From NCBI GenBank assembly GCA_043228905.1, contig JBHGNT010000007.1, positions 17,856,001-17,920,000 of the forward strand: 64,000 nucleotides of DNA. The letters are read 5' to 3'. The translations under genes were made by a program, and so were the position numbers. Origin of the DNA: Azolla caroliniana (Eukaryota > Plantae > Polypodiophyta). The notes beneath the pieces are model-generated. The model was not told the origin of the DNA and searched no databases. It saw only the letters and a program-made list of their open reading frames with translations. Positions 1-64,000 of the stretch are shown here, one piece after another; position 1 is the first letter of the stretch, and every line of letters starts with the position of its first letter.

Positions 1-1332
1 CATCGAAGTGCACTATCACTTCGTGCGTGAGCATGTCCTAAGCGGTGAGGTCGAACTTCGGTATGTTCACACGGATCGGCAAGTTGCCGACATCTTCACC
101 AAACCACTCGGATCGGACAAGTTGCAGCACTTCACCGAAATCCTTGGTATTCAGCATCTCGACGTGCCACACTTGAGGGGGAGAACGGGCAAAGACATCG
201 GAACGGGCAAAGGAAAAGAGACTGCAGCTTGCGCCGGTGAGGGAAGAACCGACGAAGGGAGAGTCAAGAAGAAGAAAGGAGCTGAGTCGACAAAGGAAGT
301 CGACACATCCGAACAAGTCGGAACAAGCGGCAACGGCGGTAGAGTCAAGAAGGACAGAGCCGACCGGAAGAAGAAGGCTAAGACCCGGACATGGTCCGAT
401 GTGAAGGGCCTAGAACGAGAACAGGAATTGGGAGCAACCGATTCGGACAAGAGCTGGAACTAATCGGAGACAGTCAATTCAGCTCAACAAACAAATTCGG
501 AAGAACTAGATAAATTCAAGGCCAAGAGGACGAGAAGGCAGCGAAAGTCGACGCCAACACGAAGGAATCAGTGAACCGGCACGCGCCGAAGTCACAGCAG
601 CGAGGGAGCTGAATTGGGCCTGTTGAGCAAACAAGTTGACCGAGAAGGTCGAGGTGTGCAGAACAAGAGGGGTCGTGGCAAACAAAACCGGATTGAACGA
701 GGAGTGCGAGCAAGGCAGAGTGACGCCAGAAGGAGCCGGGCAGAAGGACCGGTTGCCACAGACGTTGACACTACGACCAGACCTCAAGTTGAGCTTGAGG
801 GGGAGTGTTGAGCGGCAAGCTCAATTGGAGCCGGATCGGCTGGATAAGCCTGAGTCGGTGAGCGAGGCGGATCGATGAGCCGGTGAGTGAGGCGGATCGA
901 TGAGCCGGTGAGCACTCGGTGAGCAAAGAGCTGGTGAGCTGGGGAGCCGGTGAGCTGGATCCATCAGTAATCGGAAGCCTAGTAGCAGCTAGACTACTAG
1001 GGAATTATTACTCTCGTAGTTAGTGTCAGGCGTTTGAGTGAGGATTGAAGTACACCGTACTTCTGTTAGTCTGTATGGACTTGTATAAAAGTGTTCGCTG
1101 AACACATACTATGTACAGAGCATTGATATAAGTTTTTATCTCTCTCTCTCTCTATCTCTCCCGCGTACTATTAAGCTCTCCATTAAATCTGTTCTCTATT
1201 CTCTGTTCTCTGTTTTTTGTTTTTATTGCTTCCGCACGCTATTTGTTTTCACACGGTGTCTAATTCTTCTTCGGTCGGTTCAGTTCATTATCTGAATTCG
1301 GTTGGCTCATCGAGTGTCATCTACCTTCTACA
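1..1332 (+). mobile_element. Ty1/Copia LTR retrotransposon A, 3' end (RNase H, PPT, 3' LTR), nested in Copia B
   Basis: ORF 8-463 begins with the Copia RNase H motif HYHFVREHV...RQVADIFTKPL. Purine tract GAGGGGGAG at 797-805 is followed directly by TG at 806. The LTR ends ...TCTACA at 1332, after which the minus-strand integrase frame of element B resumes. Confidence 0.9.
806..1332 (+). repeat. 3' LTR of Copia A
   Basis: TG...CA ends, PPT immediately upstream, TATAAAA near 1084, CT-rich tract, and short internal tandem repeats (GAGCCGGTGAG...) at ~850-955. Confidence 0.8.
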
Positions 1333-3795
1333 CGGATGGTTCCTTGTGTTTTCCAATTGATCTTGTCAGTCGATCCAGTGTCCGCGATCTTCTTCTCCGA
1401 CTCCTAGTCGGCAATGGTCTTGTCTTCCATGAAGACTATGTCTGGACTCCAGAAGACCTTGTTGAGCAAGTCCCATACTCGGTAGCCGAACTCATCATCA
1501 CCGTATCCAAGGAATATGCATGGTCGGGATTTCGGGTCCAATTTCTCTCTCTTATCGTTTGTGATATGCATATGATCAAGACATTTGAACACCTTCAGAT
1601 GTCGATAAGACATGTCTTTACAAATCCATACTCTCTGCAATGTGTCTCCATCCAAGGGCGCTAAGGGTGATATGTTTATCACATAGGTCACTGTCATCAA
1701 CGCCTCAACCTGAAACGTCTTGGACAACTTGGCATGTGCCAGCATAGTCCGGACTTTCTCCATCACGATACGGTTCATTCTCCCAGCTAGTTGTTCAGCT
1801 TCGGTGTCTTCGGCATGGCAAATTTGAGCCGGATTCCTTTCAACCAACAATATTCCTCGAACTGCCTTTGGTACTCTCCACTGTTTTCGGTTCCAACTAC
1901 CTTCAGTTTTCGGCTAGTTTCTCTTTCAACTCTGGCATGGAACTCCTTGAAGACAATCAACACATGATCCTTAGTCTCTAGTGGCGAGACCCACAACTTC
2001 TAGCTGTGTTCATCTATGAACATCACGAAGAATTGCGATCCGGCATGAGACTTCGTGTCCACTTGGCATACATAAGTATGTACAAGCTCTTGTGGTTCTT
2101 TCCATCTCGTCAGTGGTCGGGTTCAGAAAGAGGTTTGGTTCTACTTGCCAACCAAACAGTCGGTGCACCTCTCAAGTTGTACGTCTTTCACCTCCGGAAT
2201 GAGGTTATCCTCCACAAGTCTTATCATCCATTTCTGGCTCATGTGACACAACCTCTTGTGCCACAGCTCACTGGCAGGGTCTGATGCCATGTTCACTTCT
2301 TCCCAGCATATTCGGGCATGCATCAAGTACAATGTCTTGATCTTCTGGGCTCGAGCCATGATCAAGCTCCCTTTGCCGAACTTCATGACACCATTCTCGA
2401 TGATACCCGTGTAGCCTTCATAATCCAACCGATCAGCTGATATTAGGTTCAATCGAACCTCCGGAACGTGACGGACATCCTTCAACAACAACTTGCACCC
2501 GGTTGACGTTGTCAACCACACGTCTCCTATGCCGACAATTTGGCATGCACCTTCATTTCCCATCCTTACACTATTGTGATCTCCAACTCTATAGGATGCG
2601 AAGCACTTCAAGTCGGGGGCTAGATGGAACGACACTCCGTAGTCAACCACCCACGTCGTTTCGTCACTGACAAGGTGTAGCTCTCTCTCCTCAGGGATGA
2701 GCAGCAGTTCTTCTTCGCTTGTCACAATTGTTGATGTTCCTCTCCGATTCGAATTATTCCAGTCCAAACTCTTCTTTGAGTCGGCACTGTCGGTTCCCCC
2801 TTTCTCCTTCCAAATGTGTCGGCAATTCTTTCTGGAAGTGCCCCAGCTTCCCACAGTAGAAGCAATTAGGCCTCCCCCTTGATTTCAACCTCGTCCTTGA
2901 TTTGTCCTGGTTTTGGGGACTCCGATTCTGGCCTCTTCCTCATTGTGCGTCAGCTTCAGTGACTAAGGTTTTTGAGTCAGAGATCACTTCCTTGTCTTTC
3001 CGACGAGCCTCTTCATCTAGCAAGATCGACTTTACTCTTGCTAGGGAACTTGTGTTTGCCTTCCGATCCGGCATTGCCCAAAGTGACAACTAACGTCTCC
3101 CAACTATCCGGAAGGGAACCGAGCAACAATGACATGAGTACCTCATCGGCTAAAGGTACTTCCAACGAGGTTTTTTTATTTATAAGCCCCTAGAAGGCCT
3201 TCATGTGCTCCTCCATACTAGAGTTGTCTTGATATCTCAGTCTCACAATCTTTTGAAACACTGAGACTCGAATCATGACATTCTTTCTCTCTAGCATGGT
3301 GCCGATTTTTTCCCAGAATTCATGAGCCTTACTTTCTTCGTTGAAGTTGTTGTACAAGTTCATGTCGATGAAGCATCTTATGTATGTCGTTGGCTTCATG
3401 TGCATCACCTCCCAAGTTGCGACATCGATCTTGTCCGGTCTTTTGTCCCGAAACTGTACTAGCAGCTAGAGATCTTTGACCACTAACGTGTCCCTCATCT
3501 TCAACTTCCATACTGGGTAGTTGGAGCCGGTGAGCTTGAACATGCCATCGAATGACTTCCATTTTTTTGTTTGTTCTCTCTGATACCAGTTTGTTTGCTA
3601 ATCACAATCGGCCACAACCGAGTCTGAATCACACAATGGAAGAACTCAAGTAGAAACAAAATATATTAATGCACACTTAAGCACAAAAGGAGATGACACA
3701 GGATGTAACCGTGGAAAACCTCGAAACAAGGCAAAACTACGGGAGCCCACAGACTCCAATAATCACTATCCAGGAGAGGTAAAACTAGATAATAG
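1333..3795 (-). mobile_element. Ty1/Copia element B, 5' part (interrupted 5' LTR, PBS-Met, degenerate gag-protease-integrase)
   Basis: PBS TGGTATCAGAG on the minus strand at 3588-3578; LTR edge at 3592. Gag fragments at 3190-3562. Protease/GAG-pre-integrase WVVDYGVSFH...LWHKRLCHMS at 2141-2854. Integrase C-terminal KLDPKSRPCIFLGYG at 1404-1850. Many stops and frameshifts. Confidence 0.9.
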
Positions 3796-4123
3796 GCGGG
3801 AGCAGAAAATATAGGCAGAAGCACTAGCTTAGTCCATCGTAACTAGATAATCCTGTAAGGTCACCGGCCGTAGGCCGTGTTCTGTAATCCTTTTGGTGTT
3901 GCAGTAATATATCTGATTTGTGGCCATTTTGCTGCATGTGTCTGTGCTTTGGCTCATACTTATGATTTCAGCGCCGCCCACACCTATCAAGATCTCGCTA
4001 GTGTTTTATCTCTGATCATTTTCTCCTTCACGACGCCTCTGTTACGAGCCTTCACGTACCACACCCTTGGATACCGATAGCCGCAGGTCTATCGAAGGTG
4101 TTCACCCAAAGGAACGGGTAACA
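3796..4123 (+). repeat. 5' LTR of the Athila-like element (left end truncated)
   Basis: Matches 13457-13784 but lacks the TG start and the upstream segment present in the 3' copy. Confidence 0.88.
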
Positions 4124-4128
4124 CAATT

Positions 4129-4141
4129 TGGCATGCCCGGT
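4129..4141 (+). other. Primer binding site, tRNA-Arg type
   Basis: TGGCATGCCCGGT lies 5 nt after the LTR end. It matches the recalled plant tRNA-Arg PBS TGGCACGCCCGGT with one CpG transition. Confidence 0.75.
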
Positions 4142-4314
4142 TACAGTTGTGAGTGCACAACGAACTTCGTTGAAGGTAACCAGCAACTGCCGTTTCGGCG
4201 CCCCCTCGCACCACGAGGTCTCGGCCACCTGCTCGACGCCCTGAGCGAGTCGAAGGAACTTCCGACTCGGCGGTCACTGACCAATCCTTTCCCGAGAAAT
4301 CGGAGGCTTCCCCA

Positions 4315-7300
4315 GTGCAATCCTCGCCACCGGACACTCGATCGCGAGTTGATTCACCACCAAAAACCCCGTCGAGCCCTTCGGAGGTCAATCAACCGGA
4401 ACTAAACCCTTTCCGTGTGCTACCAGAAGACCCAGAGTACGACATCATGCCGTACCCTTACCCACGATACACCGACGGACCAAACGCGGAGTCACACATC
4501 CGTGCCTTCATATCCACGTGGCAGGCCAACCACTCAACGCACCGCCTCACGCCGGCCGAAATCGATGCCTCAAAGATTGCCGAGTTCACACTCTCCCTCG
4601 ATGGACCGGCCACACGATGGTACTCTCGCCTCGAAATAGGAGAGGCCACCACTTTCCAAATCGTGCGCACAAAGTTCCTTGACTTTTTCATGGTGAGGTG
4701 CCTAAACGGGAACTGCTCCGGCAATTCTTCTCTATATGCCAAGAACCGCACAAGAAGGTCGCGCAGTTCACGATCTAGTTCCAGGATCTCTACAGACAAG
4801 TGGTCGATGATGTCTTGGCACAACATATACCGGACACTTTCCTGTCCAGTTTACGAGAGCCTCTCCAAACGACTCTCGCACTTACAAATTTCGCCAACCA
4901 TACTATCGAACAAGTCATAGCGCGAGTTCTCGCCCTTGATCGGACCCAGCACGGCGCGGCCTTCTCGATGACATCCTTACAAAATGCTCTTCCCCAAGAG
5001 GACAATCGCTTTCGCCAAGCTCTCCAATGCCCGGCGTGTTCAGGATCAGGGCACCTGGCCCTCGAATGTCCCCACCGACCACAGTGTCCGATCTGTCAGT
5101 CTCGAGCTCACACTGTCGAGCAGTGCGAATATAATATGTTGAACCGCACAATGGCGGCACCGGTCTGCAAGATCGAGCCAAGAAATACATACTCTCGGCA
5201 AGACGAGCGATATGCCTACCGAGACCAGGATAACGACCGACCGCGATCCCCAGATCGACGGCGCCGAGACGACGACTACCGACGTGATGACCGTCGTGAT
5301 CACTATCGTGATGACCGGCACAATGATTATGCTTGATATGATGACGATCGTGATGACCGGTATGACCGACGGAACTCACGCAGTGATCGGCGAAACGGCA
5401 ACCACAACTCACGCAACAATAGAAGACATAACGACAACCGCCGACGGGATGCTCCTCAAAATGACTAGTGCAACTCCAACGCACCTCGGACCAACCCACT
5501 ACCAAACGAGACTGGGAATCAACAGCAACAGCTTCCACTCACAGACCGAGAGGACACCAGCAGCTCGGCCAACGTTACGTGTTTTTAATGTATCCAACCA
5601 GGCCACTACACCACGCAATGTCCAACAACCGACCGTGGCAAGGCACCCGCGGTGAACAGTATCATGTCCGATGTTCAAACCGTCACTACCCGGAGTAAAG
5701 CGCAGACTACACAGTGGCAAATCCAGGATGAAGTCTGTCAAGCAGCAAAAGAATGGATCGACACGGCCAATAAAAATAATGTCGTGCGCATGCAAACTGA
5801 CATGAGAGACGGGCCTAGTGGAGCACCACAAACCTCGGTACCATCCACGTCGTCAGAGGACGACCAGCTATGAGATGCTCTTACCAACTCCCACATCTCG
5901 CTGCCCCTACATAAGCTGTTACCACTCATGCCGAGATTTCGGGACACCCTGGCTGCACTACAGGCCAATACTAAGCCCATAACGCCACCGGTTCACCTCA
6001 CCGAACCAGGCACAGGTCCACCACTCATGGATTCTCAAAACCCAGCCGTGAAAATCATCATTAAAGGACAAGACTTGCATGGATGCATCATAGACGGCGG
6101 ATCTGGCATAAACGCTATTAGCGAAACAACTTGTCACAACCTCGGCCTAAATCAATTTGAACCGTGCCCCTTTTGGCTTCGGATGGCCGACACCCACTCC
6201 GTTCGCCCCATTGGTTTAATCCGCCACCTCGACTTCACACTCGGAGGCCACATGTTCACAATCTCGGCTGTCGTGCTAAGACTGGAGACCCAAGGCGCCT
6301 ACCCAATGTTACTAGGTAGACCATGGTTGCGTACAACGAATATCAAGCAGCATTGGCAACGCAACATGATCTCGTTTCGACGAGGCAAGACAAAGGTCCG
6401 AATTATCACGGAAGAACGCGTCCCCGCGGTCCTCAACGCTTCGCCGTTATACGCAGAGGGGGTCGATATGCTTGACGGTTTGGCCGATGAGGAGGTCGAT
6501 GACTTCCTAGATGATCATCCCTCTCTTCGAAATCAATGCCATACCAACCATCGAGCCACCTAAAGACGAGGAAGTCACAGAGGAATCACCACCCCAAGAT
6601 GAACCAGATCCAACCACAGTTGCTGAGCTACGCCATGCTCGGGATGCTTTCGAACGAGAACTCGCCATTTCACAACGAGTCAAAGCATCAATCCTGGAAA
6701 CAATAAACCTCGGCTCGGACGAGAATCCCCGTACGTTACAAATTGCCAATAATCTACCAACCGGAGAACGGGCATCCCTCGTACGATTGCTCACCGACTA
6801 CCAGGATGTTTTCGCTTGGTCTTACACCGATATGAAGGGGCTGGATCCTCAATACTACCAACATCAAATCCACCTCTTACCCGACACTCGGCCGGTTCAG
6901 CAGAGGCGCTACAGGATGAACCCCAACTACGCCGCTAAAGTCAAAGAGGAAATCGACAAACTACTCCGAGTGGCCTTCATTCGTCCTGTTAAACGGGCCA
7001 TGTGGTTGAGCCCGATCGTAGTAGTCCCAAAGAAGAACGGAAAAATCCGCGTCTGCGTTGACTATCGGAAGCTTAACGCGGCAACAGTCACTGACGATTT
7101 CCCTCTCCCCTTCACGGACAGCATCCTCGACACGGTAGTCGGCCACAAATGCTACAATTTCCTCGACGGGTTCAGCGGCTAAAACCAGATAAGAATGCAC
7201 CCGGAGGATCAGGAGAAAACAGCTTTCGTCATGGAATGGGGTGTTTTTGTAGCAGAAGTAATGATGTTCGGTCTAAAAACGGCGCCGGCTACGTTCCAGC

Positions 7301-9577
7301 GCATCATCACCGAAATCTTTCATGACTACATCCCGGCGTTCATGCAAGTCTTTCTCGACGATTTCGTCGTGTATGGCCATCGACGGGAATACATGACCCA
7401 GTTACGACTCTGCCTGGACCGATGTCGCCAAGCTCGATTGAGCTTAAACCCGGTGAAATGCGCATTCTTAGTCACCAGCGGTAACCTTCTCGGCCACATT
7501 GTCAGTCAAGAAGGCATCACTATGGACCCGGATAAAGTAAAGGCCATCCTGACCGCCTCCGCACCCTCGAACGCTAAGGCACTAAGCCGATTTTTGGGAC
7601 AGATCCGGTGGCACAGCCGAATGATACGACACCTGGCCGATTTCGCGACACCTTTACACGCGGCAATCCATCGCCTTCCCTTCCAATGGATGTCAATCGA
7701 GGACACGGCCTATCAGACCCTGAAACTAATGCTCTCACATGCCCCGGTGGTCCAGCCTCTGGTTTGGTCCGAACCGTTTCATGTCTTCGTAGATGCTTCG
7801 GACATCACCATCAGAAGTGCCCTGATGCAATGCACACCCCCGAATTGGTATAGGCCCGTGTACTACGCCAGCCGACGGCTCTCGACCGCGGAAAAGAATT
7901 ACTCCACCACCGAGCGGGAGGCCCTCGGTATGATTTATAGCATCAATAAATTCCGGCATTACCTCTTGGGCCGGAAGTTTACCATTCACGTGGATCACTC
8001 GGCCCTTCTTTATTTGGTCAATAAACAAGCCCTCACCGGACGGTTGGCTCGGTGGATGCTCCTACTCCAAGAGTTTGATTTCCAGATCAGCATCGACCCG
8101 GGGTACAATACGCCGTCGCCGACTACTTGAGCCATCTTGAGTCAGGGGAACCGGCGAAAACAACGTACGACAAGCTACCGGACGCCAGCCTATTTAACCT
8201 GACCACGATGCCAGACGATAACGAAGATGAATGGATCACGGAGATGACCCATTTTCTCACTACCGGTTTACCTCCCGAGCACATGCCCCTTGACGCGAGA
8301 AAATGCCTAGCAATGCATAGCTGGAATTTTTGCCTCGTCTCGGACATTCTCTACCACAAAGGCTCGGACGGCATATGGCGCCGAGCGATTCGGCAATTCG
8401 AGAAGAACGTCGTTCTTTAGGAAGCCCACCATGGAGTAGCTGGGGGGCACTACGCCGGGGATTCCACGGCAAGGAAAGTTTGGCAAAGCGGATTGTGGTG
8501 GCCGACAACGAAGAGAGACGCTCACGAGTTTTGCCGGCAGTGCGATTTGTGCCAACGATTGGGGCAACCAATGGAACAATCACGCATGCCACACGAGCCG
8601 ATTCTTCCATTGGACCCATTTCAAAAATGGGGTTTGGATTTTGTAGGCCCTTTCAAACCACCCGCGGCCCGTATAGGGAATAGGTATATTATCGTTGCCA
8701 TGGACTACTGCACCAAATGGGTCAAGGCTAAGGCACTCCGAGACAACACGGCGGCATCCACGGCTCAATTCGTGTACGAGCATCTTTGGTGCCGTTACGG
8801 ATGCCCAATTGAGCTCGTTAGTGACCAAGGTGGGCACTTCATCAATCATATAATACGTGAGCTTACACACCACTACGCGGTGGTACACAAGAAAAGCACA
8901 CCATACTACCCGCAGGCGAACGGCTTGTTGGAATCAACCAATAAAATCCTCCAAACCATACTAAAGAAGATCGTCAATGAAAACAGGACTGATTGGGATG
9001 ACAAACTCCAGAGCGCGTTGTGGGCGTATCGTACGACTTTCAAAACAAGCATCCAATCAACCCCCTTTCGAATGGCGTTCGGGTTAGAAGCCGTAATGCC
9101 CGTCGAGTTCCAAGTCCCGAGCCTCCGAGCCTCCGAGTTCAAATCAAAGCACGGCTCCCCGAGGCCCAATCCGAGCAATACCGGCTGGAACAACTCCTCG
9201 AACTCGGCGAAGACAGGATAGAGAGTATGGCCCAGCTCGAACAACACCAATGACAATGCAAGGCTTTCGTGGATCAACATCGAAATGGGCTGGAGAAGGA
9301 GCTCACCATCGGCAAACCGGTTCTTCTTTTTCAAACACGACTCGGGTCAATGCCGGGAAAATTAAGATTTTGGTGGACCGGTCCATTCTGGATTATCGAC
9401 GAGTTCAATGGGACGTTTCAGCTCGGCACACTCACCGGCGACACTGTCAAAAGCTGGGCCAATGGTTTCCGACTTCGACCATATCGAGGCACTACACCAC
9501 CCAACCCATTTACCGAGCCACACGGCACAAACGAGTTTCGGGAGACCCCCACGGAGGAGGCCACGTGTCCCCCTTAA
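4315..9577 (+). pseudogene. gag-pol of the Athila-like element, disrupted by stops and frameshifts
   Basis: Gag with zinc knuckles (CPACSGSGHLALEC). Protease IIDGGSGIN at 5928-6563. RT PIVVVPKKNGKIRVCVDYRKLN and VFLDDF at 6511-8130. RNase H HVFVDAS...NYSTTEREALGM. Integrase FQKWGLDFVGP...SDQGGHF...PYYPQANG at 8493-9221. GPY/F-like WTGPF at 9269-9577. Confidence 0.93.
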
Positions 9578-10096
9578 TAAGGACTCACCCACTTTTTGAA
9601 ATTACTAAAGTAGGTACTAGGATTAACCATAGTTTAGCCGCCGATTAGCTACACCTACACCACCCACCTAGGCACCCACAATTTAGGAGCACCCCTAGCC
9701 ACCTCTCATTTAGTACCTATTTAAGCACATGCAAAGCACTCAAAGCACCCCACTCACCTTCAGGACACGTGGCGCTAGTCACTTATTATGTCACCCACGA
9801 CTCAAAATCTTTAGGATTCGCTTCGGGCACAAAACCCTAGGAGTAAGTTACTAAAACCGTTTCCAAAACGCAGCACATACATAGAAGTTCATTATCGCTT
9901 CCAACCTCCATCGCTCCCAAGCTCAGAAGCCCCTTCTTGCTCTCATCGCTCTAAACGCTCTTGCTCTCAAGCCCTCTTTCGCTCTCATAGCCCCTCTGCC
10001 GAGCTTTCCCTTCCTGTTGTTCCTCCTCTGTCTCGCCCTCGCCTCATCACTCTTCCTCACTCTTCCACACAGTCAAACCCCGTCTCCATCTCCACC

Positions 10097-13000
10097 ATGC
10101 CTCTTACCGCTTCAACAGAAACCCGCGCCTGGCTCCAGGAACGAGGAATGGGCGGTTACCTGAAGATCATCGATGCCCCCGCGCACCCGGATGCCCAAGG
10201 AGTGGCTAAACATATTTGTCCCGAAGCCATCACCAACAACGTGCTTCGGGCTGCTTTGGACCTGCAACGGGGAGGGGACCATGAGGTCGACATACCCCCG
10301 GCATCAAAGCTGAAAGAGTACTTCGGTGAGTACTCAGCCTCATGGAAGGCATATCGCACGTATGGCGGTCCCAACAGAGCTTTCGGGGAGATTGCTCGTA
10401 TATTGATGGAGTATGCGTTCGTGCATACGAACCCGACGAGCATGTCGTAGAACAAGGCAGCCATCATCATCAGCGTGTATGAAGGAAACAGAGTCGATTG
10501 GGGAATCATCACAGGCGAAGGACTCCGCGTCGCCTTAGCCTCATACCAGTCAGGTAAGAAGATGTTGTCTGTTCTTACCCACTTTTTGATGGTTCTATAC
10601 CCACCCTCTTCTCTTCCTTCCCCTCGGACACTCACGTCCCCACCACCACCACGAAGGCAGAGAGAGAAATTGGTTGCCATCAACCACGAAGCATGGGAGG
10701 AGCCCATATCGCCTTCACCTCCTGCCACCGATCAAAACCCCGCATCGGCACCACCACCCACCCAACCCCAACAAAAAAGGGCAGTTTCCGAGACTTGCCA
10801 AGAATAGGAGGAGGAGATAGCCACGGAGGACAACACGGCAGACGATGTCACCATTCGACAGCCAACGCCGCGCCCCTCGGTAACTCCCCCAGGGCCTAGC
10901 CCACGCCCCAACACACAGCTGGCAACACCACCACGACCCCAGAAAAGGAAGCAGGTGGAGGAAACGACACTACCGGCCCCGGAACCCCAAACCCAGCCGA
11001 GCAAGAGAAGACGACTCAACCGCGAGTCCTCGGCAGAACAGAAAGAGCCACAACAGGAGCAAGCCTTAGTTGTCAGCCAGAGCAACCTAGCCATCATCCC
11101 TGAGGAGGCATCGCTGAACCAGGGAAAGATCGAGCATGGGCAGACAACGCAGATCTCGGAGGATGAAGTCCTCAGTTATAAAGACCTCCCTACGGAGGCT
11201 TACGAATTTAGTGCACTCCTACGCCTCGGTACGACATTTGTGCTGGTCGACTTCCTCGCTAGAGCCCAAGTCACGGCAACCGCTCGAATGGCGGAAGAGC
11301 ATGCCGAAACAAAAATGATTCAACGCGCGCTATTAGGTGAAATTGAGCCCCAAGACGACAGGGCTTTACAAAAAATAGGGAGGAAGAAGTAGGCAAAACG
11401 GGCCACTCTCCTCATGGAGGTCCCCAAGTTGAACACGGCCCTTATCGAGGCATATAGGGACCTGGATCGCACTACGTGAGCAGCCAAAGACATGGCCCGA
11501 AAGATAAAAACAACCCAAAAACAGGCTAAGGTGGCTACAGAATTATGGCACGATGCGAAACAGAAACTGGCAGCCTGGGAGCAAAACCGGCCGGAACAAC
11601 AACTCTTGAGCCTTCCGGCCACGACCACCAAGGCCCTCCCAGCCCCTCCACGCATAACAATGATAGATGAAAGCACCGTCACGGATTCAATCCTGACGAT
11701 CCAGGCCAGCACACTAACAGACTCGTTACAAATGGTCGATGCCTGCACAACAACCGAGGCGGCCACGCCCATGGAGAAGACCGAGATACCACCCCCTCGT
11801 CCACCCAAGGAGGTGGCAACCCAGACAGAACCCCCACTCCGAGATTACCGAGCGGAGCTTAAAGAAGAACAACGGCGGACCGAGAGACACGAACAACGGC
11901 ATGAAGAGGCCATGGGTCGCTTAAAAGAAGAAGCTTCCAAACAGATGGCCGAGATTAGAGCCCAAGCCAACCAAAGGATACACGAGCAGAACGAAGCACT
12001 AGGCCGGGTACAAGCGCAAGCCGCGGGCAAAGAAGCAGAACTCAAAAGCAAGCTGGAGGAATACACGGCCACAGTGGCAGAGAAAGAGAAGGAGGTCCTA
12101 GACCTACAGGCCGCGCTCGACAATGCAAAAGACTGGAACCACCGGCAGGAGGAAAGAAATCGCCAACGGGAGGAGAGAATGATCGCGGAGAATGCCGAGC
12201 TACAGAGTCAGCGTACGACCCTTAAAGAAATGGCTGACGAGTTTTTCATCAAATGCAAGCTACTTTCAAAGCAAAAAGACGAATTATCTGATTCCTACTT
12301 CGCCCTACAAGAAGAGAGAATCGTCGAACGGGAACAAGTCCGGGCCGCGTGTCAAAAAGAATGGGAGAAAGCTACCGAAGAGCTCACCAAGCATTACGAG
12401 CAGTCTATCCAGCTCGTAACCGCGGACGCAAAGAACACTCAAGCCACCTATGAACTACTCGCAAAGAAGCTTCAGGCCGAGGTCAACGGCTTAAAAGAGG
12501 AATTGGCAGCCGTTTGAGCACAGCCCGGCATGGATGAGACACGCATCAGAATACTGATCGAGAAACAGCGCCAGCACCTCACCAAAAAGGTCGAGGAAAC
12601 ATTAAGTCGCGCAGGAGAAGAATGGGCAGCCCAAGCTACCGAATTGCATATTTTACGCGCCGACGCCGAGAACCGACGGAAGGAGGGCCGCCGCTTTTAC
12701 AAAATGGACGAAGCCAACATACAAAACCTGCGTGCAGATTTAACCGAGGATTACCAATCCTTGGCAAAATCTCACACCGCGGCAATCGAGCAAATACTGG
12801 AGGACTTCAATGACGATTAGATGTTGTTTCGCCTGGAAGCAGAAGCCTTCGAACAAGAACGACTCGCAGCCATCCCAACCAACCCTCCAACGGCCATAGA
12901 GCAGAAGGAAGAACCTCCCAGCGAGGAGATCACGGACACGGCACAGGAAGAACTCGCCCCGGCCAACAGACCTCCCGAGGACGCCCACACGGTACCAGAT

Positions 13001-13192
13001 CCAGTCGAAGTAGAGGTCAGCGCCCTCGAACCCACACCACCACTAGAACAATCGGCCGCACCTGAGGCGGACGCCCGAGAGGATATGACACGCCCGGACC
13101 AAACTCAACCCCCCGCACCGACAGTCCAACCAGACCACCCTGCCACCAGCCCGGACCCCGAAAACATCCTCGACATCTTAAAAGAGGAATGA
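10097..13192 (+). pseudogene. Extra sense ORF3 (env-position) of the Athila-like element, ~1030 codons with long coiled coil
   Basis: ORF-track pieces starting at 10097, 10475, 10955, 11492, 12530 and 12821 are all in one frame, separated only by single TAG/TGA codons. Globular N-terminus, Pro-rich linker, Glu/Lys/Gln-rich heptad region and acidic Pro-rich tail. Confidence 0.85.
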
Positions 13193-13201
13193 AACGAGGA
13201 T

Positions 13202-13288
13202 CACGCCTAAAAGGCAATTTTTGTAATGTTGTTAGTATTTTGTAAGTCGTGGGTCCGACGGACAAGGTCCTGTCCCACGGGCGTGCCA
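13202..13288 (+). other. Degenerate tRNA-Arg-derived sequence with encoded CCA inside the retrotransposon 3' UTR
   Basis: GCCTAAAAGGC (D-arm remnant), GTGGGTCCGA...GTCCCAC (T-arm with a 13-nt insert) and GGGCGTGCCA (acceptor 3' strand plus CCA). It is complementary to the element's own PBS. The comparison uses a tRNA-Arg(UCU) sequence recalled from memory. Confidence 0.65.
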
Positions 13289-13290
13289 GG

Positions 13291-13784
13291 TGTTGTCCAG
13301 AGGACAGAAATGTAAAATTAGGAAATTAGCAAACGGCGGTAGTGTAACCGAGTAGGAAAGAACGCCAGCGAGTGCCGAGTCCGAGTATCACGGGCCACTG
13401 ACGGCTCGGCTGTGTATTAGGGGAAACGTTATTTAAACGAGGTCCAGTACCTCAGAGCGGGAGCAGAAAATATAGGCAGAAGCACTAGCTTAGTCCATCG
13501 TAACTAGATAATCCTGTAAGGTCACCGGCCGTAGGCCGTGTTCTGTAATCCTTTTGGTGTTGCAGTAATATATCTGATTTGTGGCCATTTTGCTCCATGT
13601 GTCTGTGCTTTGGCTCATACTTATGATTTCAGCGCCACCCACGCCTATCAAGATCTCGCTAGTGTTTTATCTCTGATCATTTTCTCCCTCACGACGCCTC
13701 TATTACGAGCCTTCACGTACCACGCCCTTGGATACCGATAGCCGCAGGTCTATCGAAGGTGTTCACCCAAAGGAACGGGTAACA
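13291..13784 (+). repeat. 3' LTR of the Athila-like element (start ambiguous: 13291, 13311 or 13343)
   Basis: 13457-13784 matches the 5' LTR and ends ...GGGTAACA. Three candidate TG starts cannot be resolved because the 5' LTR is truncated. Confidence 0.8.
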
Positions 13785-13799
13785 ACAGTATACCCGCAA

Positions 13800-15054
13800 T
13801 GTTGAGAATCAAGCTCAACATAGTGCAACGTGTGAACACACCTTTTGAGAATCTATGATTACTCAAAGGTCCAGAGTCACACCACCACTCTCTACAAATT
13901 AACTTTTTGTCATAGAATCATAGTCTATGAAACATAGCTAATGAGTTACATATTCCCCATGACTATGAGTCTTCACATTCCCCAAGAGAGAGTGGTTGTT
14001 GTAGTTAGTTAATGAAGAGAGAGGGTGACTATATATAAAGCACCCTTCTCGTACTTCATACTAAGTCGGTTGTGACTCCTTGTTATGTTACATTTTGTAA
14101 ATCTTATTCTACTTGTGAAATATACACCTTCTCCTTGAGTATTCTATTTCTACTCTATCTATCCATCTTGTGTCTTCTCTTCTCTTCTCTATTTCCTCTC
14201 ACACATACACACGACACATATCTCTTCCGCTACACAAGAATCATACCTGATTCTTGTCATGGTATCAGAGCGGTTTGGTAGCTCGATTTAGCCCATCCGC
14301 ATGTCTTGTGTTCTACGCCGACGTTCGAGAAGAACCGGCCCATCGCTATCGTAGTGCGACTACATAGCTCGTATTTGAGAGAGAAGGAAAAGAAAAGAAG
14401 GAAGAAATCTTCACGGACAATGAATACTCAAATGGGGAGCGCTCTCCCTAGCGAGAGCTAGATCGAAACAACTTTGCATCTTGGGAGTACATGATGCACC
14501 AATACCTTGTTGGCCAAGGCTATTGGGGTTACATCAAAGGAGCACAAGAAAACCGACCTGACCCGAAAGACGTCGACTATGCAATGTGGGAGCAAGTGAC
14601 AAGCCGAGTGATGTATTGCTTGGCAACATGTGTTCACGACCACATGCTCGGTTACATTCGAAAAGCCAAGATGTCAAAGGAAACGTGGGAGAATCTACGA
14701 AAGGTTTTCACCGCCAACACAACCACAAGAAAGCTTCAACTTTGCCAAGAGTTGAACAACATCCAACAAAAAGATATGTCCATCACAAGCTACACCTTGA
14801 AGATCAAGCAGCTTTGCGACTCGCTTGGCTTGATAAGTGTCAATGTGGACGATGATGAGATGGTGCAAATATGCCTCGGCGGCCTTGCAACACGGTTCGG
14901 CACGATGAGGACCATCGTACTAGCACGGGAGAATCCTCCCTCTTTCTTCGATCTTCAATCCATGTTGTTGGTTGAAGAGAATCATGTTCGAACAAGGAGC
15001 AACGCCTCAGAAGGCCACATGCTCTACATGCATTCGGATGGAGGAAGAGGACGT
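13800..15054 (+). mobile_element. Ty1/Copia element C, 5' part (LTR 13800-14259, PBS-Met, gag)
   Basis: TGTTGAGAATCAAGCTCAACA...TTGTCA LTR; PBS TGGTATCAGAGC at 14260-14271; Copia gag in ORF 14491-15141 up to ...DGGRGR. The LTR start resembles that of Copia A. Confidence 0.9.
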
Positions 15055-17516
15055 TATCGTGAGGAAAACCGGCTACGAGGTGAAATGGGGACGTGGGCGT
15101 GTGCACAGCCGTGTGCACGGATACACACACATTGTATTTAAACTTGCACATAATCTAAGATTAGGCTAGGTCGGCGTGATGGGAGAACTTTAATATGGGC
15201 GAATTAAATACGTAGTTTAGTCAATCGAATCACCGTTCGAAGCGGCAAAGAATAAAGCATGATGTAGCTACGTGATGTGACAACCTCTCCCTCCTTGATC
15301 TCTAAAAGGGGGAAGAGTAGGTTTGAAAGAGGGGCGTTTTTGGGAAGGGAGAACGAAGTGTTGTCGGACCGGGAGATCGAGCACCATTCTCTATACTCTC
15401 TATATTCTTTGTCTGTTCTTGCCTAGGTTGGATGCCTCTTCTCGTGCCGGAAGCCTGTGTGCTCCTGGCAGAGGCTCCCCCTCCCATTGCATTTCGGCGT
15501 TCGTTGTGTGCGTGGGTGTTCGTTGATTTCGCGATTCAGCTCGGTTCATCCGGTTGTAATTCCCTCGTCACCTAATCAATTGTTGGCTTCTGTTTGTTGA
15601 TCATCTGGTGTGTTGTCTCAATCATGGTTGAGCGGTTGTACCCCGTGCACCTTGACACTGCACGCCTTACGCACCCCTCCGTCTCTCCTAACTCTCCTCT
15701 TCTTCTTAAGCTCTTCGGTCCGAGGCCCCCTCTGGTCCAGCCTAGCTTCACACACGTATGTGGAATATTGCAACATCTTTGGTGAACCCGACGTGAAGAG
15801 GTGACAGAGGAGTCTAAAGGATGAGGGGAAGCAAGCTTGTTGAAGCCATGGTAGTAGACGTTGATCGGCTAGTGAGCGCTTGTGAAGGCACGGGTGCCCT
15901 GTTTGGAGGAAAGAATGCGATGAGCTATATGGAGGCCTACCGGGCTGAAATGATAATGAGGGACATCCCGGAGTACAGACGGCTATCCGGATTCCCTCGA
16001 GTGGTGACACCGAGCATCCATGCGGAGGTGCTCGACGTGCAGGCCAGTTGCCGGACTTGGGAGGAGTTTGAGGGACGGCTCCTAGAGAGGTACGGGTTCG
16101 ACGACTTGCTCCGCCTATCGAAGCGGGAGTTCATGGAATGGGTCAAAAGCCCCGGAAAGGGGAGGAACACGTCGGTGCTCCTCTAGGAGTTCGAGAAACG
16201 GTTTGCTCGACTCTTGGCGTTGGATAGGACAGTGCTCAACACGAGTCGTGTCTTGCTATTTATTAAGTCCATGGACGTGCAAGATCGGGAGAAGGTGGGT
16301 CTCCTACTAGAGACGGACGATGGGTTCACGGCTGATTGGGCCATGGTAAAGACGGTCTGCGGCCGTTTCGACAAACGGCGTGAGTGGAGCGACGAAGGTT
16401 CGTTGGTAGCAGGACCGACGGCGGGGAGGAAGCTTGAGGAGCCGATACCGACGCGAAAGGAAGAGACTCGAAGTTGGCTTGAGTCGGGCACGACCCCAAT
16501 CAACATGGTCAAAGGCCCATCTGGGGGAGCAACTCTAGAAGAGCTAACGCAAATGGTGCGCGATCTCCAGATCGCACACGCCTGGAGGGATAGCGGAGGA
16601 CAACCGCGGGACCCGAAGCCTCCGGCCAACCAACGATGATGTGGTGCAACGCAGTTGGTCACGTCCGGAAAGAGTGTGTGGATTTTGCAGAGGCGCTTAG
16701 GAGAACTGTAGTGTACCTCTAGAATGGGTGGGTGCACGCGAGTGAAACCTGAAAAGCCGTGGAGTTGAATACCGGGCGCGGTGGAATGAAGCGGTTAATG
16801 GAAGAAGCCACGTCGCGACATGCTGAAGTCATCCACTATTCGGTGTCAACTGGGATCTGGGTCGGAACAATGGCAGCCAGAAGACGAAGGACTCTGGATT
16901 CTGGCCCTTGGTGCTAGAAGGCCTCTCCGGAGTGTGACTAAGGAAGGAGGAAGCGGACCGCGCGGAGAAGCGGGTCCGGGAAGTTACAAGGTGGACCGAT
17001 CTGGTCGATGAGAAGATCGGTTTCGTGGAAGCGGCGTGCCAGAACTATGATGTTCTGGTAGAAGACAAGCGAGCGGGAAAGGGTGGAGGAGCTGGACCCT
17101 CCAACCGATATAAAACGCGAAGCGTACCAAAGAAGAATGACGCTGATAATTCCGGCGTATAGGACAGAACGAAGTAGGCCGGTTACCGGCTGGGCACAGA
17201 AATAGAGAGCACTATAGACTTGCAGAAAGTCCTTGAAGAGCGGGTCCTCGACAGTAGGGTGGAGCTTACGCTAAGGGAGGTGCTAGGAATCGCCAAGAAG
17301 GAGTTCCATGACTCCATCGTAGACTTAATGAAGTGTAAGAGGCTTGCGACATAGCCGGAACTGGAAAGGCCCATAGAAGTGCGAATGGCATACTTGGAAG
17401 ACGCGGCCGTAGAGGACGAATTGGCAGAAAGCCACTACTCGAAGCCACACTGGCCAAGGGCAACGACGGAAACTCTCGTTCGGATCGGGAGCGTCCAAGA
17501 ACCGGTGGTGGCGTTA
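15055..17516 (+). mobile_element. tRNA-Trp-primed Gypsy element, 5' part (LTR 15055-15775, PBS, gag, truncated at the protease)
   Basis: LTR starts TATCGTGAGG (TG>TA; related to the LTR terminus at 40916) and ends CAACA. PBS TGGTGAACCCGACGTGAA at 15780-15797. Gag fragments 15821-17500 are homologous to 39178-41744. The sequence breaks at ...EPVVAL just before the protease active site. Confidence 0.85.
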
Positions 17517-18208
17517 ACCTAATGTCCATGGACTTCTACAAAAAGAGGAGATGGCCGGTAAAAAGTGTAGAAAAAACATAAGAATGTTTTGGTAACATAC
17601 GCATTGATTTGCATTCGTATGAAAAAGAATGTTGGCCAATGCATTCGAGTATATTATGTACTATGAACCAAATAGACATATTTAAGGGAAAGAAATGGAT
17701 TAAGAGTAATTTTCCATCCAACCACCTCGAGTGAAGGAATAGAGGCAGGTCTTAAATGTCATCAGTGTTCCACACCATCGACAATTGACTAAGATCGTAA
17801 ATCAAGTGTAATCATGAATGCACTATTGTAGAAGTGCCGCGCCACACCACTCATGTCTCACAATGTTCTGATGGTGAAAGTTAAAACTTTGTCTCTCTCC
17901 TCTAACAAGTTTAGTTACACTTCATTTTATTAATTGCAAAACACCCTTCAAGTCTTTGGGCCAATCACAAGTTGCCATGCATCAAAACCTAAAGTGAGTT
18001 GTGAAAATCTGTAAAGTGCATATAAAGCCATTAGAAATGAACCTTTAATATATATATATGTATGTATGTAAGTTCTGCACATGACAATACTGGAGTTTGC
18101 GCTCGATTGGGCAACTCTAGTCGATCAATGTCCTGATTCGGGACCTTCTTCATGGAGGTACCAGAAACGCAAAACAACCCCCTTGAGTATGTATGGGTGT
18201 GGTCTTTT

Positions 18209-18775
18209 GGTTTATTTACTAGGATACCCCTAAGGTTTCAGATATTGAAATAATACCCCTCCTTCCTTCCTACTTCTTGTTCTTGTTCTTCTTTTGGGTT
18301 ATTTACCAGGATACCCCTCCTTCCCTCCCTCTCTCCCTGCCTCCTTCCTTCTTCTTCTTTTGGGTTATTTACCAAGATACCCCTCCTTCCCTCCCTCTCT
18401 CCCTGCCTCCTTCCTTCTTCTTCTTTTGGGTTATTTACCAAGATACCCCTCCTTCCCTTCTTCTTCTTCTTCTTCTTCTTCTTCTTCTTCTTCTTCTCCA
18501 TTTGGGTTATTTACCAGGATACCCCTGATTTTTTAGATATTGAAATAATACCCCTCCTTGTGTCCTACTTCTTGTTCTTGTTTGTCTTTTGGGATATTTA
18601 CTGGGATACCCCTCCTTTCTTCCTTCTTCTTCTGGGTTATCTACCAGGATACCCCTCCTTCCTTCTTCTTCTCATTCTTCTTCTTCTTCATCTGGGTTAT
18701 TCACCAGGATACCCCTAAGTTTTCGGATATTGAAATAATACCCCTCCTTCCTTCCTTCTTCTTCTTCTTCTTCTG
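18209..18775 (+). repeat. Complex tandem array of GGGTTATTTACCAGGATACCCCT units with CT/CTT spacers upstream of the PPR gene
   Basis: About 8 copies of the motif plus 3 copies of GATATTGAAATAATACCCCT, separated by pyrimidine microsatellites. Confidence 0.85.
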
Positions 18776-18878
18776 TTGCTCTGTTTGCTCAATGGCTCTG
18801 TTCCTAACAGACAAGCTCTGTCCCTAAGAGAGAAACTCTGAGAGAGAGAGAGAGACAGAGAGAGAAGACAGGAACACC

Positions 18879-20831
18879 ATGCAAAGGCCAATTACAGATG
18901 ACATTGCCAGGATCCTGAGGCAGCACGCTAAGGTAAGAGACCTTCGGAACACACACACCCTGCATTCTTTGATCATTGAAAGTGGAGCAGAGTCTTCCCT
19001 CTCCCTCAGAGGCTCCCTTATACATGCTTACATGAAATGTGGATGTATAGAGAGCTCCTGTAGTGTGTTCGGCTATGGTGGAGAAGAAGATCGAGATGTG
19101 TTTCTTTGGACATGTTTGATTACTGGGTATGCACAGCATGGATTTGGCCTCCAAGCTATTTCCCTGTGCAAACAAATGCAAGTGGAAGGTATTCTTCTAA
19201 ACAATTTCACATTCTCAGCTGTGCTTAAGGCTTGTTCTATCTTACCAAGTCTTAATACAGGTAAACAAATGCATTCTACCATTATTGAATCAGGCTACAG
19301 ATCAGATGTTACCATCGGAAATGTGCTTATCGATATGTATACAAAATCGGGGTCAATGGAATATGCGCTTGTAGTGTTTAAGGAAATGCATGGTAAGGAT
19401 GTTGTTTCATGGAGTGTGATGATCTCTGGATGTATTCTCAACCAATGTTGGGAAAAAGCAATCGTGTTGTTTGATGATATGCATCAAGAAGAGATTGATC
19501 CAAATAACTATACGTATGTGAGTATTCTTAAAGCATATGGAAGTTTGAATGTTTTGGAAGGAATCCGGAAAGTTCATAGTGAGGTTTTGGAAAAGGTTTG
19601 GGATTCAGATGTGTTTGTAAGAAGTGCACTTGTGGACGCATACATAAAATGTGGCAACTTAAGGGACGGGCAAGAAGTTTTCAATGGAATGTCAGAGCAA
19701 GATCTTGTGTCTTCGAATGCGATGATTGATGGGTATGCTCAAAATGCACTTTGTAGTGAAGCATCAACCCTCTTTATGGTCATGCAACATAGAGGATTGT
19801 TCCCAGATAAGGTAACATTTGCGAGTATGCTCAAAGCATGTGCATCAATATCTTCTTTTCATAGAGGCAAGCAAATTCATGCCCAAATCTTAGAATCTCA
19901 TGTAAAGTGTGACCTTTTTATGGGAAGCACTCTTATTGACATGTATGTGAAGTGCAAGAGAATTGATGATGCCCAGAAAGTGTTCGATGCAATGCTTGTT
20001 CGAGATGTAGTCATGTGGAATTGCTTACTTACTGGATATGCCCAAGAAGTTTATGGTAGGGAGGCCATCTCTCAGTTCATACAAATGCTTCATGAAGGCA
20101 TTGGTGCCGATGTTGTCACATATGTGATCATTCTTAAAGCATGTATGGAAATCACATCACTCGAGTGGGGAAAGCAAGTTCATGCTCAACTGGTGAAGAG
20201 AAAAAATTTGGAATCCAATTTGATCATAAGAAGCAGCCTTGTGGATATGTATGCTAAATGTGGAAATATAATGAATGCTCGTGAAGTGTTCGATAGGACG
20301 GCAGAGCGAGATGTAGTCTCTTGGAATTCCATGATTAGTGCATATGCACAACGAGGTCTCAACAAAGAAGTTTATAGATTATTTGAGTTGATGCAGAAGG
20401 ACGGTTTGAATCCAACCGAGGTGACACTTGGTTGTGTTCTTTCTGCATGTAGACATGGTGGCCTTGTTGATGATGGATGCAAGTATTTGGAGACATTAAG
20501 CTTAACCTATGCCATTGAACCTACAGCAGAGCACTTTAGCTGCATTATCGACCTCTTTGCCCGTGTAGGCCGGTTGGACGAGGCAACAGATTTTTTATCT
20601 AAATTGCCATTCAAACCTAGAATCGAACCTTGGATAGCTTTGCTTGGGGCTTGCAAAACACATGGTAATGTCGGTGTAGGGGAACATGCATTTGAACGCA
20701 TTGAACACCTTGTGCCTGGACATATGGGAGCTACCTTGCTTCTTTCAAATTTGTATGCCGATGCTAAAAGATGGGATGCAGTAACCTCAATGAGATACAA
20801 GCTGCAGGATGGAATGGTGACTGTGGGGTGA
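18879..20831 (+). CDS. PLS-class pentatricopeptide repeat protein with E domain and no DYW (probable organellar RNA-editing specificity factor), 650 aa
   Basis: Uninterrupted ORF with repeated P-L-S motifs (DVVSWNSMISAY, LVDMYAKCG, TFASMLKAC), terminal VLSACRHGGLVDDG / HFSCIIDLFARVGRLDEA, and E domain WIALLGACKTHGN...LLSNLYA. Confidence 0.95.
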   Translation: MQRPITDDIARILRQHAKVRDLRNTHTLHSLIIESGAESSLSLRGSLIHAYMKCGCIESSCSVFGYGGEEDRDVFLWTCLITGYAQHGFGLQAISLCKQMQVEGILLNNFTFSAVLKACSILPSLNTGKQMHSTIIESGYRSDVTIGNVLIDMYTKSGSMEYALVVFKEMHGKDVVSWSVMISGCILNQCWEKAIVLFDDMHQEEIDPNNYTYVSILKAYGSLNVLEGIRKVHSEVLEKVWDSDVFVRSALVDAYIKCGNLRDGQEVFNGMSEQDLVSSNAMIDGYAQNALCSEASTLFMVMQHRGLFPDKVTFASMLKACASISSFHRGKQIHAQILESHVKCDLFMGSTLIDMYVKCKRIDDAQKVFDAMLVRDVVMWNCLLTGYAQEVYGREAISQFIQMLHEGIGADVVTYVIILKACMEITSLEWGKQVHAQLVKRKNLESNLIIRSSLVDMYAKCGNIMNAREVFDRTAERDVVSWNSMISAYAQRGLNKEVYRLFELMQKDGLNPTEVTLGCVLSACRHGGLVDDGCKYLETLSLTYAIEPTAEHFSCIIDLFARVGRLDEATDFLSKLPFKPRIEPWIALLGACKTHGNVGVGEHAFERIEHLVPGHMGATLLLSNLYADAKRWDAVTSMRYKLQDGMVTVG

Positions 20832-21800
20832 TGCACGTTCAATTGTTTTGAACAACTCTACATTCTAATATGACAATGACCATCACCATGGCCATCATCT
20901 TGCTCAATTATGATATTTATTTGAATCAGTCATGGTGTTTTCTTGCTCTATTATGGTGCCTTCTCTATCACCATCACCATAATCTTGATCAATCATGGCG
21001 CTTTTTTTCTCGAATACTATGGTGTTCACTACAATACCTCCTGATGCATCTGCATCTGCACCCTCATAATAATCCTGCTCAATTGTGGTACTTGTCAATC
21101 ATTGTATGTTCTTGCATAAGTATGGTGCCTTTTGATCAATCATGGTATTTCTCTGCACACAATCATCTTCAGCATCAGCTACCATGCTACTTTCAAATTT
21201 ATATGCTGGTGCTAAGAGATGGTATGCAGTAACCTCAATGAGATACAAGCTGCAGGACGGAATGGTGAGTGTGGGGTGATGAAAAAATGGGTTCTACCGT
21301 GCTTCTTTCAAATTTGTATGTGGATGCTAAGAGATGGGATGCGGTAACCTCAATAAGATGGATACAAGCTGCAGGATGGAATGGTGACTATGGGGTGATG
21401 CATGTTTAAGAGTTTTGAACAAAGCTACTTTCAAATATGACAATGACCATCACCATGGCCATAATCTCGCTCAGTTATGATATTTATTTGAATTGGTCAT
21501 GGTGTTTTCTTGCTCTATATGGTGTCTTCTCTATCTCCATCACCATAATCTTGATCAATCATGGTGTTTTTTTTCTCGATTACGGTGTTCACAACATTAC
21601 CTCCGGATGCATCTGCATCTGCACCATCATCATAATCCTGCTCAATGATGGTACCTAGCTCAATCATGGTATGTTCTTGCTCAAGTATGGTGCCTTTTGC
21701 TCAATCATGGTATGTTCTTGCTCAAGTATGGTGCCTTTTGCTCAATCATGGTATTTCTCTGCACACAATCATCTTTATCATTGGCACCACCAGAGTATTG
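20731..21800 (+). repeat. Tandem duplications of the PPR 3' end and 3' UTR
   Basis: The last ~100 bp of the CDS recur at ~21179-21281 and ~21294-21400. The following UTR (ATGACAATGACCATCACCATGG...) recurs from ~21437. Confidence 0.88.
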
Positions 21801-22969
21801 CTTAATGATGGTACATTTTTGCTCATGATATGGTCTTGCTTAAATATGGGGATTTCTTGCTCAGACATGGTTATTGCTCTGCACATAGTCATCTTCATCA
21901 TCAGTACAGCCAGAGTATTTGCTCAATGATGATACATGCATGTTCGCTCAATCATTATGTTCTTGCTTGATAATGGTAGTTTTTGGGGCACATTCATCCT
22001 CATCATCACCACCAGTTTTGCTCAATTATGGTGAATTTTCTGCTGTTTCTTGATATTTCGTTGGTATGTGCTCATCATGTCAATGTAATCATCATTCAAA
22101 TTTAAAGATAATTTTGAATGGCATCAAGCAAATGCAAAAGCAGGAAGAGGTTTGATTGAGATGATTGATCAATTCCAGCTTTCTCTACTAATGCCTGTAT
22201 CATGGCTTTATCTCAATCAATTCCCATTTGTATTCTCTCCCCATCAATCTCTTCTTTACACTTCATCAATCTCAAGAGGGTCTGGGAGATTGTCAACAGT
22301 GTGCGCTTTTCTTTATTTACTCTTCATCAATCTGGAGTGGTGTCAAACTAAAGGTTCCTTCGGGAGATCCCTCATGCATGACATAGTGCCAAGTGATCGC
22401 ATTGGCCATAATGTAGTAAGGTTCGGCTGCAGTGTTGATGAATGTGACATTGAGTTGATGAATGTGACATGTGGCTAGTTGTATATGATGTGATTTAAAA
22501 AGAAAATATGCAAAACTGGAGATGGGTATATACTATATATATACCCACATCTCAAATCATTACATTGTGCATAAATGCATATATAACGTAATGATTTGAT
22601 TGTAATTTGTTGCATAACACATTCCAATAAATTTGTTACTTGTTAAGCAAATGGAACGATTTTTTGACAAGTTTGAGTTGTTCAGCTAACAATCTAGTGT
22701 CGGAAACATACATATATAATATAGATATAGTTAATATGCACACAAGTAAGACTTGAGTTTGTATAGGGTGAGGGTATTAAATATGAATATGCATAAACAG
22801 AGAGCAGGTTTGAATATACATAGATGATTGTCTGCTACAAGGCTGTTACAAGTAAGGCTTTAGTTTGGAAAGGTTGATGGTATCATGATATAAATTATGC
22901 ATCAGCAGAATGCAGTTTTGGAATCTGGATATAGATGATTGTGTACTCTAATTCAATTATTTTAAATTC

Positions 22970-23232
22970 GTAACCAAATTTACGGGTTGCCACATAGTAA
23001 TGGATTTAAAATTCTTTCATATTACAAGATTTTTATTTAACAGATTTCAAATTGCATTTGTGATTTCAAGTATTCAGAATCACATTCTTTTACTAACAAG
23101 GTAACCAAATTTATGGGTTGCCACATTGTAATGGATTTAAAATTCTTTCATACTACAAGTTTTTTATTTCACAGATTTCAAATTGCATTTGTGATTTCAA
23201 GTATTCAGAATCACATTCTTTTACTAACAAGT
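22970..23232. repeat. Direct tandem duplication, ~131-bp unit x2
   Basis: GTAACCAAATTTA(C/T)GGGTTGCCACAT...TTACTAACAAG at ~22970 and ~23101. Confidence 0.85.
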
Positions 23233-23566
23233 TACCAAGCCGCTTGAATTCTGTGAACAATGCTGAAGTTAAAAAGTTGATATAACTGGTGGACATGTTA
23301 AATCAAGAACTTGGAGCAAGGGTTTTGCATCTGTGTGTGTGTGAGAGAGAGAGAGTTTCAGAAACTTGTTGAATGTAGTAAATAAAAGCGATGCACATTA
23401 GATCAGCTGAAGTGAATAAAAATATGTTCCTGCAAAATCTACAACTTCCATTTACGGTGAATTCAGTGTTTCAATTCATTCTCAAGATTGATAATATGGC
23501 AAAAAAATGAACAAGAAATTGTCCAATGCTCAATCATGGCTACAAAAACAAGAGTTGAGCTCCTGA

Positions 23567-25908
23567 TCATTCGAATCTCTGGACAAGATTGTAGCCACGC
23601 TCGTGTTCCCATGCTCTTTGTGCCATCATAGTCAACGACGACCTCGCATCACGTTCATCCACGACTTCCCTCGAGAAAGGGATCCGAATCTCCACCAACT
23701 CCTGAGAGTTTGTAAGTATACTCATATCGAATCCAAGATGATCGACCCATGTTAATCGGGCTTCCTCTACCTGAGAGACCACAATGACAAATGCACCAAT
23801 TAGGTGAATACAATCAATTTCACAAACAACCCCAATACAAGGGGAATAATATCGGATGAATTTCACAAATAACACATGTTAATCAAACTTCCTCTACCCG
23901 AGACCACAATGACAAATACAACCACTTGGGTGAATAATATTAGTTGGACCACTTACCATAAGGTCGAGCTGAGCATAAACATTGCAAAACTGTCGTATAT
24001 CCTCCCAATGATTTCTGTTCATGTCTTCAACTATTTTCGCTGCACAGTCTCGAAGTGGATCCGCTGAAGCTTGCTCATATTCCAAGGTTGATACTACAGC
24101 ACTTGGCTGATAGAAGGTGAAAGGCACAACAAATTCAAGAATCCAAAAAGGATGAAAACCCTCGTATTTCGTTCACAAGACATGTTTTTCCAGAAACTTT
24201 CAATATTTACCTCACCATAATCCAATGAATGAAGGATACTTTCAATCTTCATGATATGGAAACAATCTCCATCCTTTGACTCTTCACCAAATCGTTTCTC
24301 CCAAACACCTCTTAGTTTCTGTCCAATCATTCAATGCATTGCCATTTAAGTTTATCTATGCAATATGTTAGGAACGCGTAGTTAAAATTGAAGTAATTTT
24401 AACATTATATTTTGTGAAAAACAAAAGTTATGGTTACAAATTTGCAATCCAAGTAAAATACCTCTTCTTGCATACATATTGGGCACAACAAACACTGTTA
24501 AGTGGAACAATTTTCATGGGTTTCAGTTCAAATATGGGGTGGCAAGGTTCCACAAGTTAATGTTCCATGCAATCGATAGTAATCAATTGCATAAAAAATG
24601 CTATGAGACATACAGAAGAACTCGATATTATTAAAAGGAACCTAAAAACTACTTAAAAACTAACCTAAAAACTACTTAAAAAAACTAACTTTATTCACAA
24701 ACAAAGATTGTGAGCAATAGAAAAAGAAAGAATGTGTGGGCACATACAGATACATAATACACACACACACACACACACACACATGTGTGTGTGTGTGTGT
24801 GCATGAATCCCACCTCATTTAATATAGCATCTTCTACTCTTGAAACTCGTCCTTTAAATGTGCATTGCGTCTTACGATGCCCACGGTGCTCAATCTGGTA
24901 CCTCAAAACAACAATAAAAACAAGGTTATAACATTTACAGTTTGTAATATGTATCTCATACAATTTCATTCCAATGCTTGGGATTCTCAATAGTCACACA
25001 CCAGATAGCCTATATACATGTATAACAAGCTCATTATCGCACTGAGATGCATGAGTGTGCGCATATATGTATATGTATGCACATATGTATGTATAATATA
25101 TAATATAACATGTATATGAGCTTATGTATGGATGAATACTCACACCATTGATGAGTTTTTCACACTGAGTGTGTATGCATATACAGCCACATTTTTATAT
25201 GTGCTTATATCTACAGAATATTTCATTCCCTTCCTTTAGAGGAGAGGAAAGGTCCGAAAACTTGTTTGCCTGCGTGAAAATAAATCTTTTGATTACATTA
25301 AAACTTTCACATTATCTACTACTTACTTCAATATGCAAGCAATACCATCTATTACACAACTCTGATCTTTTGTGCTACAAATTAGATGCATTTTAAATAA
25401 ATTTTAGCAACATACATAGGTATTATGTACACATAATTTGAAAGAGGAATTTGGATAGAACACAGACCTGTATATGCAAGCTACATCTACAATCAGATTG
25501 TAGGTATTTGCTATGGAGGTGAGACGGATGCAGGTTGAAGACAGGGGAGCCATGTTCTGCTTCGACCGCGAATCGCACTGACGATCCGAAAGGCCATCCA
25601 TCAGGAATAGAAGAAGTACAGAGAACGCCTTCATTGCACACATCTACCAGTGTTCTTGCTTCCTCTGCCGAAGAGGGTCTTTTCTGAGTACGAGAAGAGG
25701 AGGAGGAGGAGGAGGAGGAAGGGGAAGAGGAAGAAAGCGTCTGTGCTCTGAGAATGCGGAGTAATGGCGGAGCTCTGACGGAGTTAAGGTGCGTACAGGG
25801 TAATGAGTGAGGGCGAGGGAAACATGAGTTGGGTCCATGACAGAGTGAAGAAGAAGAAGAAGAAGAAAGAGGAGGTATGGTGATGGATCCTCCTCCTATG
25901 AGAGCCAT
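23567..25908 (-). CDS. GBP: Glutamyl-tRNA reductase-binding protein, chloroplastic (GluTR-BP / PGR7-like), 5 exons, ~327 aa
   Basis: Exons 25908-25468, 24894-24814, 24318-24211, 24106-23957 and 23770-23567, all GT-AG and phase 0. Ser-rich transit peptide; motifs PSSAEEARTL, DGWPFGSSVRFAV, ADPLRDCAAKIVEDMNRNHWED, WVDHLGFD and RIPFSREVVDERDARSSLTMMAQRAWE. Confidence 0.92.
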
Positions 25909-25934
25909 GGTTTGCGAGTGAATGAATGTAAAGC

Positions 25935-26309
25935 TAGAAACAGAGTATGTATGTACATATAGAGAAACAGAGTATGTATAGAGGAACAGAGTATGTACAT
26001 ATAGAGAAACAGAGTATCTACATATAGAAAGAAAGAAAGAAAGAAAGATATATTAACGTCTTCTAAGGCCAAAATTGGCCCATGAGACAAATGGTGTACA
26101 ACAAAAATGGGATATTTACCCATTCATCGAAAGTAAAAATAAAAATAAGATAAAATAGAGTTTAAGCTAAATAGTTCTAAGAAAACAACAAACATGTTCT
26201 ATATAAAAAACATGTTCTACAATGAGAATGATTCTATAGAGAAACAGAGTATGTATAGAAACAGAGTATGTATAGAGAAACAGAGTATGTATGTATAGAG
26301 AAACAGAGA
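25935..26309. repeat. Short degenerate tandem repeats (TAGAGAAACAGAGTATGTA) in the GBP 5' region
   Basis: Two clusters of about 4 copies each at ~25935-26030 and ~26235-26309. Confidence 0.75.
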
Positions 26310-26874
26310 GCTCTCTAACTACTACCAAATATTTAAGAGGGCTAAGTGAGGGAATCGCGGAGAGGGACATTGCAGGTCGCACCGCTGATGGCGCGTTCGA
26401 TCTCCACCGTCCAAGATGGTTAAAAAGCTGACAGCCTCTGTCACCAGGAGCTCGACTCTGTGTAAAGGAGCCCGACTCTCTGACAACCTCTTTGTGAAAA
26501 GGAGCCCGACTCTGTCAAAAGGAACCCCGCTGTCAGACAGCCCCTGTACACAGGAGCCCGACTTTGTCAGAAGGAGCCCCGTTGTCTGACAAGCTGTCAG
26601 TAAGAAGGAGCCCGGCTCTGTCAAAAGGAGCCCCGCAGTTTGACAACCTTTGTCATCAGGAGCCCGACCGACTCAGGGAAGGAGCTCGACTTAAAAACAA
26701 ACATCAAAAACTCCAAAAAATGGTAAGTGTACCACAAATATTTGCCATGAAAATGATCATAAAATTTCTCAAAAAAACCTAAAGATTCAAATAACAAGTC
26801 TTACATAAAATATTAAAACGTCAAATGTTGACAACCCTAAAATGAAATATGAATATACACGTTACATATTAAGA

Positions 26875-29816
26875 TTATGGCTCATGTCGGGATGATTGCA
26901 AGATGCAACCACAATTTTTACATGTAACATTCGAGTCCCTTGAAGTCAAGGTCAACCCATCGCAGCGCAAACACCGAACCTTCTCATGGTCACCTATTGG
27001 CAATCGCCTCCTAGCCCAACTTGTACCTCTTTGTAGTTTTTCGGAGTGGGATTTGGAAGTGTCTGGGGAGCTACCAGTAAGTTCTTGCGAGATGTCTATT
27101 GTTGCACTTCTTTTGGCACCGATTTGTTGGTTGCGACTTATTGATCTGCCATCTTCTTGATTGGTTGATTTTGGTGCACCAACGCGATACACCTTCTCAA
27201 CCACATCTTCCACTGTTTGTATACCTTTGACAATAGTTGCACGGTTGAAGGTTCCTAACCCTTGCTCGAGACATTGAAGTGCTTTCACGACCGTTTGTAT
27301 TTTGGACTTGAATGATTCAATCTCGGATGTTGTGGGGTTTGTCTCCTCGACTCGTTCTACCTCTACCTCCACTACTATTTCTATATTATGGTCCATTCGC
27401 ATTTGGGTCACGTGATCTATAAAAGGCAATGAGCCACATAAATGTGGCATATGCCTCTCAATAATCATTCGGATACCGAGTAAATGCTTACATTTACTCG
27501 CAATGTCTTGGCAATCACAATATGAACATTGGAGTGAGACATTATACCATACAGTGGGAGTCCTCATGCTCAAGATTCTAAACCAATATTGGGCCTCGTC
27601 GACAATTTCCATTGTGGAAGTATCATCGACATACCTTTCCAATATTCTCTCCGCTTCTTTAAGTTGGGACCTTTGATCCCTACAATTCACACGGGGTGCA
27701 AACCAACCACTCTCACATATTTCTTGTCGTTGCTTGTACCACTCTATTACTGTTCCTCCTATGCAAGTGCCAGTTTCACTGTCCCCGATTAAGACATGTA
27801 GAAGGTCGATAATTGATTGGTTTATTCTTCCTCTCAAGGCAGTATACTTGATAAACTGCCAATGTCTTTCCACAATATTGGTAGTGTCAACGTGTCCATA
27901 GTTGAACATTCTACCAAACTTGGGCCAGAGTTTCCTCCACACACATGTCAGACCACACCATCCTCCTTCTATATATTGCCAAACATCGGGCTTGTCTGCA
28001 TATTCTACCTTTAACTCCTCACACATCGCATTGAATGTGGATTCAGTAATGCATTGCATCAGTTGGCACGTTCATTGATAACGATGGCTTCTCTGAGTTG
28101 CACTTACTTTTGGCAACAAGTTGTCCACCCATGACTTTTTTGCATGAAACTGACACAACAGAAGTCGACAATGTGTTTGCGACCGTTGCCCATTTACAAC
28201 AATTCAAGATTGATGGTCTATTGCAACCATATTAGTTATGGCATTATATGATGTCCAACATTTATCAATCACTATCACATTTGGCCTCACTGTGGGCATC
28301 CTTGCGAATATGATTCTCAAACAAGTTTCTAATGCGACTTGCTCATGGTTTGACCCCTTATCAGAACTACAAAGCATGTACCATAATGGGATCCCAATTC
28401 CCATGGCGTTGGGGGCAACTGCTGCATATAATGGTAGCCCGAATTGGTTTGTTTTAAATGTCGAGTCAATTGCCCAAGAGTTGTTTAGGGTCAACTGCTC
28501 ACACATTTCCAACATCCATTGATCTTGAAGTATCAAGATAAATGGTTGTTTGGCGGGAGATCCTGGTTCACCAGGTAGGTAGGGTTGAACATGAGCGACT
28601 TTCCCAAGATCTCGAAGTGCATAGGCATCTTGCATCATCAAAGCTCAATCAACCTTAGTCATGGCACTCCCGAATTTTAACCTATTTGCTATGTTATGGA
28701 CCTCCTTTGGTATCATAAAGAACCGATAGCTAACAAGCTCTAATGGACTAGCCTTGGACTTATGATATGCTTCCTTACGCATGCTCATTCGTGCCACATG
28801 CCTTGCACACCCAACATCAAATAGGTCATCTTTGCAACAACTTATGACATTGGGGTGTACTGGCAAGTGGTACACATCCAACCTACTACATGGTACATGA
28901 CCACTATGAGGTCCATATATTGAAATGGTAAGTGTCTCATTGTCAACACCGTCATTCATTCTAACGTCCACATGGAATGTGCACCCACATCGGGGTGTGC
29001 ACATGCGTCATGTCCTAGCACAATGTCAACTATACCTAGTCACATGCATACCCTTCTTGACTCCTTTCCTTAAATGTGTCTGGTTTTTGGTTTGCAAATC
29101 TGTGAGCACATAATCTAACTGGTGGGTTTCTACCTTGATCACTTCTATGGGTAGGGTCTTGTTATATTTGGCCATGCTTGATCCCAAAACTTCTATCGGG
29201 TCGACCTTCGATACCATTTGCCAACCACAACTTGTAATGAGTGCTTTTACGTACTCCGGTGGGATGCCATAATCACGTACATCAGTCGCATAAACTAGCT
29301 TTAACTCTTTAAGAGTCTTTGAAAACGTGTGTCACCATGTGATGCTAATACTACTTCCCTCCATTTGTCAACGTATAATACTTGAAGATTAGGTGATGCT
29401 TTAAGGTAAATTGCACTCTCATTCCCGAGTATGAGACGACTCTTCATGTGCCTCCATGCATGAAGTGAAAGAGGTGCTCCCCTTGTGACATCACGTAATG
29501 CTTCCAATGTTACCTTAACTTGTCCTAATAAATCTTTAACCATCAAATTATACGTACCTCTTGAAAATGCAAAATACTTGGGGGAACAATACATGAAGGG
29601 ATCGACCGCCTCATCCTCACGATCGGAATCTGATGACTCAAAAGGAATCTCCAATTCGTCCTCAGATACAAACGATGCATTGGATGACCATGACGTATCC
29701 TCCGATTCATCTTCCGACATGGCGAAGACATCATATTGTGCTCTCCATAGCAAATACAATATGATCCAGAATGCCAGTGATTGAGGTGAATTAAGTGAAT
29801 GTGAGAGATTATGCAA
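26875..29816 (-). pseudogene. MULE transposase with SWIM zinc finger, disrupted
   Basis: DSTFKTNQFGLPL (first D), IVIDK (second D), LLCQFH, TTNIVERHW (E), SWIM CDC...CKH and a C-terminal CxxC-CxxC. Split into ORFs 29301-29816, 29026-29217, 28645-29004, 28204-28641 and 26875-28059. Confidence 0.9.
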
Positions 29817-30418
29817 ATGAATGAAGTGAATGAATTCAAATAATTCACATGAATGGAGTGGATTATTTCAGCTCTTCTTCAATGATTTAGTTAGAGAATG
29901 TTTAGGGCTATTAGTGAACAATCGAGAATGAGGGTGAATGAAATGAGTGCGAGTGATTAATAGACTATTAAGGAAGGGAATGAGTTCAATCCTTAGTGAA
30001 TGAGTCTACCTCTTAGTGCATGCTACTGAATTTGATGAATCAATTTGCTATAGTCGTTAGTATGATCATTGAAACGCCATCATTACACATAATTTGGCAA
30101 TTGACTATTAATGAGTCGGGCTCCCTTTTTGAAATGAGTCGGGCTCCTCATTAATCAGTCGGGCTCCCTCTTTTGGAACGAGTCGGGCTCCTCGTTAATC
30201 AGTCGGGTTCCTCATTAATTAGTCGGGCTCCCTACACCAAAAAAATTTGTACATTGCTTTCTCTACCTTCTCCATTATTGACTATTATTGCATTGTCTAG
30301 TATTGCTTTGTCGGCAATCTCTATTATTGACTAGTATTGCATTATTGTACATTGCTTTTGAATAAGATTCACATTGAGTCACACACTATTTAGAATGAGA
30401 TTCAAATTGAGTCATATA

Positions 30419-30852
30419 CAACCAGAATGTACATCAAATTGAGTCATATACAACCAGAATGAGATTCAAATAATAGGACTCACAACCAGAATGAGATTCA
30501 AATAATAAGACTCACAACCAGAATGAGATTCAAATAATAGGACTCACAAACAGAATGAGATTCAAATAATAAGACTCACAACCAAAATGAGATTCAAATA
30601 ATAGGACTCACAACCTAAATGAGATTCAAATAATAAGACTCACAACTAGAATGAGATTCAAATAATAAGACTCACAACCAGAATGAGATTCAAATAATAA
30701 GACTCACAACTAGAATGAGATTTAACTAATAAGACTCACAACCAGAATGTACATCAAATTGAGTCATATACAACCAGAATGAGATTCAAATAATACGACT
30801 CACAACCAGAATGTACATCAAATTGAGTCATATACAACCAAAATGAGATTCA
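30419..30852. repeat. 32-bp tandem array (~13 units, two unit types) inside MULE copy 1
   Basis: Units CAACCAGAATGAGATTCAAATAATAAGACTCA and CAACCAGAATGTACATCAAATTGAGTCATATA. Confidence 0.92.
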
Positions 30853-30959
30853 ACTATTTACCAGATATTACAAAAAAGTTGGCAATTCGCATGAGATAGT
30901 AAATCGAGATCATATGTTTGATGTTACAAAGTACAACATGCTAGTGATTAAAATAACCC

Positions 30960-32172
30960 TATACCTAGAGTCCTTCGTGTCCATTTTGCCATGATTTTCC
31001 GAAGGAGCTCTACGTCTTCGAATCCAAACCATTGCTCCCTGCCCTACACCACAAGATGCCATCAACCTAAGCCCTTACAAAAACAAATGCTCAAATTCAA
31101 TTCTCATAAATACTTACAAATTGATCGGACTCAAATCCTTGAATGAACTCCTCGACCAACATTCGAATGGTTTGCATCACGTAATACCCATAATCCGTCC
31201 CATTAGGTTGGGTTGGGATATGCAATACCTGGAATCGCTCGTTGTTGATGATGCAATGGTCGTGTGTGGCGCTAGAGATATGTCGTACAACCACATAAGA
31301 TGCACACATAAGATGCACACAAGATGCACACATAATCATAAACCATACTTACATAAGCTTCAAACACAACCACAATCTTCAACTTCAATTTTGCCATCCT
31401 ATGCTCCTTTCCCTCGTCATACCTGGCCATCTCTTGGCTGACGAATTGGGTAATGAAATCGGCCTCCTTGGATGTTCAAAGTGCGTCCGGAGTGGCTTTG
31501 AAGATCTGAATCGTTCTTGTGCTCAAATTTCTCATGTGTGATTGGCGTGATCTGTTGTACTTTAGCTCCGGATCCAAAAAACGCTTTTTTGATCATTGTC
31601 TTTCGTAGTGGCTGAAGAATGACGTGGTTGTACTCCTCATGGAGGTCGATTGCTCTTCTTCTTCTATCTTTAGCCCCCGAAGCAATACTACACGGATGCC
31701 ATGTGCCTTCTGTAAGTGAGTCTCCATGTCAGTTTTTTTGCGAAACCATCGTACCTCTTTTCTACATGAATCTCCAACGATACATGTGCGACATTTGATA
31801 CCTGTTGAGTCTCTTCCCGCCTTGAAGAGGGACATAGGGTCCATATACTTACTTCAATAATGATTATAAGAATGTACATCAACTCACCATTTACATTGAT
31901 ATCTTCAACACCTGGCCCCACGTCATGTATGGGGTTCGTATCCATGTTCGAGTCTTTAGTAATGATGTTTTCAGCATCCATATTGTTGGATTTGGGGCAC
32001 CTAGCACCCTTTCTTACAAAAACCCTAAACCATCATTCAAGTTAGCACACAAACATCACTATTTATACATAATATATACTTGAGAAATGATTCAGGCCAT
32101 ACCTCCCTTCATAGTGTATTGTTTCACCCAATCCGCATCAAAATCTATGAAGGTCTTGGACTGACTAGCCAT
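30960..32172 (-). pseudogene. Second MULE gene: probably spliced, C2H2-like zinc finger plus Ulp1/C48 protease C-terminal remnant
   Basis: Candidate first exon MASQSKTFIDFDADWVKQYTMKG (32172-32103, GT donor). CRTC...HLQKAH at 31593-31844. IPTQPNGTDYGYYVM at 31097-31339 resembles the Ulp1 PQQxNxxDCG motif with Cys>Tyr. Confidence 0.6.
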
Positions 32173-33669
32173 TTGTACAAAACACATACCATCTTCAAAA
32201 ACCACCAATGGATCTACGATCATATTTGGACATCTAAAAATGACTTAGAATTACTACTAATTGTATCAATCTTACTTTATAAGACATCCCAAACTAACTT
32301 GAATGGTTTTTATAAATCAAATTGATGCAAAAGATTGACCCCTTCATTTGTAAGGATAATAATCACATCACTTTCATTGCTTCCAATTGTTAAGCTTTTC
32401 AAATTAAGAATGCAACCAAATGTAGAGACAAGAAGAATTTATTAAGGGTCTTCAGGACCATGATTATGTTATGACCATAGAGAAGCTCATTGTGGTTGCT
32501 TTAATGGACAACTTAAACACTTAACCTATCATACTTCAAACTATGCAAGACAACAATTACATGACTATGCCATGCTCATAGAGAAGCTCATCATCATATT
32601 GTACGAACAATCTAAACACTTCAGATTATGTGAGAGAACAATTTCATCATGATCCTATCCTTCACCATATTATCATATTGAGGAGTTTATGGACTCTATG
32701 TTTTGTTTAGGTTTTTTCTTATTACCTAAGTTTGTCAAGAGTATGTCACCAACTTGAGAAGGAAGTATTGCAACATGGCCAAAACTGGAGAAGACTATTT
32801 TTGTCTGGGTTGATTGAATACAAAATGGAGTAGGATACACCATAAGAACATTATTGTTATCTCATGGAGGATTTTAAGTAATGTAGTTGTTGTCACATTA
32901 GCATGCATAACCTTCTAAGTAGTTCCTCATTCATCAAAAAACATAGTACATAGAAACGTTGTGAATAAGCTTAACGGCTAGAAAGACTGGTTTAGGATAG
33001 ATATCATATAAAAAAATTTCTCCAACAATTCCAAGAGAAAAATACACGGGCATGTCATCTTCAGTAAATAGGATGAGATTTCTGAGCTTTCACAAATTGA
33101 ACACACAAATATTAAGCAATTCATAAATAGACAGGAAATATGATACATACCTCTAGACAACAGGTAAGCAGGTGCTTGCGGACAATAGGACAGCAGGTGG
33201 TGCGCCTCGCTCCTAAACCCTAAAGCCTAAACCTCTGTCTACCTGTTTGTAAACAGGCAAAAATGACAGGTATGGGTTTTTATACTCAATCCCATTCATA
33301 GAGTCGGGCTCCCTTTCACAGAGTCGGGCTCCTTCTTTAATGAGTCAGGCTCCCCAAAAATTGGACTTTTGATGGCGCATTTTTTCGCACCTTTTCTTCA
33401 TCTAGATTGGACGTGCAGATCGCATGTGTCCTCATCTAGCGACCTGCACCATCCCTCTTCGCGATTCCCTCACTTGCCCTCATAAATATTTGTTGGTAGT
33501 TAGACACCACGAAACAGAGACATTTCATTCATTCATCATCCTACCCATACATATACATACATACATACAATCCATCCATAGTACATACCATAAAAAAATC
33601 CATTCATTGAAACTGAGTTATGTATAGAGAAACAGAGACATTTCATTCATTCTTCATCCTACCCATACC

Positions 33670-35320
33670 AGTCGACCGAGAAAAAGGTGGGACCGACACC
33701 AGTCGAAGTCGAGAAATAGCCTACCAAGTGATTTTTGCACCCACTTTAGAAAAGTCGGTCACAACGTTTCCGACTGCTGGTCAATCAAGAGGAAGGAGAA
33801 CAGTTGGTGATTCGAGCAGAACTCAGGACGATCCGACTCGAATTGTTCTCCATCCGGCAAGGAATTCGGGTCGGGAGAAATCCTCTCCCTGGAAGATTCG
33901 CACAAGATGGGCAAATGTGGCTATTAGACTCTGGTGCCACATTTCACGTGACCCCAAATATCGAATTCAAACTATTCAGTCGGAGCCGACGACACTGTCT
34001 GACTCGGCAATGGGCAGGAACGCAAAATCGCTAGAATCGGCGAAGTACCACTTCGATTATCAAACGACAACACGATCATCATGCATCATGTTCGGCATTT
34101 ACCCGATCTAAAATGGAGTCTAGTCTCCATCGACATGTTAGCCAAAGATGGTACCGCACGACTCTCAGTGAGTTGTCATGGACGATCAATTGAGGGAATA
34201 TGAACATCGGTTGTGGATACAAGTACAACAACTTGTATCCGTTGATGGCCATCAGTCCAGAAGGGGTCTTGGCATGGCTGACTTGGCCATATGTCACAAG
34301 CCGAACTGGACTGACTGATGACAATTGGCTACATTTCGAAGCTCCAGTCGAAAACATACTTCTGTGAGCATTTTCATTACGGGAAACAGACCCTAAGTCC
34401 ACACTCTCTTCACTACGAGACGGGATCCAGGAAGGGTGACGACAATGCTCCAGCAATCGGAATTGAAGCTAGAACTCTAGGCTGAAGCATTGCAGACAAC
34501 AGTATATCTGAACAATTTGTCACCGTTAAGAGAAATATCATTCAAAGTGCCACAGGTACTATGGTCAGGCAAACAACTGACCTATGATAGGCTTCGTATG
34601 TTCGGATGCGAAGCCTACATTTTCACCCCCAGGGATAAAGGGACCAAGTTAGCTCCCCATGCACTTAAATGTATATTTCTCGGTTATGGAACCGATGGGG
34701 ACTTCGGCTACCAACTATGGGACCTAGAGAACTGGAAATTAATTTGGAGCAGTGATGTAGTCTTCAATGAAGACTCGATTCTCTCTCAACAGAACTAATA
34801 GAAAATAGTTGGCGAAAAGGTCTCCTTCGATACCGACAAAGATGTCATAGAAGGACCAGCCCATGGCGTTGAGTCGACAATTCGACAATTAGTCGAAATC
34901 GACTGAGCTACCGAACACCTCGTCCACTTCGAATTGACAAGAGGTCCACTAGTTGAAACTACCTCGACTAGAAGATTAACTAGAGCTGAAACAAACAAAG
35001 ACCAATTGGTCGACTCACCAATTCGACCAAGTCGGAGCTGACTCGACCGAGTCGACTTGACCAAGGCCCCAACGCCTAAGTCAATCGATTTCGACCAAGA
35101 GAAGGATGATTCGACATCGTCGAAAGCTTGTTGTAGGGGTGAATCATCCAACAAGACTCATGTAGATAGTGGTTCAACAAATGCCAATCAAAGTATCCGA
35201 ACCGAATGCGACAAAACATAGGAGATCTGGATGATTTCGAAGGCCGACTGAGTTCTATCAACCGGGCATTGACTACGTCAACTACACGGACGCAAGCGAA
35301 CCAAGCTCTTACAAGGAAGT
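33670..35320 (+). mobile_element. Internally deleted Copia remnant (protease, integrase C-terminus)
   Basis: WLLDSGATFHVTP (33804-34034); KLAPHALKCIFLGYG...SSDVVFNE (34490-34798); EPSSYKE just before 35321. Confidence 0.85.
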
Positions 35321-36269
35321 TGTCATGGACACACCAAGCGTGGACTGGGACGGAGCACAGATGATGGGGCTACGAGCAACGTGCTACGAACTTAGAGCTA
35401 GAAGTGATGAGGTTAGGAACCCTGGAAGTTATGAGCGACATGACAACATGAAGATAGAGATGAAGAAGGAGACAAGATGGAATGAAATGAGAATACTAGA
35501 TTGATGTGTCAATGACTTGTGTAGAATCCCCTTCGAGTGAATTTTCGTATTGTTCTGTGTTGATGATCCAAATTGTTGTCGTAGACTATCACCCAATCTC
35601 CTTCTTCAATCTTCTGTGTTCGTAGATGGTGATTTTTGTTGAATCGTCATTTGCTCCGGAATGGTCGTGAAGTATGAAAGCTTCACATCAAAAGTCTACA
35701 ATAAGATAAATACATACATAACTAAAATAAAAAGAATCTTGATAGTGTTTTATATAATATTATATAGGTGAATATAGTAAAACACTATATTATGAGAACA
35801 AGAGAGGACTTAAACTAACAACCTACACCTTATGAGCCTCACATGTTACCAATTAGCCAACATTCATGATATATAATACATAAATAATATTATAATACAT
35901 TATATACAACGACTATAGAAAGAAAAAGAATTGTACTACATGCACTAGAGAGGACTCAAACCCACAACCTCAACTTTGAAAGACTCAATTACTACCACTC
36001 AACCAATACTTACAACACATCAAAGTGTTGTATTATTTGAACTTGGATTAAATAGTGTAAACATTGTAATGTATTACATGTGCACCATATAGCACACATG
36101 CAAGAACCTATATGCATGTGCGCCACATGGACCACATGCAAGACTATCCCTTTGCTATAAAAAGAGAAGGGGATGTAGTCACAAAGATACGAAGAAATAA
36201 GATTGAATCGAATTATATTGGATCAAGAGTGAATATAATATATCATAATAGACACACACACACACACAC

Positions 36270-36309
<40 letters not shown>

Positions 36310-36590
36310 CTTCAAAAGACTAGAAGAGAACTAGCTTGGCGGTTGTGGTCCTCAACGGAAGGGCAGTGGTTCGAGTCTTATCCTTGTCGAAATATTGAAG
36401 GGAAGATTATGGTCTACTATCAAGGAAGGCAATAGCGGTTACTTTGTGAGACGAAAATGGAAGGTCCAACGACGCTCGCAACCATTTTGTAACTCTTTCA
36501 TGATAATGATTATAAATTTCCTACGTTTTCTCAAATATTATTTTATATCTTATCTTGCCATATCTTATATTCCTTAAAAATCCTACCTTG
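35321..36590. repeat. Probable LTR-derived segment, boundaries uncertain
   Basis: Begins TGTCATGGA, the same terminus as the LTR at 40003, exactly where the Copia frame stops. TATAAAA near 36156 followed by (CA)n(GA)n. No matching partner LTR found. Confidence 0.35.
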
Positions 36591-36649
36591 TCATATCTTG
36601 TTGATCTCTATTTACTGTATCTCTACTGTTTCGTCTCGTCCGTCCATAA

Positions 36650-39600
36650 TCCCAGTTATTCCTTCCTCACTTTCACGATATCTTTTGTCTACGCAACGCT
36701 ACGCTTCTAGGCGAGCCACGCCACGACATCGTGCTTCTTGTTGTTGGCATATCACTTCCGCTATGTCATCTGGTCTTCCTTCTAGTTGTCGTATCTAGAT
36801 CGCTAGTAGTTCTTCCCCACTCATCTCTTCCTTCCATGGTAGCATCGTCCATATCGAAATTACAGTTTCCGTAGGCATTACTAGAGCTTGTCCAATCATA
36901 AGTTTCGTTGGCATATAACCGGTCACGGAACTATGTGTTGAGCGATCCGCCCATAGTGCATACGGAAGCATCTGCAGCCAAATCTTCACCCTTTCGTCGT
37001 GTGCTTTTGCAAGTGCTTTTACAATTGGACTATGTCCTCGTTCGATCTTCCCATTTGCTTTTGGATTGTATGTCATGGTTAGCGTCAACCGTACTCCATG
37101 TTTGGCGAAGAATTGCCTAGATTTATCAGAGTCAAGTTCTCCCCGATCCGCAATCACTTGTCCTACGCACCCATACCTGCAGAACACTTCTTCCAAGAGA
37201 AATTGGCATATTGAAGAACATGTTTTCCTCTGTAGCACCCGATCTTCTACTTGGTTCGTCAGATCCTCCCGAGCTAGCACCAAGTACTTCTTTTGTCTGA
37301 TCCCGGTTGGCATGGCCACGATGTCAACCATCCATTTAAAGTTGATTGTCGATGAGAATGTCGCATGTAATTCATCCCAATGTTGAAATACGGAGTAAGT
37401 TTGACATTTTTGTAGTTTTCGGTGAACTCCGCTACATCCTTGTACATATTCTTCCACCAATATTTTTCCTTGATCTTTGCAAATGTCACCCATGTTCCCC
37501 GATGACCAGCCCAATCAGATTCGTGAAATTCGGATAGTATCTATTTCTGTTGTTCCTTTGTGCCAACTACCCGTAATGGTATGCCATTCGGTCTTTTCGG
37601 CTCCCTCCAAATTAATCCATTGTTCAAGAAAAAATTCCGGACTAGCCATTTCTTCCTTCGGATCTCATCTCTCTTTTACTTATTGTCCGATGATTCCTCG
37701 ATTTCTTGTAGCACTTTCCTGATCAGCAAGCTTTCTCCCTCGTATTCGTCTTCCTAGAACTCCCGAATTATGTTCACTTGGCATATCTGCTCTGAAGTAA
37801 AGTAGTCTTCGGAAACTTCTTCATTATCTAATTCGGCTACGTCGTCTCTGAATCGTGCCCTTCCTAGCATATCTGCTACCGTGTTGTCTTTTCCCGAGAT
37901 GTGTTGTACCTCTGGATTAAGCGACTTTACATATGCAATCCATCTTAGAATAGCCACATCTGGCACCATGCAACATCGCATCATCCCGAGTATCGGAAGA
38001 CAATCTGTTTCGATCACTACTTCGACACCGATCAATGATCCCGATTTTATTGAGTATGGAGTGTTTGATGGCGCTAGAATCCCCATCGCCGCCTTCTCCA
38101 TGAGCAAGTCAATGATTTTTGGAATATGTGCCCATGGCATCGGAATCGGCTTCAGGTTCCATGGCACATGTTCAATCGTGAAGATCACCATCAACTCCAT
38201 TATCTTCGGATCAACGCACCCTATCTCTTTTGATGAGAATGCAAATGCTTTGCCATGCTGCTCCAACATCTCTCGAAATCATTCTTCTTCATTCTGAAAA
38301 AGGAACCCGCCTCCACCGATCCGGAGTTTCTTCTAAGTCTCATTCGTAAATGTATGTCCAATATCAATGGACTTCCGAAGTGTCGAATCTCCTGAGACTT
38401 CTTTCCTCTTTTGTTCACTATTGGAGGGTAACGGTCCCGCAAATGGTTTCACCTTCTTTTCCACGGTCTTATATTTCGTACATACCATTGCTTCTTCTTT
38501 GGGGAGCACATCCGGCCCCATTTCTGCAATGATCTCGTAAATCTCAACCGATTCCACTGGAACTATCCGGTCTCCCTGGCTATTCTCTTCCACAAGCTCT
38601 TCAAGCCATTGTAGCGTGCTTCCATAGAACACTTCTTCGACTACTCCCGTGATTTCCTCTTCTTCTTTTATGATTGATGCAGACCGCAGCTCATCCTACA
38701 TCTTCCAAAATTCTTTCCTCATTACGTCGGTGACGGCTATGTACGTAGATGCCCCATTGCGACTAATTCGCACTTGTTTCGCTTTGAGAGTTTTCTTCCT
38801 ATGTGGGGTATCAGGGCTTCTCGGACTATCACTTCCCCACTCCACAACAATTTGCTTTAAAAATCCATTTTTGTTTGGGACAACAGTTCTCTCTTGTTCC
38901 ATTCGTGATTTGATGGTATAGTCAAGAATTGAACAATTTTCCCTCCACTTTGGCTCTGAATCCTTGCAAAAACCGCTCCGTTGTCGAGCACCTTTGTTTT
39001 CATTTGCAAAGCCATGATGAAGGGTTGTCCGAGGATCACGGAATGTGAGACCTCATCTTGCACGAAGAAATTTGGTCAATCTCCACACCTTTGATCTTCA
39101 CCATCACATCCGGACAAGCCGCAAATAGATCTTCCATTGCGTTTGTGGCTACTTGGATCTTCCATCCTTGACTGGTGTTAATAGGCCATTCCCCTTCCAA
39201 TACAACTCCTTGACATCAAATTGATCTCCGATCCATGATCAATCAACGCAACTACGGGTTCTTTGATGTTTCCAATTCGGACCAGAGTCTCCATAGTTGC
39301 TCGTGCCCAATGTGGCTTTGTGTAGTGAGAGTTTGGAATTTTGTCATCCGTTTCAGTGTTGTTCATTAGAATAGTATTCACATTCACCCTTGGAGCATTT
39401 GAATCTTCCGTAATTTGCCTCATTCTTTTTACGAGATCCACAAGGAGATCGTGGAACTCCTTTGCAATTCCGAGCAATTCTCGGAGGGAAAATTCCACCC
39501 GACTATCAAGGATTCTCTCTTCGAACACCTTCTTTAGATCCGTCTATTGTTCGATGTCCGACGTGAGTTTGAATGCCGGAATTGTTTTCCCTTTTCCTTT

Positions 39601-42345
39601 CCCTTCAAAGTTCCAGATCTCCGTGTGTTCGATGGTTCGGCCACATCATCTGTGCGTCATCGCTTCTCATCTACATACACCTCATGCAATTCACATAAGG
39701 CGTATACGCTATTTTTATCTACCGGGCACTCTCATCCTATAGCTTCCCGGATGCCTTCTGTTGTGCTCCAAATTTCATACGAGTCAGTTTTCTCAAAGAT
39801 TTCTAGCACTTCCGGCCAGAAAGATGCCTCCGCTCTAGATGTCTCACCCACAAGTATTCCCTCGGTTGTCACATAATTTCTTTTTGCCACTATCTCCTCC
39901 TCTAGGATCTTCTTCATGCCGCCTTTTTGGAAGTTCGGCCAGAGTGCTTTTTGAGAGTCCATCGAATGGATCCGATTTCCCTCCTAGTAGATGAGATCCT
40001 ATTGTCATGGAATTTCGCAGGTACGTGTATGATACGGGGCGGGACTGTCAGGGTCTTGTACGAAGAAGCTGGTAAAGAGAGAGTGAAGTGTTTATCCATG
40101 TCAATCTCCGGATATCCTTGCCAGTACACAGTCCGGGCACATAACTGTTCCAGCTCTGCTCACCGGGTAACAACGATGGGCTCAAGGGCTCGCGCGCTCG
40201 AGTACACATGCAGGTGAGAGGTAATAGGGACGAGAATGCAAGCAAAAATAGAGGCACACACAACACAGAGAAGTTTGGATACAACAAAGATAATCAATTA
40301 ATCTATGATAGAGGGAGATACACTCGGACTCGGCCGGTAACAGAGCAGAAATAGAGGCACACACAACACAGAGAAGTCCGGATACAACAAAGATAATCAA
40401 TTAATCTATGACAGAGGGAGATACACCCAGACTCGGCCGGTAACAGAGCTTTGAGCTCTTCACGCACCCACACCAGACCGATGAGCCTCTGGTCGGGAGC
40501 ACACGGGCTTCCTACGCGAGCAGAGGCCTCACCAACACCTAACGAATATACAGAACAGAAAAACCAGAAACCTGTAGAGCTCACTCTGACAGTACTTGGT
40601 TCTCCAAAACTATGGATCCCTACAACAGTTCAAAGCTCCCCTTTTTATAGCACAAAGGGGGGTCGTTACATCATTAATTAAGGACATTCAATTATGTCGG
40701 CGATTCTCCACCTCAGTTTCCCCCCTACACACTTGTATTCCTCTCGATTTGTGGGTCATTAAAGTACCCATCCAACTCACATTGTCTAGTACTTATTAGT
40801 CCTTGAATATTTACAATGTTTATGTACATATAAGGCCTTGTTCGTGTGCATCCTTGCACACCCCCATTCATAGCATCTGGCTCCTTTTTCTCCTATGGCC
40901 GGAATCCTTCACGACACCGTCGTAAAGCCTCCTTGTGTTCATCGCAATCCTTCCAATCATGTTCGGGTGGTATCGCACCATATGCACCGACAATCCATAT
41001 ACTTAGAATTTGAGGGATGATCTTTTGATTTCTTCACCATGGCAATTTTAAGATTCTCCATCTCCTTTAACAACTACTCCACCATGGTTACATCGATTCC
41101 CTTCTCGGTCGTTGTCTCTCAACCCGTGGTTGGTGGTCTTTTGCTACAAACCTCGGCCTCAACGTCAGTTCCGTAGTCCTCTTTTCTTCATCACCGAACC
41201 ATTGCCCCCTCTTTGTGTATCGAGCAACAATGTCCCGCACATTTTCCCATGTATTGGTGAGACCACTCTCAATAATCGTATCCTCTAGAAGCACTCCAAG
41301 ATCTTTCCAGTCCCAGACATCCACGGCTCGTAAGAACATGATCACTTTGTCCTGTACGAGGATAGCTTGATCTCTCGCGAAAAACCTCCCGAATTGACTT
41401 TCGAATGTCGAAAACACATCAACGACCTTCAGCCCCTTGTCTAGTGATTCCACCAATCTTCAAATCCCCTCCATGTTGTCGTGGAGGAGTCCTTGATAGC
41501 AAATGTAGGCTTCAACGCTTCTTCAAACGTCACCCGCGTCGGATTCTGTTGTCGTATCCCGCGGATACTCCCTTGAAGCCCATCCGTAGCCACCCAATTG
41601 AAGGAGGTCCTGTAGATAACGTAACATGTCCTTTCCATCGAATTGCCCGTTCCGTTGCAATAGTCGCTCTACTATCGTTGCGACCTCCGACATCGCGCGT
41701 TGCTTATGCAGCATCCACTCGAACATTGTCATCATGTTGCTCACCTTTTGTCAATTCTCTATCTCCTTACCACCCAGTTTCACATCGGATTCACCAAATA
41801 TGTCGTGCCTTTCGGCGTCGGATCGTTGCGTGAGTCGGGTGGGAACCGCTGAGGTTATGGACTATGAGGATGAGAATTTGAGGCAAATAAGAATATAATA
41901 TTGAAAGAGAGAGGTGTAGAAAATCTCATGAATTCCACGAGTGTATTATATTAGATTAATCAACCCTTAGAACCCTAATTATAGTAGATTGGAATAGATT
42001 AGAAAAGATAGATCGAAAAATCGTGAACTGCACGAGTATAGTAAATTACATCAATATTTAGAAATCCTATTAAAACCCAAGAATAAACAACCACAATACA
42101 TCTTTTTCTTCTCCTCATATAGTAATGGAAGAGACTTAAGTATAGCTTACCACATGGCAAGCATCATGCTTTTTCTTCTAATTATAGTGCTCATGCACGC
42201 TAGATGTGCATGAGTAGCTTTTTTTTATGAAGCGTTTTCTCTAACTATTATGCACGCTACACGTACATAAATAGCTCTTTCTAGATTTTATAGTTGAGGG
42301 TAAGCTTTTCTTAATATCAAATCCATAATTATATTATTTGTGACG
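36650..42345 (-). mobile_element. tRNA-Trp-primed Gypsy element copy 2 (LTR, PBS, gag, PR, deleted RT-RH, integrase)
   Basis: PBS TGGTGAATCCGATGTGAA at 41796-41779; LTR edge at 41801 (outer edge approximate). Gag 41744-39540. Protease VVALIDHGSEIN (39178-39528). RT start fused to RH end in ORF 37754-38269. Integrase ...ADRGE...YNPKANGKIERGH (36795-37514). Confidence 0.88.
40003..40916 (-). mobile_element. Solo LTR inserted in the gag of the Trp-primed Gypsy
   Basis: TGTCATGGA...TTCACGACA inverted termini; the gag frame ...HKEALRR | DLIY... resumes across it. Internal ~100-bp tandem duplication at 40246-40447. TSD is eroded (CCTAT vs CCGTC). Confidence 0.78.
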
Positions 42346-42399
42346 AGTTGGTACAATGGTAAGGTTTGGGTTTGTTTACATGGAGGTATAGGGTTTGGA

Positions 42400-44352
42400 T
42401 CTTGCCCTGTGCATGTAATGTATATGGAATCAATAATTTCTTCGATTTCTTTGTTTTTATTTAATTGAGTACTCCATACATATTTCACGTAATGTACGAA
42501 GTACACTACGACAACATAGCCGCAAATCTTTAACTTCAGTTTCGCCATCCAGTGCTCCTTTCCCACGTCGCATATGGCCATCTCGTGGATGATGAATCGA
42601 GCTATGAAATCGGCCTCACTGGATGTTCGGAGTGTGTTCCGACTGGCATTAAACTAGTTTACTGCTCTCATCCTTAACTTTCTCATATACGATTGGCATT
42701 ATCTATTGTACTTTGGCTCAAGATGGAAAAAACGTTGAATCGATTGTTGCCTTTCGTAGGTACTGAAGAATGAGATGGTTGTGCTCTTTGTGGAAGTCAA
42801 TTGCTCTTCTTCCTCTATCTTCAGCCCCTGAGGCAATATTACATGGATGTCATGTGCCTTCTATAAGTGCGCCTCCATCTCATCTTTCTTGCAAAACCAT
42901 TGTACCTCTTGTCTGCATGAATCTCCAACGATATGTGTGCGACATTTGATACCCCCAAGTCTTTTCCACACTTGAAGAGGGACATAGGGTCCACCACATC
43001 ATCAAGTGTGACATTTGCATAATTTAGAAAAACCCAATATATGTACATACTTCAATAATGATTACAAAAATGTACATCAGCACACCATTTTTTTTGACAT
43101 CCTCACCAATTGGCCCTGCGTCGTTTATGGGGTTCATATCCTCATTCCTCTCATTCGGAGTCTTTCTCGTAATGTTGCTTTCAGCATCCATATCATTGGA
43201 TTTGGGGCACCTAGCATCCCTTCTTACAAAAACCCTAAACCATCATTCAAGTTAGCACACAAGCATCATTATTCATACACAATATATAGTTGAGAAATGA
43301 TTCGGACCATACCTCTCTTCATTGGGTATTGTTTCACCCCAATGCACATCAAAGTCTATGAATGTCTTGGACCTACTAGCCATCTATACAAAAATGTTTC
43401 AATACCGAAAATTATGGCAATCTTCAAAAGCCACTGGTATGTCCAATGCATTCAAGTCTTCAATATGCACAATCTAAGCACTCCAAGAAATCATCAAATG
43501 CCTGCAACAAGCATCTAAACCCTAAACCCAACAAGCATTTAGCCTTACAAAATGCACAATCCAAGCATATTATGAAATCCTCAAATGCATACAGAAATGA
43601 TCTAAACCCTAATCTAAACCCAAATAGGAGTATCATCCAATGCATGCAAGTTATCAAATTGCACAAACCAAGCATATTCTGAAATTCTCAAATGCTTGCA
43701 ACAAGGATCGGGATCTAAACCCTAATCTAAACATAGATACAACCATCATCCAACGCATTCAAGTTATCAAAATGCATAACCTAGCATATTCATACATCAA
43801 GTGCATGCAATCCCTTTTCAATGGTCATTTTAGCATTTACTCTAAGCCCTAAAAAGTTTCATTGTTACTATTTTTGTACCCCTAAAAAAGAAAAAAGCAT
43901 TAAAATTCATACCTCTTGTGATACGTTTTGCAGATCGAATGCAGATGTAGTTGGTTGGCAGGTGCTCGCCGACGGCAGGTGGTGCTCCTCATTGATTCTT
44001 CCCTCCAAAAACCCGGGCACTCTGTTTGAATAATAGATTAAAACGACAGGTGTTAGGGTTTTTATAGACGACAAAAATAATGAGTAGGGCTCCTACATCA
44101 GGCGAATCGAGATCCTTAGGCTCCTGCATAAGATGAGTCGGGCTCATCGGGCTCCTACCCCAACTAAGTCAGGCTCCTACATCAACTAAGTCAAACTCCT
44201 CGAGCTCCCCAAAAAGTGAACTTTTAAGTGTGCACTTTTTTTATCCACATTGGACGGTGAAGATTGCATGCGCCTTCAGCTGAGCAACCTTCACCGTCCG
44301 TGCCCACAATTCCCGCACTTGCCCTCTTTAATCTTTGGTAGTAGTTAGACAC
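42400..44352 (-). mobile_element. MULE copy 2, right arm only (second-gene remnant, subterminal repeats, TIR)
   Basis: 42500-43400 is homologous to 31370-32190. GAGTCGGGCTC repeats at 44080-44210. TIR ...CACTTGCCCTC...TGGTAGTAGTTAGACAC ends at ~44352. Confidence 0.85.
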
Positions 44353-44464
44353 GTTGATCCTACCCATCTATACATACATACATGCATAAAATGTCATACA
44401 TACATACATACATACAATCCATCTATACATACATACATATAATCCATACATACATGAATACACT

Positions 44465-47400
44465 CGTGTCTATTTGCTACCAAAATCAGAATGACGCCTA
44501 CTTGGCGAAGGAATCCTGGCCATGGACGATGCAAGGCGCATTGTCGAGGGCACATGCGATCTGCACGTCAGATCTTTATCTAAAAAACGCACGAGTTTCC
44601 AATAGCCCCACTCTGATAGCCTCTGACACCAGTAGCCCAACTCTCTGACTATAGTAACCCGATCAACTCAAGGCAGTAGCCCGACTCAAAACAACGGCCC
44701 ACCCGACTGAGTCAAGGTCGATTCAGCAGTAGCCCACTCAAAGCCTAACATCAAAAACTTCAAAAAAGTTGTTAAGTCTAAAAACAATTTAACATCAAAA
44801 GCTTTGAGTTTTAGATATATAAAACTTCCATCATTAAAATTGAAACACATGCAAATCTTCTTCCCAATGAAAAACAAAAAGTCAGAGATAATTCTAAACA
44901 CTAGTTCGTCTCATATTTTACCTCAACATTAAATTTTCAGCCACAAAAAAATCAGAAATGTGTTTTAAACATAATCGAGAAACTTCAAATTACAAAAATT
45001 TCCACTCACAAAATGTTTTAAAGATCAAAAGCTATCCTCTATTGATTTCAAAGACCAAAAACCTGAAAATGACAACTGAATCCATACAAAAGCAAAGATC
45101 ATGGATCTTGTGGGGAGGATGGCAAAATACAACCACAAATATTGTAGTAATCAACATTTGATTCCCTTCAAGTCAAGGTCAAGCCATCACAATGCAAACA
45201 CCAAACCTTCTCAGTCTCACATATTGGCGACCGACTCGCACCTCTCTATAGTCTTCTAATGTGTGATTTGGTCTTGTATGGGGAGATGCCAATAAGTTCT
45301 TGCGAAATGTCCAGTGTCACTCCTCTTTTCACGTCAATTTATTGCTTCTGACTTATGCATCTTGTTTCTGACTCGTTGATTGATATTCAATGCACCTAAA
45401 ATTTCCACTTTTTTCCCAAGATTTGCCATTTGTCGTTGACAATCCTCAATAGTAACCTTGTCAAAGGATTATATCCCTTGCTTGAGCCATTGAATAGTTT
45501 CCTCAGTTATATGTATTTGAGACTTCGATGATTCCATCTTAGATGGTTCTACATTTATCTCCATGTTTGTTTCTATGATATCATCCATTCAACTTTGGGC
45601 CGCATGATCAATAAATGATACTGAGCCACATAGGGATGGCATTTGCCTCTCAATAATCATCTTAATTTTGAGTTAATGCTTACTTTTACTTGCAAGTCCT
45701 TGGAAATCACAATAAGAGCATTGGAGAGAGATATAGTAGCATTGAGTGGGAGTGATCATGCCCAATATTCTAAACCAATATCATAACTCATCCACAATAT
45801 GCATCGTGTTATTATCAGTTACATACCTTTCAAGTATCCTCTCAGACTCTTTTAAGTCTTCACCTTTGATCCCTAGAATTTGCACGGAGCGCAAATCTAC
45901 CACTCTCACATATTTATTGCCTTTGCATGTACCATTCTATGACAGTCCCTCTGATGCAAGTGCTAGTTTCACTATCCTCGATTAAGACATGCACAAGATT
46001 CGTAATAGACCGATTATTTTTCTTCTCAAGGCAGTGTACTTGATAAACAACTCTTCCTATGCCTCCATGCATTAAGATTGAGAGATGCACCCTTTGTGAG
46101 ATATTTTAATGATTCAATTGTGACCTTAACTATTCCGGATAAATCTTTAACCATCAATTCATATGTACCTCGATTGAACACAAAATACTTGAGGTAACAA
46201 TATATCAAGGGTTACACATGTCATCCTCTATTTCAAATGCAAAGGACTCGTTGTCTTCCTCTAAAGTGTGTGATGTGGAATATGATGATGTTTCATGTAT
46301 TTCTTCTTCTAACATGGCAAACATGAAATCAGCATCTCCCGACATGATCACAGTATCTTACATATATTATGTTTGATTGCGATTAGGATGTTTGATATCA
46401 GAAGGCAAAATTAAGGAAAACTTAATGGCCACAATCAGGCAAAATGATCATTAAAAAGTATTCATTACAGGTAGTTGGCCAATTGTGGTAATTTTGGTCA
46501 AGCTACTCATTAATGAGTCTGGCTACTGCCTAAACCTAGGTTACTAGACATGAGCCGAACTACTGCCCGAGACGGGGTAGTTAAATTATGCCCCAGAAGA
46601 CATATACACTTTGACATTGTATTTACCATACACTTCACTTTCATGTCATGATTTCAAAATACACTTTCACACCACATTCACCATACACTTCATTTTCATC
46701 TCATGATTTCAAAATACACTTCGACACCATATACACTTTGACATCATATTCACCATACACTTCATTTTCATGTCATTATTTCAAAACACGTCGACACCAT
46801 AATCCCACTTTGGCACATATACACTATTACACCATATACACTTTGACACCAATTCACCGCACACTTCATTTTCATGTCATGATTTCAAAATACACGTTGA
46901 CACCATGTACACTTTAACACTATATTCATCATATATACACCAAAATATTGCTTCCTCATGGCAAATTGTTTATATAACGAATACATCATGTACAGAATGA
47001 CAGTAATGGTTGGATGCCAAGAATTATGAAACCAATACATATTATCTTATATTACACCGAAACCACCATATACATCTTGTAATGGTTGGTCTAAAATTTA
47101 AGATATATTGAAATGCCCAAAACCCAGTGTGCCCATTTCGCCATATACATCTGAAGTACCTCCGCATCTTCTTGTCTAAACCAATGCTCAGACCCTCATA
47201 CCACAATACTCTAAGAACCAATCCAAATATGAAAGACACTTATAAAATCCAAATATGAAAACACTTCCAAAATCGGGAGACCTTGTATGAACTCTTCCAC
47301 TAGCATCCGATAGTTTGAATTACGTAATAGCCAGAGTCTTCCCTCACTTAGAATGTTGTGGTCTCTAGGTGTGCTACATATTTGACGTACATCCGGATCT

Positions 47401-49400
47401 ACAAAAGTCTTTAAGGAAAGGGTTGCCATATTATTCAATGGATCACAAAAGACCACAAGGTTGGTCACCTTCTGCATACACTCTTGCACACAACCAAGGA
47501 CGTCGTCCACCTTGTTGGTGTGTCTGTGACAGTTGCTTTGATTTGCAAGTTGCACCCAAAGTGGATCAGCAATCCAATACCCGTTAGACACCTCTTGGAG
47601 TTGTATATATTCCATTCACATGCTAAAGAGGCTCATCTTCTAGGTCATTGCCATCTCACAAATCATGATCAGCCACATAGACCGACAGGTCCAATCTTCG
47701 ACATGCAAGTTGGACCTTGTTTTTTAGGCCAAATTTACAAGTACCAAAAACAGTTAACACTTGTCATAATTAATTTAGAAAATAAACAAACCCAAAACAT
47801 TTTGGCATACCTAGCTAACTGATTACTATCTTCTGGCTTTCCTAAACCCAATGTGGATTGTTCCAACATTGAGTGCTTCCTCATCTAAATATGATGGAAT
47901 CTCCTTAAATAGGGTTGGGCCCACCTTTTTCTGCCAAACTTGGATTTTCATCCTTGGTGTCAATTCAAACAACTAGTTCTATCCACAGTCGATTGCGATG
48001 GTATCATCATCTTCAAATTTCACAAGCAAGTGCTCTTTACACTAAAATTACGAAGATTGAAATCAACATATTAATAATTTAAAGCCATACATTTTAAATG
48101 TCACAAATATTGAGATTCATACTTACATAAGATTCATATCCATTGGCAATCTTTAATTTGAGCTTCTCCATCCATGGGTCTTTTGTTACGTTCCTATATT
48201 GCCATCTCCTCACGTGTGAACTTGGCAACAAATTCTGACTTCATGCAGGTTCGGAGTTGTTTCGGCAATGCATTCCATTGGTTAAGTGCTCTCATCCTCA
48301 GCTTTCTCTAATATGATTGGGGAGATTTATGGTATTTCACTGACCATTAAAAAAAAGGCTTTATTGACCTTTCCCTTTCGTAGTTGTTGAAGAATGATGG
48401 GTTTAAGTAAATCTAGTACGACATTTATGCATTAGAATAAACCAATGTATACATAATTGCAACTAGAATACAAGAATGTACTCAAACTTACCTTTTGGAG
48501 GAGCATCAACATCTGATGGTTCATGTTCCAGTATGGGGTCCACAACCTCATTGGTCTCTGCCTTTGCCACTTCCATGTTATTTTCCACCTCCAATTTGGC
48601 GGCTATGTTGCTCCTGATACCCCTTCTTACAAAAGCCCTATGTAACCAAAACCAAAGTTAGCACATATACATCACTATTATAGTCTCATATACATTGTTG
48701 AAGAATGAATCACGTCATACCTCCCTTCACTAGGTCTGCTTTCACCCCAATCAAAATCAAACTCTAGGAACTATTTGGACCTAGAAGTCACTTGTACAAG
48801 CAAGGCAAGATACCATAAATTATGAACTCCTCCACCAAAATAATCTAAACCCTAATATTTTATTTCAACAACTTTTTATCCATTCACATTTTACCCAACC
48901 CAACATTTCGATTTCACTCACAAACATGCAAGCATATTCAAAAATCAAAAGCTAGCAAAACCCAAATCTCAACAATCATCCAATGCAACGAATACAAGAA
49001 CCTAAAGCCAAATACCACATTTGATGGTTCATTTTACCCAAGCCATAGATTTTCCTTTCACTCACCAACATGCAAGTGTTCAAAATCATCCAATGCATGC
49101 ACGAATCTAAACCCTAATACCATTTGACCCATCCACATTTCACCCACATTTTATTCATCTTCAAGAACATTTTACCATCCATTTCCGAACACTCAAAATC
49201 ATTAGAAAAGTTGCAAACAAAAGTAGAAACCAATAAAATGCATATTAGAAAAATATTCATGTGGCAATGCAGATGCAAGAGCAAGTGGTGATGGTTTCTT
49301 TCCGCCTAAAACCCTGGTCCCCGTTTCAAAAAAGTGAGAATAATGACTAGACGTCAATGTTTAGTCAATTGCAATTATAAATCGAGCTACTGCCTTTATA
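44465..49400 (-). mobile_element. MULE copy 3, diverged deletion derivative
   Basis: Left TIR-like end with CACATGCGATCTGCACGTC; AGTAGCCCGACTC repeats at 44600-44740. Transposase C-terminal remnant (~45160-46040) is joined to the N-terminal remnant (~46050-46320). Tandem array at 46600-46930. Second-gene remnants at 47050-48800, homologous to 31140-32180. Right TIR not found. Confidence 0.75.
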
Positions 49401-49799
49401 TGTATTTATATCTTTATTATGAGTGGATGTATGTAAATATGGATGGATGGGCTAGACTAGAGCATAGAGCCTGGATATCATTTTTAGGGTTTAGGGTCAC
49501 TTCCACATGACTTACGCTCATGTGTGTCTGTTCTCTTTTAACACGAGATGAGGCATGCAAGAGCAAATAGCCCCCATCATCAATTCCCAATTAATCCACT
49601 AATCCATGAGCATCAAAAGCCAAGTTAATCCACTAATCCACATCACACACTACGGTTGTTGAAATGTTTTACTTGAAGTCAATGTTCATATTTGACCCCA
49701 AGGATGACAATGAAGCCTATCCTTCTATACATAAAATCTATATACCCACAATGGCAACATCAAGTTGTGAAGGTGAATATAAGGTAACATCTAGTGCGA

Positions 49800-50070
49800 C
49801 AATGGCTCAAGAGCCTAATTTGTCCTTTAAACAAGTATCTCCTACACACATCTTCATAAATAGTAACCACACCTTGGCTATAACATGGAATCATGCCTCC
49901 ATTGTACATGCAAAACACATTGAATTGCATTATCATTATGTTTGAGAAAAGTCTTATGCCCAAGAAAGAAGTAAATTGTCCACATACAAACTCATGAAAA
50001 GGTTACAAACAATTTTACAAAGGCTCTATCCTAACAAAAGTTTGGACACCTCCACAAGCAATGGGGCATT
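49800..50070 (+). mobile_element. Old Copia RNase H relic downstream of UOX
   Basis: HAKHIELHYHYV*EK in ORF 49664-49945, followed by a decayed ADIFTK-like region. Confidence 0.6.
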
Positions 50071-50614
50071 CTTCCAATACTTGGATTTTTAACAAGAGAC
50101 AACAGAACCTACATATTTTTGTGCAGTAAATGAATATCTGAGTAGTAAAAAGACAGAAATACTCCCAAGGAAGGGATCTATATTCACAAATGCCTTTCCT
50201 CCGAGAAGAAATGAAAGGCGATAATATTAAGATCTTCAAAAGGACATGAGACCAAAAGTTGCATCCATGTGAATCTTTATAGTAAGCAATACTAGATTGT
50301 GTGTAAATTCAAGCAAGAGAATTTATTTATTGGGTAAATTAAACATTTTACATTATTTTGCATCTGTATTGAATATGAGCAAGCAATCCCTGACTAAATC
50401 AGGGATTACAAGGAGGTAACATCTTTGATTTATTATGGAAATGCCCTTTATTAAAAGCACAACGACCTTGTGGTTGAAGATCAAATTATTTATCCTGGTT
50501 AATACCATTTTTCTCTGATTGCCGTATAGGCTGAGAATAATGGAGTTGAAGACCTAACCTATAGCTTACGAGGCAGAGAAAGGTTAGCACAGCCACTCGG
50601 CTAAATCCTATCAT

Positions 50615-52577
50615 CTAGAGTTTGGAGAAACCTTCAAAGCTTTTCCTTCTTATGATGGCTTCAATCGTTCCATGTGGCTCATCCGTTGGTAAGTAAACGT
50701 CATGCTCAAACTGTATCAACACAAACAAGTAGAGCATTAACAAGTTACCTTAATATATAGTAATACATATCCACATGTATGGAAAATTTTCAAAAAAACC
50801 TTTGCATTTCGTGATATACCAAAACAAATGCCCTTGGTCAAAAACTGGAAGAAATTGCATTTAACACTAAATGCTGCTGACTAATGCCACTAAAAATTAG
50901 CAAAAAGATTAATATTGAATTCGTCCCTAACAAATGCATGAATCATCCCTAGTGAGCTTAGATTTGACACCAATCACTCGACTATCTCTACTCAAAATGG
51001 CATCAATCTAGCAATCATTAAATCATCCACAAATATAATGGCATTATGCAAGAGCCTCAATTTTTTAAGTAGTTTTAAATTAAAGGTAATTAGTTTTTTC
51101 CACTTATTGACCAAGGTCATATAGCTTGAAGATTTTTTGAAAGCCTGCAAGGCTTCAACCAATGATAAATGGCACTTTCTTTTCTGTATATATGGAACTC
51201 CAGTATAGATTCGAGAGAAGAGAACTTCCACACTACCTTTACACCAACAGTGGGCATGTTAACCGGTAGAAAGTGTATATTGGGCATACTTAATTTGATT
51301 GATTCGATTTCAGGCACTCTGGATCACCATGCAAAAGAAATCAATATTAAAATAAACACTATAAATTGCAGGACAAAGTGGCGTTGCAAAATTTACCTAC
51401 GCAAAACATCTTCACCCATCAGATAGAGCGTGCTCTGTACTGATGGGCTGTACACTCCGGTGTCATGTGGGCCAAAGAAGGTTGTTATGAGAGTAGCCCT
51501 CACATCTTCATATGCTCGATTATAGCAGAACGGCTTGTTCTGGTACCTACAAATATTACATGAAAAGTAACCACATAAGACCCACAGCATAATTATATTA
51601 CTGCAGTGCCTATTTTATACCTACATCTAAGTTCTAAATTTGGCACTATGGTACCTAAAAATCACATCTAACCACAAGACCCAAGGCTGATGTGTTGATT
51701 GGGTACATAAAAATCACATCTAACCACATACGCCCCAAGGCGATTTGTTGTTCCGGTACCTACAAATTCACATCTAACAACATAAGGCCCAAGGTAATCT
51801 GTTGTTATAATACCTATAAATTCATATCTAGCCATGTAAAGCCCAAGGCAAATTTGTCTCTAGGTACCTCCAAATCACATACAACCAAAGGTAATTTCGT
51901 TGTCATTGAGGTACCACCTAATCGTATTACAATAAAAACATGCACATCAAGAGAAAGCTGCCATTCACTAACCTCCATACAGCCTTCACTTCAGTTGCCA
52001 AAATTCGCTCACGAACCTCCGGGAGTAGGGTAAACTTGTCTCTGATAAAGCCCTCAAAACCAGACTGTACAGCAAAGCACCAAGTTATATAGAAAATATA
52101 AAGATACAACAAATGCCATAAAACAAAGTCATGGGAAGAAGTTTCAATCAAACCTGAGTTGTCTTTAAGATAGACAGTTCTTCAATTCCAGATGACACGG
52201 TCACAGAACCATTATTTTCTACTATAACTTCACAAGTGTGGAAACCTTTTCCTAGCTTATATCCTGAACAAAAATAGCAGGGTAAACCTAAATTTGTTGC
52301 ACCCATATTTTTACTTCTTCAGGAAATATTCAGCCAAAGCATATTATCGCTGGCCATGCCAGTTTCAAAGATATAACAAAATATTCGAAACTTTACCATG
52401 GCTATGTACTTTGCCATCAATGACAACAGGTTCCCATGGCTTCTCAATGATGTTGACCTGGGCTTTTGTCACCTGAATCATTAAAAACAAATCTTTTTCA
52501 AAATTGTACATTATATATACACGTTATAAGCCCAAAGTAATCAAGACAAGAAATGTGTGGTATAGATATATACATAC

Positions 52578-52630
<53 letters not shown>

Positions 52631-54247
52631 TCTATAGATAGATAGGTATATAGATGGATATATGTATACATCATAAGATGCAAGAGAAAATGTAAATACC
52701 ACAAGTATGCATTCATAAAATGTAAAGGCCAGATACCAGTCATAAATCCTTTCCTAAAGAGGAGATGAGAAATACCACCGAATATGTGTTTACAAAATGT
52801 TGTCCAAGCAATATGCCAAATTCCTCCATTGAGATGGCTTTTGCACATTCCTTTGCTTTTGCATATACCTATCAAGACCGAATAAACAAACTTATGTTGA
52901 CATTGGTGACTGTAACGATCAGAGTCCACACAAAAATAAGACTGGTAATGACTGCCATAATCAACCAAACAAAATATGAGGTTTACGAATTTCTAATTAA
53001 AAGAAAAGATTGTATATCCACTTTCAACAATATTAACAAACTTATATTAAGTTTGGTTATCATAATAGTCAAAGACTACACAAAAATATGACTGGTAATG
53101 ATTGTCATAATCAACAAAACAAACAATGAGGTTCAAGAATTTTTAAAATATTAGCAAACATGGATTAACATTAATTACCTTCATAACCTGTCAAAAAAGG
53201 GACTAAACAAACCTAGAGTAACATGAAATACAGACATAAACAAACAAACAACAACAAAACGCTAATCAGACTTTTCTTCAGAAGTTTCCAAATAAAAGGA
53301 CAAATTCGCATTCAAGCAGAGAATGCAGCCATAGATCAACACAAAGTACTGTCATAATCAGGTAGCAAAATGACTAAAATATTAGATTAACATTAGTTAC
53401 CGTCATAATCAAGTACAGGAAATACTAATCAAACCCTCTTTTTGAATGTTTTAAAAAAATCAGCTTAAAGGAGAGAAGCAAATAAGACAAAATGGGGAAA
53501 AAGAAAATAAAAATGCAGACAGGAAAAAAAATTAAAACTTCAAAAGAGAAATCATATATAAGATGAATCAAAACAAAATGGGGAGAATGAAAAACAACGA
53601 ATCGAAGTAGGGGGAAAAAAAAAGATCAATAAACACATGAACCCGAACAGAGGGAAAAAGAAAGGCAAAATAAACATATGAATCAAGTAAGGAAAGAATA
53701 AAGGATGAATCAAAATAATGTGGTAGGAAAGAAGAAGAAGGATGACTTAAATAAGGAAGGAAAGAAAAAGGACGAATCAAAACATGAAGGAAAGGAGGAG
53801 GAGAAGGATGATTGACAGATCAAATGAGAAAAGAAAAGGAAGTGAATCAAATTAAAACCATAAATCAAGAACAAATGAAACAAAGATGAATCAAAAACAT
53901 GAGGAAAAGATGCACGAATGACAAAGAAGAAAAGGGGGGGGCGGAGCAACATGGGGGAGGGGATATAAAATTAACGACACAGAATCAAGGAAAAAGCAGG
54001 AAGGAAGGAATAAGTGAGGAAAGGGAAGAGGAAATCTAACTGTATTTTTGATGGAATCGGTGGCAACGATGGCAGAGTTGTCCGCGAGAGTGAAAGCAGA
54101 ATCACAATGGGAAGAGAGGAAAACAGAGACCCCCCATTCAACGAAGATCTGAGGGTGAGCAGCATCATCATCACCATGAATTGTTCTTCTCCAAGCTCTG
54201 GCGATTCGGACCCTGGACTTCCCATGCCTGTGTTCGCCCAATACCAT
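50615..54247 (-). CDS. UOX: Urate oxidase (uricase), peroxisomal, 8 exons, ~301 aa
   Basis: Exons 54247-54041, 52868-52776, 52472-52397, 52263-52154, 52064-51973, 51546-51397, 51318-51237 and 50710-50615, all GT-AG with a continuous frame. Motifs HGKSRVR, IVATDSIKNTVY, LKTTQSGFEGF, YSPSVQSTLY, MPNIHF and PTDEPHGTI; C-terminal PTS1 SKL. Confidence 0.96.
51610..51920. repeat. Degenerate ~55-bp tandem repeats in UOX intron 5
   Basis: About 5 units of GGTACCT.AAATCACATCTAACCA...CCCAAGG. Confidence 0.75.
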
Positions 54248-54408
54248 TGTCTTAGATGCTCTTTTCTCTTCTTCTTCTTCTTCTTCTTCTTCCTTCTTCT
54301 TTCTTCTTTCTTTCTTTCTTCTTTGGTTTTCCGGTAAGAAGAACAAATTTTGAAACAAATGAAGATGGAGGACTAAGTCTAGAAGGAAGAAGAAGGCACG
54401 CTTAACAA

Positions 54409-54448
54409 TCAGGTCAAGTCAGGTCAGGTCAAACCAAGTCAAGTCAAG
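54409..54448 (-). promoter_or_regulatory. Cluster of four W-box (TTGACY) motifs upstream of the UOX start codon
   Basis: GGTCAA at 54412 and 54427, AGTCAA at 54437 and 54442, within a pentamer repeat ~165-200 bp upstream of the ATG. Function is inferred only. Confidence 0.35.
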
Positions 54449-54489
54449 ACTCATGTTTAACAATCGGCATCAGTCCAATTCCGCAGCTT

Positions 54490-54870
54490 AACGGTTTGGT
54501 TCGGTTCAGGTTTAGGTTTTTTAAAGCGGTTCCGGTTCAGGTTCCGGTTTGGTTTCAAGAGTCAGAAATCGCGGTTTTAAACGGTTTAACAGTTTTTTTT
54601 TTTTTTTTTTTAAATTTGTTTTTAAACAATCCTTTCATTTTTAGACCTTATATTCTCACATTCTTAAAAATTTTAAAAATTAAAAATAATGAAATATTAT
54701 AAATTTTTAAAAATTACAAATTTGACCTATGTTGAAAACCGCAACCGAACCACAAAACCGTGGTTTTTACAGTTTAATGGTTTAACTATTTCTTGGTTCG
54801 GTTCAGTTTGGTTCAAGTTTCAAAAAAATAAAACGGTTTGGACCCTCTCGAACCGAACCGAACCATTGCC
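54490..54870. mobile_element. Small non-autonomous element rich in AACCG/CGGTT motifs (MITE-like)
   Basis: GGTTCGGTT clusters at the left, AACCGAACC clusters at the right and an AT-rich core. TSD not identified. Confidence 0.5.
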
Positions 54871-55254
54871 AATTGTTACTCATGTGTTTCCGATTGAGTT
54901 CCAAAGGATCTCCTCTCTGGTAAGAGAACACGAAGGACCTCCTCCCATAGTACACCTCTTTGGGCAGCATCTCGGCTTGACCACCCTCTCCCAACACCAA
55001 GCCTTACGAGTATTTAAGCTCCCATTCAGGTTGGCTGCGGGAAAAAGAAGAAGAAGAGAAAAAAAAACGTCGTCAGATCCATTCTCATGGTGCTGCCAGT
55101 TCCTTGTTGAGACCATCGAATAAGCACCCATCTCTCACACCTCAATCGTACTTACCAAATACCCCGATACCACAGCTAGTCGAACACATGGCCCTAGCAC
55201 GATTCGAGACGATTAAGCTCTCTTCTCTTTTAGGATGAAAACCCATTGCAATAA

Positions 55255-55512
55255 GGGGGTTGACAATGGTTTCCTGTATTTACAATGCCTAGAAGTTGTG
55301 ATATAGCATACCCATATGGATTCAGCAACTAGGCAAGACGGGAAATAGGGGTCTGGCAACCTCATCACTCATTTTATAGAAGGAGGGGGATGACAATGGT
55401 TTCCTTTATTGACAATGCCCAAAAGTTGTGACATAACTGACCCACATGGATCCAACAACTAGGCAAGGTTAGGTAATTGGTGCTTGGCAGTCTCGTCACT
55501 CGCTCTATAGAA
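55255..55512. repeat. Diverged direct tandem duplication, ~130-bp unit x2
   Basis: GGGG.TGACAATGGTTTCCT...CAACTAGGCAAG...CACTC...TATAGAAG occurs twice. Confidence 0.75.
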
Positions 55513-55949
55513 GAAAACTTATCCCTCCTGATGAAATGTGCGAGCTTTTTAAATTCACCGACAAAGGCAACTCACCAACCATTACCCACCATAGAGATAC
55601 TTTCATACAAGCTTAAAGAGTGTTGGCTACCACAAACCTACTTGTAATATCTTTGAAGAAGTGATCTCTTGCTTTACTTCTACAATGAACCTACTCGTTC
55701 AGTTCTTATTGCATTCTAGTCCATCACACTAGTGGTTCATTCACACCATGTGTCATAGGCAACACAACTTAATGTCTTTTAGTGGAGTCACTTTCTCTAG
55801 CACGGAAAGACCCATTCTTCTAACTTATCTAAGCAGAGATTGCTAAGTTCATTGGTTGTGCATTGTTTTTGTTTCTCCTGGATGAGATCAATGTACTGTT
55901 GTCCTTCTCTACACATAGTTCTCGTTTTTAGTAACACTTTTATTACTAG

Positions 55950-57700
55950 TGGGAAACCTCAAAGTGAGGTGAAAACCCACAAAGAATAAAGAAAAATATA
56001 CAAGTGTCGATTAGACACTAAAGAGATTAAAAGCACTCAAAGTAAAGATTGTAAAGAGATTGCTTGAGGGATTGCTTAAAGAAGCTAACTTCATGCAGTT
56101 GGTTTCCATCAAAGACCTTATTATTGCGGGCTGTCCAAATGGTCCAGAGTGCCCAAAATCGTGTCCATCAGAGAAAATAGGCATTGTTGGATAGGGCGCG
56201 CAGAATTTGTCTAAATATCCAAAAGTGTTTGCCAAACCTTCGGCCAGGAAATCTGTGATAAAGAGATGCACTTAGTCTTTGTACAAATGTTGTAGTGAAT
56301 GAGCACGTCCATAATAAGTGTGGGATCGTTTCCAATCATCCACTACATCTTCCACAATGCGGTGAGGTTATCAATCTCTTTTGAAGATTCGACCCAGTCG
56401 GGAGCACACCCAATAGGCATCTCCATAAGAATACACGTTGCTTAAGTGGAATACCAGAGCTCCATAAGCTTGTAAGTATGTTTTTCCACTAGGACTGCTC
56501 TTTGTGTAGATTGCATAATTCATTTGCATGTTCGTGAAACCATGGGACAAGTTGCAACAACACATACATTGAATGTGTTGTAACGTTATGCATTGGAATA
56601 ACAATGTTCCCTTTTTGTAACATCCAATCCTGAATCCTGCGATCTCCATCAAGAGGTGGCACATGTACTAAAGAAAGTACCAACTCTGTGACTTGATTCC
56701 AGATAACACGATGATGTGGCCCAAGAATATAACGGCATGTCATGTCATTGAAGTGTAATAAGTGACCTTGGTCATTTACCACATGTGCAATTGATTTCAG
56801 CCCCTTCTTTGCTAAAAAATAAGCTTTCCTAGGCTCTTGTTCAGCTAGTGACTGTGGGAATATAGCACTCCAGTGTAAGCTTTCGAGGCGTAAAGAGTTC
56901 CCTGATTCTGAATTCCTACCTCTCCATTTTATGTGGTGCAATACTTCCTTCTAGTGCTTTAGAAGCTTTGAGCTAAACGGATAGCCTTTGATGTGCCCGT
57001 CAAGCTTTCCAAACACTACATCCCAATGGTTAGTATCCCATGAGTCAAATGACTTGATTTTCAAATGATCAAACAAATCATATAGCATTCTTGCCCAAGG
57101 CAATGCTTGTTGAGCAAATTTTGGCAATAAAGTAGCTTTTCTAGCCAACATATGCAAATGCAAATTAAGAATATTTAGCCCTCCACTCAATCGTGGAGCA
57201 CATATCTTCTCCAGTGATAGGAGTCGTATACCTCTATGCGATTGCTTAGAGTACCAAAAACTGCTTATAATTTCTGAGTTAATCTTTTGTATCATGTGTT
57301 TTGGCCAATCAATCATAATTAAGTAATATTGCATGTAAGCCATGAATATAGATTGCACTATCTGCAATCTGGCATGGATTGTCCATGTTGCAATCTTCCA
57401 ATAGCTTAGCTTTTGTCTCACTTTTTGTAGAACCCATTTAGCCTTTCTTTTCCCTGTTGCATTCCATCCCAATGGATAGCCAAGATGTCTAACCATTTCA
57501 TTTGGGCTAACAACTTGACTTGACCACAAAAGTTGATACCAACTATATGGTGTCAAGAGTAGAAGTTTGGACTTGTTGAAGTTAACATGCAATCTAGCAA
57601 CTAATCCATACAATTTGAGGGCATCCAGAATCACCCTCATATCATTTGGATTGTTTTGTATCATCTGCATATACCACATCATGAAACACACCAAACCTCA
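55950..57700 (-). mobile_element. 5'-truncated L1-like LINE fragment (RT C-terminus and downstream region)
   Basis: LHVNFNKSKL...VRHLGYPLG...KVRQKLSYWK...APRLSGGLNILNL in ORF 56951-57694, continued in 56489-56941 with stops. Confidence 0.82.
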
Positions 57701-59565
57701 TTGTAAAAAGCTATAAAAACCAAATTTTGTTACTTTTGTAGCTCTTCTTCCCTCTTCATTTTTTCTCTCCTCCTATAACCTACCTTGAGCTCTCTCTTGC
57801 CCCTTCCTTAACCTTTCACTTAAGTGAGTAGAGTGATTAATTCTAAGAATTAATAAGCTATACCTTAGTCATTCATCCTTTTGTATGTGCGTTGGGAACT
57901 CTTGTATTGATTGAGATGGGGATGATGTTAACACATATATAGTTTATCTTTACGTATATGTGTACCTTTTATTATCTTTACGTATATGTGTACCTTTTAA
58001 GGTCTTCTTAGGACTTAATTGGTCTCTTAATTAATAGTTAACACAAGGAAGTGTGAGGGGGAGTTTGTGAGGTTAGGGTTGTGCAACTAGAGGATGAAGA
58101 GTGATGCACAACCACTCTTGCTTGGTTTGCTACCAATAGGGTATACAACAGTTCGAATCCTTTGGCTCACGACATTGAAGTGGAGGTAGAATACCATCAA
58201 TCAATAGACATGCTCCTACTGGTGTGCATATTGAAATGACAAAGTTTCTTATCCAAACACTTGAACATGGTTGTAAGATGTTGATGTCCTTCCAAGTTTA
58301 ATTAAGAACTCCATTAAGCAATTTACATGACGATTAGTTGATGAGTTGAACCCATTGATAATCGCCCATAATGAGTATCTTGATGACACATTCTTGGATG
58401 GTCTGATTCATCTTCGTTATAATCCATTTTGAGGTGCATATAAAAGGAATAAACTACATTTATATACCACAAGAAGAGAAAATATATTCTAATTTAGTAG
58501 AGAGATATTCACCATCATTATCACTAGGCAAACATTTAACTTGATAGTTTGATTTAGTTTTAACTAATTTAACTCACTTCGAAATATAATTAATAACATG
58601 TGTATTTATGAACAAGGAGAGAACTCCTCATTTTCAACTAACATAATCAACAACAACGTTGACAATATTTTTGAGGGGTGTGGGTGAGGACAAATATCAC
58701 TTGACTCGAAGAATGAGATATCAAAGAGAAGGAAAATACCCTTTTCATACAAGGATATTCATGGCAACTTGGTTCAAGTGGCCCAAGCAAAAATTCTATA
58801 GCTAACGATCAAGAATTTTAGCCACTATGATATATGGCTAGATTAAACCACTTGAAGCATGCATACTATAAAGTGTGTTAGTTTTTGAATCATGAGCAAT
58901 AAACATTGAACATTTAGCTAAATTCCAGCTTGTGCTACTAAATATTATATGCATAATTATGCCACGTACAATAGGCTCCATTAATGGTTATTATCTATTC
59001 AACTTGCTAGCTCAACAATTTTGAAGAGTTTTGTAACTAGGACATCCTTAAATACCTAGATACTTCAAAATGTGTAGCATATATTTAGACGAGTTAAGGT
59101 TCTAGATATCCCACTCTTTAAAATATCCTTCAACAATGGCGCTCACTTGACATACATATTATGGCATAAAGTTTAGGCCATTGGCAAAATTGAGATGCAC
59201 TCTTCTTTTATTCATATATCAAGAAGTCATTGGATCCAACAAAGTTGTGGTCTTAAGTTTTATGAAGTTGATCCACAAATAGCTTTAATTGTTGCTTTGT
59301 TGAAGATGTTTAACAACATCAATTAAATTTTTTGTTAAAGTGCACGAGCATATAAGGTTTTACAAACAACATCCTTCATACTAACATGGGTGTAACTTAG
59401 CCTTTTTCAATGGGAAAATCCTTTGTTGGAACCTTTCACAATGTGAATGTGCCATTGGACTTGTTGATAACAAGAGATGGAGAAATATGATAAGGTACAC
59501 AGAAAAATTTATGAAAAGACACGGGAGACGGAGTTTGATGAGGAACAAGATTCTAATAGAAACTA

Positions 59566-59878
59566 GGGAAAAGTACCAGGATACCCCTGGAAGTTCTTCT
59601 ATTTACCAGAATGCCCCTAGAAGTTCCAAATTTACCAAACTACCCCTATGCCCAAAAAATTACACTTTATAAAGTAATTATACACTCAAATCTACAAGCC
59701 CTATTTATCAAAGATGGAAGAAATGGACCCGAACTAGCCCTATTTACCAAAGATTTGAGTGTATACTTACTTTATAAAGTGTATTTTTTTGGATATAGGG
59801 GTAGTTTGGTAAATTTGGATCTTCCAGGGGCATTCTGGTAAATAGACGAACTTCCAGGGGTATCCTAGTACTTTTCCC
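59566..59878. mobile_element. Mutator-type MITE, 313 bp, ~125-bp TIRs, 9-bp TSD
   Basis: GGGAAAAGTAC(C/T)AGGATACCCCTGGAAGTTC... inverted at both ends. Perfect TSD TAGAAACTA at 59557-59565 and 59879-59887. Confidence 0.93.
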
Positions 59879-61539
59879 TAGAAACTATTTGAAATGAACC
59901 ACGATCAAGCGTTTTAGAAAGCAAAAGAGGGGGAAGTTTAAAGAGCTATATCTAAAACAAAAACAAACAATGCCCTTATACGAATTGGATGAAGTAGTAT
60001 TCTTTAATGAATATTAAGATTGTAGCATAAAGCAATCACCACTAACATTCTTTTGTCCTACAAGAGTGTCTGTTTGTTGTGTAGAGGAAGAGTCAATGCA
60101 TTGTCGAGTTGAACAAATTGTGGAATTTGTCACCATATATGCTTGTTGATAGCTGATTTGTTAATGCCATTAGTACATTTCAATTTTTGATAAAGTAGGT
60201 ACAATGTTTTCATTATAGAAACAAATGCAATTTCTGACACTTTACTTTGATGACCAAGGATTGATGAGTTACTTGTAAAGCATGAAATGAGGAGATGTGG
60301 TTGGGTTGTGCTCTTTCAATAAAATTGTTATCTAATATGAAAATATGAAACTCTTCTAAAAAACCATAAGATATCATTCCACTTTCGCTTTGTAAAGTGT
60401 TTCTTTCCGTTATGCCCTTCTTTACTTACATTGCATGATAAGCTATTGTTATTGAAGCATACTTAATGTCTTTACTCAATACAACTTTACGAATATGCAC
60501 AAATTCGTTGGTAGCTCCATAGTGCAATTTCCACGAGATTTAGTATAACAAGATTTCAACTTCTTTTGAGGCCTATATAAAACACATTATACACATCTAC
60601 AAGAGAATCAACTACAACGTATAATGTTTTTATGTGAATTCATTGAGTAACTACTTTATCTAATGACTCAACATGTTTTTTTGTAGCCACTTTTGATTAT
60701 CATATTCATCTCTCATTTTCATGTTCTTTTAACAATATGCACGACAAGGAATCTTGCCCCATTCATGTATTGAATTGACTAATAATGCATTTGAAGAACA
60801 TAAAACAATGGTCATCATGAGCAATATATGAAATGCATGTGAAATCAAGTGGAAATTCCCCTAAATTAATTTCCATATTAGCTAGTCAAATGCTTGCTAC
60901 CAATATACAATTTAACGCTAAGTAATCCAACTTTCCCCTTTCATCACATCAATCTACATAAAACTAAGAAAAAAACAGTAGTAGTACATCTTGTGAAGAC
61001 CAATTTATAACCAAATAACGAATTTAGCCCATCAAGTGGCTTTTTGTGGCCCAAATGCCAAGGGATGTGCATCACTATAATAAAAAAGCATGATAATTTC
61101 CACCATTTGATTCATATGTCCCACTTACTGAACATTGCATTGAAGAGATTCCATGAATGGGGTCTTGATTTTGTTTTCCCTTTCAAATTATTCAGGATAG
61201 AGATTAGCAACCCCACGGGCCACTACATTATCATGGCAATTGATTGTTGCTCCAATTGGGTCAAAATTGGAAGCTTTGCATGGCAACAAGGTGGACTCAA
61301 CAACTCACTTCTTCTATGGGCATATTTTTAGCATACATTTAGTTGGCCAATCAAATTAGTAGCAAATCAATGGGGTCGGTTCATCAACAACAAGATTCAA
61401 CATCTCAATCGAGAATATGAAATTGTCCTTAAATGAAGTATTTCATATTACCTTTAGATAAATGACCACATAAAATCCACTAACAAAGCTTTCCACACAA
61501 TCCTTAAGAGTCGATCAATGCCACACCAATTGTCATTAG

Positions 61540-62064
61540 TATGCGGAATAGTGCTCGGCCACGACCGAGTCTCACTAACTTCAATGGAAGAAAAATAGAA
61601 AATAAGATAACATAGGATGTTAACGTGGAAAACCCTAATCGGGAAAAACCACGGGAGCCCACAGACTCCAACTATCACTATGAGAGGAAGGATACAATGC
61701 GAGACTTAGAGGCAACGACCTCGAGCTCCGTGTCTTCGCCAACCGGTGGTTACAACAGAAAATACTTTCTGTTTCTCTCTCACTCTCTCTTTCTCTCTCG
61801 GTGTATACAACAAAACAATAACAACATCATACTAAACACTATTTGCCCTAGTTATATTTATACTCATATAACTTACGGGCTATTTACAAATATGACCTCA
61901 ACGGTCACGTCTAAACATATTTACAAATATTTTCCTGTTTGTTGGTTTATACCGGATACGGTCAGACTCCTTCTAGGTCCATCCGGTTCGGTTCCTTCGT
62001 CCCGTCTAATCCGGCTTGTCCGGTTCTCATTCGGATCCCATCCGGAGGGACCTGTTTCCCAACA
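61540..62064 (-). mobile_element. Copia solo LTR related to the Copia B LTR, 5-bp TSD
   Basis: TSD ATTAG at 61535-61539 and 62065-62069; ends TA(for TG)...AACA. Shares CGTGGAAAACC...ACGGGAGCCCACAGACTCCAA with 3710-3760. Confidence 0.88.
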
Positions 62065-62454
62065 ATTAGAAACTTCCATCGAACTATGAGCGTAAAACAC
62101 AAGCAATTGGGCTAATATTTGAGTAGCATCATATTGTCTTGCATTCCATGTAGAGGCAAAATATTGTTGAATCTTGAGTACCCAACTTACATATCAAGTC
62201 CAAGAACAATTGGATGAGAATGAGTTGCTCCACTAACAAAAAGTTGCATTGCTCATCTTGGGAGAAGATAGTGTCACTAATATGTTGTGGATGGAATAAC
62301 TCTAACAATGATGAATAATTAACAATTAATTAGTACTTTGATTAAAGTGGAGAAGGGGTCCTTTGACAATGTAGGGTAGAGAAAGTATTAATTATATTCT
62401 CACCCCTTGAGGGTCATTACACTTTTTCTTACATATAGTAGGGAATAAGGAAGA

Positions 62455-64000
62455 GAACTGGCGATCGAGGGTGCGGAGAAAGACCGGCAGGTTTTAGACA
62501 CCGTTGTTTGAAACTCCGGACATTGGAGAATCAAGCGCAGGCGGTGCTTGATCGATCAAAGGCTAGATGCTTCCCGCCGGTGGTGCTTGGGAGTCGGTAT
62601 CCCCGAAAGAGTTGTCGGCAAGTCGTTTACGAAAAGGAAGCCCCACATCTTGCTCAGAGACTCCGGTAGCCGGCAACAAGAGCCGGCGTGAGACCTAGAG
62701 AGATGGGAGACGGTGGCGGGCACGCGAGGATAGGGACGACGAGTTTGAGAGAGGCACAGGTGGGTGAGGATAAGGGAAGCCGATCCTTCGATTTCCTCAC
62801 ACCGATCCGGAGACTCTAGCAGTTCGGCCAACGTGGCAACGTGAGACCGAGAGAGAAGGACGGTGGCAGCGAGAAACGGGATCCGGAAATGCGATGGGAC
62901 CCGGACGAGAACCGGGAGAGTGGCCTTCCAGACAACCGATTTGGAAGGGAGAGAAGTCGGTACAATGGTACTGAGGGACAGGGTGTGGAGCGAGCCACCC
63001 TCTCGACATGCAGAGAGAGACGACCCGAGATAAGGGTCCGAGATACGAAGAGCCCGAGGAGGATCCTTCACACCGGTTCTAGAGACTTCGGCGGTCGGCA
63101 TCGGATCCGACGTAAGACCAAGAGACTGACGGTGACAGTGAGGGGACGAGGGCGGAAGGCAGGGATAGGCCGGTCCTATGGGTCATCTCACACCGGATCT
63201 AGAGACTTCGGCGGTTGGCATCGGATCCGACATAAGACCAAGAGCCTGATAGTGAAGGCAAGAAACGAGACCTGGCTACGCGGAAGACACGAGGAGAGTC
63301 GAGATGGACTCAAACAAAAGACACCCCGAATTTCGGCAAGCAAAGAAATGAAGTCCGGTCCTATGGGATCCTCACGCCGATTCGGAAACTCCGGCTATTC
63401 GGCCAACGTGGCAATGTGAGACCAAGAGAGAAGGTCGGTGGCGGCAGGGAACTGGACTAGGCAATACGAAGTAACGGATCGGGAGTTGTCTAATTGCGAA
63501 ACCCTTACCGACCGGTTATGGTTTCCGAGAGAGCCGGTAAGGGCAAGCACAGGTGGTGTGTCGGGCCGACAAGGCACACCCAGGGTGGAACAAGAGTCGT
63601 GCAAGTGGCCATAGCGGGCCGAATCGGAGCACGACTAAGAGACGACACATGGAGGTGCCGGGAACGCGGTAACGGGTGCGCGGCGGATTGCACGGGTCGG
63701 AGACCGGAAAGGATATATGGGCCGGAGACGGATCCTCCATACCCGCTTCGGAGATCTCGGTGGCTCAGTCAGAGTGGCGACGACTGGCGTGGCAAACCAA
63801 GCCCGAGATGCCAAGCCGGTGGGGGCGAGGGGACGATGGCAAGCAGAAGCCTCCGGACCGGTTGCAGCAGCGCAAGAAGAAAGGAGGGCCAAGCAGGCCA
63901 CTATGGGTGTTCCTCGGACGCAAAGGACACCAATAAGCAGAGAAAGAAGAGCGGTGGTGCCGGGACAGAGAGTGTGGACCGGTAAGGAAGTGTCTTACCG
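62455..64000. other. Unassigned GC/CpG-rich block with internal direct repeats, probably a young transposon running off the window
   Basis: Abrupt GC rise. ~120-bp duplication at 63060-63250. TTCGGCCAACGTGGCAA.GTGAGACC.AGAGAGAAGG repeated at ~62823 and ~63398. No recognisable protein domain. Confidence 0.4.

Follow-up and report, generated by a model that had tools for sequence, protein, structure and literature searches.

How does an LTR retrotransposon begin its plus strand when the place of its polypurine tract (PPT) appears to be taken by part of a tRNA in sense orientation? The question is raised by a degenerate Ty3/gypsy element, with reverse transcriptase (RT), RNase H and integrase, in a stretch of 64,000 nucleotides (the window) of the Azolla caroliniana genome (G000, 523 Mb). 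The rule given in reviews is that a tRNA primes the minus strand and an element-encoded PPT the plus strand, and the exceptions known, in the accessible text of PMC5371799, are on the minus side only. The first-pass annotation of the locus, made from the letters alone, had described at 13202-13290 a CCA-ended copy of tRNA-Arg(UCU), derived from the mature tRNA, lying 2 nt before the LTR in a mirror image of the usual primer-binding site (PBS) geometry and possibly replacing the PPT, and had offered four uses for it. The letters that it quoted are correct and these parts of its description hold on the evidence given below, where a tRNA-type plus-strand priming site is also the best supported of the four uses, through junctions that carry host tRNA.

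The element, the features of which are listed in Table 1, has TG...CA LTRs with target-site duplication, the order gag, RT, RNase H, integrase, and a tRNA PBS, as is characteristic of Ty3/gypsy. There is no Pfam match for its protease, and the nearest named relative of the RT–RNase H region is an Adiantum protein (53%). Upstream of the partial 5' LTR there is unrelated sequence, on a minus-strand copia-like element, and the missing 166 nt were not found within the 10 kb preceding the window. The PBS follows the LTR end after a 5-nt spacer (4124-4128). A search of the host's own genome returned 41 matches, 11 of which begin at query positions 191-194, that is at about 13291. All of the 5' LTRs examined (11/11) begin at the position equivalent to 13291, with unrelated flank on one side and the PBS on the other. 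A perfect 5 nt target-site duplication is present in six of seven paired elements. The LTR is therefore 13291-13784, which rules out an alternative start at 13311 and places the motif inside the element, where a PPT would be.

Table 1. Features of the retrotransposon, numbered from the first nucleotide of the window
Feature	Position	Strand	Remarks
5' LTR	3796..4123	+	98% repeat of 13457-13784; first 166 nt absent from window copy
Minus-strand PBS	4129..4141	+	13 nt complementary to tRNA-Arg(UCU) 3' end; one G-U in window copy
gag-pol (gag, protease-like, RT, RNase H, integrase)	4180..9577	+	Degenerate, with stops and frameshifts; domain order read from unbroken relative
ORF3 (extra sense ORF)	9815..13192	+	Broken in window copy; no Pfam family
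Small GC hairpin resembling tRNA D-arm	13202..13217	+	Subgroup-specific, outside conserved unit
tRNA-Arg(UCU) nt 49-58 in sense orientation, covering the 5' strand of the T-stem plus the T-loop	13249..13258	+	
13-nt insert between tRNA A58 and G59	13259..13271	+	Covarying hairpin, reaching into flanking bases
Sense copy of tRNA nt 59-76	13272..13288	+	One C missing; CCA-ended; minus-strand complement is the predicted plus-strand primer-binding site
2-nt spacer, CCA to LTR	13289..13290	+	
3' LTR, 494 nt, TG...CA	13291..13784	+	

Several further observations were made on the element and its surroundings. ORF3 (also L118:6974-9913) is about 980 aa long when open, with 35–43% conservation of its N-terminal part between families and a tail that appears coiled-coil by eye; weak Atlas leads (<0.9) to Transposase_32 and ATHILA clusters are leads only. 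The spacers from LTR end to PBS are family-specific and 4–11 nt long (here, and in L083, L088, L092 and L114), which implies long cDNA overhangs for integrase to trim. At 18828-20831 the window has a 667-aa open frame that is PPR-like by eye.

There is no PPT before the 3' LTR. Only 10 of the last 20 nt are purines, and the longest purine run within 100 nt is 6, so that the element does not have the purine-rich tract of a canonical PPT-primed element. LTR elements of other lineages nested in the examined loci served as a control: G-rich or purine-rich tracts are present in all four of the pairs resolved at both ends (seven were seen).

On alignment, what stands in this place is a partial sense copy of tRNA-Arg(UCU), nt 49-76, including the CCA and with one base missing. 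The first segment matches the tRNA at 9 of its 10 positions and the second runs through nt 59-76 but for the one C, ending 2 nt upstream of the 3' LTR; the 13-nt hairpin is inserted directly after A58. In the accessible text of PMC13191261, m1A58 is the usual stop for RT when a primer tRNA is copied. The local alignment score of the motif against tRNA-Arg(UCU) is 48.5, where the maximum from shuffles is 38.5 (0/2000 as high), and this tRNA scores highest among the 13 tRNA types compared. The host has tRNA-Arg(UCU) genes in which CCA is not encoded (L062, L066, L067, L068, L072), in keeping with an origin from the mature tRNA. Tandem arrays of tRNA-Lys(UUU) genes on C5, with a period of about 368 nt, and a cluster of tRNA-Ile(UAU) genes on C2 were also seen (L031, L032, L038, L039, L048).

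The likeness to a tRNA does not extend to a whole molecule. ARAGORN and Rfam called no tRNA in the motif stretch, and the folding energy of the 87-nt stretch is no better than that of shuffles (z -0.97, such z-scores being uninformative). A candidate extension of identity upstream of the motif, to tRNA nt 37-48, was dropped, being present in 25/132 rows as it is in a control window (25/132). Of the 36 rows whose LTR start resembles that of the window copy, 11 have the D-stem-like piece (13205-13215), which is absent from the other 96; neither D-stem nor acceptor 5' strand is conserved across the rows, and in many families the ORF3 stop directly precedes the T-arm copy. Since these stems are limited to one subgroup, there is no full tRNA mimic: no full tRNA or tRNA-like cloverleaf, in which D-arm and anticodon arm accompany a paired acceptor stem, is present, and the proposal of a cloverleaf or RNase P/Z substrate is not supported.

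The motif is the mark of a lineage and not of one copy, as the first-pass annotation had required of its own reading. In the host genome there are 2,143 occurrences of the core 15-mer and none of its reversed control. Within the window's family the motif is present at all 28 of the 3'-end loci, which were selected with a query containing it, and 26 of these end in GCCA. When elements were selected by integrase only, 14 of the 20 copies examined had an LTR start within 7 kb, and all 14 carried the motif. At the first 20 of the listed places of the core 15-mer there were 22 matches; every one has the insert, and they precede six or more distinct LTR starts. When the search was tied to the hairpin and the LTR, with the tail left free, it gave 665 matches (control 0), and in 100 of these, read by eye, the tRNA tail was at the expected spacing in 99 and ended in GCCA in 92. 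The motif thus precedes many unrelated LTRs, and the G000 elements that bear it have 71–84% identity to the window integrase over the aligned parts. Short elements without pol retain it, including non-coding ones of 3–4 kb, as do the non-autonomous elements L122, L131 and L132 (2–4 kb), with a 5-nt spacer, and two of these three show an Arg(UCG) PBS. In metagenome contigs there are at least 124 matches; among the matches listed, 123 precede LTR-like starts and one (L221) is a chance match, and as the matching contigs are all from one assembly series they do not speak to a range beyond close relatives. Viral contigs gave no match by pattern or by protein. The motif is real and conserved, and most likely functional.

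The conserved unit is 13249-13290. Covariation was assessed in 46 non-redundant rows (150 instances reduced to 47, with one truncated row removed). In the insert helix there are changes on both sides at all six pairs, amounting to 34 cells, compared with 9.5 in shuffles (0/500 as high) and lower values in slid controls. The T-stem-like helix has a compensatory change at none of its five pairs, a lack that is partly built in, because its 3' side is fixed by the search pattern in most of the 46 rows, which are also related to one another. This suggests that it is identity to the tRNA, and not the T-stem fold, that is under conservation. RNAalifold recovered only three insert pairs and a weak tail helix, and wobble pairs gave no signal for the strand on which folding occurs (19 G-T vs 16 A-C cells). 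The insert is 13 nt long in 94/126 rows, and G59 is kept as G in 93/126. The hairpin alters G59 in some families and the tail differs at tRNA nt 67-69 in some, differences that imply a cost in pairing with the tRNA.

The copied tRNA is that of the element's own PBS only in part of the lineage. In the window's family the last 10 nt of the motif are complementary to the PBS, and UCU PBSs are found there and in elements on C1, C6, C10 and C16. Twelve elements were read upstream, six of which gave an LTR pair with a PBS; all six PBSs fit tRNA-Arg(UCG), genes for which were found in the host, and the UCU motif is kept nevertheless. As an Arg(UCG) PBS cannot pair with a UCU motif, the motif is not a general partner of its own PBS. 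The description of the motif as a copy of the element's "own primer tRNA" is accordingly true of the window's family, while several others have an Arg(UCG) PBS with a UCU copy, and pairing with the PBS or shielding of it, also proposed there, does not hold as a general role.

At the PBS side, the RTs of these elements copy the minus-strand primer to 18 nt or beyond (L073, L074, L061, L069, L071), which would make the copying of a retained tRNA in character for them. Extended PBSs were noted in L073 and L074, of the window's family, and in L061, L069, L070, L071 and L143; that in L073 is 18 nt, while others reach the anticodon loop or beyond, and a jump to an internal position follows, producing internally deleted elements. 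The tRNA+CCA copies in L061, L069, L070 and L071 were rejected as sense copies, being ordinary PBSs with RT read-through on the evidence of LTR pairs (of RT orientation for L070); L139, L143 and L144 were read likewise from LTR ends alone and were not counted as sense copies. In L150:1-150 (G000:C597) there is a fold-back product, consisting of an LTR end, an 18-nt Arg(UCG) PBS, a sense tRNA 3' half with CCA and an inverted LTR end, and such a product is a possible model for the first entry of a sense tRNA copy into an element. In L339 (G000:C13:9108594) an 18-nt PBS copy runs into the complement of the motif hairpin, which looks as if a second strand transfer had landed on the motif.

The junctions that carry host tRNA bear on the function of the motif. 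A genome-wide search for the true tRNA end, in which the missing C is present, followed by 2 nt and TGTT gave 17 matches, seven of which represent four independent events at confirmed LTR starts. Two others were dropped as ordinary motifs with one extra base, as were eight without a confirmed LTR start, four of these being on the reverse strand of a related LTR. In all four events it is the host tRNA-Arg(UCU), not the element's copy, that is joined through its CCA and a 2-nt spacer to the LTR start, and all four elements keep their own, different motif before a 3' LTR. Junctions carrying an element's own motif were found in none of the 17 matches of one pattern search, and another such search gave no match, these searches covering some LTR ends only and gaps of up to 30 nt.

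The event on C16 is in a full element with a 5 nt duplication and three LTRs at its 5' end. Both of its junctions read LTR end, the family's PBS-side spacer, an exact 18 nt of tRNA (G59-A76), the family's 2-nt spacer and LTR start, whereas the motif that the element itself carries ahead of its 3' LTR agrees with the tRNA over no more than 8 nt. On C20, in an element with an Arg(UCG) PBS, a partial LTR is followed by an exact 18 nt of a different UCU isodecoder (L049) and then by the 5' LTR, and the element's own motif is intact at the 3' LTR. In the C2 event, an element with an Arg(UCG) PBS has its 5' LTR preceded by about 57 nt of tRNA, an arrangement that local duplication has brought to three copies; on C6, some 62 nt of tRNA, with three changes, lie in a junction of LTR end and LTR start that is older. 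The C16 and C20 copies end at G59 and so stop exactly before A58, and C16 and C6 are LTR-end/LTR-start junctions that also keep the PBS-side spacer. On C16, C20 and C2 the true tRNA precedes an LTR that is followed by PBS and gag, which is where a retained plus-strand primer would be copied. For C20 and C2 the UCU tRNA is not the minus-strand primer, as both have an Arg(UCG) PBS. Separately, L085-L087 (G000:C2:12.00-12.03 Mb) form a young tandem array, 99.9% identical over 6.9 kb, in which a 640-nt segment precedes the true tRNA copy.

A sense tRNA to the left of U3 would need an inversion if it came from the minus-strand primer, and two of the four events show a tRNA other than that primer; for these reasons the complement of the motif is read as a second primer-binding site. 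On this genomic evidence, the host tRNA-Arg(UCU) probably anneals to the motif complement on minus-strand DNA and primes the plus strand from it, and the sense tRNA at the left end of U3 would be the product of minus-strand completion copying the tRNA still attached to plus-strand strong-stop DNA. This would appear to be a plant LTR lineage without a PPT in which host tRNAs prime both strands; in several families the minus strand would start from UCG on RNA and the plus strand from UCU on DNA, the hairpin at the m1A58 position shaping the second primer complex, and we consider this the likely state of affairs.

In the sequence of steps proposed, either Arg(UCU) or Arg(UCG), depending on the family, would start the minus strand from the ordinary PBS. 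After the first strand transfer, RT would copy U3 and the motif while RNase H clears the RNA, and tRNA-Arg(UCU) would pair with the minus-strand DNA through nt 76-67 and 65-59, probably also 57-49; the hairpin would be looped out where m1A58 lies, and the Gag zinc knuckle would perhaps assist the annealing. RT would then extend A76 over the 2-nt spacer and the LTR. The tRNA would normally be cut off and the spacer trimmed by integrase; where the tRNA is not removed, minus-strand completion would copy it to m1A58 or further, giving the junctions described above. The means by which the tRNA–DNA hybrid could escape RNase H may lie in the bulge, 11 nt from the 3' end, or in the hairpin, 18 nt from it; more speculatively, these two may either protect the hybrid in this way or conceal the copy, in the RNA, from the PBS.

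Some of the evidence goes against this reading. A tRNA on DNA is a substrate of RNase H, and the differences at G59 or nt 67-69 would cost some families pairing with the tRNA. There are only four events with host tRNA at the junction, and the same junctions could be produced if the minus strand copied a leftover primer of element RNA and then switched, by homology, to the real tRNA. The main rival to host tRNA priming, and an unlikely one in our estimation, is built on such a primer, the self-encoded one among the four uses first suggested: the motif in the element RNA would refold behind RT into an RNase H-resistant stem-loop, the 10-nt tail of which stays on the minus-strand DNA, is cut after the CCA and primes as a PPT does, with the true tRNA entering junctions now and then, by substitution or by a template switch. 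This route dispenses with a second tRNA, the motif is exactly at the PPT position, the insert covaries, and in some families T-stem and insert form one bulged hairpin with a free tail, the motif RNA folding as such a neat bulged stem-loop in two of the three families tested. The four informative junctions, however, all carry true tRNA and none the element's letters, which would require the extra template-switching step in every event, and two of them occur where the family would otherwise not need Arg(UCU); moreover, compensatory change is absent from the T-stem, which some young families (L096) have in broken form.

That the host tRNA primes the plus strand on antisense element RNA, rather than on minus-strand DNA, is improbable. 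The reverse strand does have PBS geometry, the site reading there as an ordinary LTR, spacer and PBS, and such priming would account for the same junctions and avoid the RNase H problem, but antisense RNA would then have to be packaged along with the sense RNA in all of the families, and no ORF was noted on the antisense strand. It is very improbable that the motif serves instead to pair with its own PBS, for circularization or for shielding from 3' tRNA fragments, or as a tRNA-like processing signal, with plus-strand priming elsewhere. The complementarity to the PBS and the D-arm-like hairpin in the window's subgroup are what such roles would use, and L339 resembles a PBS copy mis-annealed to the motif; yet families with an Arg(UCG) PBS retain the UCU motif, the cloverleaf is not conserved, and the fixed short spacer to the LTR start, with the host tRNA at the junctions, points to priming at the motif. 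A neutral relic, left by an old reverse-transcription accident or by an opposite-strand element, is scarcely credible and largely refuted by copy number (2,143 exact core copies), by spread before diverged LTRs and by covariation, the motif being kept with compensatory changes while the ORF3 end and LTRs diverge, and kept in non-coding elements, even though fold-back products with sense tRNA do arise here (L150) and its origin may well have been an accident.

If priming by the host tRNA is confirmed, this is a new form of LTR-element reverse transcription. A textbook rule of retroelement copying would be broken by a second way to start the plus strand, in a thriving lineage with thousands of copies; RT would start from a tRNA on a DNA template without that tRNA being destroyed, and transposition would be tied to two host tRNAs. 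Elements of this kind would be missed in part, or placed in the wrong orientation, by annotation tools that look for a PPT. No description of an inverted PBS or of a tRNA-primed plus strand in LTR elements was found in a search of the main texts of the open full-text literature.

Like the PPT of retroviruses and LTR retrotransposons, which in the accessible text of PMC5371799 and PMC13191261 sits just before U3 and defines the left end of the cDNA, the motif lies at the U3 boundary. It differs in not being purine-rich but a tRNA copy with a hairpin, and in that the primer would be a host tRNA, not a piece cut from the element's RNA. Pairing that is split between the acceptor end and T-arm of one tRNA is shared with the HIV-1 primer activation signal and the ASLV U5–T-arm pairing, as presented in the available parts of PMC13191261, and with the bipartite PBS of Ty1 and Ty3 in those of PMC5371799, as is, in the same portions of these sources, the 18-nt copy ending at m1A58. 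The sites described there are antisense to the tRNA, on RNA, and serve the minus strand, whereas the motif is sense on RNA, is before U3 and replaces the PPT; in Ty3 the 3' segment is within U3 and a PPT is kept (PMC5371799, in the portion available).

Among plant elements, the OTA non-chromoviruses Athila and Tat (Neumann et al. 2019, PMC6317226), so far as the accessible text describes them, share with the window's lineage the gypsy domain order, the extra 3' sense ORF, the 5 nt duplication and a tRNA-type PBS. Most elements are there stated to have a PPT, and the word 'fern' is absent from the main text of that paper as accessible. The window's lineage differs in that Pfam finds neither the additional RNase H nor the Athila ORF-1: the archaeal-type RNase H that defines Tat has no Pfam match in the 1952-aa open polyprotein frame or in ORF3, and there is no chromodomain by Pfam in the polyprotein of the unbroken relative. 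The element is an ordinary gypsy element in its proteins and OTA-like in its layout.

Plus strands are also primed without a PPT in hepadnaviruses, which use primer translocation, with a piece of viral RNA as the primer. In retroviruses, 2-LTR junctions that have kept a primer show that junctions record the primers used. In the elements described here, by comparison with both systems, the letters recorded at the junctions are those of a host tRNA.
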